Assembly (NCBI GenBank): GCA_964016885.1
Contig: OZ024745.1
Coordinates: forward strand, 56,792,001-56,856,000
Length of the DNA: 64,000 nucleotides
Source: Eledone cirrhosa
Taxonomy: Eukaryota
Direction of reading: 5' to 3'
Part shown: positions 1 through 64,000 of the stretch, one piece after another
How positions within the stretch are numbered: the stretch's first letter is position 1
Layout: every line of letters starts with the position of its first letter
Made by a program: the position numbers and the translations under genes
The notes under the pieces: generated by a model
Database searches by the model: none
Told to the model about the DNA's origin: nothing
What the model saw: the letters and a program-made list of their open reading frames with translations, nothing else

Positions 1-1523
1 CCACAGGGGAGACTTCCTCAACAAACCATCAGTCAGCCATATCAACCCCATACGTTCCGATATCGGCTCTATCAGCAAAAAGTTAGAGTTCTACCATCAC
101 TGCTGGCGGCTTCACCACTCCCACTCTGGAGCAGATTTCCGAGGCAATCACTTGGTTCCAAGAATTGCCCGATAAACGCCACACTCGTTTCCTGCAATTC
201 GACATAGAAGACTATTACGCTTCTATCTCAGAGCCCCTATTGAAGGATGCACTTGCTTTTGCCAGGAATGTTACCACCATAACCGACGCTCAGCAGGATG
301 TGATCCTCCACGCCGGTAAGACCTTTATACACCACGAAGGATCTTACTGGATCAACAAGAAGTCTGAGACCCCTTTCGACGTCAGCATGGGAGCAGGTGA
401 CTCGGCTGAAATTAGCGACCTCGTGGGCCAGTACATCCTATACCACGTGAAGAACCTCTTCACGGGCCTAACCGGAGGATTATACCGAGATGATGGCCTT
501 TTCGCCTTGCACAAAGTTAACCCCAGAACTACTGATGTGTTTCGTAGAAACTTAAGCTCGTTCTTCCGTAATCTAGGATTTAGAATAAGAATAGAATCTA
601 ATATGACTAGTGGCAACTTCTTAGATGTCACTCTCGACTTAGATACTTCCCTCTACCACAAACCTAACGAGTCCCTCAGATATATAAACGTTAATTCAAA
701 CTACCCCCAAAACATCACAGATAACTTAGTTAAAAACGTCTCACTCAGAATCCCTGGTCTCTCGGCCAATGAAGATATCTTTAGCGCCTCTGCCTATTAC
801 TACAACAACGCCCTCGCCCGCAGCGGATTTATAGAAAAGATTGCTTATCTAGAAACCACCCCAAAACTACCTAGGAGAAATAGGCATAGGCAGATTAGTT
901 GGTACAACTCCACCTTCAATAGAGAGGTTTCTACACCTATAAGTAGGACTTTCTTCAAATTGCTGAATATACACTTCCACACACAACATAGGTACTACAC
1001 TATTTTTAATAAGAATATAATACGACTCTCCTACTCCACTACACCTAACCTAGCTAGGAGTATATCCAATCTCAACACTACAAAATTAAATAAGGCTACT
1101 ACCTCCGAACCCAATCTCCGGACAGGAGCTTTGTGCGATTGCCAAAATAAGGTAACCTGCCCACTTGAAAACAAATGCCTGACAAATGACATTGTATATA
1201 AATGTGATGTCATCTCAGGCACTGATGACAACAACAAAAAGACCTACATCGGCATGACTTCCAACAAGTTTAAGAACCGGTGGTATGCTCATACCCACTC
1301 TTTCAGAAGACCGGACAAATCAAATCAGACAACACTCGCCTCCTATGTCTCAAAGGGAAAATACTCCAGAAAGCGCGCTCTTACAAGGGAGGACACAAGT
1401 GCTGTGCCCTTTGTATTTCAGAGAGCTACGAAATACTATTTGCCAAGGGCCAAATACCAAACAAACACTCTGAATACTGCCCGAGTTGCATGCAAAAAAC
1501 TTTGCTACTTTCTAATATCTTAA
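1..1523 (+). mobile_element. Penelope-like retroelement, RT + GIY-YIG endonuclease (ORF 165..1523, frameshifted near 1355; 5' part outside or at window edge)
   Basis: RT motifs LQFDIEDYY, SMGAGDSAEISDLVG, LYRDDGL, NFLDVTLDL, YHKPN..LRYINVNSNYP. Cys linker CDC..CPLENKC, then IVYKC...YIGMTSNKFKNRWYAH (GIY-YIG). The C-terminal CALCISESYEIL lies in another frame (ORF 1280..1654). Confidence 0.9.
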
Positions 1524-1707
1524 GCCAGTGTTGCTGCCAGATGGCTAAAAAGATTATATTAAAAAAATCCCAATCGACAAAATATCCCCTCCACCTCCAT
1601 CCCACGCTACCCGTACCTCATCTCGAACAGCCTGACGGCACTAGTGTAATATAAGCACTTCTCACCTATTTCCATTTTCCACATGTATAACGTACTTCAA
1701 TGAATGC

Positions 1708-3181
<1,474 letters not shown>

Positions 3182-3963
3182 GAGGGACAGAGAATTCTAT
3201 AAGTTGATAAAAGTCGTTCACATATTTTTTGAAGTTCAAATTTTATCCAGAACAAAGAGAGATATTTCAGATGTAAAACTATGTATTGTACTTCCGCTAA
3301 TCTTAGATTTAAATCACGGAGTATAAATTAACAATGAACTAAGTACGTGTTGGTGTATGTATATTTATGTCTGTATATATAGATCCTGTGCTATGTGTAA
3401 ATATATGTATGCATTTGTACGTTGAAATAATGTAAATAATTATATAAAAAATCGTATAGATAGATTAAGACTTAGGTATGGATACATGTAGATATTATGG
3501 TTGGGTTGTATATTAAATCTGATCATATATAACAGAATGGCCTTCTCTTCAGCATATTTTATTATGTACGTTTCTAGGAATATTTATCTTGTTGATAGTC
3601 TACGCATGCATGCAGGATTACTTTCTTACATCACGCAGGTTCAATGAAGAATAAACACAATTCTATTAATGAGTATATATATATATATATATTATTTCCG
3701 TATCGCTTACAGAAATCAGACCTCTGAATTGAAGTCCATTCTCTTAACAATGGCCATATCAATCTATTGAAGGGCTATCTGTTATTTCTTTGGACGTTGA
3801 AACTGCAGTAAGGATAGCTTTTTTATCGTGAAAGATGCTTCTATAGTAATCTACCGTTAAGTGATGTTTGGATTTTTTTCATGTATTTGCTTCTCTGAAT
3901 GTAAGATTTCAGCGATCTCATTTCATTGAGATGTTATGAATGTTATGAACAATTTAGGTACGC

Positions 3964-3998
<35 letters not shown>

Positions 3999-4122
3999 TG
4001 TGTGTTTGGCCTTTAACGTATGTTGTAGCTCTAATTTATATGAATTATCGAGCGCTTGCCACACAACTCGGAAGTGTTTTTCGTTAATTCCTGAGCTGAA
4101 ATTCGATTCTCGCTTATTTATA

Positions 4123-4166
<44 letters not shown>

Positions 4167-5292
4167 ATTAATGTATATGATATTAATTATAGTAACAATA
4201 ACTTTATATGGCGTGTTTGAGGGGTCTGCCCCTATGACCCTCTCATGAATAAGTGCAAGAAGAGGAAGACGATGAAGGAGAAGAAGAAAAAGAAGGGGAA
4301 TGCGAAACACAGGAAATATTAACAGGATGAGCAGCAGGTGGTGGAAAACTATCGCGAACATATCGTTATTCCAGTTGTGAAAATATTTCACATGTATTAC
4401 TGATCCTAATTCTTAAGCCCATTCTTCTCTTCACAAACCATGCGACTTTCATTTGCATTGTAATTTTGCTTCTAGCTAAAATTTAATCTTTTCAATTGCC
4501 AGTTTTCCATGAAAATGGAATATAATGTGAAGTCTACTGTAAAATGCTTTAATTAGTTTATAATATAATGTCTGTCCCATGATTATTTCTGAAAGGATTA
4601 AGAGAATGTAACATTATTACATTAAAATGTAATTAATTCACGTAACCTTTCAAATTTCTGAGAGATATTTCATGTAATATCTTTTTAAGTAAAACATACT
4701 GAAAAATCTTATTAAAAAAAGAATTTTAAATTGATAATTTCTGCCTTAGAAAATCTACGTTTTTAAGATTTGACTAATTCTAATCTTACTGAAATAATAC
4801 CCGTTTTACATGCATTCAACAAATGTTCTAAAATGTTATCCCGAAACATTATATAAGAGAAATTATGTGGCGTATTCCCGGGAGACACATGCATGTTTTA
4901 TGACGGGTAACCGACACACGTAAATATCTGTAAACGTATCTTCTAAAACGTCTTTGTATAGAAAGATCTCCGACAGCATGCAGGAAACTTTAAAAAAAAA
5001 TAGAATCAAAACGAAATTCCAAGAAATCAATGTATCATCAATCGAGGGGAAATTTCCTCATGACAAATAAAACCTATACCAAAAACATACACCAGGCTAT
5101 TTTCCATAATTATAATTTGAAGTTGTGTCTGAAAAAGGTTATTTGAAGTAAAGAAACAAACATAATTGGAATTATATGGCCAATTTTGTAACTTATATCA
5201 CCCAGATAATATTTGAGTATACACACGCAAACACAAACACACGGGCGCGCGCACGCGCATACACACACACACATACACACACATACACACAC

Positions 5293-5328
<36 letters not shown>

Positions 5329-8300
5329 TAATGGTGTTTTTTGAAAAGGAAATGAGCCCAGTAATTAATCCCACGTCAACACATGGTAATCGTAAAGTAA
5401 AATTGAAATATGAAATAAATATCAAGAATGATTCCTGCCGAATTAATCAACACACAGACTGAGGTACACCCACACACATACACACACACACACACACACA
5501 TATATACACACAGATACATATATATATATACGATGCCTTATATGTAATAAAAAAATTGATTTTTGTGTATTTTCTCTCTTTTGATAATTTTGTTTAATTC
5601 GCTATTTCTACAATTTTACTTTCCATTTGATTTTGTATTCTTACCATCTATGTCAATTTCAGAAAAGAAGTGTATTTAGTATGTTTGCGCTTTAGAGGGA
5701 TTAACTTGGAAATATTGCTAGTATTCTTACCAATAAAATATAAAATAACATTAAGTTTAAATACAAATAAATAAATATTAAAAGAATTCTCAGATTATAA
5801 TTTATTGAAAAAACGTCATAGAATTGTGCACTTTCTGTCTTTTTTATCGATTTGAAGATTATTTCCATGTGTATAATCCGGATCAAATATTCGTGCTATC
5901 CAAGTAGCGTTTAGCAGTTTTATTTAAAATTTGTTATTCACGCTTCTCCGACTATGTAATTCCAGGGAATCGGATTTTCTTCACATGTTTGATCGGATTC
6001 CTTTAACATTATACTGAGAACATAATCTTACAGAAGGAATAAACATGCCTCTTTACAAACAAGTATATATTGTAAAGTATGTCTGCACATATTTGTAATA
6101 TGCATGAAACGTAATTTTATTGATATTTTGCCATTTTGATATTATGCAACATGTTATGTTTTGCCAAGTCATTTCAATCTGATTATCGAAAATCTAACCA
6201 AATATTATTCTGCTATTATTTAAACAACTACCAAATGTTAAACAATCAAACAAGCACAGACCTAATGGTTGAGGGAATTTCAAAGCTGCTAATTGCATGT
6301 CAACAATGATCGAGCAGCCCTATGATCAAATGTATTCCAGTCGTTTCTCCTATCTTTTTACAGGGGGCACAACAGGGGTGTGTGCGTGTGTGTGGGGGGG
6401 GGTTAGTTAGTAGTCAATGTGTTCTTTAAGGTCACATACGGGGTAATTCGAGAGCATTCCATATGAAAATTACAGATTGTTGAGTGATCCATTAGAGCTT
6501 TACATATTGTGGCTCGAAAGGGATAATTATTTGGTATCGGATGTTTAGTCGAATGCATCAATTAATTAAAAATTGAAATACAATCAGTATAATGAATTTG
6601 GATGCTGTTCCCCAGGATGTTATGCATTCCTGTAACAGAACTGAAAATAGAGATGGGCAGAAAAGTATGGAAAAATGGAAAGTTTGCAACGAAATATATA
6701 TAACGGAAAAATATAACGGAAGAGTGAAAGGTACAGGATAGAGGAGGAAAAGAGGCATTGTGAGTGGGAGAAAATGGTGGAATCTACTGTGTCATCAGAA
6801 ATGGAGGATATTATCATATAAGTAAGGGCTTTCATGCCTGCGGGAACATGTGTTTCAGGTAGTGGTACCTGAGTATGTGTGTAACTTTACTTTTTTATGT
6901 TTTTCTTTGTATATATAGATTTAGTGCACTGGTAAAAATGAATACATACAGGCACATCAAACACATACACAAACACAGACACACACATTACTAATATTAA
7001 GTTATGTTCTTTTATTCTAGCGTATTTGCTCTCCCTGTCTCTTTTAATTTAAGATGTCCTTTCGCGAAAAATGATAACTATTGTGTCTGCCCTCTGCTGA
7101 AGTAATTTTTAGTACTTTCATGCATGGAAGGGATATCGGGAAGTAAATAGATGTACAGAAAGGTTTCTCAATGTGCCCTGATTTTCTATTCATAATTTAC
7201 TCTCATGCTAAAGAATATGATTGGGTTCTTCATTGGTAGCACAGTGCTAAAGTGATAGCTAATCTGCTTTCTAATGTCCAGCGATACAGCAGTCGGCCTA
7301 AGACCAGCATTGTACAAACCATGTGGTAATGTCTTCTCCAGCACGATTTACCGTACAATAAGATATCTTTTATAATTCTCCATGCATGGTCAATTCTAGT
7401 TAATTGATTAATTTACCGACTATTAATCAAATACCTAGAATTCACCAACAGAGAAAGACGTTATATATTTGACTATATGCTGAAGAAAAATTACTGAGCA
7501 CTCCATACAGAGTGTGAATTCATGAATTGTAATTAAGCTCATATAAAAAAATGTTACGCTATAACTAAAGTTCATTCTGTCCGAATGTGTGTTAATTTTT
7601 ATTTTTGTAGTAGCTGGTTGAACATTGAATCATATTTATTGATCCAGTTTCATTATGTTTTCTATTTTCACATAACTACTTGTCTGGCAGACATAAATTA
7701 AATATTTATGTTGACTCCTTATGTCCATTTCAGCCAGCTATATTTTATTGTTTGCTCCAATATGCTTTAGTATTTATCTTAGAAAATACGATAACTGATA
7801 CATCTGCAGATATTCGTTAAACTTTTTCCATTAACATATAATAACTGTGTATTAATCTCCATTCCAGTTTTCGGTAGCGACTATGCAATACTGTATTAGA
7901 AGGAAATATAGGAAATTAAAAAATACCTAGTTGTGTTATTTAAATGAATGCAATATATATTTGTCTCTGAAACAAAGGAAAATATTTTGATGGATAATAA
8001 TTGTAGTTGTGTGTCATCCACATGCGACATGTGTATTGTGTAGTAAACTAGTTAAATGCCGTTTCCATTTTCCTGTTGACGGTTTCTATGTCCATGTTAG
8101 CCAATCGCGGTCTGGAATGTATACTTTCAGAGAGTTTGAACTCGAAAAACAAACAGCGGAACAAGGAATGACAAGGCATTCCGAGCGATGTTCTAATAAT
8201 TCTGCGAATCAGGTACTTTAAAAACATAGTGCTAGAAATTTAAATTACTTTTGAATTCCTATTTTTGGTCATTGAATGGTTTCAGTGTGTTGTCGAAACT

Positions 8301-11300
8301 GGGAAAAGGTCATTTGAAACAGAGGTTGCATGTTGCACTGTACATGGAGTTCGTTAATTCAGTTCTAAATATATAAAACTTAATAAAACACATTCACTCT
8401 TAATTGCATTTAGTATATTTTTATTTCTATTTCCTATCCACACTCGCATCAGTTAACTGCATCAGTGATAAAAGTGAGCAGTTTTGATTTTGTTTCTTTT
8501 TCATGTTCTTCTAGCATGAAAGTCTACATCCGTTCGGTATCACGCCTTTACTTTGAGCCATACAAACATTTATTCCAAGGTAATTCGATAGCAGCTTTTT
8601 TTTTATAGAGTGAAACATGATAAACGTACACTGACATCTACAGTGGTAATCCGTAATCAATAGATGAACTGAACTATTGATTCGTACTAAATCTGTCAGC
8701 ATGACAAACTAACTTGGTAGGCTTGTTTGGAGTTTTGATTTTCAACATAACTGTTGTCAAGGAAACGAATTAATCCGCAATTTTTGCTCTTTTGTTGAAT
8801 TTCGATTATCCTAACACATATGTTTTGTTAAGATTAGCTTTGATTTCAGATCTTTGCTGATGTGTCATAGCTATATATATATATATCATAGCCAGCAAAT
8901 TGCTTTGTCAGTTCAGCCACTAGCAAATTACAAATGCCACGAATACAGCATATTCTCCATTTGATTGTAGTTTTTTTTTCATACGATATTACTTCAATTT
9001 CAGCTGGCTGCTACGAATGTGAACCGCTGTACCAGTTAAATGCATATAGTATACTCCTCATCAACTACGTCTCATCAACTTATTCTATGAAATTTTAATT
9101 AAACACTACTCAAGATATAGTTGATATAGTTAATCATTGTAAGTAAGGAAAACTACTTTTACTTAACTCCCGGTTGTTAGTCCAATTTCTATTTGATATT
9201 TATACATATATATATATGTTAGCCCTTCTCTTAACAATAACACCTTGCTGTTCTGCTAGAAAATGTGTCACAAACGGCCACTATACCTGTTGGTTAGGTG
9301 TGATAAATGTAGGATCTTGCCGGACGAATAAGCAACTTCGGACACACAGCTATGAACTACTGGGGGAGATGGAGCCATGGGTTACACAGTTATCTGACAA
9401 GAAAAATCTCATCCACTGATGTAGCTAAAATTGTAAGAGTAATCGCCAACTCTACCAAAACATAGGCTTTGAGGTAACACATTTGTGGTTGGCACTGATA
9501 AGACTACCAAAACATTGTTATAGGTTTAGATACAAGAAAATCATACATATCATCTTACATTTTGCGCGGGGTTACAAGAGATGTGTTCACACTTTTGGTA
9601 AAGGGAACTTTTTCGAAAAATATATTCAAAATTCAACGATACATAAAGGGGCGATGGACTTGTGACGTGTTCTGGGAGGATTATGATGGACGCCAGGAAA
9701 GTTGCGTATCTGACCATCCTAAACGTGATCCAGATGGGAGAAAATCTCACAATTAGCATTTAACTATTTATTTCGGATTATATATGTGTTGCTTAAAGTG
9801 TATATGTAGGGCGTATAAAACCATAAAAACGATATTTAAGAGATATATAGAAATTTCAATGTTTTCTTTTCAATATGATGTAGACAATTTAGTGGAAACG
9901 TATACTAATACCAATAGGATATTCGCTACTCATTCTATCCGCGACGAGACAATAATTATATCTAGGCCATTTACCATATATTGTTCGATATATTACTGTG
10001 AGTGCCGAAGGATATATACACAATTTTACACTAGTAGAACGTAGTATATTAATCATAAAGATTATGAAAACACTAATTATGAATGCAGAAACTACAGTGA
10101 CGAATGTGAAGAGCAAAAGTCCAACAAAAACTATGGTAATTTTCTGAGATGTAGTATTCGATGTTGCAATAGAAAAATCTTGGGATATATCATGCATGTT
10201 GCAAGATCAGTTAACTGCTTGCTTGTCGAGACTTTTTCCTGTTACCTATTATAATAATCTTGATGAATTGAATATCAAATTCGATCTGAATGAGATTTGA
10301 AATCAGAACTGTGAATCTACATACACATATTCTGAGATTATGTTCTAGAATGGAATAAAGTGAGTGTTAAAAGAATGTGCTCACATTGTTTTGTTACTTA
10401 GTTAGGCTTTGATTGACTTCAGAAGGAAAAAGGACAACCTAAATACCGGGAGCGGGGAATATAAAAAGAAGAAGCATACAAGCTATATTGCAAGTAATCA
10501 TATGTAACATGGTGTTTTTCTATTTTCTCTTTCTCTTTATTATTGATATATATATATATATAAATATATATATAATTATCTAGAAGTACATCTTAAAAAT
10601 GTATAAATCACAATAAATTATTTTTTTATATTTTTATGTTACTCATCTATATTTACAATTTTTTCTCTCTCTCATTTCTACATATATTTGGAATGCATCT
10701 TCGTAACTGACTGTGTAACTTTCTTCTAGACATTATGTAGGTGGTATTTTTGGCATATGAACTAATGTGCGTTATTTTTTCTATGATTTCATATTTCTAT
10801 AATGCAATTCGACAATCATTAATGAATTTGAGAGATATTGATAATAATATTGTATTAATTCTATATTCTAGTTGATACAAATGTGATAATTGGCATTTTT
10901 CTTCTTTTATATTGATTATTCAAGCGATTATATATATGCAGAATCATTTTGTCGCCTTTGCAAATCTAGCGTAGATATTATGCGAGAAATTGAAACGTGA
11001 TTTGCTTACTTATAATTTTCTAAACCTGAGAAAATATAACACTCAGGATTAGAATAACTTTAACATCATCGGAAGAGAAGAAGTATATATGGCTTATACG
11101 CTGGTTTCGTGCAAATAGATGAGAGATCAATCGTTCGAATTCTTTCAAAGTATTAACATTTCTAATAATCTTTATCTGGAACCAGGCAAATATTCAAACT
11201 AGATGCACTTTTCACTTGCAACAATCAATGATAATATGATAAAGCAATTTTGCCATGTTAGGGAAACTTAAGATATCCATTCGGGCCAAACCTGGCGTAA

Positions 11301-11326
11301 GTTTTATAAGGAATCATGGTGTTGGT

Positions 11327-11423
11327 TTATAAAATACAGTTGATTTTTTTAACACCGACAGAAACATGAATGCTTCGCATTCATGTTTCTGTTGGTTTTA
11401 GAAGAATCCACTGTATTTTATAA
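11327..11423. repeat. 97-bp imperfect hairpin (MITE/foldback-like)
   Basis: ttataaaatacagt..acagaaacatgaatgc-ttc-gcattcatgtttctgt..actgtattttataa, centred at 11375. Confidence 0.8.
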
Positions 11424-11489
11424 TTAAACTCTACAAAATGCAATGTGTAATTTTAGGTTGCTATGAGTTTAAGTTCGGTTGCAGTGGCA

Positions 11490-11890
11490 ACACAAATAGC
11501 TAGATACCCCAATGAATTATGAATCCGTGGAAATGAGTGAAAAAACAAAATCGCTGCTATGAGATTTGATCTTCGATTCATTAACGCAAACAAAAAACAA
11601 TACCTTTGTTAATCGTATTGGGACGTGCGATGATCAGAGAATGCGACACATAACTGATGAAATTCAGAAGAGTCTCTCGACCAAGACTTCTCAGAGGCGA
11701 AGTTGTACATAAAGACGCTTATGACGACTGAATCCACTACAGCATTCTGAATTCTGGTGAAAGAATCACTGCAGAGTAGTGTTATCGTGAAAACATTGCA
11801 GCGTATGTCTCAAGAATTGCTCATTTGATTTAGAGCTCACGACCTCACATCGCACAACCAGTAGTCCAAATGTTGAACTTGAAACAGCAT
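11490..11890 (+). mobile_element. Degenerate mariner transposase relic
   Basis: Manual translation across frameshifts gives FVNRIGTCDD (cf. FLDRIVTCDE), ILNSGERITAE..YRETLQRM and RPHIAQP. Confidence 0.55.
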
Positions 11891-12399
11891 ACACACCGTA
11901 ACTTCAAAGAACCATCTATATATTTCTCAGTCATTTTGACGATCTTGTTGGTTGTTGTTGTAGTTGGTAGCGATTTATTTTCTGTACACTTTTCTATGAC
12001 TAACCAAGACATTTTCGATCCCAATGCCTTAGGTTTGACTTCATCGTTCGCCTCTAGTATACCTCTAGCTTTTTGTCCATTTATCCATTGATTAATTGTT
12101 TTACTTTGTTATTATTATTGGTTATTACTGTGGTCGGAAGTCATTTTGCTCGCTCCCGTAAGTCTCTTTATTTATCTAGCATAAATCATTTATGGCTAAT
12201 TTTTTGCTGTCATGAAGGTGAAATAAGCCCTTGGACATTGACCTCAAGAGAGGAGTCCCCAATATATTTGGTACTTTGGCCCAAATATTTCCATTATTCC
12301 TTTTTGTCCTTTGTATATATATATATACATTTTAAATGAAGGCAACATTTTAAATCCAGCACTAGAGAACAGGTGATGACACGTGATGGTCCAAAAGCC

Positions 12400-12850
12400 A
12401 TCACCACTACATCAACGCTCACCAGCATCTGCGACGTCAGCGAAACTGTTAACAGCAACAGCAATAACACCAGCAGCAGAAGCAGCAATATCGGCAACAA
12501 TGGCAGTAGCAGTGGCAGTACGAAGGCCAGCAAGAGTGACAGCGGAAGCAGCATTTGCAGCAACGGCAGCAGCAGTGATACTAACAACAGTAGACACTAT
12601 GACGTCACCACCAGCAGCAGCAGCAGCAACAGCAACGGTGCTAGAAACAGCAGCAGCGGCTACAACAATAGCAACAGTCATGACGTTTGTGTAAGGCCCC
12701 ATATACAATTTCGACGGCTATTACGGTTTTCTCCACAACAAATATTACATAATTCAATCAAATTCAATCAAAAAACAACGACGACGCAAACAAAAACATG
12801 ACGCCACCAACACCACCACTGCCACCACGAAAACAACAAACAACATAAAT
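12400..12850. repeat. Degenerate (AGC/AAC)n trinucleotide low-complexity tract
   Basis: cagcagcaacagc-type repeats; Ser/Asn- or Ala/Thr-rich in several frames. Confidence 0.7.
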
Positions 12851-12959
12851 CAATGACAAGAAGAAAACATTTGAGGGTACTGTAAAAAAAACAACGGTTA
12901 GTGGAATCTGAACATGTCGTTCTCATCACATAAATATTACAGGGACTGTGTCAACAATT

Positions 12960-14535
12960 TAATTAAGCAAACGTTGACACTGGTGTCGCCAACAACACCT
13001 GGCATGGTGCTCTCAAAAGAGAGATTAGAGTAATTTCTATAGGCTTTAGTATAGTAGTAAGGTTAGAAGAAAATAGAAAGGAGGGGGAGCTGGTAGCTTA
13101 ATTTGACGAGGCGATTTGATGTGGCACTAAAACTGACGTACTAGCGGCGAGAATGGCATTAGACCATTTATTCAATGACAAACGCGAATTTTGAGTTGTC
13201 AGAGCTAAGACGTGTGCTCTAGCAAACAAGGGAACTGAAGCTGTTCGGTGGAGCCGCCTCACAGAGGTACAGAGTGGTAACAAAACCAAAACTCTATCTT
13301 TAACGGATAAAAGCAAAGGCGAGCTAAACTGCTCCAAGCATATACATGAGGCCTTTCACCAGCACTTTGCTCAGCTATTCGAAGGAAGTAGGGGGTCGGA
13401 TATGGTGACGGATTTCAGTCGTAACCTCGATGGCTTACCGCGTCTTTCCCCAGCCGTTGCTGAAGGCTGGGTAATACATATGAATTCAGTCGAGATTTGG
13501 GATGCCCTAATCGGCTGCACGTGGCGCAATTCACCCGGTTTCGATGGGCAACACTACGAGCTTTACGTAGATATACCAGACTTGAGCCAGGGCGTAGTGA
13601 CACTGATAAGGAAAGACGAGAACAAGAGGGACACATTAGATAGATTCAGGCTCATAACACTGCTCAACAAAGAGTTTAAGATGTTTGCCAATGTGTCAAC
13701 GAAGAGGTTGGTGCTTGTCGTCGAGGACTTGGTAGGGGAGGCACAAACCTGGGCAATATCGACCAGTTCCATATACGACAACCTCCACCCCATGCGATAC
13801 ATCATAGGGCAGGGTGGAAACCTGGTATCGGTGAGGCTCAGATCAATTTAAATCGAACGCTTTTGATAGCGTCGACCATCGATAGCCGGAGGCTGTCATC
13901 AATGCCGCTGGCTCAGTCTCGTCTTCAGCGGCATGGAGTTCAAAGTTCATAGTCATCTTTCGGAATCATTTCAGATCTCCGGATCGGTCCGACAAGCGTC
14001 TTCCCTCTCCTACCTTCTGTGCGTATTTACTGTCGAGCCTTTACTGTGGACGCTGGAGCTGTCAAAGGGCATCCCGCTCGAACCGAGATGTGGAAGGGCT
14101 GTGACGACATCACCGTGATGAAGCCCAGCACCTCGGATACTGAGGTGATGAATAGCTTTTCGGAGGAACATGAAAGATTGGCAGGAGCAAAACTAAGCCT
14201 GGAAAAGTGAGTCGGTTTGCAGCTCGGCACTTAGAAAGGCAAGCCATGTCATTTAACAACGTCCTTACGAGCTGGACGAATGGACCGGTAAAGTTACCCG
14301 TGGTCAGGTTCGGACCAGACCTCCAGACGGATAAGTATTAGGGTGAGGTTACGAACAGTGTAGCCCTTGTCACATAGAAATGGGCCGACAAGAACTATCC
14401 CTGAAATGCCTTGTGGAGGTGCCGAAAGAGTACATCGCCTTTGTCGTCTAAAGCCACCTCACCGTTGTGGCTTACCCCCATTCACACCTCACCAAATTGG
14501 AACGCCTTCTCTTCAACTACTTGTGGGAGGAACAC
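12960..14535 (+). mobile_element. Degenerate Tx1/L1-clade LINE, RT region
   Basis: SPGFDGQHYELY, GVVTLIRKD..DRFRLITLLNKEFKMFANV..KRL, DNLHPMRYII, AFDSVDH, SVRQASSLSYLL; multiple stops and frameshifts. Confidence 0.8.
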
Positions 14536-14645
14536 ATATATTTATAAAATGTATAATATATGCATATCAATATATATATACATACATACACACACACATA
14601 CACACACACACACACACATACACACACACACATTATATATATATA

Positions 14646-14681
<36 letters not shown>

Positions 14682-15249
14682 TATATGTAAGTATATTTAC
14701 GAAATTTTGAATCTATATCTATAAAACAGTGAATTGAGTATCTAATTAAAAATGTATCATCTGCACTAATTTGATGATTGATATTTTGTTATAGAAAATT
14801 ATCGATTAACGATTGTAGTATTGGGTTTCAAAGAAATTTACTCGGAATATAGATTTTTTTGTTACACATAGCCTTCCATAGTACATTATAGTATTTAGGT
14901 TAATAGCTCCAGCAAACGTCGAAACTTGTTTGCACATTGGTTCACCAGTAGATGTATTCGTATGTCATCGATTGAACCCACACACACACACAAACACACA
15001 CACACATATATATATATATATGTATATGCGTATGTGTGTATGTGTGCGTGCGTGTGTGTGTTTGTATGTGTGTTTGTGTATGTATCGATGTATATATGTA
15101 TGTGTATATGTAAATATGCATAGATATATATATATATATACATACAAACATATACATACCCCCCTCCCACCCCACACACACATAGACACATACACACATA
15201 CAAACACACAAACACACACACACACAAACACACACATACACACACACAC

Positions 15250-15326
<77 letters not shown>

Positions 15327-15860
15327 CGTACATACATATCCATGCATATCCATGTATATCCTAAAATTATAGTTTTGTCGAAAACTGCACTTAAAAAAAG
15401 TCAATAACCTGTATGTGTATTGCAGATAATTTTCATAATTTATTTCCTATCAGATGTGCATCTTGTTTTTATCGTACCTTTTGAAAAATTTTTGAAAATG
15501 AACATTAAATACATACATACCATTTGCCGCACCTACATTTGAGACGCAAATTAAATAGTTAATCGGTCGGCACTCACCGACTTCATTTTCATGTGATATT
15601 CAAGATGTAATTTGACACTGACCTGATTGTGTACATGTGGTAAAAACCTCTTTTATCTATGATTGTGTTTTATCACAGGTGACAATCTCCCCTCTTTATA
15701 CCGGTGTCATCAAACATTGGCGTGTAGGATAGAGGGAGATAAAGACCCCCCTCCAAAACATTACCTGATATATTGCAGCTAGTTACATGAAAATTTATTT
15801 ATAAATTCAAATACACGCACAACTTTCGAACACAACTGCGTATATTCCAATCTAAATTAA

Positions 15861-15934
<74 letters not shown>

Positions 15935-15967
15935 CACACACACACTCGCGCACACGCACACACACAC

Positions 15968-16004
<37 letters not shown>

Positions 16005-16368
16005 TTGTAATGGCTTATTGCACACCAGCTGTGCTCTTGCCGTTTGGTTATCCAGTCTCTCTACGTGTGTGGGTGTGTGTGAGTGTTCCTGTAAATATTT
16101 GACAGATAAACGCACACACAACATTATACACGTCATTCCAGGGATAGCATTAACCCCCCCCGCCCCCGTCATGTTTAGCAGCTATAAATAGACCACTGCT
16201 TACAAACAAACAAAGAAATATGACGAATTAGTGAAAACAATTATAATACAATTTCGCTCCAGTCACATTTATCTTCTGACGAAGTGTTTTTTGACCCGAA
16301 ATGCTAGAACTAGTAAATAACAAGTGACGCACCACCAATTTTGTTGTATTCAACGAATAAACTGTTAT

Positions 16369-16431
<63 letters not shown>

Positions 16432-16598
16432 CACATAGAAATAATAATAAATGTGAAGACTAAAATCTAAAGAGGGCTCGATAAGGATAAATATATATCA
16501 AATATATCAGCACCCTAGACCAAATATTTATTAAAATAACAGATTAAAGTTTAACGGGATATGAAAGCAGCGATTTTTGCTTAAATTTTAATCTGTTA

Positions 16599-16629
<31 letters not shown>

Positions 16630-16712
16630 GTGTAAGATGTGAGTTTTATTGTAGTGCAATAAAGCAATGCAAATATCGTATAAGTAGCACTCTACAGTTT
16701 GTAGGACTGGAG

Positions 16713-16948
16713 TATATATAATATAAGATCAAAAGATGGTTAAAAGAGTTCCAAGTATTTTATTAGGCGCAATTCAAAAACAAATATCATCATGAGATGA
16801 TATCTGCGTTTTCATCAGATAAAATAGGGATACATGATATGAAGGTTAAAAAGCACTTGTGAATAGTGAAGTTTAAATTGTTTTTGAAATGCGCATAATA
16901 AAATACTTGCAACTATTTTAACCATCTTTTGATCTTATATTATATATA
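16713..16948. repeat. Foldback with ~70-bp arms containing outward-facing HHR-like motifs
   Basis: Arms 16713..16783 and 16878..16948. The minus strand has ttat-CTGATGA (16818..16812); the right arm has GAAA-TGCGCA-TA-ataa (from 16886). Confidence 0.75.
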
Positions 16949-17012
16949 TATATGTATGTAATCTTTCGTATTATATATATATATATATATATATAAATAA
17001 AATATATATATA

Positions 17013-17280
17013 TAATACAAAGACGAAAGGTTACACCTTCATTAAGTTCAATGGTTGGTGACGCGCGTTTCGCTACAAGGTTCGATCTGTATCGTTCTAG
17101 CCCGACTCTGGAATCAAAAGCTCGTCGGACCTCTGTCATCACTACAACAGAGGTCCGATGGGCTTTTAATTATAGAGTCCGGCTAGATCGACGGAGATCG
17201 AACCTTGAGCTGATCAATAGCGAAACGCGTGTCACCAACCAATAAACGTAATAAAGGAATAACCATTCCTCCTAGTATTA
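17013..17280. repeat. Foldback with ~125-bp arms, each an HHR-like module with a long helix II
   Basis: Arms 17013..17136 and 17147..17280; consensus ggt-CCGAYGR-gct..agc-GAAAC-GCGY-GTC-acc followed by aataaa. Confidence 0.8.
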
Positions 17281-17378
17281 TTATATTACTCTGTCTAGCT
17301 CTACACCTCGATACTGACATGAACCTAATCATCGAGGTTTCACCCGGGTGAACCTACAGTAACTCCGTGTTACACTCC

Positions 17379-17414
<36 letters not shown>

Positions 17415-17416
<2 letters not shown>

Positions 17417-17665
17417 CTTGCACCTGTTTGTAAACTTTATTGCATATTACAATTTGTTTCCATATCGATGAGTATGGGTTTTAACATTCGATAGAATTAC
17501 GACTCTTAATCGACACTTCTACAGACATGAAATTTTACATGGGTGATGCCAAAACTCTCATATCTGAAGAAGTATTGATTAAGAGTTGGGACCGCATCGC
17601 ATGATCAAACCTGAGCTGATCGACATGGAAACAAATTGTAATAAAGTTTACAAAAAGCTGCAATT
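17415..17665. repeat. Diverged foldback of a related long-helix-II HHR module
   Basis: Arms 17415..17530 and 17558..17665; right arm reads tat-CTGAAGA-..atcgacatg-GAAAC-aaatt-GTA-ata. Confidence 0.7.
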
Positions 17666-17799
17666 CTTATTATCACTTTATATAGACTCTGCTAACTAGA
17701 ACCACTTTAAACTTGGAACACAACATAACGATAGACGGATACAGTAACAACAACGTATGTCTCGACATGCGTCGTTGCTAGTGACTACAAATTAAGCAG

Positions 17800-17800
<1 letters not shown>

Positions 17801-17878
<78 letters not shown>

Positions 17879-17890
17879 TAATAATAATAT
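17801..17890. repeat. (TAA)n microsatellite, left edge of the nested retroelement cluster
   Basis: Directly visible. Confidence 0.95.
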
Positions 17891-20797
17891 AAAAACAAAA
17901 CAAAGGAATTACCACAAGAAATCTACTTGGCAAGAGAACATCAATCGCCAAATAAACCTTCTCCGATCTGACATATAAATTTTAACAAACTATTAAGTAG
18001 GTGAACATGTTAAACAAACTAAACTTAGAAAATTGAAAAAAAAATACAGTATAAAATCAACAAGTGACATAGACATGCTGATAGAAATAATCAAACAAAA
18101 AGTGTCGGCCAAAGCTGCTCGTATAAGGCGCTTTGAAAAACGATCTAGATTCTATAAGGACAATAATATGTTCAAAAACAACCAAAGAAACTTCTACAGA
18201 AAAATTGGTGAGTCAACAATAACTGCTAAATCAATACCACCCAAGGAGGAAGTGCAAGAATTCTGGGAAAAGATCTGGGCTGAAGAAAAAGTTCATAACA
18301 TACATGCCCCATGGATAAACAGACAAATGAAAGATACAGCTCACCTTGAGGAACAAATATGGGAAAATATAACAGTTGAACAGTTGCGCTTGGCTCTAAG
18401 AAAAACCAGCAAATGGAAATCCCCAGGAAAAGACAAAATACAAACTTTTGGATAAATGCCTTCACAGAGTCTCATGAGCTGTTAGCCCAACTTTACAATG
18501 AAATAGTTAAGGAGCCAGAAAAGATACCATCATGGCTAGTTAACGGCATTACATTCCTGCTTCCGAAGAATGATGAGACAAACAATCCCAAAAATTACAG
18601 ACCGATAACTTGCTTGACCACAATGTATAACATTTTAACATCAGTCCTAACTGAATACACATATGACCACCTGATAACAAATGACCTATTTCCCATTGAG
18701 CAGAAAGGGTGTAAACGAGGCTCATATGGCTGTAAGGATCAGCTTCTGGTTAACAAAATGATACTGGAAGATTGTCATAATAGACACAAAAATCTATCGA
18801 TTGCTTGGATAGATTATAAAAAAGCATTCGATAGTTTGCCACACAGTTGGATTGAAAAATGTTTAGAGATTTTCAAAATATCCCCCGTTGTCAGGAGGTT
18901 TTTGTCATTCAGTATGAAGACATGGAAAACGACACTCCTTTTGAATAGGGAAACAAAATCACTGGAAGCTGGAGAAGTTAATATTAATTGTGGAATTTTT
19001 CAGGGTGACTCTTTATCACCGCTTTTATTCTGCATCGCACTTATACCATTAAGTAAAATGTTCAATGAAACAAAACATGGATATAAAGTATATGACAAAA
19101 CCATTAATCACTTGTTCTACATGGATGACCTGAAACTATTTGCAAAAAATGATGAACAATTTCAAGGGCTATTATCCACTGTGGAGCAGTTCAGTGATGA
19201 CATTAAAATGGAGTTTGGACTAGACAAATGCGCCAAAGCAACGTTCACCAGAGGAAAGCTGCTGAAGATTTCAGACATTAATCTTGATCGGGGGAACGTT
19301 ATAAGAGAACTTGATCAAGAAAAAACTTACAAATATCTAGGTGTTTGTGAAGGAGACGGAATCAAGCACTCGACAATGAGGGAAAGGATAAGGAAGGATT
19401 GTTACCGCAGAGTAAGAGCAATCTTAAGAACGGAATTGAATGCAAGGAATAGGATCGATGCCATAAACACGCTTGTCATACCAGTAGTAACCTACAGTTA
19501 CAATGTCATCAACTGGTGAAGCACAGAGATCCGTAGGCTCGATACAAAAATTCGAAAACTCTTAACCATGCAAAGAATGCATCACCCTAAGGCAGATATA
19601 GATATAATATATCTCCCTAGGAAAGAAGGAGGACGTGGGTTAATCCAGTTAGACATTGCGTTGAAAACTGCAACAATTGGATTATCACATGATTGGATGA
19701 TCAAACTCGTTTTGAAACACGAAAGCATCAAAATATCATATTCCATTACAAAAGATGCACAAAGATACAGTAATGGACTACAAATTTCAGAAGTCCCATT
19801 TACTGCTGAAATGGAAAACACAGAAAAAGCAAAGCAGGTAAAAGTAACTGCAAAGAAAGAACTGCTACAGAAACTGTCTAAGAAATGGCAAGAAAAGCCT
19901 CTGTATGGAAAATACCCACAGCGAGCTAACAATCCTGATGTTTACAAAACTTTAACCCATCAGTGGTTGGCATCCTCTGGACTGAAATCGGAGACTGAAG
20001 GACTGATTATATCAGCACAAGATCAGTGTCTGCCAACAAAAAATTACCAAGCCAACATAATAAAAAATGGATGCAGCCCATTATGCCGTCTATGCAAAAA
20101 ACAACCAGAGACCATTGACCATATAATTTCAATGTGCAGTCCTATAGCTCCAGCTGAATACCTAAACAGGCATGACAGAGCTGCACAATGCATACATTGG
20201 ATAATGTGTAAGCATTTTGACCTGCCCCATCAAAAGAATTGGTGGGAGCATCAACCACCTCCCATACTTGAAAAAGATCACATCTCAATCTTGTGGAACT
20301 TTAGCATCCAAACAGACCGAAAAATAGATGCAAATAGACCTGATATAATATTGAAGGACTTCAAAAAGAGAGTATGCCTGCTAATTGATATGTCTGTTCC
20401 AATAGACAAGAATGTATCTATAAAAACATTTGAAAAATTGAGCAAGTATAACGACCTGGAGATAGAAATTGGAAAAATGTGGAAATTGAGAACTAAAACA
20501 ATACCAGTGGTTGTAGGCGCTCTGGGAATGATACCTAAGGGGTCTAATGATTACTTATCGCAAATCCCAGGAAACCCGCGTATAGGAGAAATACAAAAGA
20601 TAGTACTAATGGGAACTGCCCATATACTAAGGAAGATGCTGTCAATATAAGTACATCACAAGTCTAAACACTAAAGATGCATGTGTGAGTATGTATGTTC
20701 TTTCTTGAACATGGCGGACCTTGTTGTCTCTTGAGGTCACTGGTTGTGACTTGGTGATAACTCGTATGAACATAAAGCAAGATAAATGCAACTGTAA
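17891..20797 (+). mobile_element. R4/Dong-clade non-LTR retrotransposon (RT + CCHC + RLE), family A, 5'-truncated and disabled
   Basis: WKSPGKD, NYRPITCL, EQKGC..G.KDQLL, WIDYKKAFDS, GIFQGDSLSPLLF, HLFYMDD, CRLC..ETIDHI..C, RHD, NRPDII..LIDMSVP. Frameshift at ~18440 and TGA at 19517; flanked by (TAA)n on both sides. Confidence 0.92.
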
Positions 20798-20819
20798 TAA
20801 TAATAATAATAATAATAAT

Positions 20820-20980
20820 TGTTTCTACTTTAGGCACAAGGCCAGCAATCACCCAGTGCATTACTGGTACTTTATTTTATCGACCCCGTAAGGATGAAAG
20901 GCAAAGTCAACCTCGGCGAGATTTGAACTCAGATCGTAAAGGGACGTAACTATGCTGGAAAGCATGGCGTCCGATCCTCT
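20820..20980 (-). mobile_element. tRNA-derived SINE with Deu/Nin-like domain
   Basis: Minus strand: B-box gagttcaaatc, then gcctttcatccttacggggtcgataaaataaagtacc, tail ..gtagaaacaattatt. About nine copies in the window. Confidence 0.85.
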
Positions 20981-20991
20981 AATAATAATAA

Positions 20992-21202
20992 TGCTTTCTT
21001 TATTAACCACAAGGGTTTACATAAAGTAGACATTAAGGACAATACAAGACAATACAGGACGGTACAAATGGGCATTTCTGCGTGTAAAAAAACAGAGGAT
21101 GTAATACAAATAACAATGAAAAATTCCAGAATAGGGGGGAGACTTCCGAGGGACATTTGTGGAGAAAGCCCATTAAAAGGCCACAGTGACCCTGACCACC
21201 AT
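20992..21202 (-). mobile_element. Tx1-like LINE 3' UTR fragment
   Basis: Similar to 29660..29985 (tttctttatt..ccacaaggg, aaaattcc..aataggggg, accctgaccacca). Confidence 0.7.
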
Positions 21203-21948
21203 CAAATAGATCGAATACAGAACAGACATATATCAACTGGAAAAAAGAAACATACCCAAAACAGAAGCTATATTGACAGTAACACACTAGCCAATATACG
21301 AAGAAATATTGGTAAAAAAAAGTTACTAACTGATATAGAAATTGATCAGATCAAGCTATTAGCACAAAGTCAGCGAAGGGAAAATAAAACATACCAGTGT
21401 TGGGGCGGAATCACTGACTACAGAACAAATTAAAGAAAGAATCGAAAAAGTGGAGAGAGTGCATGCTCAAGATGAAACTGAGATGAAAACAATGAGATCG
21501 TAAATGATAAAGAAATGAATGAGAATGAACTTGCCAACTTAGACCTGATATAATACTGAAGGACTTTAAAAAGAGGGTATGCCTGCTAATTGATATGTCC
21601 GTTCCAATAGACAAGAATGTATCTATAAAAACATTTGAAAAATTGAGCAAGTGTAAGGACCTGGAGATAGAAATAGGAAACATGTGGAAATTGAGGACTA
21701 AAACAATACCAGTGGTTGTAGGCGCTCTAGGAATGATACCTGAAGAGTCTAATGATTACTTATCGCAAATCCCAGGAAACCCGCGTGTAGGAGAAATACA
21801 AAATATAGTACTAATGGGAAGTGCCCATATACTAAGGAAGATTCTGTCAATATAAGTACATCACAAGTCTAAACACCTAAAGATACATGTGTGTGTGTGT
21901 ATGTTCTTTCTTGAACATGGTGGACCTTGCTGTCTCTTGAGGTCACTG
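21203..21948 (+). mobile_element. Internally deleted R4/Dong family A copy (N-terminal fragment joined to the RLE 3' end at ~21540)
   Basis: SNTLANIRRNI.KKKLLTDIEIDQIK resembles the R4 N-terminal region; 21541..21948 is nearly identical to 20336..20740. Confidence 0.75.
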
Positions 21949-21960
21949 TAATAATAATAA

Positions 21961-23102
21961 TCTTATTAATAAGTAACTGGTCTTTTGTATCACGGAACTG
22001 CTTTCGGCATCCTTTCTGTTCGTCCGGTAACAAGTTGTTACGTGGAGGTGATGGTAGATTTCCTCAGACACAATGCTTGTTAACAGTTTCCACATTACGG
22101 GCAGATATGTGATAGGACTATAGTTGGTAACATCATTTACCCTTGATTCGGTCTTTCATTACCAGAACTGTTCAGATGGAGAAAAGCAACCTGCACAAAT
22201 ATGTGACTGACAGTAGGGAGCCAATGCTCAAAATTGTACTGAAGGAGCAGGCAATAGACCAGGGGATGTCCAAGGAGGAAATAACAACAAGGAGGAAGAG
22301 CATCCTACTTGAAAAATCCCTTCTTTAAGAAAACGGAATTTAGAGATCCACAGATATAGAACTGGTTAAACAGAGGAGACCTTAAACAAGCTACAGAAGA
22401 AATGCTAATGGCTGCGCAAGAGCAAGCTCTCAGAACGAATTGGGTGAAACAACATATTGACAAGGAGGAGGCTAGGTCACTGTGTAGGATCTGTGGAGGA
22501 GACTGTGGATCGCATTGTATCCGAGTGTAAACATCTAGCCCAGACTCACTATAAAGGCTGGAGACATGATGTGATAGGCATGTGACTGGCATCTATGCAA
22601 ACTAAACAATTTACCACATTCTGAGAAGTGGTATGAGCATAAGCCAGAGTCGGTGATAGGAAACGATCAGGTGAAAGTGCTATGGGATTTTAGGATACAG
22701 ACGGACAAGAAATTAGAACACAATAGGCCTTACCTGGTTTTAGCCAAGGGAAAAAGATTGTGTCTGATTGTAGATGTAGCCTACCCATTTGACACGAGAG
22801 TGCAAGAAAAGGAGAGGTAGATAATTAACCGATACCAAGATTGAAAATGGGAGTTAAAAAGGATTTGAAACTGTCATGAAATGAAGGTCGTCCCGATTGT
22901 CATAGGCGCACTAGGTACTATCACAAAAAGTTTCCAACGATGGTTACAGAAAATTATTCCAGCCCCGCTTTTTGGAACACTTCAAAAGGCATGCTTGCTG
23001 GGAACAATAAGAACCCTCCGCACGTCCTGAATGTCTGAGGCTTGATATTCATTTCAACAAACTTTCCTGTTAAATAACATCAATGACTGAGACTCAAAGA
23101 AA

Positions 23103-23103
<1 letters not shown>
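21961..23103 (+). mobile_element. R4/Dong family B copy with a 5' inversion
   Basis: 21961..22170 is the reverse complement of ~25608..25817; 22171..23103 matches ~26715..27690; (TAA)n on both sides. Confidence 0.88.
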
Positions 23104-23152
<49 letters not shown>

Positions 23153-24039
23153 AGGGAAGAAGACGCACGAGGTGACGGAGGTCATGAAATCGCTCCCGTA
23201 AGTTTTGAATTTTTAACATATTTAAATCATTTGTGAAATAACAACTCTTAGTACAAATGCTACGTAAAGCACCCGGCTTGAGCCCCAAAAAATTCGGACC
23301 CAAAATATATTGTTATAAGGCTCAAATATTCAAATATTCAACTTTGTATTGTACACTGTATATCCCCCCTAAAAAATGGCTATAAATGGAAGAAGAAGAA
23401 ACCCCCCCCTCCTCTCCTCTGGCTACACTATATAGGACAGCTAAACTCACCAACACCAGAAACTAGATACACCACCCACCCCATCATCTGTGTACACTAA
23501 ACACAACAGCATTTTCACCTTCACCGCCACCGCTCACTACGGCCATCATTACCACCACTATCCCATCACCGCCGCCACCACCCCTTGACTCCTTCACTGC
23601 TTCTGCCACCGCTACAGCACCATCACTACAGTAATACGGTCGCATCACCGCCACCACTGCCTCGGTATCGACATCACCACCACCACTGTCTCAGTATCGC
23701 CAACGCCGCCAGTCTCTGCTGGCTGCCACTTCCACATTATAGAACTCCTACTACTAACAAAGAGGAAGGCATCAAAATATATAGATAGACTCAAAAGAAA
23801 AAAAAAAAAACAAACAACAAAACCAAAGCAGCACAGCAACAACAGCAAAAAACGAGAAAAACAAACAGAGAAAAACAAAAACAAAAAAAGAAACCCCCAA
23901 AACGTAAAGAAAATAAGAATGAAGAGAGAAGCAGGCGGACGGACAGAGAAGAGGGGGGAAAAAGTAAAACTTAAAAAACAAAAACTAAGTCAGACATTCG
24001 AATACTACATTACAATGAAACTTATGCTTATTCATTTTT

Positions 24040-27000
24040 AGGGCCCTTTCTGCCCGTGTGTTTGTTTGTTTATGTGTGTTCGTATACAGCGTGGTGATAA
24101 TGCCACACAAGGGCCAAGTGGGATGGCGGATCCACAGATGGCTATGTAAACATACATTCGCAAATCCTCGATAAGAGTGTTTAAATATCGAACATAAACA
24201 GTTCGAATAACGGTGAAATGGAGACTAGAACGTCATGTGACAGACTCTCACCCAACAGGTGCCCTCTGGCTCAGCAGCAGGAACCTGACTGTCAACCAAA
24301 TACTGCTGATGTTGGAGGAAGAAGAAGAAGGAAAGGGGCCAGAACCAACTGGACGAAAGAATTGAATAGAACTGTTATGCAATGCTACCTGAAAAGTAAC
24401 CCCAAGGAGAGGGGCTACAGGAGGCGGATGCATAACATCTGGAACGAGATTGGTTTATTTAAATTAGATGAACAAAAATTGGCCGGGCAGGCTCGGGTAA
24501 TAAGAACTAATGGGTGGATAAGCGAGCTGGAACTGGAGGAACTGAGCAGAGAGAATGGCTTGGAGATGGCGGGTGTAGTATGCCAGACAAGCGAGCCGGC
24601 GGGAAATGAAGGTGAGGAGGTCCTGAGAACGTAGGAACCACCCGAAGCAGACAATGATCTGAATACTGAGATAAATAATACCTGGAACAGAGATACGGCC
24701 ACTGAGGAGATGAATGCTGACGGGCTAGGACAAGATTCGGTTGACATCCTAAATTTAGTGGTAGATGAGTTGAACAATGATAGTGGGAGACCTATGAACC
24801 TAAGATTTGTAGACAGGAAAAAGTTAAAAGAAACAACAGCTAAGGTAAACAAAGTCATCCCATACCTTGAGGCGAGGAGTCTTCACCAGTGCAACAATAT
24901 CCTCAAAGCAACAGCAAATACGGTGAGGAAACTACTTGGTATAAAAGCGAGAGGAAACAACAGACAAGAAAGAGCAGAGCCGTGGTGGAAGAAGCGACTG
25001 AGTGGGCAAATCGGGGAAATGAGAAATGACATAGGAAAGCTTGAGTCACTACTGAATGGGACACTAAAAAACATAGGCACTAAAAATAGACTGGAAATAA
25101 AATACAAAACTAGGAGTAAAAAGCTAAATATTATCATAGAGGAATTGAAGCAACGCATTGTAGCAAAGAGTGCCAAAATCAGGCGATACGAGAACAGAGT
25201 CAGTCAGTATAAACAGAACCGCATGTTCGACAACAACCAGAAGATGCTGTTTGGACAGCTTGAGGGGAAAGAAAGAGGCAACGACTTGATCCCTGGGGCG
25301 GAACAAGCTAAAACATTCTGGAGAGGAATATGGGAGCAGGATGTTAGACACAATGCCCAGGCAGGGTGGATTGAGACAGTACAGAGGGAGATCGGTGAGC
25401 AGGCACAACAACAGACTGATTTGAGTATCACAGTTGAAACTCTTAAGGGGCAAGCCAAAAAACTAACCAACTGGAAATCACCAGGCCCAGATGGTGTGCA
25501 GGGGTATTGGATTAAACATTTAACATCCCTCCAGCCGAAGCTGACGGCCATGTTCAATGACTGCTTGGTGTCGGGTGAGGTGCCAGAGTGGTTGACAAAA
25601 GGTACCACAGTTCTGATAATGAAAGACCGAATCAAGGGTAATGATGTTACCAACTATAGACCTATCACATGTCTGCCCGTAATGTGGAAACTGTTGACGA
25701 GCATTGTGTCTGAGGAAATCTACCATCACCTCCACACAAACAACTTGTTACCGGACGAACAGAAAGGATGCCGAAAGAAGTCACGTGGTACAAAGGACCA
25801 GTTGCTTATTGATAAGATGGTAATGGGGAATTGCAGGAGGAGACACACTGATCTTGCCATGGGATGGATAGACTACAGAAGGGCATTTGACATGGTGCCT
25901 CATTCCTGGATCACCAAAAGCCTGGAGATCTTCAGGGTGGCAGATAACATCAGACAGTTGCTGGGCAGGAGTATGGGGTCCTGGGAGACAGAGTTGACAT
26001 CAACTGGAGTATCCTTGGGAGGCGTGAAGATCAAGAGAGGTATCTTCCAGGGAGATAGCCTGTCCCCTCTGTTGTTTGTCCTTGCCCTGATGCCCTTGAC
26101 CATTATGCTGCGAAAAGTGAGAGCAGGATACAAGTTGGGAAGGGGAGAGCTTACCATCAATCACCTCCTCTTCATGGACGATCTTAAGCTCTTCGGGAAA
26201 AGTGAGAAGGAGTTGGATGTGCTTGTTGACACTGTCCGTATTTTCAGCAGTGATATACGTATGCAGTTTGGTATTGCTAAATGTGGAGTCATTGTGATGA
26301 AGAGGGGTAGGTTGAGCAGAAGTAACGGGATCCAGATACCAACAGGTGAGATGATAAAGGAAATTGACTCTGAGGAAGGATACAAGTATTTGGGCGTTCT
26401 GGAGGCTGATGGCATAAAGAACAAAAAAATGAAGGAATTGTTAAGAACTGAATACATTCGGAGAGTAAGGAGCGTATTGAAGTCACATCTGAACAGCAGA
26501 AATGCCATAAGCGCAGTAAATTCCCGAGCTGTGTCTATTATTAGGTACAGTGCGGGAATTCTGAGATGGAATGTTGCTGAACAAAAAGAAATGGATAGGA
26601 AGACTAGGAAGCTATTGACTATCTACAACATGTTCCACAAGAGGAGTGATGTCGATAGACTCTACCTAAGGAGATCTGAGGGTGGAAGAGGTCTTATCAG
26701 CATAGAGGACTGTGTTCAGATGGAGAAAAACAACCTATACAAATACGTGACCTATAGTAAGGAGCCAATGCTCAGAGCTGTACTGAAGGAGGGGACAGTA
26801 GGCCAGGGGATATCCAAGGAGGAAATAACATCAAGGAGGAAGAGCAGCCTTAAGGGAAAATCCCTTCATAGTACCTTCTTTGAGAAAACTGAATTTAGAG
26901 ATCCACAGACATGGAACTGGTTGAGAAGAGGAGACCTCAAAAAGGCTACAGAAGGAATGCTAATGGCTGCGCAGGAGCAGGCCCTCAAAACGAAGTGGTT

Positions 27001-27690
27001 GAAGCACCATATCTACAAGGAGGAGGCTAGCCCACTGTGCAGGATCTGTGGAGAGAGAGAGGAGACTGTGGCTCACATTGTGTCCGAGTGTAAACACCTA
27101 GCCCAGACCCACTATAAGGGCTGGAGACACGATGTGATGGGCAGGGTAATCCACTGGCACCTGTGCAAAGTAAACAATCTACCACATTCTGAGAAATGGT
27201 ATGAGCATAGGCCAGAGGCGGTGATGGAGAACAGTCAGGTGAAGGTGCTGTGGGATTTTAGGATACAGACGGACAAAAAACTGGAACACAATAGGCCTGA
27301 CCTGGTGGTTGTGGACAAAGAAAAAAGATCGTGCCTGATTGTGGATGTGGCCTGCCCGTTCGACACGAGAGTGCAAGAGAAGGAGAGGGAGAAAATTAAC
27401 CGATACCAGGACCTAAAGTGGGAGGTGAAAAGGATTTGGAACTGCCATGAAGTCAAAGTGATCCCGATTGTCATAGGCGCACTGGGGACTATCTCCAAAG
27501 GTTTCCAGGGATGGTTAAAGAAAATCGGCCCCTTCACGCTTTTTGGAACGCTTCAAAAGGCATGCTTGCTTGGAACAGCAAGAACCCTCCGATACGTCCT
27601 GAATATCTGAGGCTGCAGGTAGTGGCTTGATATTCAATCCAACGGACTTTCCAGTTAACCAACATCAATGACTGAGATTCAAGGAATAAC
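24040..27690 (+). mobile_element. Near full-length R4/Dong-clade retrotransposon, family B
   Basis: Putative 5' UTR, long ORF and short 3' UTR ending in (TAA/CAA)n at ~27686. The 5' boundary is approximate. Confidence 0.92.
24218..27610 (+). CDS. RT-CCHC-restriction-like endonuclease polyprotein, 1130 codons, interrupted by a single in-frame TAG at 24632..24634
   Basis: ORFs 24218..24634 and 24710..27610 are in the same frame with no other stop between them. Motifs WTKELNRTVMQCY..EQKLAGQARVI, WKSPGPDG, QGDSLSP, FMDD, CRIC..ETVAHIVSEC, RHD, NRPDLVV..IVDVACP, KINRYQDL. Confidence 0.85.
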
Positions 27691-27696
27691 AATAAC

Positions 27697-27724
<28 letters not shown>

Positions 27725-27727
<3 letters not shown>

Positions 27728-28197
27728 TAGATGCAAATAGACCTGATATAATATTGAAGGACTTTCAAAGGAGGGTATGCCTGCTAATTGATATGTCTGT
27801 TCCAATAGACAAGAATGTATCTATAAAAACATTTGAAAAATTGAGCAAGTATAAGAACCTGGAGATAGAGATTGGAAAAATGTGGAAATTGAGAACTAAA
27901 ACAATACCAGTGGTTGTAGGCGCTCTGGGAATGATACCTAAGGGGTCTAACGACTACTTATCGCAAATCCCAGGAAACCCGCGTATAGGAGAAATACAAA
28001 AGATAGTACTAATGGTAACTGCCCATATACTAAGGAAGATCCTGTCAATATAAGTACATCACAAGTCTAAACACTAAGGATGCATGTGTGAATATGTGTG
28101 TTCTTTCTTGAACATGGCGGACCTTGTTGTCTCTTGAGGTCACTGGTTGTGACTTGGTGATAACTCGTATGAACATAAAGCAAGATAAATGCAACTG
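27725..28197 (+). mobile_element. R4/Dong family A 3' fragment
   Basis: Nearly identical to 20322..20797; flanked by (TAA)n. Confidence 0.9.
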
Positions 28198-28221
28198 TAA
28201 TAATAATAATAATAATAATAA

Positions 28222-28314
28222 TTGTTTCTACAATAAGCACAAGGCCAGCAATTATTCCAATATATTACTGGTACTTTATTTTATCTACCCCCGTTAGGAT
28301 GAAAGGCAAAGTTA
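28222..28314 (-). mobile_element. Truncated Deu/Nin-type SINE
   Basis: Same 3' half as the copy at 20820. Confidence 0.8.
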
Positions 28315-28380
28315 ATAATAATAATGATTTCTTTCTTTCTTGCTTTTTTTTTAATTATTTATTTTATTTATTTATTTATT

Positions 28381-28430
<50 letters not shown>

Positions 28431-29638
28431 GATTTCATTTATTAGCCACAAGGGCCGACATGTAGGGGACAATACAAAGACAGGGACTGTGGGGGTTTAC
28501 AATAAGGTCGAGTAAAAGTGCACAATAGCAAGACTAATTTAACAATGAAAATATAAAAATATAAAATAAACTATGCATAAATATAACAAAATAAATTCCC
28601 CGATACGGGTTGGACGACCCTGGGGCAACTCGGGTACCTCACCAATCCTGAACCACCTTGCGCTTCTAGGGCATCTAGGGAGAGCACCCCTCTCCTCAAG
28701 TTAGCCAGCCTATAGGGGCATGGTCAGAGTAGGCCCATTCACACGAGCCATTCTCGCCACATTCACCCACCTTTTAGCAAATGTACTGGGGGGCAGCACT
28801 TCTCTCTCCACCCTCACCTTCCTTTCCAGGTGAAACTTGAAGAAGTTGATGAGGGATTGGCCGAAGAGAAAAGTGTCTGTCTTTAGTCCTTTCAACCTGG
28901 TCCACCATATAATCTCTTTCGCAACTGCCACCAGGCAGAGGAAAATTTCCTGCTCTTCCTTACCTAAGGAAGGCGGTGGATCGATCTTCACTATCGACTC
29001 GGCCGATAGCCGGATTCGTTCCACACGCGACAGTAGCTGTTCGACATAACTCCACCAGTCAGTAATGCACGGACATTGGACAAGTGCGTGCAGAACGGTT
29101 TCGTCGTTCTGTGCGCATCTTGGGCGGGTCCGTCTGACAGCACTTCCGTGCCTGTAGAGTTTATCCCTAACCGGCAGTGCCCCCCGGTAGCACTGCCAAG
29201 CGAGGTATTTCTGGAAATTGTCCATCGTCCCCGGCTCAAAAGTCCTCCGGTACAGACTGGTCAGTTCGACTTCGTCGAGGCCCAAAGCTTCTCCGAGTGC
29301 ATCATCGCACTTGCCCACCACTAATCCTCTATAGAACTCGAGAGTGGAAGTTCCACTGATCGCATTGCCCTCTTGGTAGAGGGCAGTGAGTGCCTGGCAA
29401 CATTCCAGGTGCCAGTCACCCAGTCTCGGTCTCTTCTTGACCCAGGACTGTAGCTCAGTCAAAGAAATGAGCTGCGGAAAGACCCGTCTGATAAACGGCG
29501 ACCACACCTGTTCACCGTTGAGGCAGAATATCTGGAGATGTCGCAGTAGAGGGTGCTGGCAGCAGATGGACCACCTCACCAACGGAACTTGTCCCCTCTA
29601 CAAGAATTTGAAGAGGAGCCGATCCAACTTGACGAGGC
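28431..29638 (-). mobile_element. Tx1/L1-clade LINE 3' portion (zinc-knuckle region and 3' UTR)
   Basis: ORF 28710..29582: LAWQCYRGALPVRDKL..RCAQNDETVLHALVQC, AKEIIWWTR; ends in aataaa and (ATT)n. Confidence 0.85.
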
Positions 29639-29659
29639 AATAATAATAATATTTATGAT

Positions 29660-30575
29660 GATTTCTTTATTGGCCACAAGGGCTGACATCAAGAAAAACA
29701 TTACACACGGCACAGGATGGTACAGGATGGTACGATGTGGGTTTTGTGCGTGTAAATATTTTTATTATTTATATAAGAAAAGAAAGAAAAGGACATAGAA
29801 ACATATATATATATATATAAACTATAATAATTGTTTCTACTTTAGGCACAAGGCCAGCAATTACCCAGCATAAACTATAATAATGAAAATTGAAACAATA
29901 AAAAATTCCCCAATAGGGGGGAAACACTCCGAGGGTTACTCGTGGCGAAAACGACACAAAAGACCACGGCTACCCTGACCACCAGGGCAAGCGCTCTCTC
30001 TCAATTTATCCATTTCTCAAACTACAGACGTATATTCAGAGCGGTCCCGTTCACTCGGACCATTCTCGCTATATTGACCCACCTTTCAACAAACTTGCTA
30101 GAAGGCAGCACTTGCCTCTCCACCCTGATTTTCCTCTTCAAGTGAAACTTGAAAAAGTTAATTAGGGATTCGCCGAAGAGGAAAGTGTCTTTCTTTAACC
30201 CTTTCAACCTTGTCCACCACACAATCTCTTTCGCCATGGCCACGAGGCAGATGAAAACCGCCTGCCCTTCCTCCTCGAAGGAAGACGGCCAGTCCGTCTG
30301 CACAATGGACTCTTGTCGATAACCGGATCAGTCCTACACGCGACAGCAACTGTTCGACATAGCTCAACAAGTCAGCAATGCTCGGGCACTGAACGAGTGC
30401 GTGCACGACGGTTTCGTCGCTCTGCGCGCATCTCGGACAGGCTCGGCTGACGGCACTTCTGTGCCTGTAGAGCTTATCTCGAACCGGCAGCGCTCCCGGT
30501 AGCACTGCCAGGCCAGGGATTTTTGGAAGTTATCCATAGGCCCTGGGCTGAATGTTTCCTCTTCGGAGAATCCCT
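29660..30575 (-). mobile_element. Second Tx1-like 3' fragment with a SINE tail inserted at ~29825-29870
   Basis: GALPVRDKL..CPRCAQSDETVVHALVQC, AKEIVWWTR; paralogue of the adjacent copy. Confidence 0.85.
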
Positions 30576-33500
30576 AATAATAATAATAATAATAATAATA
30601 TATATGTGCGTATGAGTGTGTGTGCGTCTGTGAGTGTGTGTGTGTGTGTGAATAGTGATTAAGTAATACTTTTTTTTTTTAAATTAAATATTTAATTCTT
30701 TCATGTTTTCATTTGCTATTTTATCCGATGGGGATATTTTCTACATTAATATGAATATAGTTTAAGATTCTATGATCGAAACCCGCTTCGTGAGCTTGTT
30801 TATTGAAAGAAGATACTCAGACAATAACTAACATAATACGTGACAGATAGGGAGGTTTGCGTTAAAGAAAATACAGGTACAGTGTACTAAGGTGGAAAGG
30901 GGCGATTATAAGGTATAGAGAAAAAGGAAATGTAGGTTGAGCGTATAAAGTAATATGAACTCTAAAAATGATAAAACTGAAAACAATTATATTGAAAATG
31001 TTATTGCTTGGATTTAAAATAAACTGTCAGTACATGTGTAAGCAAGTATAGATTCCACTGTCCTATCGCTGTCTAGGAAAATATAATATGCATATAAACA
31101 TTGATTTCACAAGGTCAAGAACAATGCATTCGTGTCATTTATCAGAGTTGGACATAACTACTGCTATAGTATTTTAAATTATCTTTGTCGTCATCGTAGT
31201 ATTAGTAATCAAATATCTTGCAAATCATATACTTAGAGTAAGGGAAAACATGTGTTAGCGACATCCGACAGTCACTATGATCGACAAAAACGGTGATAAT
31301 TAGAATAACTGCTTCTCAACATGTTGCTAGATCATTGCTGATTTCCGGCTATTGAGAAGTGACGTTATCTAACAACCCAATCTCAGGTCTAAGGTTTTAA
31401 ATACAGGCGTCGTTCATCAGAAAATTGAAATAGCATATGTGGAAATCGATCAATTTTAATTTTGATCTCAATTTCAAAATTCTCTTTCTTTGTGCCTTCC
31501 TGAATATCGATTTTATCGGCATCACTGAATAATCAAATCTCACCGAATAAATTATAATATTAATGGAATAATAAGACGGGAAAACTGGTTAATTTACTGA
31601 TTCAACTCCAGTATAATTTCTAAGTTCGACTATCAATGTGATATGATATATCGATCAATATAATATAAAACCATTGATATAATTGTGCCCATTCTACAAC
31701 ACAGAATTTTATTACTTTTCTGTTTATAAACTAATGCGGGATTTCTGCATTTTAGTCGAGAAGATTATATATAAAGTTAATCAACTTATATTTTATTCGG
31801 GAATAAAATAATACGCTTAAAGCGAAATACGTCTAGCTCTACGTTTATCATTATGCATAATTATGTATATTAAGACCAGAAAGACAAATTTAACGTAAAG
31901 TCACAAACAAATATTTATATTAGTAATTATTATAATTCGAAGTATGTTACTATAGAAAACAGCAAACAATGTCTGAACCGATATCTTGATTGTAGACATG
32001 GGATTGTCGCTTCGCTAGATATACTGCCGCTGAATAGTTTTTAAACAAAGGATATCTTTATACAATTATATATATACATATATAGATAGTCAGGTAGATT
32101 TTATCTATACGATTCGTACTGATTGATTTTATGATTGCTAAACACAGTAGATTGCTTATAGTTCATAATATTTAGCGGTTATAAATGTTTTGGGGATAAG
32201 TAAAAATGGGGAGTTTTGTGCCTGCAAGTTATTCTCCAAGTGTGACTGATTAGTTAAGCATATGCGTCAGTGGCTATGTACCATCCGGAGGACTGTCACA
32301 GAAGCCAGTCAGCCCATGAAGCCCAGATATCTTGTTAATACGGACAGTGTTTGCAGTGTATGAGCCACATGATTTCATAGTGAAATTGTGTAGCATGTAC
32401 AATTCAATGTACATCTCCGATATACGACTATTCCAAGAATGCGTAAATTATTGTTTTTCTTTGCTTATTCTTTTTTACTCGATTCTATTTCAATTATATC
32501 TCCTATTCGCATTTTACTTTGGTTGCTAAATGCTTATAAAATTATTCCACAATGCTTCAAGCAAACTTCAATACTCTGTTATTTTTTATAAAAAAATGAT
32601 ATTAAACTTATGTTTGTATACGGAATGTGTTAACAAGACAGGACCAACGTGTATATAAACACATATCCAATATGTAGGCATATAAATATACGAGAAAATA
32701 CGAATTTCCCTGGAAATTTAATCTATTTTTGAAACTGACGTCCCTATTAGCTTAAATTCTATAGATCCTGTGTGCTACGCTATATGAACCGGACCCCTCT
32801 GGTAATGTAATACGTTAACCTACTTACCATCCCAATAATTTCAGTTAGAATAGCGTCCCCCGCACTCTATCTACCTACAAATATAGATTTATAAGTCATA
32901 TGACTCCTGGAGTGGACTGCTATCGACACGCTCATAACTCCAATAGCATATCAAAAACAAAAACACATCTTTACATCTGTTTACGCCCAAAGTCAGTGGA
33001 TTATCTGAAGAACCAACTTTCCTCAATTGAATAACATATCTATATACACAAATGCGGTTACTTGAATTTATATTCGAACGCATTTCTGTAGTGCTAAAAT
33101 ACATAACTTATTAGAAATATGATATGCATATGCTGTAAAACGATAAATAGACTCTCATACTGAGAACAGTGTTTGGAAAACCACAACGACTACAACAACC
33201 ATTAGAACAACTACAATGTCAAATCACACTCACATTTTTTTTATTGATTATTGTATAATGTTCCTAAAATTAAAAAAAGAAAAAGAACATTCATATTGTG
33301 CAAAATCTTACACATTTATCAATAGTATTTAGCATTATGGTTAATCTTCAATAATCAGTTATGTCGATAGTGTATTTATTTAATTGAAGACTTATATCAT
33401 CATCATTGATGTTCTTGTTACTATAGATGCAACAGCCATTTTTCTTTGTAGTAGTTATTATAGACATCTTTGATCGTTTTATTTTTATTTATATTTGTAG

Positions 33501-34135
33501 AAATTACATAATATCAATAAATAAATCACATATAAACAAACAGTAGAACAAAAAAAACAAACTCTCCAGATGCTACACAAATGACCTAAAGAATGATAAA
33601 AACAAATTTTAAATGCTACAGCTCGTTTAGATAGCAGAGCTAACCTAAAATAAGAATTGCCAGACAAACGCTTTCAGGCAAAAGTATCGAGTTTCTGAGG
33701 TGGCATGCGGAAGACGACTTCAGAATAGTCAATAAATTTGCTGCCAACGCAAGCTAGTTATTGTCTAGTACAGATCAATTCACATATGTTTTTACGGACT
33801 GACGCATATCCGTCATTATTCTACAACTGGATTCAGTAGCACATACACACAGAAATAAATAAAAGAAAATCATGGAAACATGATCTGTTAAATAACGGCA
33901 AAACAGTTTTTTATACGAGAAGAACATATAATCAATTTATAATCTGTAATGACTATTATTTTGTAGCCACTCAGGATGTATAAATCAGAATTGAACTATG
34001 GGCCGTGAGTTATAAAACCAGATGTCTGCAATTTTCACGCAGAATTAGAAACTTAACCACGTAACCATGAAACGGTGTACATAATATCAGTGAATATTTA
34101 CATACATTGACTGGGTTTAGATACAATAGGACTCA

Positions 34136-34198
<63 letters not shown>

Positions 34199-34249
34199 CC
34201 TGTGTGTGTGTGTGTATGTGTGGGTGTGGGTGTGTGTGTGTGTGTGTAT

Positions 34250-34398
34250 TCAAAGGTGCTGTCATGTAGTTCCTCTGGCGTATCTTTGGAGTAACGTTAC
34301 TCGATAGAATGTGTAACTCGGAGATCAGAGAGTCGCTCCTGGTAGAGTGGTTACTTCTCCGAATTGATAGATCGCAGCCGCAATACAATGGGCATGTG
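34250..34398 (+). mobile_element. RTE-clade LINE C-terminal fragment
   Basis: Translates as FLWRIFGVTLLDRMCNSEIRESL..LLLRIDRSQ..GHV; paralogue at 52757. Confidence 0.7.
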
Positions 34399-35100
34399 TA
34401 TATATATATATATATATGAAATAAAAGTGACAGAGGCGCTGTGTAGTTCGTAATAAATATTATTTAGAAAATATAAGAGAAACACAGGATTATTCCTGCC
34501 CTTTGGCTGTCTGCCGTGGGTAGTTGATGTTTCAACGCATTAAAGACAGTACATCTCACCACAGTGCGTTGATAACTAAGAGAAATAGTTATCCGGGAAG
34601 AAAACAAAAAAGTAACAATAAAAAGAGACTATAGCGTAGAGAACGACTGAAGAAGTAAATAAACAGAAGAAAAGCATACCCATAGAGAGGGAGGAAACAG
34701 GAGACAGTAGTGTATGTAAGTTGCAACAACCAATGGAAGAGAGGGAGTAGTTAAAAAGGTGACCGAACGTAAGTCCTAGATCCGTATTAAAAGCGCGAGG
34801 GAGAACGAAGAGAAAAACGTCTGATCATAGCGAGAACGGGTAAAGAGGGAGAGTTGAAGGAAAACGGAAGTGAGAGGGCGGAGAGGGGAAATGTTAAGAG
34901 AGCAGAGAGACGGGAGAAAGGAGATAGATGGTAAGAGAGAAAGAGTGTAAGTGGGTGGTAGAGTGAGAGAGAGAGAGAAAGATAGAGGCAGAAACGAAAC
35001 GAGAAATGAGTTAATCCAAAATGGCAGATGTTAAGTTCAAAAGAGGAATTAACATCTACAAGCGAGATAGGGAGGATGGATCGGGGTTCACAGCAATAAA

Positions 35101-35935
<835 letters not shown>

Positions 35936-36661
35936 GCCCTGTCACGTACATCCTAATTGCCTGGTTGGCTCTAGAAAGCGCATCTAGCCGTCAAAACTAT
36001 GTCGAATAAGCAAAAGAGATATTGTTTCAACACGGCTGGTTTGGACCGTGACGATCGTTCAAACCCATGCCAAGTTGGTGGGGCAGCGGAATTATAGGTG
36101 TTAATCTGAAGCGTTTTAATACCATTTATCCTGAATACTGAGATTCCTGCATTTATTGCCGACTGCTAGATCTTAGCTTCATAGAAATAGCTGTAGATTT
36201 ATTGTTGTCTAAATGTAGGAAAACTAGCAGCATTATATAATATCCAAAAGAACACTTCGATTATATAAAGGTCACGTGCTTGTCAATATAAACTGATATT
36301 ACCAACACACGATTACAAAATCTGCTCACTTGGTGTTGTTTATCTTTTGTGTCACTAAAATTACACGCGAAAAAAAATAACATCGTTTTTTTTTTTAAAG
36401 TACTTGAAACTATCTTTTTCTATTGAAGACTTCTATCTTGAATAGCAGAACATTTGCTGTGCTGCTTCAATTTAAATATATGAATTGATGGCTCCTAAAT
36501 ACATTGTTCTAATTAGCATACTTGTTTTCGCCACAATGGTTGTAATTAATGGCTGCTTTTATATACTACAAGAGTAACTAAGTTTTAGCACGACAATTTC
36601 GTGTTTAGCTGATACTTTCAAGTACGATTAGGTTAAATGTAATAGAGAAGGGATAATAGTA

Positions 36662-36730
<69 letters not shown>

Positions 36731-37406
36731 GCATGTATGTATATATGTGTGTATATATATAGGCATGTATGTATATATATTTACCTGTGTGCGCGTGTGT
36801 GTCAGTGTGTATTTGCATTTGTGTTATGCACATATATCACAAAAGCAACTTAATACAGCAGCTAATTTCAGTAATCAGACGCTGAAAACATTACGCTATT
36901 TTTGTTCGGCTTTTACAGGTTTTTGCTGCTCTAAGTAGTTTTCTGAGGAATGCCGTATGGCTTCTTCCCAACATGAAGCATGATTGCAGTGTTATTCTAG
37001 TTGAGAGCAAATAATATTTTCATTCGGAATTACTTACTATGTTGCGTTATAAATAGCGCATTCTTCTTTGGCGTTTCTCTAATTGTGAGTGTTCGGTTTA
37101 ATATTAAAACAAACGTAAATAGCGCCTAAATATTGACACAAACACACAATACACCCGAAATAGATAGAGAGTGGGAGGTCGGTCTGTCGGATAGCAAAAG
37201 AGAGTAAGTCGCAGAAACATAAATCTGCTGACAGTTTCACTGAAGGAAATGAGGTGAGATCGTTAAATAGACGGAAGTAGAGAACATTAGAAGGGAATTG
37301 GTGAGGAAGAAGCCAAATATACGCGCGGACATGTACCAAACCCAAATATATCTAACCATATATACACAAACCCAAATATATCTAACCATTACATATAGAG
37401 ACCTAC

Positions 37407-37447
<41 letters not shown>

Positions 37448-37589
37448 TATATATATATAAATACATATATATATACATATATATTTGCATATATATATAT
37501 AGATACATATATATATATACATATATATATATGTATATTTATACATACATATATATATTTATACATACTTATATATAGATAAGATAAGT

Positions 37590-37755
37590 TTATACCGGGT
37601 TCAATCGGGGGTAACCATATTACGTAAGATACTCAAGACAAAGCAGAGTATAAATATTTAATATAGAAAGGCTTCTACAGAACTAGAACTGCTTCATTCT
37701 GGAGAAATCATCAGGAATCCTAATGATTTCTCCGGAATGAAACCGTCCTGTAGAC
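37590..37755. mobile_element. PLE pLTR (minus strand) fused back-to-back to a short inverted HHR remnant
   Basis: tcatcagga-a-tcctaatga centred at 37717; left part homologous to 2950..3080. Confidence 0.8.
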
Positions 37756-37797
37756 ATACATATATACATAAATACATATACATACATATACATATAT

Positions 37798-37856
<59 letters not shown>

Positions 37857-37893
37857 TACATATATATATATATATACATATTTATATATATAC

Positions 37894-37926
<33 letters not shown>

Positions 37927-37935
37927 CATATATAC

Positions 37936-37994
<59 letters not shown>

Positions 37995-37996
<2 letters not shown>

Positions 37997-38598
37997 GTGG
38001 CTGCCAACTCGTTTTCGAGTACGGCCACTACTTTATATCCATGTAGGAGAACCCCTACCGATGCCCTGAACGAGTGTGACTTTTCAGTCCAGCCAGCGAC
38101 TTGAAAACTCTGGTACAAACACTACACTTGTGACAATTACTGACACATAGTGTTGGGCCCATGGTACCATGGGATTACAAATGCAGAAAGATCTCCAGAT
38201 ATAAAGCAATGCCTGTGCTGTGAAGCTTTTATAGTGAGCAAAGGCACTGCACAAAGCCGGTCCCACTCTCTTAACCAAGATGATATTTATCAAAAAGAAC
38301 AAGTCAACATCATTGGATACCATCAGAGTTGCAGGTGTTATATCAGAGTTTTCCTTCTCCTAGAATTCTGCCTTGACAAAGGCTAAGGGGTCATCTCTCC
38401 CGGGGATTTTGGATGGCCATTGACTCTTAAGAGCTCCTTTGTCCTTTGACAGGTTTTGTTTTTAGTCCTGCAGGATGTCCAAAGTCACCCTCCTCACCAA
38501 GAAACCTTGGTGGGGTTGCCAGTTTAGTCGCCAACAACCCGGCCATGAGCCAGGTTGTACTGGGATACATGATACCAGAAGTACCAACTGGTGACCTG
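37995..38598. mobile_element. Probable rearranged LINE (RTE-like) 5' region
   Basis: GC-richer island between TA arrays. The minus strand has ggagaaggaaaactctga (typical of RTE 5' UTRs); the plus strand has a VNIIG endonuclease-like start. Weak. Confidence 0.35.
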
Positions 38599-38618
38599 AT
38601 ATATATATATATATATAC

Positions 38619-38652
<34 letters not shown>

Positions 38653-38742
38653 ACATACATATATATATATACATACATATATATATATATATACATACAT
38701 ATATATACACATACATACATATATATACATACATATATACAC

Positions 38743-38811
<69 letters not shown>

Positions 38812-38864
38812 CATACATATATATACATACATATACATATATATACATACATATATATATATAT

Positions 38865-38979
<115 letters not shown>

Positions 38980-39235
38980 TAATCCGGGTTGAATCGGAGG
39001 TAGCCACAGTAAGTGAGGTACTGAATACATTGCAGAGTATAAACGTTTTAATATAGGATAGCTTCTACAGGACTAGAACTGTTTCATTCGTGAGAAATCA
39101 TCAGGAAGCTGGCTGTCCAAATAAATGGTAGTATTTATGTCCTTCCTTATCTGATGGTAGGAGAGGGTGGGATTTGGGATGGGTGTAGGTCATTGGTTGA
39201 AGTATTTAAAGAAAGGGGATTCATTCAGAAGTGCG
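38980..39235 (-). mobile_element. PLE pLTR copy ending in (TA)n
   Basis: Reverse-complement homologue of ~2830..3082. Confidence 0.8.
39060..39110 (-). ncRNA. Intact type I hammerhead ribozyme
   Basis: Minus strand reads AGCTTC-CTGATGA-tttc tcac gaat-GAAA-CAG ttctagtc CTG-TA-GAAGCT: perfect 6-bp helix I, full core and a GUA site. Confidence 0.85.
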
Positions 39236-39242
39236 GTTAATT

Positions 39243-39420
39243 GGCAGTATCGGTAGAGGGTTGGACACCATGCTTTCCAGCATAGTTAGTCCCTTTACAG
39301 TCTGAGTTAAAATCCCACCGAGGTTAACTTTGCCTTTCATCCTTAGGGGATCGATAAAATAAAGTACCTGTAATGTACTGGGTAATTGCTGGCCTTGTGC
39401 CTAAAGTAGAAACAATTATA
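39243..39420 (+). mobile_element. Deu/Nin-type tRNA-SINE, near full length
   Basis: A-box-like tggcagtatcggtag, B-box-like gagttaaaatcc, central domain and tail. Confidence 0.85.
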
Positions 39421-39929
39421 AATACAGATTCCTTTCACTTTGGAATTCGTTGTGGTTGTTGTTATCTGTTGTAATTTCCATACAAGTGGTCAACATTTTT
39501 TTCACGTAATTGAGTCCAGTCTGATGCCAGGAATTTACATCTCGCCTAATCGAGTGTATAACTTATACATCAAATAATTCAATTTGTGTTGCATATGTGC
39601 AAACTCAACTCCAATGCGCTATTATTGTGTATTTGTGAGTGTGTACTTGTGCCTGTGTTTGTTGTTAGATCTGATGTGGACCAGCATGTGTGACGCAAGA
39701 AACATTACAAATAGCTGCCAAAAGCCAATTCTGGATTAAATAACCACGTACCGTCTTTAAAACACGACATATTCGATTACGTACATTTCGATATGCATAA
39801 ATGACACGAATTTAGTATACTTTCTTAGAAGTAACTTGGTGCTTACTAACAGCAATATATTATATTAATGCTGTTGTACATGTTTAAACCGTCCTTTCAA
39901 TTAGGAAACGTTCTGATATATTTGTTGTA

Positions 39930-40085
39930 AGGCCTGTAGCAGTGGAGATTTCCGGCGTTCTTGGCCCCTGGATCACATCCCAGTTCACTACTATAGGAGC
40001 GGAGTCGGTGCCCGCTGGTATCAGTCCAGTGGAGTGGCTGTTCCAGCGCGTCTCCCTCGCCGATTTCCGAAGCAATGTCGGCCGG
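39930..40085 (+). mobile_element. CRE-like RLE retrotransposon C-terminal fragment
   Basis: PVAVEISGVLGP...EWLFQRVSLA.FRSN (cf. AVETLG..LFQRISIA..RGNA). Confidence 0.6.
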
Positions 40086-40506
40086 GGCCAAAAGGCGGAG
40101 GATAAGTCAATTGGAGGTGGAGGCTACTCGTTCAGACGCCACACATATACACACATAAATAAAACATTACTGACTTAAACTAATTACACAATTACATATA
40201 CAAATGACACAGTTATATATACAATCACAGAAATATTTGGTAACAGGAACTTAGAAGTTTGCGAAAGAGAGAGCGTGATAGAAAGTTTTCATGTTCACAC
40301 TCTGAATAATTTGTTTGGGGGGTGGGGGATAAAGGGGGCGTTGAAATGTGTGTGAGATATATATATATATATATTAACCTATCCCTCCCGCCTCTCATTC
40401 TCGCTCTATCTCTCTCTCTCTCTCTCTATTTATATATATATATATATATATACGGCGATGAATTAGTTTTGCGAGGTTTTTTATATGAAATCGTGTGTCG
40501 AAACAA

Positions 40507-41092
40507 ATATTGTTATACTTGGGGAGGGTCATATTTGTGTAATATTGCCAGAATTAATAACAGAACACACGCAGTGTTTGGTTGGTTTTCGCTTTTCGTT
40601 TCTGTGTCTTTTATATCGGTAATCTAATTTATTCGGTCCTCAATATGCCATTGACTGACCGATGGTCAAAAATAATACAGATACAATATAGATACAAACA
40701 CATATATATAGTTTATCAAAGTTCTTTCGTTGCACACCTGCAACATCGTCAGTGGTGCTATAGATTCCTCCCCCGTTGCATTGTATTTCTACGCCATCTT
40801 TATCTAAAGATGGCGTAGAAATACAATGCAACGGGGGAGGAATCTATAGCACCACTGACGATGTTGCAGGTGTGCAACGAAAGAACTTTGATAAACTATA
40901 TATATGTGTTTGTATCTATATTGTATCTGTATTATTTTTGACCATCGGTCAGTCAATGGCATATTGAGGACCGAATAAATTAGATTACCGATATAAAAGA
41001 CACAGAAACGAAAAGCGAAAACCAACCAAACACTGCGTGTGTTCTGTTATTAATTCTGGCAATATTACACAAATATGACCCTCCCCAAGTAT

Positions 41093-41100
<8 letters not shown>
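40507..41100. repeat. Apparently perfect palindrome, 296-bp arms with a 2-nt spacer
   Basis: Arms 40507..40802 and 40805..41100; mirror ORFs 40640..40831(-) and 40776..40967(+) are identical. Confidence 0.95.
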
Positions 41101-41187
<87 letters not shown>

Positions 41188-41538
41188 CACTCACATATTT
41201 CAACGCTCTCTTTCTCACGCCCACCCTCTAGAAAATATTTAGAGTGTGAAATGAAAACAACAATTTTGTTCTCTCCCTTTCACACACTTTCTATCTCTCT
41301 CACTCGCACATTCCTATATATATGTTTGTATATATATATATTGTTTTAACCTGATTAGTTCTTTCGTTGCTTTGGTATTGTATGGTTGGGTTTTGCCTAC
41401 CGCAATTCTCAATTTGTCAAGCTATTTAAACGTATGTTATTACTCTAATGAGTGCTTTGAGTGCTTTGCTACACATTCCTTATTGTAGATCGACTTTGCT
41501 TGGCCACAGCCAAAGCTTCGATTTTACTAAGCTTCCAT

Positions 41539-41657
<119 letters not shown>

Positions 41658-41958
41658 AATCTACCAAAATATACGGTAGTGTCCAATCCGTATGAAGAAC
41701 TCAATGTAATCCAAATATCATGAAAAGAGAAGATGTATTCAAAAATGTTTTTGATGAAAATCACAGGAAAACAGAGTCAAGATAAATTTAGAAAACAATG
41801 AATAAAAACAAAGAAACAGTTCCTTATATTAAAAAATTCATCATTTTACGATCGTTTCTATGTGTGTGTTGGTATGTATATCATATAGATCTATGTAAAA
41901 ATTTTACAAACTATCAGAGGGAATATACATACTTACACATATATATGGTGTCTTCAGA

Positions 41959-42007
<49 letters not shown>

Positions 42008-42354
42008 AATGTGCGAACGAGAGCGAGAGCAGAATTGTTTAAAACCTGTAGTACGTGTAAAAATCTGTCATTACTGAAGGGGAGGTAAGAGTGTGAGAAC
42101 GAGTCACAGAGAGATGGAGAAAGTGTAGCAGTTACGCCGAAGTGCTTTTTAGCTCACGACTTTATGGAAAAGGGATTGTAGCAATGCGTGCGTGTGATGG
42201 AGGATGACCGAAATAGAGAAAATTGAGTGAGTAATTGTTATAGAAAACAGGGCTTACTATAGAAAAGGAATTCTAATTTATTTTGTGTACGTATTAGATA
42301 GAGAAGGAGAGGGAGAGAGAGAGAATGTGAGAGAGAGAGAGAGTGTGATAGAGT

Positions 42355-42395
<41 letters not shown>

Positions 42396-42487
42396 AGAGA
42401 GCGAGAGTGTGAGAGAAAGATAAAAAGGTGGAGAAAGAGAGAAAGAGAGTCGCATATGTGGTGTGACAACTCAGAACGGAAAGGAGA

Positions 42488-42645
42488 TGCAGTGGAGACT
42501 ATTGGTGCCCTTGGTCCTAGGGCTACCTCCCTACTCAACACCATAAGAGCTGGCCAGCCGTAAGTGTGAGCCTTGCGAGTTGGAATGGTTCTTCCAGCGC
42601 ACCTCCCTTGACATCCTCCGGGCAAACGCCTTCTTCATTCTGTCC
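42488..42645 (+). mobile_element. CRE-like RLE retrotransposon C-terminal fragment
   Basis: AVETIGALGPRATSLL...EPCELEWFFQRTSLDILRANAF. Confidence 0.65.
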
Positions 42646-43654
42646 GCCGGGGCTGTGGAGAGCCCGGCGCGTGGGACCCCATTTTCTCACCATGCGGAGA
42701 GATGGGGAATGCCAGATAGATAGAGGCGATGACAGTGGGAGTTCCGCTGTTCTTTCATGTCTGCTTCGGTTACAATTGCTTTTTTATGTTGTTGCTGTTA
42801 CTAATATATTTAATGAAAGACATCAAAAGTAAACCACCACGAATAACAGCTACCACACCACCACTACCACCACAACCAGAATGTAAATGACAGAGAGTGA
42901 AAATATGATGGAGAGGGAGATAGAATTAGGAGACATAGTTATACAAGAAAACATTGTGTATCTTTAACTTATAAATCAGTAGAACAGTTTCAGGGATCCG
43001 TTTAATTTAATCGTTATATTTTATTTTGTTGTATGCCGTAACCGTGTGTGATTTTATAATTTGTTCATAATATATTTATAAGGTCATATTGCGCTTTGAT
43101 TCTTGGAGATTATTTATAATTATACTGCGAATCTTCCACGTGGGGTGATAGTAAGTATAAATTCAATGGCATCAGGCAGTCTATCTGTAATTTGTTAATG
43201 ATGATAAGAAATATACTTATATTTTGAATCCCCATCAAATAAGCCACATGCTGTGTACAAATTAGCCTATTTAGCAGTAAACGTTGTGAATGAAAACCAG
43301 TTATGTTTTTATCTTAATGTCATATATATGTTTACTGCAACGCCTTGTTCAAAATATAGGATAAAAGTTTCATATGTGTGTGTATATATATATATAGACT
43401 CTCCCACAGACATGCACACACGTGCACACACGCACACATGCACACATAGAGACACAGGCACACACACACACATACACTTATATATATATTTATTAAAATA
43501 ACAGATTAAAGTTTAAGCAAAGAATCGTTGTTTTCACCCTTCAAATTTATTATTATTTATATATATATATATATATATATGTATATAAGGAAAAAAAGTT
43601 GAAATCGAAAATGCAACTGGAGTCTTTTTTTTTTTAAATATATATATTTATGTG

Positions 43655-43695
43655 GTTCCTTTACCGGTTTCGCAGTTCTGCTTTTCAAAGTAGAG
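43655..43695 (-). ncRNA. Degenerate or variant hammerhead-like motif
   Basis: Minus strand reads TTGAAAA-GCAG aa CTGC-GAAA-CCGG-TA-aagg; helix I pairs poorly. Confidence 0.45.
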
Positions 43696-43816
43696 TTGAG
43701 ATGGAGGGTTTGTGGTTTTTCTCACATTAACATTCAATATCTTTATCATAGTTGCTGTTGGCATTTATTTCCTCACACCAAGAAATTTGGTCGCTTCTTT
43801 TGACACGTATAATTGC

Positions 43817-43882
<66 letters not shown>

Positions 43883-44301
43883 TATGATTGCTGTCACTGA
43901 AACATATATAGCAGTATATCTATAAGTTATAATGAACGAAGCCAAATTGTACCTATTTGGCTTAATTATTTTATTTATATATATATATATATAAAATAAT
44001 TAATAAAATAATTTATATATATATATATATATATAATAATTAGACCCCCCCCCCCCCCCCACACACACACGTGTCCATATATGCAGGCTCAGATACACAC
44101 TCACTCGCAAACACACGGACACATATATATATATACACACACAAACAAGCCCTTTCCCTACAGTGGGTGCTTGTACACACACACACTGGTTCATATACAC
44201 TCTTACAAATATGCGCATATTCACATACAGGCCCACGCACGAATGCAAAAATACATACATATATATATATATATACACAAATAGGATATCCACACAAAGC
44301 C

Positions 44302-44344
<43 letters not shown>

Positions 44345-45334
44345 TATATACGTAATTCTACGTGTCAAAAGGAGCGACTAAATTTCTTGGTGTGAGGAAA
44401 TGCCACCAGCAGCTATGATAAAGATATATAATGTTAAATGATATTTATGGGGGTGTTTGTATGTAAGTGTGTGTATATGTGAGGATTGTGTACCAACATT
44501 TATTGACGTGGTCCATCGTATCTCTGCATTGCGGTATTCTAAAGATTTTTGCTGCTCCTGCGCCATTTAAAATTCCAATATATCAAATGCAATCTATTTT
44601 TGATATAGAAGTCTAATAAAACTCTAATACACACATGATCACTGTTGTTATCCACTCCTAATGAATAAGATGATGCTACATATTATTTCATATTTCTTTG
44701 CTATGGAAACACATGCCAGACAAGAACATATCACTTGTTGCTGATGGAATTGTAGTTCATGATGTTTTATGTTTATTTTATTATCAATTTCAAATAAATT
44801 CATTCTGACAATATAAATAAAACACAAAAGTTACGGCGATTATATATGTGTTTGTGTATGTATGAATGACACTTACTGAAAACCCTGTTAAATTAGGCTT
44901 TCATGAATATGTAACAGATAAGTCAAGTAGAACAATTCACATTTCTGCTAGAGATTGTTCGAAATGATTAACATCTTATCAGCTACGGAGATGTCCATGC
45001 TTTATTATAATTATTATCGTATCTATAATTATGAGACAGATGATGAAAAAAGATTAAACACAACAAAGACAATATGATCTTGAAACAGAACAAGAACAGA
45101 ATAATAGTATTAACTGCAGCAGCAATAGTAGTAGTAATGGTGACGATAATAATAACGACAATGATAATGATGATAATAATAATAGTATCAGGACTGATGA
45201 TGATAATAATAATGATAATAATGATGATTTCTACTCTAGGCATAAAGCCAGAAATTTTTTTTTGGTGGTGGTTGGGGAGGTGGGGGGTGGTCATTAAATC
45301 AAACTCAGTGTGTTACTGATATTACTACTACTAA

Positions 45335-45525
45335 TAATTGTTTCTCATTTTTGGTACATGGCCAGCAATTACCCTGCGCATTACTGGTACTTTAGTTTAT
45401 CTACCCAGCAAGGATGAAAGGCAAAGTTAACCTCGGCAGGATTTGAAATCAGAACGTTAAGGGCTGTAACTCTATGCTGCAAAGCATGGTGTCCGACCCT
45501 CTTCTGATACTGTCAATCCACCGAC
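45335..45525 (-). mobile_element. Deu/Nin-type tRNA-SINE (with a tail fragment of a related subfamily at ~45225..45320)
   Basis: Same family as the copies at 20820 and 39243. Confidence 0.85.
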
Positions 45526-45545
45526 GGATAGAATAGGGATAATGA

Positions 45546-45549
45546 CGAA

Positions 45550-45584
<35 letters not shown>

Positions 45585-45652
45585 AGAAGAAGAAGAAGAA
45601 GAAGAAGAAGAAGAAGAAGAAGAAGAAGAAGAAGAAGAAGAAGAAGAAGAAG

Positions 45653-45682
<30 letters not shown>
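45546..45682. repeat. (GAA)n microsatellite
   Basis: Directly visible. Confidence 0.95.
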
Positions 45683-45683
<1 letters not shown>

Positions 45684-46148
45684 TTGGCTGGAGAGAAAAA
45701 AGAAAGTGATTTGACACCTAATTAATATTAGCTCTCCTGAACGCGTTATGGGGATTCAACAATACTTAGATAACAAATAGACATGTAGTGTCAACAGGGA
45801 AAAACTGCACTTACATTACACAAACTTAAACAAAATGACATCTTAGTGACTGAGAACATACTTATTACAAAATGTGGTCTATTGTTTTGATTTGTGTTTT
45901 TCTTCGTTTATCTCTATATTCAACGTGGATATTTGTTTTTAGCTGTCAAGTTCGTCACAATCGCGTTTTCGCACTGAAAGTTCTAAATGTGAGAATTTCA
46001 AGATTTTTTCAAGAAATATAATTATCCTATTTAGAAGGTGAATTGATTCCAATGTAGTGTTGAAAATATAATCATATCATACATAATCTATATGAAAATG
46101 CAATACCTGGCGAACTGTTGTATTACTACTTCTATATATATATATAGG

Positions 46149-46257
46149 AAAATGTTTAACCACCACGGCAGAGCTCAAGCCGTTTCGACGGCTATTTCTG
46201 GACTCCAGAAATAGCTGTCGAAACGGCTTGAGCTCTGCCGTCAGGGTTAAACATTTT
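46149..46257. repeat. Palindrome with 54-bp arms, each containing the 3' half of a hammerhead
   Basis: Centre at 46203, 50/54 identity; the right arm reads GAAAC-GGC ttgagctct GCC-GTC-agggtt. Confidence 0.85.
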
Positions 46258-46339
46258 ACTCTACTACACTAAGTATTGAGTACTCTGGTGCGTTATGGTC
46301 CATCTGGTTCCTTACCACACCTCCTTCGTTATATATATA

Positions 46340-47710
46340 TAAAAGAAAACTTTTTTTGCTCAACAAGGCTGAATACAATATATGTAATCTGAGTTTTTCG
46401 AATATTAATAATAACATTCGATTCGATTGCAATTATGCAAACAAGCCTCAATTTTATAGCCATGGCATTTTGGTTAGGGTTTAGATTTTTATTATTAATT
46501 CTATTTATATTTTGTGCTATATTCATAGTAGTAGGATAGTTTTATAGTATGTCTGTTAAAGATTGAGTGGTATCTGTGGACTTTAGGAAAACATTTATCT
46601 AGTGCTTTAAAGAATAGCTTGCTAAAGGTGTTTTAACGCTTAATGAGAATGGGGGTGAGTACCAACTAATTGTTTCTACTTTTTGGCACAATGCCACCAA
46701 ATACCCAGTGCATTACTGGTACTTTATTTTATCGACCCCGTAAGGATGAAAGGCAAAGTTAACCTCGGCGGGATTTGAGTACCAAATAATATTTCTAGTT
46801 CTATTTCCTCTGTTAGATTTAGAGTTTAAGTTAGATTTTTTATTATAATTATAATTAATAGTAGGGTTATTTGCCTTATTACTGTTGTCGATGTATTTAA
46901 TCTTATTTATATAGCCTGCTCTTTTTAAAACCTCATTATAATATTCTGCCTTATCGTCAAAAATGTTTTTATTAGCGGAGATGCGTGAAATACGTTGTTG
47001 GATAGAATTGACAATAGTGTTCTTGATAGATCTAGAATGATTAGAGTTAAAACTTACATAGTTTAGATTCTCATTAATTTTATGGAATGGATAGTAGAGC
47101 CCTGTGCTACGGTTTAATGTTACGTCTAAAAAGTTAACAATTTTATAGTTATTCTCTATTTCTAACTTAAGGTTGTAGCTATTGAAGAATTGTATTATGG
47201 ATTTTCTTTTTCTATTAATTTCAGAATTACTACGATTTTCAATTAAAAGCAGCATATCATCACGATATAAACCTCCGGTCATCTCTGGTATTTTTCTATG
47301 CAGTGTATTATTAATAAATTGCCCCCACAAGATCCGTTATTTGCGTCGATTCTGATGATCCCGTGGTGATATCAAAATTATTTTTTATCGGCTCTAGTCC
47401 AGAGATGATTGTTGAATTCAATAAAAGTTTTCCGTGCGGTTAAAATGATATGCATTTCAGATCAATGTGTATGTTTAGATGCATACATTAGAGCTTTATT
47501 AAGTAAATTAGGAATCCTGGAGGAGTAGTAGTTTTCAATATCCAATTGAATGAATTTTTTGTTATGTTTAAATGTTATGGTATTGAACCAATCTATAACT
47601 TTGTTATTACCGTTCCATAGGTAAGATATTTCTTTAAGTTGCGGTATATGTTTACTAACTATGCCTAAGTCTGCTTTAGATGGGGCTATAAGTCTGACTG
47701 GTAGTTCTAT
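46340..47710 (-). mobile_element. Degenerate Penelope-like RT, same lineage as 1..1523
   Basis: FIQLDIENYYSS, MTGGLYRDDML, NFLDVTLN, YYPFHKINENLNYVSFNSNH, RNIIWY; interrupted by a SINE. Confidence 0.85.
46671..46778 (-). mobile_element. 5'-truncated SINE inserted in the PLE with a ~15-bp TSD
   Basis: tgagtaccaaCtaat (46656..46670) and tgagtaccaaAtaat (46776..46790). Confidence 0.85.
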
Positions 47711-48112
47711 TTATTTATTTATTTATCTACTTATAACAGAAAATATTATATCAGAAACGAATTTTAAACAACTAATAATCGTAAATACACGTACTATTAA
47801 GACATATACTCAGAATATATTTCCCCCAAATTAAGATTATATGAGTATTATTCATCCTCTCTTGTCTATTTCTTCTCTCTATCTCCCTCGTACTATTTTT
47901 TCATTTTTATCTTTATCCCCTTATATATTTTCTCTCTCTCTTTCTCCAGTGTCATTTAAATAAACGATTGTTTTTCAATTATTTACATATTCATTTGCAT
48001 ATTCACACATAAGTTTGAATAATCACTAATAAATTTCTACTATCCAGTGAATTTCCAACCGATAAGGTATGCTTTTCATGGGCATGTCTCTATATATAAA
48101 ACAAACTTTGCA

Positions 48113-48172
48113 TTTAATCTGATGAAAGCGTACCAATGTTGTCTTGGTACCCTTGAAATATATATAAACAAA
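48113..48172 (+). ncRNA. Type I hammerhead-like motif, another family
   Basis: tttaat-CTGATGA-aag c gtaccaa tgttgtc ttggtac c ctt-GAAA-TATATA-TA-aacaaa. 10-bp helix II, palindromic helix III, followed by aataaa and a ~140-nt tail into (TA)n. Confidence 0.65.
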
Positions 48173-48308
48173 TAAATATGGTTTTATAAACATAGTTTCC
48201 ATTTATTTAATATCATTGAATATTTACTCCAGTAACTTGTTGAGAGCTCTAAATCAGTTATAAACATTTATGTTTGTCGGACTTCCAACAAATTAGATAC
48301 CACTTCTA

Positions 48309-48411
<103 letters not shown>

Positions 48412-48805
48412 TTGTGTGTGTGTAGCAAGATTAGCAGCTTTATTCGTACATGCCCAAGTTTTTCTTTTTTTCAATTCTTAAGATCAACATAATCATATTA
48501 AGTTTGTACATTTTGGGAAACCTTTTAATATAAGTCACTAAAAGGTTTTTGTTCATACGGAAATGTTGATTCATCCACAAATGCATCCAAACAATTCCGA
48601 AGATATATGAAATTGAGCGTTATAGGTGTGAAATGAAATTGACGAATAAACATTTAAATGAGAGTTTCCTTATGAAGCAAATCTGCAGATATCAAAATAT
48701 ACAGGACCTCCATTGATAATTCAATAGTAGGAATAATTTCACTGTAATATAATACAAATATTATATATATCTATCGTGCTTGGCGGTTGTATTTCCTCTC
48801 ACCAA

Positions 48806-48869
<64 letters not shown>

Positions 48870-48877
48870 TTTTTTTT

Positions 48878-49651
48878 CTAGGGCGAATAAAATTCCCGAG
48901 ATCCATGGACGAGTTCTCTCTAGCGGTCTCTGTTCCTCATTATCGCTACCATGTCCTGTGTCTCCAACAGACCAGTGTCTGTCCTTAGGGCATCAACATA
49001 CGTTAGCCTTGGTCTTCCTCTTCCAGTGTGTCCATGTAGGGGCTCCCACAGGAGCACTGAGTGCAATGTCAACTCTGGATGTGGGTGAGCATGTCCAGCT
49101 AACCACAGTCTTCTCTGTGTCACTTTTGAGCTGACGTTTGGGAGACTGTCATAAAGCTCTGAGTTTTTCATCCTCAGTGTATACCGATTAATGTTAAGAG
49201 CCATCCTCAGCATTCTCGTGTAGCACCCATCCACCATCTCACTGAGTTTCTTGGTCAGTGTCCAAGTTTCAGACCCGTACAGCAGCACAGACTCCACTAC
49301 AGCAATGAAGATGCTGAATTTGCCGATGACATAGTTTTAGGTGACAAATACATAGAAGGAGACAGAGGATTTGATGCAGGAGGTTGAGACTGTGTCAATG
49401 AGGTGTGGGGCTGAGAATGAATGAGACTAAAACAAAATATCTGGTAGAGAATGTTGAGAAGCCAGAGGGGATTACTAATGTAGGCGGGAAGCCGCTGGAA
49501 TTGGTTGAGGACTTCCTGTATTTGGGAGCAAAGATTGGGAATACAGAAGATGATGTGGTTCAGGGGAAGAGCAAAGCCTGTGCGGCGTGCAACAGCTTGA
49601 GATCGGTGTGGAAGCCGGATCTTCGTAAATACCTGAAAATCCGCCTCTTCA
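48878..49651 (-). mobile_element. RTE-clade LINE 3' end with an inverted 5' segment
   Basis: Minus 48878..49297: ESVLLYGSETWTLT..CYTRMLR..RGRPRLTYVD. Plus 49298..49651: FADDIVL, GLRMNETKTKY, FLYLGA, LKIRLF. Confidence 0.85.
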
Positions 49652-49658
49652 TATATAT

Positions 49659-49707
<49 letters not shown>

Positions 49708-49754
49708 CATGCATGTATAAATGTATATATATATATATATATATATAGTAATAA

Positions 49755-50092
49755 ATGGTTTCTTATATAGGCACATGGCCAGCAATTTTTGGGGGAAGGG
49801 AAAGTCGATAAAATCGACGCCAGTGCGTGACTGGTACTTTCTTTTATCGACCCCGTAAGGATGAAAGACAAATTTAACCTCGTCGGGATTTGAACTCAGA
49901 TCATAAAGGACCGTAACTCTATGCTGCAAAGCATGGCGTCTGACCCTCTATCGATACTGCCAATCCACTGCCCTTATATATATAGTAATAATTGTTTCTA
50001 CTTTAGGCACAAGGCCAGCAATTACCCAGTGCATTACTGGTACTTTATTTTATCAACCCCGTAAGGATGAAAGGCAAAGTCAACCTTGGCGA
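49755..50092 (-). mobile_element. Two tandem Deu/Nin-type SINE copies (49755..49975 and 49990..50092)
   Basis: Same family; the second copy is 5'-truncated. Confidence 0.85.
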
Positions 50093-50175
50093 TAGTAATA
50101 ATAAATGTGATATAGAATGTTTGTATTATATTAGTGAAATTATTCCTACTATTGAATTATCAATGGATGTTCTGT

Positions 50176-50213
<38 letters not shown>

Positions 50214-50258
50214 AGAGAGAGAGATAGATAGATGGATAGATAGAGAGAGAGAGATAGA

Positions 50259-50315
<57 letters not shown>

Positions 50316-50424
50316 TTTGACAAACGACAATCACTTCCGCTTTTAATAATGTATTTGAGGCCGATGTACTATTTGTTATATTTAAATTTCTATAAGCATT
50401 GGATGCATGGTTTCCACAAACAGT

Positions 50425-50525
50425 TAGGCTTGAGGGGTTCGATTCTCGGACAGAGTGATGTGTTGTATCCTTAAGCAAGTCACGTTATTTCACGTTGCTG
50501 TTTACTCAACTGCAGAAATGACATT
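50425..50525 (+). mobile_element. Relic of a second tRNA-derived SINE family
   Basis: B-box ggttcgattc followed by gtatccttaagcaagtcacgttatttcacgttgct. Confidence 0.5.
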
Positions 50526-52756
50526 TCACAAACAAAATTTCATAAAACCATAGTCATTAATGACCGCTGGTGGCCTTAACAAAATATAGTGCAAACTGTC
50601 ATAACGGTTTTTAACCTTCAACTCACCTTTTCTTTACGAATCAGTACTATTGCCGTTATATGTTTCCTTTCGTTCTATGAGAGAGACATTTCAATAATTG
50701 TTATTTTTTTCATAAATGATTCAGCAATAAGCTAATTAAAATTTTCGTCAATATATATGTCATTGGGTAACTTTATCTCCCGTATCTAAGACCTTGTTGA
50801 TGAAGTATGATATTATCGCAACAAAAAAAGATACGAAACAAAATAAACAAAACTGAACATGAAATTTAATTTTCCGAATTTAATTACTTTCTTCAAATCA
50901 TCTGTTTTGATCACCTATGTATTTTTTTTCGTTTCTCGAACTAAGATTTCTTTTTAAAATATATTACCCAAATTACATTTTGGATGCCTTACACAATCTA
51001 TTCTCATAGCCTATGAGAAAATATTCCTTAACATTAAGAATTTTGGAGCTTTTTTATTTAATATTTACCTATCATGAGGAAATTAAATGAAAATAGCAAG
51101 GACAGATTATATGTCACTCTGCCTGCCTCTTCGATAATAGCAAAATGTTCGGCTTGTAGCGGAGAACAGAGTAATCACAAAAAATAAAAAATAAAAAATA
51201 AATAAAAATAAATTAATAACCAGTATATATCTAGATCTTAAAGCACATGTTCTTTTTATCTTACATCTTTCCTCCGATTGCCGTAATATTTCAAACACAT
51301 TTTTCTTTAAAATATGTAAATTTTAACAGCCTACTTCCTAATTATGCACAGGAATGGAGACGAAAGGAAACAATACGATACTAATGGAATAGGTGAGAGT
51401 TTAGAACAAAATAAGAATTTGTTAAATAAAAATGATTACGCTGAATCGAAACTAAAGTAAAGGATCTGACATTTCTTGGTAAACATTGTTTTGAAGTTGA
51501 ATAAGAGAAAAGGGGCATACTAATGAAATAAGAAAGTTTTAGAACAAAACCAATTTAAGAAACAGGCGTGTATCAAACAACTGCATCCATGTGAATTGAA
51601 GTTGGAACATAAACTCAGTGGGTCATAAAACTAGGTCTGGCTAAGAACTGGCAGAAATTTTGTGTGAGTCTGGTGAATTAAATGGACGTATGATGTGGTT
51701 TGAAGAGAGACGAAACGAGAAAAGGACGTAGTGTAGTAAGAGAGTTGGGAAAGGTTGCGATGAACGAAAAATGTGAAGTTATTTGTGTATACTGTAATGT
51801 ACTAGGAATTAGATATCAAATACACAGTAGGTATTTGTGCGTAGACTATTGACTATATACGGTTATAAACATGCAGGCAATTAGTAATTCTGTCCGTATG
51901 CTGATGTATGTATTTACGATAGATCTATTCTATTTGGATGAATAGTGTAGATTTGTAAGTGTAAAGTGCTGTGTTTCCTATTTTCCACAGGCTTACGTGT
52001 TATGTAACTTACACATTTGATGTTCCATCAATGAACAATGAAATACACGTGAAATGAACAGTTTGCTCTGGACCGTTTCGTATATCTAGACTAGAAAGTG
52101 GTTTCTATGGTACTAGGATATATTTCTCTTAGCGGAAAAAATCACTCTTCTTTCATATGATATCATCTGCATAGGTTTCTGGAGACGTAAGTTTATATTC
52201 ATGCTAGTTGATATGCCTTTGTACTAGATGTTAGAAATATGTTAAGGTGCCACTTGGGAGTGGCATAATATTGTACACATCTGCTAATGATCATAAAATA
52301 TCTCGAAATGCTATGCCAAGATAATTGAATGAGAACGAAATCCGAGGCCTTTTGCTCGAGTGTTAATATGTGACTTCATGTACTGATAAGAAAGAAAACT
52401 AAGCAGAAACCATGTTTTTATTTTCTATTTTTGTAGATCCTTCTAATCTAATCCCTGCTAATTATGCATTGTACTTGTTTTACTATAAATCAATAAATCA
52501 CTGTACTGAATAATGGGAAACAAAAATGATGACGCATATTTAAGATATATGATTAAATTTCATTTTTAGGATATAGATATATTTACTTTTCTTTCTGATT
52601 CTATGATAAAGAAGTTAAATAAATCTATAAATAGTAATATTTATGCTTATTATAGTTTTAGTTAGGGAATTAAAGTATAATGTTGTCTACATCATAGCAT
52701 TCGATGGGTGGTTTCTTTTGTTTCTACATTTTTATGGTTTTACACGAAAATAAAAT

Positions 52757-53102
52757 GGCAGTTCCTCAGTAACGTTACTCGATAGAGGGTGTAACTCGGT
52801 GATCAGAGAGTCGATCCAGTTAGACCCATTACTTCTCTGACTTGGGAGATCACAGCTCCGGTAATGTGGGCATGTGGTTAGTATGTTACATGAAAGTATC
52901 GTTGGATATATTTTACTGGCAAAACCAACCGCCAGTAGATACAGCTGGCCTTGTTTGGCGTCCAGCTGGGCTAGTTGGAAACAGTTGCTTATGACAGGAA
53001 CGCTGGGAGGAATATTTGATGATTCTCTGCCCAAGAACCTCTCTAGAAGAAGAAGAAGAAGAAGAAGAAGAAGAAGAAGAAGAAGAAGAAGAAGAAGAAG
53101 AA
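52757..53102 (+). mobile_element. RTE-clade 3' fragment followed by (GAA)n
   Basis: Paralogue of 34250..34398 extending to GHVVSMLHE..ILLAKPT. Confidence 0.7.
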
Positions 53103-53748
53103 CCACGTGTCCTAGAAAATTCCAATTTTGAATCCAATTTAGATATAAACTTTATTTTCATGCAATAGTATACGATCGACATGACCAAATCTACATATCT
53201 ATATCTCTCTCCCTCTCAACATCGTCCATCGTACACAATGCATTGATTTATGTCAAATGATTATATTAAGATATGTAATATATTTATTTTTGTGTACTGA
53301 AGATAAGGCATACACTATTATTTTGTATATAGAAATACTTATTAATTTTATAGCTTTACTTATTTTATCCCTTTGTATTTGAATATAACTCTACTCTCAA
53401 TATGTCCACAAAATCAACACCAAACCCCCACCACCACAATTACAGCAACCTTTACTTTCTATAGGCTATTTGTCCATGAATTGTTGTGTCTGTTAGCTTT
53501 AAATGAATGAGAATTCGTTGAACACTGCTGGCTTTTTATTGTTGAATAGTCAAGTAATACTGAAGAATACACGCTATTAGAGCAACGTCGAACAATTGCT
53601 AACGGATGCTCAGTAAGCTTGAAATAATAAGGTCTATTCGCAAGAGACTTGAAAACACTTTATTAAACGTCTTTTGCATAACATATACATGCATGTATAC
53701 TGGATCATATTTTCAATTGCTCTTATGTTGTATTCGTAATCCGCTCCC

Positions 53749-53799
<51 letters not shown>

Positions 53800-53810
53800 C
53801 CTCTCTCTCT

Positions 53811-53876
<66 letters not shown>

Positions 53877-53877
<1 letters not shown>

Positions 53878-53995
53878 GTTGATGCCCTAAGGACAGACAC
53901 TGGTCTCTTGGAGACGCAGGACATGGCAGCGACGAGGAGGGACAGAAACCGCTGGAGGGAACTCGTCCATGGATCTCGGGAATTTTACCCGCCCT
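53877..53995 (+). mobile_element. RTE 3'-terminal fragment inside (TA)n
   Basis: Near-identical to the reverse complement of 48880..49000. Confidence 0.85.
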
Positions 53996-54299
53996 ATATA
54001 TATATATTTACACATTCATATATTTATTTTGCAAGATTGTTGAGGAAAACAAGATCCAGTAAAAGGAATAAGCAGAGAAAAAGAACGAATATTCACTGAG
54101 GAGGTTATAGAGTGTATGGCGAAAGAGCGTCGACAAAATAACCTATTCATATTAACAGAGTGAAAGTTAATAGTGCGTACGATTTTACTGCCAAAATTGG
54201 GGGAAAAAACTCCTTAAATATAACTCTCTCTCTCCCTCTGTACACACACACCTATATATATATATATATATGATTATATATTTATAATTATATTTATAT

Positions 54300-54600
54300 A
54301 TGAGGTGTTATCAAAAACTTTCCGGACTAGCTCTGTAGCGCGCCAACTGATGGCAGCTCAGATTATCGCCCGCAGTGTTAGTATCTGTAACTGTCATAAT
54401 TCAGTGTAGCATGTAACATCATTAGGTAACTTATACATGAGGATCGTCGGAGGACGATAAATGACTTTGCTAACACCGTTGGTAATCCTAACGTCTGAAT
54501 TCAACATGCGGAGTGTCGCTGCCAATTTTTACCCCGCCTGTTGACACAGAACGAGAAAGAAAATTGTGTCGAAATTTGCCAATTACTCAAACGGAAAATT
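54300..54600 (+). mobile_element. Mariner relic (terminus plus a fragment of the WVPHEL-type region)
   Basis: Starts ta-tgaggtgttatcaaaaactttccggact; translates as SEFNMRSVAANF.PRLLTQNEKENCVEIC. Confidence 0.6.
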
Positions 54601-56788
54601 AAAGGACTCAAACACAAAATCAAAAACTCAGTAATTTATTTGTGTATAATGATGCGGCAGTTGGGTTTATGATTATTCAGAGATTTCTCTTTGGAAGATG
54701 TTATAGAACAGAATAAAAATGTCAGTAAATTAAGCCATCAAACGGTTTATACTGAATTATAGGAGATTATAAACTTTCCATAGTGCTTATTGAATAGGAA
54801 TATTTATCAACTATTATATAAATTTCAGTGCTAATATTGCATGTTTCGCTACTTGTGCATATAAATCAGTTTCCTTCTACGTATATTTCAAAGATCTCAA
54901 TTTACTCTAAGAGCAACATAATTGCGTTAATTCAGAATAATTATTCCGCTAAATATTTATAATCCTAACAATTATTATCAATGAAATTAGCCTATTTGTT
55001 TATCCATGATATACGAAGGTTAAAATAAAACGAATATTCAGGTAATGAGGTAATTAGCTTCTTCTGATTTGAAGTGTATGTTGAAATAATTAATCCTTTT
55101 GATAAAGCCATGAACTTGATAATTTAATAGATGACATTCACAGAGAAGACTTTACGCTGAGAAGCACATAATCTATTGAGAGGTTCGATATATATTGGTT
55201 TATAGCGCTTAATTAATGTAAAAAAAAATTTGAGCAAGTTAGATTCGAGTAGAGCAACCCTCTTCAAACTATGCTTACATTTCCCGCATGGATTTTAAAT
55301 GAAATCAGATTTGAGGCAAACAGTACCTTCAGTGCTGGGGCCTCTGTCCGCGTTACCAGTATAGCCCCAATTTACAAATAGTTAATTATCATACGTTAGT
55401 TATACTATAGAAACAACCAGTGCGCTCCTCTCTCTCTGTATATATATATATATATATACGTGTGTGAGAGAGACAGAGAGACAGACAGAAAGAGAGAGAG
55501 ATTGTGTGTGTGTGTCTGTGTGTGAGTGTGTGCGTGCGTGTATGTGTGTGTGAGTTTGTGCGAATTTATGTGTGTAAATATGGTTATTAGAAATATGATG
55601 CTATTTCTGCAAATATTGCTACAAATTATAAGATATTTGCGCCTATCCCACGTTTTATGTCGACCTAATCTTCCCAGTTCTAGATCCGTCTAATGAGCAA
55701 CATACCATAGGCTGTTTGCGTAACTTTCCGATACATTTCAATTGCTACGACAGTGGTTTCTTACGTTTTTATGAGAAGTTTTTTTTAACTGGATATACAT
55801 TTTAAGTAAATCGTTTGAGTCGATAATATTCAACTCGAAATTGTGTCTGAAATTGTGTTTATCATATTAAAATAAATACCCATTATTAATAAACTAATAT
55901 AACCTATCAATTTATTAAAAGAAAAAGAAAGACAATGAAATTTATTTTATATATTTGAATTATTGTGAAATTGTTTCGTTATTTATTGAAAAACTTAATA
56001 TAACAAAGATAGTAAAATAGAAAATAGCACTCTCATTACTCAGAAATCTATTACGCTATTTATAATGTTAATTTGTTTTCGACATGGTCCAAATACGACC
56101 AGTAAAGACAAAGGCAAATGGAATCTCAATAAAGCTAAGTGACATATATCATATTTGTATTTTTTATAAACTGTTTATTTTTTCTTTACATTTGAAATTA
56201 TTGAAATAATTTCGTTTGTAATTTATAGCGAAATTATTGATGTTACTGAGGATATTTTCATCGTCGTCATTGTTTTGTTCATTGTTGTCATACTGGATTT
56301 TAATCTAAGCATAGATTTTTACATTATAACATAACAAATAATGTGTATTCAGAAACTGTCACAAAACGGATTGTTTTACAGATATATTTCGTTATTTATT
56401 CACTGTGATCATTTTTTTGTGTTTTCATTTTAATGTTATGCCTTTATTGTATTTGTGGTTATCGAACTATCAGACAAATCTTTTTTTTAACGTAGTTCCC
56501 TGTTGAAAATGTCAGAACAAATCTCGCCACAGAGCACTTGAATGGATCTTTTTTTAAAAAGAAAAGAAGTATTTGTTATCGAGACGAATATATTATTTTT
56601 ATATTTATTTTGAAAACGGCTGAAATATCTCTTGAGTTTATCATAGACAAATATACCATATATGCGATAAGTTCTTACCATTGGTTTTTATAGAAACTTA
56701 CCAAGTGCCATATTTGTTTCCGATAAACGCACACATAAATGGGAAAACACATAGAGGCACACACAAACACATACGCACGCACACACAC

Positions 56789-56881
<93 letters not shown>

Positions 56882-59800
56882 TGTGTATGTTTTTGTGTGA
56901 TAGTGTTTTCTACTAACTTACTACTTATAATTTATTGTCATACACACAGATACACAAAAAATACATACATATATAGACAGATGTTTCTGTCACATTATAT
57001 ATTGAATAATAATCCCAACCTAAGGAGAATGTGTACATCTCCAAACCTCCCTATGATTTCATAGGATGCGACTAAAACCTTTCCTTGCCAATTCTCTAAT
57101 TGGACAAGTAATTACCCTATGCATGAGTCGCTACACAAGCAAATAAACTTCATCAGCAAGTATTGATTTATAGGGCATCGACACCGGATTTAGTAAGTAG
57201 GCGTTTATATAATGCGACTACATAGATATTAACTGGAAGGAAATCAAGTGGTCACATCGATTACATATGCCTGTGTCTTTCTGCCTCTCAACTTCCACAT
57301 TACTTTCAGACATTCGCACAAATACACACAAAAACATATGTAAATACGCAATCAGACGGCCATACGCAAACCTATATGTTGTTTATATTCAATTTATAGT
57401 TTTATCCATTTCCATTTATAAAGTGCACGGGTCGTAACAATATAAACAATGTGTGAGCTGTTCAAACGTTTATAATCTAAACGTAGATTTTCTATTGTCA
57501 TATGTATCAATCTAAGGGTGGATATTGTCAAATCATAACTTATACATTTATCCATTATCATTTTACTTTGAATAATTGAACAATTATGTTTATGTATATA
57601 GAATATACTGATACTATTTCTTTAAATCTACATAACAATCTATTTATCTATGTATATATAAGTGTATGTAGGTGCATATTTATGTTTATACGCCTGATAT
57701 GCTTCACATGTTAAAGTATGAAATATTCTATGTATAACTTTACTGCAGTTGCAGTTTCATTTACTTTGGCTATATTTCAAAGTGAAATCATCTATTCTTG
57801 AATAAATACGCCTCAGTAATGTAATATTTAAATTCTAAATGCAAACATTTTGACATTTATATGGTTACTGGAATAAAATATCTATTTATTCAGGGTTTCC
57901 TTTTAAAATGTACGCCAAATATGAATACCTATGTTCTAAATGTATCAGTTTTTTTGTAGCAAAGGATATTCTGTATATGTCGTATATTTCTAAACATTTT
58001 AATGATCTGCTGTATATTAAGATAACTTGAGATTGGCGTTTTGCTACACTGCAAATATCATATATAACACATGAATGTATTCACTGGCTATGATAACTCG
58101 ACAAATAACATTAAATATACGTATGAAATATTAGATCATAGAAGATAATAAATATATATATATATCTTTTGATAGGATTTCTTTAAAAAATACCTACCGC
58201 GTAAAACTAATTTCGGTATGATTAGTTTCAGGTATGAGAGCTGGAATAGATTTTGCTTTACTCAGAAATTTTGACTATTCCCATTTCTACTCTCAGAAAT
58301 CCCGTTATATATTATATATGTCTTGAAATTCACCTAACATAGTTGCCTCTATACTATACAACCAGCATGGTTTCATGGTTATGTTATTTGGAATTACTCT
58401 GGAGATGGTATAACATTAAAAAAATCTACCATTGAAAGCACGCACGGTTTGAATTACTAATTTAAATATAGATTCTATGTATACGAACACAAACTTTAGT
58501 AGAGGCCGCACAATTACGTTTACAAGACATTCTTCTGGGGATGTTAGTACGTAAATATTTAACCATGTAACTTGGAATATAGCCCGGAGAACTAAAACAG
58601 AAGATTGTTATTAGTATTTGTAGCGATAATTTCGCATATACTATATAAACCTGCATAATAATGTAACAATGCTGAAGATATTTGCAAATTTGCCTGTTTA
58701 ATGTGTTTTATATTTTTGTGTGTTACTGATTTGAATACTAAGATTTCTCTTTGTTATTCATTTTTCACGACTGCCTGATTTATTTTTATTTTTACTTGTT
58801 GCGGGTTACTATATCTCTCAAACAATTTCGAATCCTCCTCTACCTCTATATAGACGTTAAGTTTACCAAATGAATTAATGTTATCACTATTTAAGGAATT
58901 AGTAAGCTGACTAGAGTTATACGAGGAAAACATGAAACAATATTGGGACATATATTGCTATATTTATAACCTTATTACATCTTTCACAGTTTCCGATGAG
59001 GGACGAATCATTAAGAAAGTGTATAAGAGTGTAGATTTATTGGCATACTTCTTCCTTACTGATATAATATTAAGTTACTACCAAAGAATATTTTGCATAG
59101 AATTATAACAAGTGTACTTATATATGTCAATTATTTATTAGATAATTACTCTTCGATTTTCCTCTACGATATTTACAAGCAAACAAACTTTGCCGTTTAT
59201 ATTAAATATGGGTTTCATATACATTCTTAGCCTAGCATTAATGTCAACCGTGGCCCCCAGAGATAAGGAGTTTTCTTTTCAAACCAGCAAAGTACTTGAT
59301 TTCTGGTCTTCGACAAATATCAGTTTTGACAAGCATTAGAGAATTGCAGTAATGTCAAAATCAGGATTACTGTTATTCTAACTTCCTAATTGCATTCCCT
59401 AAATATGCAAATTGTTTGAACCATAATCTGTCTATTTTCTCTGTCTCTGATATGAAAATAATAACCTCTATTCCTTGTAAATATACCAGAGTTTGAAGAT
59501 AATAAACTTGAAAAACCTAAACATTGATAGTCTATTTTGAAGCTGCTTCATAAACGCGCTCACCTGAAGCAAAGTATTGGTTCTTGATGTTGCACATTAC
59601 ATGACCTGCAACATATATATGAACTAATTTAGGCCTTAAGTAACTTGGAATGTGTTGGGATGAGCCAACGTTATGACGACATTCCACGTAATCACTAAGA
59701 CGAACATTGATGTACGAATATTCTGGGGTAAGCTAAAAAAATAGGGAATGACTCGGCCGATGTTTTATGCTCCATATATCAATATATCAAGTATTTCAAA

Positions 59801-61589
59801 CATGGAGCCATTTCCACTGGCAGAAAGCAACATGTTACATTCTAAGATCAATCTTCCTATGGTACACACCAACGTGTTCCATAAAAATGAAGATGTGATC
59901 CCACATAAGCATGGTGTAGTAACTTTCTGTTCGGCTCATTCAAACGATGCTATTATTTTAATTATCATGGAAGAATGATTACTCAGCAGCACGAATGTTC
60001 CCCTGGCAGTGATGATCATTGCAGAGTTGATTTTATGTGACTATAACGACTTTTTCTCAACCCAAACCCGTTTGCGGAAATACAAAATGTAAGCTTTTTG
60101 TCTATTGTAACGGCCATGAATATGACGCCAGATTTAATGCCGAAAATGGCATACAGGACATTGATGATTATCTTTAAAAGCATGTTCCTTATGGAAGTAG
60201 ACATACCGGCCAAGTAGATATATGTACAATGCTTAATTCAACATTATTTCTAATTAGTCTACTTTCCTACTTTATATACTCATATTTATGACTTGCAAGT
60301 AAAATCACAATTTGTCATATAATAAAATTATCACAAAATCTAAGTACATTGATTTACAATTACTTTCATTGTACTCTATAATTGTAAGCACCAGTGTAAG
60401 AATTTATGATATTATCTGTTCGGTAAATATTCGTTAAACATCTAAATGTCGATGTATGACATAATTTGTAATTCATGATAGCCTTTGGAAAATGCTCGAA
60501 ATGGCAGCATTGCAGCATTGCAGACAAATGCCAACGCCAAGATTTCGGATCTATTAACCTCTGCTGGGGTTGAAATAACTCCGATTTTCCATATATATAT
60601 AATCCAGTAATGAGTCTCGTAGAGATTATCCCGTACACGCTCACGGTTAATACACTAATCCCAGTTCTAATACCACCCTTTATTTTTTTTATTATTTTAG
60701 TTCTTTTTAATTATTTTAAATTCTAGCCTTACGTCACATGCATACATATATCTACACCTCTAACACCACATAAACTAAGAGTAAAAGAAAACATGTTTAC
60801 CGTTTTAAACAAGTTTTATCTAGCTTATATTTTTCAACTATTTTTGCCTTTCCGCTTCCTATAGCTCCCTCATCTCACCTTATGTCTATCTTCTTCCTCA
60901 AACTTCACTTACCTAATACAGCCAACGACAACACAACCCATGATAGATATAAACTTGTTGCTTGAGATGCACAAATGCATTATACACAAAAGTATCTTCC
61001 AGGTCATCTATCTCGCTTTTAATCAGTTCTATGACAACAACGACAAAACAGAAAGAAGCTGCGGGCAAAACTACTTCCCAAGTAAATGTCTATTGCACAA
61101 CGTAACATCAGAGTCAATAAAGCAAGTGCAGATACACTTGTCTTCTTTGAGATCCAATAACAACATCAGGATGTCTGTCATCAACAAAATGAATCGAGAA
61201 AAAATAGAAGCTCCATGACAACAATAAGAACATTTCCCAGACACACGTTAACTGGCGATCACATATTCATCAGCTAATACAAGAGATCAACAAATTGATA
61301 CTCAAAGACACCCCAAACGAAATCAGAATGAAAATTTGAACACCTGCTCCACATGTCACATAATATCCCCACTCCTCCAAAAAAACAGAAACAATAATAC
61401 AATCACAGTTAACTAGAGGCAAATCCCTCACATGGTGGATAATACCACGCTCATCATGACCAACGAAAACAACAGCCTCACATAAAACATACAACACGCA
61501 ACAATCGGCAAATACAGTATAACTGCAAACATACACCTGATATCCAAAACCGCTACCTACACCGCTCGCAACCCAATGGTTAAAGATCT

Positions 61590-62200
61590 CACGCAAACAC
61601 TCCTCGCCGAGGAATTGGCACTGCTGGAGGAGGGACCAAATTTCGCAATAGCCAGCAGGGGCCCAGAGCAGGAAACCACTACTTTCATTTCTAGAATGTC
61701 CTACGCACTATTGTGGATATATTAACACACAACGGGGGGGGGGGGCAAGACAATACATACACCATAACACAATTCACGGAGTGTTCCACGAACACCCGCA
61801 AGAGATGATCCTAAAAACCATGAGAAGGAAGCATAGACAACCAGCGCCAGCGTGTCTGACAGTACTCTACCTCCTATCTGATAAAGGATGAGAATTTTGC
61901 GTAGTTGACAACAACAGATACCAAGAAGCTGCGCTATCACATCTCTCATAAAGCAGTAGAATAGAAAACCATTCAAACAACCTCTGGAAAAAATTCTCTG
62001 GTATCATGCAAATTATCAGATACATACAACATCTTTCTAGCTCACTACTACACGATGCCTTGGTTCTACTGCCTGGTCTAGGACACAGAGAAACTGATCC
62101 AACTAAAATTCCGTCCGTTCATTGCCAACACTAGCTTTCTCTCCGGAAATGTAATAGTTATAACATGGTCACTCACACCAGTAACAGCATATATCAGCAT
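61590..62200 (+). mobile_element. Old Penelope-like relic (N-terminal region and start of RT)
   Basis: EELALLEEGPNFAIAS and PWFYCL..LKFRPFIANT (cf. L.KGLNFAI and P.FYGLPK.HK..RPI). Confidence 0.4.
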
Positions 62201-63858
62201 GACTCGAAAATAGCTGAAGCGCATATTAACCCCTTCACAATAATTTGGTAAAATACATCAAAATTGCATTCAGCTTAGAAGTACGATGCATGTACACCAG
62301 TATTCAATCAGAAACTTTTTTAAATGATTCATGTATATATTTGTAGCTAGATTTAGATTATTCTATCAAGGCAGGATTGGTAGCCAGAACCCATTTATGC
62401 TAGTATTTGATGAGTTCAGTTCCTTCCTGTTATTTCGGGGGTCGTTTCAAACTTTTCATTTATTCATGATAAAAATACGACCACTGTTACGTTGAATTTT
62501 CGTGGATTCTAAATATAAATATAAATTAAAAGACAATCTGGAGAAACGAATAAATAAAACAATAAACGATAGAATATTATATAGCTACCACACCTGACAA
62601 ATCAGAATAAAAAATGTGTTCGTGCTTTTACTATCTTGATATATAGCGAATACATGTAAAACGTAAATATAAGAGACATTGCGTATATGAGAGACTGAGG
62701 GAAAGAAAATATTACAGGAAATTCATTTTACAGAGAGAAACGGGATAGGTAAGAATATCTATACAGAATGCTAGCTGGAAATTACACAGCCTTGCATATA
62801 TACACAGGCACACACATAAACAGAAATGAGTTTTCGTGTATGCACATCTTAACACATATATTGCTTGTTATAATAATGAAGTCAATTCAAACGTTAAGTG
62901 TACTTAGCGAAATCTCAACATCTGGTTGTATTTTGAACAGCCCTCAACGTAAACTTTTTTTTCATTCTTTGTGAAATTATGTTTAAAACAAGAATAAATA
63001 ACTGACAATTTTTTAAAAAATTACTCCTGGCTATTAACCGGAAAGCGTTATGCAAACAGATGAAGCAACAAGTGCTAATGATAATACGAACAAATAATAA
63101 ACTATGCCACAGTTTTATTTTTTATGTTAATTGTATTCATAATATATTCTGCACGGTTAGGAAGTAGTCTCAATGTTGTCGTTTCTTCTCGACAATGGTT
63201 TTGGAATAACATATAGTATTCTATTTGAAAGTAGCAACTGTCGTAGCAGAATTATAAAAGTTCGCTGAAATACTTTGCTATATCTTGTTAAATTATTGTC
63301 GTGGTAGGCTCGTGTGAATATAATATTTACTTTGATATATTAACCCTACTATAACCTACTATAGGAAATTACTTTAAACAATAGCTGTTGTTATTTACAA
63401 TCCTGCAAGAAAATGGCCTATAGAAAAAAGGTCAAAAACCGTTTCGCCTCTCAGTGACTAATGTAGTAGGCATAAAAGTGTGAAAATATTATCTTTACTA
63501 CGTTCATTGCCAGAATATAAGTGATATGAAGCCAACATTTCTCCAAGTTATATCAAAGAAGGTATTTGAACAAAACAATGTAAATTAGTGTATCACTCGC
63601 CTATTGTATGTGGGTTTGTCAGCAAACAAATATTAGGTCTAACGCATGATATAAAACTGAAAAATCAACCGCTTCCTAGATGGATCTCTACATTTGTGCA
63701 TGCGAACATCGGAAGATCAATAATTTTAGATGACTGACCGACAATTTATTATAATATTAAGCTGTGGTACATTATAATTGTATAGTTGAAATTTGAAAAC
63801 ATCACATTTATTTCTTCACAAACACAAACCTCCCCCCCCCCCCCCCCCCCCCCACACA

Positions 63859-63937
<79 letters not shown>

Positions 63938-64000
63938 GCGCGAACGCACACAGAAACTGTCTCATTCACTCTTTCTTCCTTTGCACTATCGTATTGTATA

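Follow-up and report, generated by a model that had tools for sequence, protein, structure and literature searches.

The three foldbacks at 16713-17665 of the window (the 64,000-nucleotide stretch of Eledone cirrhosa DNA analysed here) are likely to be short pLTR insertions of Penelope-like elements (PLEs) that target TA tracts, with a mirror arm made at each insertion from two opposite-strand cDNAs. The layout, the TA targeting and the opposite-strand hammerhead pairs are already published, and what we describe here are new families of a described clade. Their value is mechanistic, in that thousands of young short copies with a tail on one arm and none on the other form a natural record favouring two tail-end-primed cDNAs. 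Our search of mostly open-access literature listed no account of these families, nor any of PLE foldbacks arising from two cDNAs.

A sequence-only reading of the window had described three inverted repeats split by TA runs, with their 3' ends pointing outward, and these are present where it placed them. The arms of the first (16713-16783 and 16878-16948) are 71 nt long and 94% identical. Those of the second span approximately 17012-17136 and 17147-17281 at 83-84% identity, and those of the third span 17445-17536 and 17552-17643 at 76% identity in the ungapped core, with the repeat reaching approximately 17415-17665. The bounds given for each unit hold for the arms, but they leave outside the one-sided tails at 16628-16712, approximately 17283-17380 and approximately 17683-17806. 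The cluster also holds four stumps rather than three, the fourth (F0) directly adjoining at approximately 16440-16605. Similar layouts had been claimed at 37717, 40803 and 46203, and all three are foldbacks. The features are as follows.

16440-16556, minus strand: tail-bearing arm of F0, another Hydra-type pLTR; starts at approximately the hammerhead cleavage site
16557-16605, plus strand: short inverted arm of F0, with only the 3' half of its own hammerhead
16628-16712, minus strand: family-1 tail, approximately 85 nt, on one arm only, running into (TA)n
16713-16877, minus strand: family-1 long arm (pLTR positions 12-176), Hydra-clade PLE
16756-16826, minus strand: predicted family-1 type I minimal hammerhead with 8-bp stem I, long stem II and GCGC loop III
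16878-16948, plus strand: family-1 short tail-less inverted arm (pLTR positions 106-176), with the hammerhead 3' half only
16949-17011, no strand: TA-rich spacer, target remnant
17012-17136, minus strand: family-2 tail-less arm (positions 18-157), predicted hammerhead at 17057-17131
17132-17282, plus strand: family-2 long arm, beginning at position 3 and overlapping its partner arm by 5 nt, predicted hammerhead at 17152-17236
17283-17380, plus strand: family-2 tail, approximately 100 nt, one-sided, running into (TA)n
17381-17414, no strand: (TA)n spacer
17415-17551, minus strand: family-3 tail-less arm (from position 10)
17552-17682, plus strand: family-3 arm (from position 25), predicted hammerhead at 17559-17643
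17683-17806, plus strand: family-3 tail, ending early at the (TAA)n array that lies before a LINE
37586-37752, no strand: short foldback of a further family, with a left-hand tail
40517-41090, no strand: perfect foldback, 287-nt arms 100% identical
46143-46330, no strand: short foldback of a frequent family, with a right-hand tail and only the 3' half of a hammerhead-like motif

Each of the three insertions thus listed consists of a tail-bearing arm and a tail-less inverted arm. All three foldbacks belong to multicopy families, and sequence comparison shows the families of foldbacks 2 and 3 to be homologous to each other. In aligned copies, each family comprises an arm of approximately 160-176 nt and a one-sided tail of approximately 85-120 nt ending in TA. 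The tail is on exactly one arm in 50/50 family-1, 23/30 family-2 and 18/21 family-3 foldbacks. Seven family-2 foldbacks (two with partly deleted tails) and two family-3 foldbacks were scored as tail-less, and one family-3 foldback carries two tails. The one-sided tail of family 1 is not an effect of the query, because 30 of its loci were fetched by a tail-free query.

The genome searched is 3.0 Gb in size and microsatellite-rich. A first look returned 3374 candidates for foldback 2, 1392 for foldback 1 and 702 for foldback 3, of which 40 each were scored, so these figures are not copy numbers. Sampled loci are the best 30 of 40 scored matches and lean to young copies. Across 200 kb taken at 20 round-number positions, family 1 and family 2 each occur once, both as inverted pairs, and family 3 is absent. 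Summed contig depth over family-1 arms is approximately 0.3-1.0 million, against 10-14 on unique flank; this is not a copy number, and it points to many thousands of copies in the genome.

The foldback itself is not the amplified unit. The sequence-only reading had proposed MITE-like double-hammerhead units forming a distinct non-autonomous system, and had named recurring centres as the test. We ran that test on a centre-unbiased sample, using the 3' end of the arm plus the tail as query and taking 30 loci per family (window copies included). Inverted pairs make up 22/30, 14/30 and 12/30 of the loci in families 1, 2 and 3, and the other 42/90 copies are solo or upstream-extended arms without an inverted partner, so that solo arms are about as common as foldbacks. 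Junctions are distinct in 22/22, 14/14 and 12/12 of these foldbacks. With centre-selected loci added, there are 41 junction types in 50 foldbacks of family 1, 22 in 30 of family 2 and 21 in 21 of family 3, a junction and arm comparison that includes one mis-parsed pair (L069). The arms overlap in every recurring junction type, which equates to microhomology, and five family-1 types are each seen 2-5 times among 50 loci.

Amplification of the whole foldback as a MITE-sized double-ribozyme unit is therefore largely refuted by the junction data, and we consider it very improbable. Centre-selected searches do return many full foldbacks of similar size, and the window's family-2 junction, a 5-nt microhomology, is seen in 10/30 family-2 foldbacks. 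That tenfold recurrence is due to centre selection, however, since the same centre appears in 0/13 other foldbacks of the unbiased sample. Of the 10 copies, moreover, 3 have a tail-bearing long arm, 3 a tail-bearing short arm and 4 no tail at all, and they fall into at least two subfamilies. The window's family-1 junction occurs once among 50 loci. MITEs and foldback transposons are fixed units with symmetric termini; here we find asymmetric tails, solo arms and variable centres, and no DNA-transposon termini or transposase link was seen for the foldbacks. Head-to-tail tandem arrays, a retrozyme trait, were likewise absent among the 90 centre-unbiased loci.

The two arms of a copy resemble each other more than they resemble the arms of other copies. 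At non-CpG sites, a copy's own arms differ by 2.7, 7.2 and 11.0% in families 1, 2 and 3, compared with 5.4, 11.5 and 12.9% between copies. Derived bases are common to both arms of one copy approximately 4 times as often as between copies, and a copy's own arm ranks within the closest tenth of foreign arms in 29/49, 16/30 and 6/20 cases, respectively. This likeness would fit both arms having been copied from one source at insertion, with later gene conversion as another possible cause.

Motifs and (TA)n insertion identify family 1 as the pLTR of a Hydra-clade PLE. Six family-1 loci extend upstream into common sequence, and three of these reach a GIY-YIG frame approximately 1.2 kb away. With that frame as query, 150 scored matches show 83-96% identity apart from the self match. 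Locus L237 has the direct order of arm plus tail, ORF, 3' UTR, and arm plus tail, and the first tail continues towards the ORF. Open frames in L237 and L235 span 715 and 760 aa and contain YRDD. The family-1 ORF, lying between direct pLTRs in a unit of approximately 3.9 kb with a 1.2-kb 3' UTR, encodes an RT plus a C-terminal GIY-YIG endonuclease (EN). The latter matches PF01541 at E 0.004, which is under the curated cut-off, and the ORF has 203 homologues at E<=1e-20, nearly all unnamed. It carries DKT, a CxCx5C linker, CxxC and CxH late in the EN, and RWI at the N-terminal place that matches the Hydra-clade RWK, with no CCHH between GIY and YIG. Among endonuclease-selected loci, a family-1 arm lies downstream in 23/25, and 8 of those loci have an inverted tail-bearing arm upstream and a tail-less arm downstream of the ORF. 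These ORF-bearing copies repeat the arrangement of the stumps at greater length. Family 1 displays the inverted 5'-truncated copy and one-sided tail that are a trait of EN+ PLEs.

Linking each pLTR family to a PLE, as had been suggested, succeeded through this ORF for family 1. For family 3 it led to one CxCx5C/EN remnant approximately 700 nt upstream, in L185. For family 2, the search covered 14 copies that include upstream sequence, plus three longer stretches, and found no ORF; within it, L261-L263 represent local duplications, as do L266/L267. In each of the three families, longer copies reach upstream of the position at which 5' ends pile up. A tree built from 93 arms has short family-1 copies mixed among ORF-linked pLTRs, with 18 label changes in the best tree and at least five forced by well-supported branches, overall support being weak (176 columns). 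Compared with shuffles, the short/ORF-linked label remains more clustered, owing in part to an endonuclease search that favoured one subfamily. Tree rows L235_1/L236_1 represent a second, tail-to-tail element, itself ORF-linked in L236. The two family-1 elements lie tail to tail at L235:7252-7665 and L236:2097-2531, apparently one region duplicated. L235:3710-5989 also has an asparagine-rich stretch between RT and endonuclease, like rotifer Penelope elements (PMC3846280).

Other families in the window connect to PLEs as well. At L258:4115-7873, two inverted arms of the 40803 family enclose a PLE ORF of Neptune type (DKS, CX4CxxC linker), and the layout is therefore not limited to the Hydra clade. 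The F0 family lies approximately 200 nt behind an RT and GIY-YIG ORF in L175; it is very abundant, with a contig depth of approximately 1 million. At 87-1523 (plus strand) the window holds a Hydra-type PLE ORF remnant with RT, CxCx5C and GIY-YIG, for which a first look gave 46,257 candidates in the genome. This ORF was rejected as the parent of families 1-3, matches near its 30 loci being scattered. A recurrent TGA in the same search likely reflects a frameshift in the query rather than selenocysteine. A second PLE RT remnant at 46713-47336 (minus strand) is near the 46203 foldback.

For the origin of the mirror arm from two cDNAs, we infer the order of steps from end products. The element protein would nick both strands of a TA tract, and each nick would prime reverse transcription inside the RNA, one at each tail end, with the anole PLE as model. 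Priming at the transcript's first tail would yield a cDNA of approximately 260 nt, extending to the RNA 5' end or to a hairpin stop. The two cDNAs would anneal at a short microhomology and be filled in, and survival of one cDNA would leave a solo arm. Several features of the copies bear on these steps. Of the two arms, one stops at the tail's far end and the other at the near end, and both of these ends run into (TA)n. Junctions vary between copies, often with an arm overlap of a few bases. The 5' ends fall within -5 to +10 of one position in 19/53, 12/45 and 16/42 arms of families 1, 2 and 3, solos and foldbacks alike, and long copies of family 3 have a TATA-like word approximately 30 nt upstream of this pile-up. 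The pile-up probably marks a transcription start, a hairpin stop being the alternative. Against the two-cDNA reading stand the recurring junctions (10/30 in family 2 and five family-1 types seen 2-5 times), the tail-less foldbacks (seven in family 2, two in family 3), the two-tailed family-3 copy, the failure to find a family-2 ORF and the single EN remnant of family 3.

The mirror arm could instead arise by self-priming, with one cDNA or antisense RNA from the same parent and at the same target folding back at the short palindrome close to the pLTR 5' end and copying itself, as Arkhipova et al. 2013 (PMC3846280) argued for an antisense template. A short palindrome or hairpin marks the 5' end of every family, some centres are symmetric (L052, L123), and the likeness of the arms within a single copy also agrees with that published proposal. 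A snap-back of a tail-primed cDNA, however, predicts a tail on the longer arm or on both. In family 1 (n=50; partly selection-biased) the longer arm bears the tail in 14 foldbacks, the shorter in 32 and one of two equal arms in 4, and no foldback has it on both, which argues against a single snap-back cDNA. Most junctions also lie far from the 5' palindrome, and we regard self-priming as unlikely. Arm plus tail (approximately 260 nt) could also be an independent SINE-like non-autonomous element, self-transcribed and PLE-mobilised, with the foldback still made at insertion. Sharp 5' ends, the many solo copies and the lack of an ORF found for family 2 agree with this, and non-autonomous PLE derivatives are described in PMC8557442 and bioRxiv 10.64898/2026.07.22.740005. 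The interleaving of short family-1 arms with ORF-linked pLTRs (in the weakly supported tree) and the longer upstream-extended copies in all three families speak against it, and we hold it to be improbable. A bolder version would make the approximately 260-nt RNAs, above all those of family 2 (U4C, no ORF found), self-propagating SINE-like Penelope parasites that borrow a TATA box from the TA tract and that, via two-ended priming, seeded tens of thousands of long hairpins as a major dsRNA source for editing and silencing; this too seems doubtful.

The preference for TA that the sequence-only reading had noted is confirmed. (TA)4 is present within approximately 20 nt of the tail end in 28/30 family-1, 24/33 family-2 and 13/24 family-3 copies, compared with 7.4% of background 20-mers, and near the tail-less end in 21/21, 6/12 and 5/9. 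Older families score lower. On the two-cDNA reading, every insertion would leave TA on both sides, and later insertions could stack alongside. At 12/87 loci, a second family out of the seven tested is found no more than 150 nt away, compared with 3.2% of background points, and stacking is therefore common.

The reading of the arms as PLE pLTRs that carry type I minimal hammerheads is borne out at the level of families, where the predicted motifs are credible. They have the core letters, a stem I adjoining the core, a long stem II (36-60 nt here) and a loop III that is palindromic. Pairing in family 1 holds for 97% of cells, compared with 33-62% when the partners are slid, and the pairing changes are many, all one-sided and pair-keeping. 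Eight two-sided changes in family 1 were discounted, since a single unrelated row (L137:268-366) apparently accounts for them, with one cell per pair. The two double changes seen between families 2 and 3 represent one event each. A descriptor scan found 14 motifs in 264 kb, compared with 0-2 in five shuffles, each family having its own complementary stem I, and 4/13 of the random-sample motifs form two head-to-head pairs. Genome-wide, family-1 loci pass the descriptor on both strands in 6/30, on one in 16/30 and on none in 8/30. The strict descriptor passes 0/30 family-2 loci because their stem II is interrupted after 3 bp, which reflects a limitation of the descriptor itself. Rfam gave no hammerhead among 29 matches in 16630-17800 at E<=10, or among the matches listed for the window (150 of 189). 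An intact arm elsewhere was also missed (0/3 matches), so the Rfam negative does not discriminate.

Individual copies are in a poorer state. Hammerheads would arrive with the pLTR of the parent and degrade once inserted, and those in the window appear mostly decayed, with no window foldback retaining two predicted intact ribozymes. Among the six arms of foldbacks 1-3, none passes the strict descriptor and two pass the relaxed one. A hammerhead core had been claimed for both arms of each foldback, which fails for the right arm of foldback 1, where only the 3' half is present. In the full arm of foldback 1, GAAA has become GAAT, with loss of A15.1 and the 15.2-16.2 pair. The family-2 hammerhead at 17057-17131 combines a U4C core with a stem II that has lost 10 nt, and that at 17152-17236 has A9 changed to G. 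In family 3, the tail-less arm has core A6 changed to T, and the motif at 17559-17643 has an intact core but lacks 7 nt from the 3' strand of stem I. In family 2, the actual 5' core is the U4C variant upstream of the long stem II; position 4 is mostly C, with CCGACGA in 29/61 arms and U4 in 7, and U4C is reported to lower hammerhead activity (PMC3088659). A CTGATCA beside GAAA was rejected as the family-2 core, as stem I is unpaired there and the word is the 3' strand of stem II. The F0 core has A at position 4 (U4A; CAGAAGA in 13/14 family rows) and a long helix III, seen in L175, L242 and L258.

Long dsRNA hairpins, as had been expected of these loci, would form if the foldbacks are transcribed, with predicted folding energies between -97 and -169 kcal/mol for those in the window. 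To form the ribozyme instead would cost a predicted 62-92 kcal/mol where foldbacks are near-symmetric, 12 in one that is very asymmetric and 6 in a solo arm. Self-cleavage from either strand, also expected, is unlikely because the ribozyme in a symmetric foldback is predicted to lose 60-90 kcal/mol relative to the hairpin. The term double hammerhead therefore overstates the window foldbacks, whose hairpins would bury their ribozymes. A perfect foldback at L246:1560-2050 has a descriptor-passing hammerhead in both arms, and by this measure there are true double hammerheads among the young copies.

Craig et al. 2021 (PMC8557442) describe inverted truncated PLE copies with one-sided tails and a TA bias, with almost all Hydra-clade families inserting into (TA)n. 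The Hydra-clade EN+ PLEs reported there share with ours the C-terminal GIY-YIG, DKT, RW, CxCx5C and the lack of CCHH, as well as the pLTR hammerhead, (TA)n insertion, inverted 5'-truncated copy and one-sided tail (Fig. 2 of that paper). The families here differ in having tails of 85-120 nt rather than 30-40 nt, in the approximately 3.9-kb unit of family 1 with its 1.2-kb 3' UTR and in RWI, and most of the copies sampled here are pLTR-only stumps. How PLEs form inverted ends is posed as unsolved in the same paper, and the present copies single out the protein, RNA and target with which PLE inversion could be tested directly. The PLE minimal hammerheads of Cervera and de la Pena 2014 (PMC4209133) are likewise type I with a long stem II and a tiny palindromic helix III, and are mostly solitary. 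That study reports opposite-strand hammerhead pairs 100-700 bp apart in Schistosoma. The motifs predicted here differ in the 36-60-nt stem II, the family-wide U4C of family 2 and the U4A of F0.

The Adineta vaga Penelope elements described in PMC3846280 share head-to-head inverted pLTRs, junction palindromes, a one-sided tail and solo pLTRs with the copies here, whose tail-side counts fit two cDNAs better than the self-priming proposed there. In vitro, the anole PLE PAc acts on AT-rich DNA by cutting and extending both of its strands (Frangieh et al. 2024, PMC11167929), with two internal start sites bounding the tail and a hammerhead that is dispensable for insertion. PAc belongs to the Poseidon clade and has its tail inside the ORF, whereas here the tail is upstream of the ORF, and the joining of two cDNAs that we propose lies outside what that in vitro account demonstrates for PAc. 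Animal non-LTR retrozymes (PMC7229834; bioRxiv 10.64898/2026.07.22.740005) are also short, non-coding, tied to pLTRs and equipped with type I hammerheads, and the latter source treats them as PLE derivatives. Retrozymes are head-to-tail tandems, whereas the copies here are solos or head-to-head pairs with a PLE tail.

For annotation, these stumps could be mistaken for MITEs or microRNA hairpins. The window also contains two non-LTR retrotransposons with an RT and a zinc-binding domain, at 17997-20650 and 24185-27610 (both plus strand), beside (TAA)n arrays; the two may resemble the R4/Dong group.

Follow-up and report, generated by a model that had tools for sequence, protein, structure and literature searches.

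Long-armed hammerhead motifs at the ends of putative Hydra-type Penelope-like retrotransposons in Eledone cirrhosa, and core variants suggesting that self-cleavage may be dispensable

Hammerhead ribozymes in the ends of Penelope-like retrotransposons (PLEs) and the Hydra clade of these elements are already known. According to the portions of the published accounts used here, PLE traits include truncation, an inverted copy alongside and (TA)n as the target, and the function of PLE hammerheads is stated to be open (PMC8557442). The minimal hammerheads described from PLEs are weak and act as dimers (PMC4209133). In the PLE of Anolis, the hammerhead cleaves only with protein added, catalytic mutants leave insertion in vitro unaffected, and reverse transcription begins on uncleaved RNA, at two internal sites (PMC11167929). 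As for the ribozyme core, in the sections concerned with natural variants, U4C is reported to lower activity considerably and changes at A6 to result in low activity, and in a viroid U4C remains sufficient in vivo (PMC3088659).

Here we analysed a window, by which we mean the whole stretch of 64,000 nucleotides, taken from a 3.0-Gb host assembly; this 64-kb window is AT-rich and dense in microsatellites. Three fold-back blocks lie in it between (TA)n runs (16713-16948, 17007-17381 and 17418-17794), and two of them hold the modules called A and B (Table 1). Judged from sequence comparison, each module is the 3' end of a Hydra-type Penelope-like family, the two families being related, and the window holds two 5'-truncated fold-back insertions, with the (TA)n at A's end as the landing site of B. 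Element A's direct arm is 86% identical over 246 nt to one genomic copy (L075), and that of element B is 81% identical over 250 nt to another (L040). When the window was scanned with a covariance model of 23 genomic representatives, exactly these four arms were found (E < 1e-6), which shows family membership and not independent structure, because the model was built from relatives of the window arms. Damage is seen in all four arms: the plus arm of A carries U4C and A9G, the minus arm of A has U4C and a deletion, and the minus arm of B has A6U and a decayed insert, with the plus arm of B being the only one that retains an intact core. Single-sequence folding of the four arms gave no hammerhead, and the z values against shuffles were 0.00, -0.09, +1.63 and -1.25. 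Since both A arms derive from one insertion, they do not provide independent evidence for U4C, which comes instead from the genome-wide counts. The window copies are decayed, ordinary transposon fossils, and the value of the case lies in the genome-wide allelic series.

Table 1 Features of the two window elements and location of the young subfamily found elsewhere in the genome
Feature	Position	Strand	Remarks
Element A, inverted 5' arm	17007..17136	-	38.2 bits; hammerhead with U4C and 10-nt helix II deletion
Element A, direct arm	17134..17381	+	5'-truncated pseudo-LTR: hammerhead and ~150-nt tail, to (TA)n
Hammerhead A	17152..17236	+	74.9 bits
Hammerhead A, helix I	17152-17154/17234-17236	+	
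Hammerhead A, core	17155-17161	+	U4C, A9G
Hammerhead A, helix II base	17162-17171/17212-17221	+	10 bp
Hammerhead A, helix II extension	17172..17211	+	40 nt; bulge, conserved motif, irregular stem, apical hairpin
Hammerhead A, GAAA box	17222-17225	+	helix III palindromic
Hammerhead A, cleavage triplet	17231-17233	+	GUC
(TA)17 microsatellite separating elements A and B	17382..17415		insertion target
Element B, inverted 5' arm	17418..17551	-	40.1 bits; core A6U, insert decayed
Element B, direct arm	17552..17794	+	5'-truncated 3' end, putative second Hydra-type family
Hammerhead B	17561..17643	+	46.4 bits
Hammerhead B, core	17564-17570	+	canonical
Hammerhead B, helix II base	17571-17580/17618-17627	+	
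Hammerhead B, helix II extension	17581..17617	+	37 nt
Hammerhead B, GAAA box	17628-17631	+	
Hammerhead B, cleavage triplet	17638-17640	+	GUA
Inverted-arm cores, A then B	17128-17122; 17524-17518	-	
Young, putatively autonomous Hydra-type subfamily	G000:C3:151602500-151605100 (L391), L392-L409		intact 858-aa ORF

A preliminary description of this DNA had given the layout of core, helix II, insert and GAAA box for two modules, and this layout is indeed present on the plus strand in both, as are the differences in helix I and helix III that it had described between them. The helix II pairs that it quoted, on the other hand, combine 5' strands of the minus arms with 3' strands of the plus arms, and no single copy has them. 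It did not recognize that the motifs are the pseudo-LTR ends of Penelope-like retrotransposons, with decayed copies in the window. A search of Rfam gave no match at the gathering score, and with E up to 10 it returned hairpin-type chance matches and no hammerhead family; the Rfam hammerhead models miss the motif because the extension exceeds the models. Two other candidate readings of the locus were rejected. A heterodimer of A and B within the window was ruled out from the letters, since the helix III palindromes of the two modules differ, and a non-LTR retrozyme does not fit a locus with no tandem array, with inverted arms and with families that have coding parents.

Several further repeats were observed in the window. 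The block at 16713-16948 is a third fold-back PLE-like end with matches in at least 14 loci, and its minus arm shows a canonical core, then a different hairpin of ~40 nt and then a GAA box. The ends of two more repeat families lie between (TA)n runs at 16415-16712, with matches in at least 65 and at least 11 loci, the first having a short hammerhead-like motif and an upstream part with 3,030 candidates genome-wide. At 39054-39114 on the minus strand, a repeat found in at least 44 loci contains a short canonical hammerhead whose helix II region is 12 nt long. At 53557-53640, a core and a GAAA box stand 54 nt apart with a 3-bp helix I; there was no match among the genomic loci compared, and this occurrence is probably due to chance. 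Fragments of Hydra-type RT/GIY-YIG sequences were seen at 87-1523 and 46713-47336. For the family of the former, 77,098 candidate places were counted and many 758-aa open frames were seen, with very long (TA/TG)n UTRs behind them, and this family was linked to the long-armed motif in 0 of 30 loci within the flanks examined. Finally, ORFs of non-LTR retrotransposons (RVT_1) adjoin (TAA)n arrays at 17997-20650, 21529-21855, 24635-27610 and 27676-28053; one 991-aa frame among them is uninterrupted, and their C-terminal restriction-like endonuclease pattern is what we take to be R4/Dong-like.

The assignment of the modules to Hydra-type PLEs is based on their genomic relatives. Scoring 40 candidates per module gave 45 genome matches for module A (of 1,191 candidates) and likewise 45 for module B (of 551), and a 20-base pattern of the shared 3' half had 4,602 exact matches, compared with 0 for the reversed control; with dispersed-repeat matches of this kind, the modules are not the product of chance. 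In family B, a GIY-YIG fragment, the 3' UTR and the motif are collinear in 5 of 12 loci, with the motif ~0.7-1 kb downstream, and the coding remains are limited to fragments of the endonuclease and the thumb. In family A, several independent loci have a member of one and the same endonuclease family upstream of the A UTR. A search with the A-lineage endonuclease gave 25 loci, of which 7 have an A/C-type motif at 0.8-1.1 kb downstream, and in two of these 7 it is of the window's A type. When 20 regions were selected by their RT, the motif was located downstream of the ORF in 12, and 5 of those had it upstream as well, 4.4-5.0 kb away, so that a motif in both pseudo-LTRs is established for the A/C lineage only.

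An 858-aa ORF at locus L391 contains, as read from its translation, DKT, CxCX5C, GIY-YIG, CxxC and CxH, with no CCHH, and CxCX5C was also present in family B loci. The Pfam search gave GIY-YIG with E 0.0027, which is below the curated cut-off, and no Pfam RT match. At the RWK position, RWR was found in L395, L403 and L408, and LWR in L391. By these ORF motifs, the elements appear to match the definition of the Hydra clade, with RWR for RWK and with a longer unit. The length from motif to motif is 4.4-5.0 kb in the subfamily with a double core variant, and this unit exceeds 3 kb because of its long microsatellite-rich 3' UTR. The genomic surroundings were also recorded: (TA)n adjoins the window elements and most copies, an inverted partner was present within 400 bp in 8 of 30 pattern-selected loci (some pairs being counted twice), and the copy ends past the cleavage site cluster at 40-79 nt (35/84) and at 150-169 nt (35/84). 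An upstream block common to L080 and L090 was considered as part of these elements and rejected, being a different PLE family in antisense. At L391:4883-8350, the 3' UTR of the intact element is interrupted by another kind of PLE, which has a 1,155-aa open frame.

The helix II extension is 37-41 nt long and recurs in about ten family types. A pattern combining its internal motif with the canonical core was found in 1,776 copies from many family types and in 0 for the control. The halves of the motif are 0.86-0.88 identical between family groups, compared with 0.49-0.57 for the flanks and 53% for the shuffled control (35 single-copy pairs). This conservation is partly circular for families H-L, since the motif served to retrieve them; families A, B and D are free of this circularity. 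In an alignment of 23 representatives, the GAAA box is invariant (23/23), and the triplet is GUC or GUA in 22, the remaining row being misaligned by a deletion. The named structure pairs 82% of the cells, compared with 75% after shuffling and 30-35% with slid partners; as the 23 rows are related, the shuffle comparison is not to be read as a P value. Changes on both sides were found in 20 of 34 pairs, namely 4/6 in helix I, 7/10 in helix II, 2/4 in helix III and 7/14 in the extension. The best pair of the extension, columns 36-62, is paired in all 23 rows (AU 9, GU 7, GC 6 and UA 1), while the most conserved extension pairs hardly vary and therefore provide no covariation, and pairs 39-41 are unpaired in about half of the rows. 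Helix III, which is too short for a monomer, occurs as three palindromes across the family groups with 96.7% of cells paired, and the basal pair of helix II (G10.1-C11.1) is unpaired in 9 of the 23 rows and is A-G in family B.

The covariation of the extension across families can be regarded as moderate. The preliminary description had proposed covarying stems and a conserved insert; changes on both sides do occur in helices I-III and in the extension, to a moderate degree in 23 rows, but RNAalifold on the same rows did not recover the proposed fold and preferred a weak alternative (-4.24 kcal/mol). Single-sequence folds were no better than shuffles in 9 of 10 cases. The extension is likely kept for a role other than cleavage, for example as a structural or protein-binding handle. 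A K-turn reading of the bulge and tandem GA was rejected because of a loop of 4-5 nt and poor flanking pairs, as judged by eye against the K-turn consensus. Scanning metagenome data (4 of 64 parts) and viral contigs for the insert pattern yielded 171 loci, 0 of which had the core and the GAAA box. Contigs from sequencing runs of two other organisms cover parts of the motif and two more organisms gave none, which is too thin for a claim on distribution. Other hammerhead-like families with a core-to-GAAA distance of 44-102 nt and unrelated inserts were also seen (L065, L077, L049, L136, L187, L188, L040 and L087), and PLE ends with a long helix II arm seem to be frequent in this genome. In families J and K (L418-L423), the insert on the sense strand resembles a tRNA T-arm with an internal duplication; this likeness could hint at the origin of the insert, with no exact B box being present there.

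The core of the ribozyme differs among these families. In the A/C lineage, exact patterns were counted 326 times for the canonical core, 422 times for U4C and 929 times for A6U, in counts that favour young copies, and nearly all A6U copies among the matches listed also carry U4C. Subfamily A1 has 250 copies with U4C and 47 with a canonical core genome-wide, so U4C was already in the source element, and the canonical minority is probably a product of CpG deamination. It had been left undecided in the preliminary description whether U4C was a natural core variant or shared decay, and these counts decide for a natural, family-level variant. Its expectation of a conserved CUGANGA and GAAA holds for GAAA (23/23) and for the CUGANGA of family B, but not for the CUGANGA of family A or of the subfamily with both U4C and A6U. 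Family B is canonical, with U4 in 25 of 27 copies and A6 in 27 of 27. The more telling variant, U4C together with A6U in the youngest subfamily, sits elsewhere in the genome, and the preliminary description missed it.

A tree was made from 101 copies without the core positions, with a bootstrap that had not fully settled and a long-branch warning. Its outgroup families have canonical cores, and the clade of double variants falls inside the canonical group C1 at a support of 100/98, with the shortest tips and a ladder of short branches. Within this tree, U4C had either a single origin followed by reversion or two origins. The double-variant clade has matches of 97-98% on many contigs, and the exact double-variant core is present in 20 of 25 loci of the young clade. 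Its divergence was lower than that of the others, both in the insert (0.065 versus 0.083-0.086) and in the tail (0.05 versus 0.13-0.15; n = 25, 12 and 18). A6U was found in all 12 downstream motifs of the RT-selected regions, and the subfamily of L391 and L392-L409 has the U4C + A6U core in both pseudo-LTRs and a 2.2-kb microsatellite-rich 3' UTR. Over 15 ORF copies, pN/pS was 0.21 for variants in at least 3 copies compared with 0.65 for singletons (Fisher P 2e-10); an A6U core is readable in 14 of the 15, that of L391 being truncated. The lower ratio among shared variants implies selection for a working protein in source elements that had the variant core. On these data, the double-variant subfamily is the youngest one, with an intact ORF and under purifying selection.

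We favour, as a reasonably probable account, that the modules are decayed fold-back ends of Hydra-type elements, that the extension is likely a structural or protein handle and that self-cleavage is likely dispensable. As the youngest protein-coding subfamily has a doubly mutated core, these elements have likely spread without cutting their own RNA. The protein of the element would nick (TA)n DNA and prime reverse transcription downstream of the uncleaved hammerhead, and early termination and template switching would yield short copies bearing an inverted arm. In families with a canonical core, cleavage would be possible solely in dimers formed via the palindromic helix III, and from double-variant cores little or no cleavage would be expected. 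The canonical core is retained in most families, which points to selection on cleavage in much of the lineage, and the sufficiency of U4C in the viroid in vivo together with the protein-dependent cleavage in Anolis indicates that weak cores can work with help. The extension may bind the element's own RT-endonuclease. In a bolder form, which we offer only tentatively, the extension would be an RNA domain recognised by the Penelope RT-endonuclease, and the hammerhead of the youngest lineage a non-cleaving, protein-binding scaffold. If this were true, the canonical, U4C and U4C + A6U cores would document in nature, through dated intermediates, how a ribozyme lost its catalysis and kept its fold, and the question of what PLE hammerheads are for would be answered.

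The retention of G5, G8, A9, the GAAA box, the helix III palindrome and the cleavage triplet in the variant subfamilies could also mean that variant cores still cleave, with U4C and U4C + A6U being rescued by tertiary contacts of the extension to helix I or by protein recruitment. The conserved motif starts 10 bp up helix II, near the site of loop 2 in short PLE hammerheads, and in the material cited here natural U4C is viable in a viroid (PMC3088659) and activity of a PLE hammerhead needs protein (PMC11167929). However, families with a canonical core bear the same extension, which therefore did not arise as compensation, two core changes are stacked in the youngest clade, and in so young a clade the other positions may be retained only because little time has passed; we regard rescue as unlikely. 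Another way to keep cleavage is in trans, with a canonical relative lending its catalytic half to a variant RNA via a common palindromic helix III. C1 (canonical) and C2 (double variant) do have helix III and the cleavage triplet in common and a compatible helix I, and PLE hammerheads are described as acting in dimers in the relevant part of PMC4209133. The C1 copies, however, are older and more decayed, helices I and III differ in the other canonical families, and the copies end well past the cleavage site, which leaves trans cleavage a slim chance.

The dispensability of cleavage is also to be weighed against other roles of the extension. Its conserved motif might act as DNA, as part of the internal polymerase II promoter of the pseudo-LTR or of a recognition site of the endonuclease, with the hairpin being secondary. 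The motif lies ~230-260 nt upstream of the start codon in tandem elements, its sequence is conserved with little covariation, and promoters have been described in PLE pseudo-LTRs in the text consulted (PMC6765202); but the conserved halves are complementary, and columns 36-62 vary on both sides yet pair in 23 of 23 rows, a sign of pairing in RNA that makes a DNA motif rather unlikely. We see similarly little prospect for an attenuator, in which the conserved 5' motif of the extension would pair with a core strand during transcription and hold the ribozyme off. RNAalifold predicts such a helix, and in A1 it reaches -16.4 kcal/mol, a z of -4.5 and a pair probability of 1.00 in the nascent RNA, with U4C strengthening the helix, but the mean z over the 23 rows is -0.75, B, D and the double-variant rows lack the helix, and the same purine is accounted for by the stem of the extension itself. 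The preliminary description had read the insert as a possible pol III promoter with an antisense B box. Its hammerhead variant with a conserved, structured insert is supported, the extension covarying across families, but the pol III promoter or T-loop domain is not. The antisense 9-mer resembling a B box has one mismatch in module A and recurs in 6 A/C rows, but it is missing from module B's family and, at the corresponding place, from B and D; an exact B box (by the general box consensus) was found in 0 of 23 rows on either strand, and no A box lies upstream in the 6 A/C rows. As a tRNA scan also gave no tRNA gene, a tRNA-like pol III promoter is hardly credible. Compared with all of these, an extension that serves as a structural or protein handle in elements able to spread without self-cleavage is the reading that we retain.

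Compared with the described systems, the present families have both familiar and distinct features. As in the Hydra clade, in the parts of PMC8557442 compared here, the hammerhead is of type I near the 3' end with a palindromic helix III, a frequent mismatch at the base of helix II and (TA)n, and the RT has DKT, a CxCX5C linker and, at its C terminus, GIY-YIG. In contrast, loop 2 is 3-10 nt in all listed rows of that clade, where a structured extension of 37-41 nt is present here, U4C and A6U are absent from its listed rows and present here, and its units are generally < 3 kb compared with 4.4-5.0 kb here. When three short motifs of these families were compared with the consensus sequences of the PMC8557442 supplement, there was no match. 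The minimal PLE hammerheads, as covered in the excerpts of PMC4209133, also occur in both pseudo-LTRs with a long helix II, a short helix I and a palindromic helix III, in many solo copies and in opposite-strand pairs. A dimer requirement is described for them, and we infer the same for the canonical cores; their helix II, however, is 7-8 bp with a small loop, and their core variant is U3-A8 and not U4C or A6U. Long spacers are also found in Selaginella PLE-X, with a 29-34-nt loop 2, and in the Naiad 'HHR_half_core', with 35-50 nt between half cores, but these belong to other clades and no conserved internal motif or covariation is reported for them in the relevant passages (PMC8557442).

In the Poseidon PLE of Anolis, there are two downstream starts of reverse transcription, and the copies here end at two distances; dispensability was seen there with engineered mutants in vitro, whereas natural core mutants have been amplified in a genome here, and the description of that hammerhead, in the part used, contains no extension of the kind present here (PMC11167929). 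Among natural core variants, the sections of PMC3088659 considered include the viroid U4C and a tested A6C with low activity, but no U4C + A6U double variant and none in retrotransposons. In the literature sampled and the PMC8557442 supplement, with Repbase outside the comparison, we found neither the helix II extension nor an active PLE with a double core variant described. The hammerhead class described here, missed by Rfam and by short-loop descriptors, has > 3,000 exact-pattern copies in this genome. It offers a natural allelic series in one lineage, with canonical, U4C and U4C + A6U cores on the same scaffold. The U4C + A6U core sits in elements that went on amplifying with their protein under purifying selection, and the series makes directly testable whether cleavage is needed and which other tasks the RNA has.
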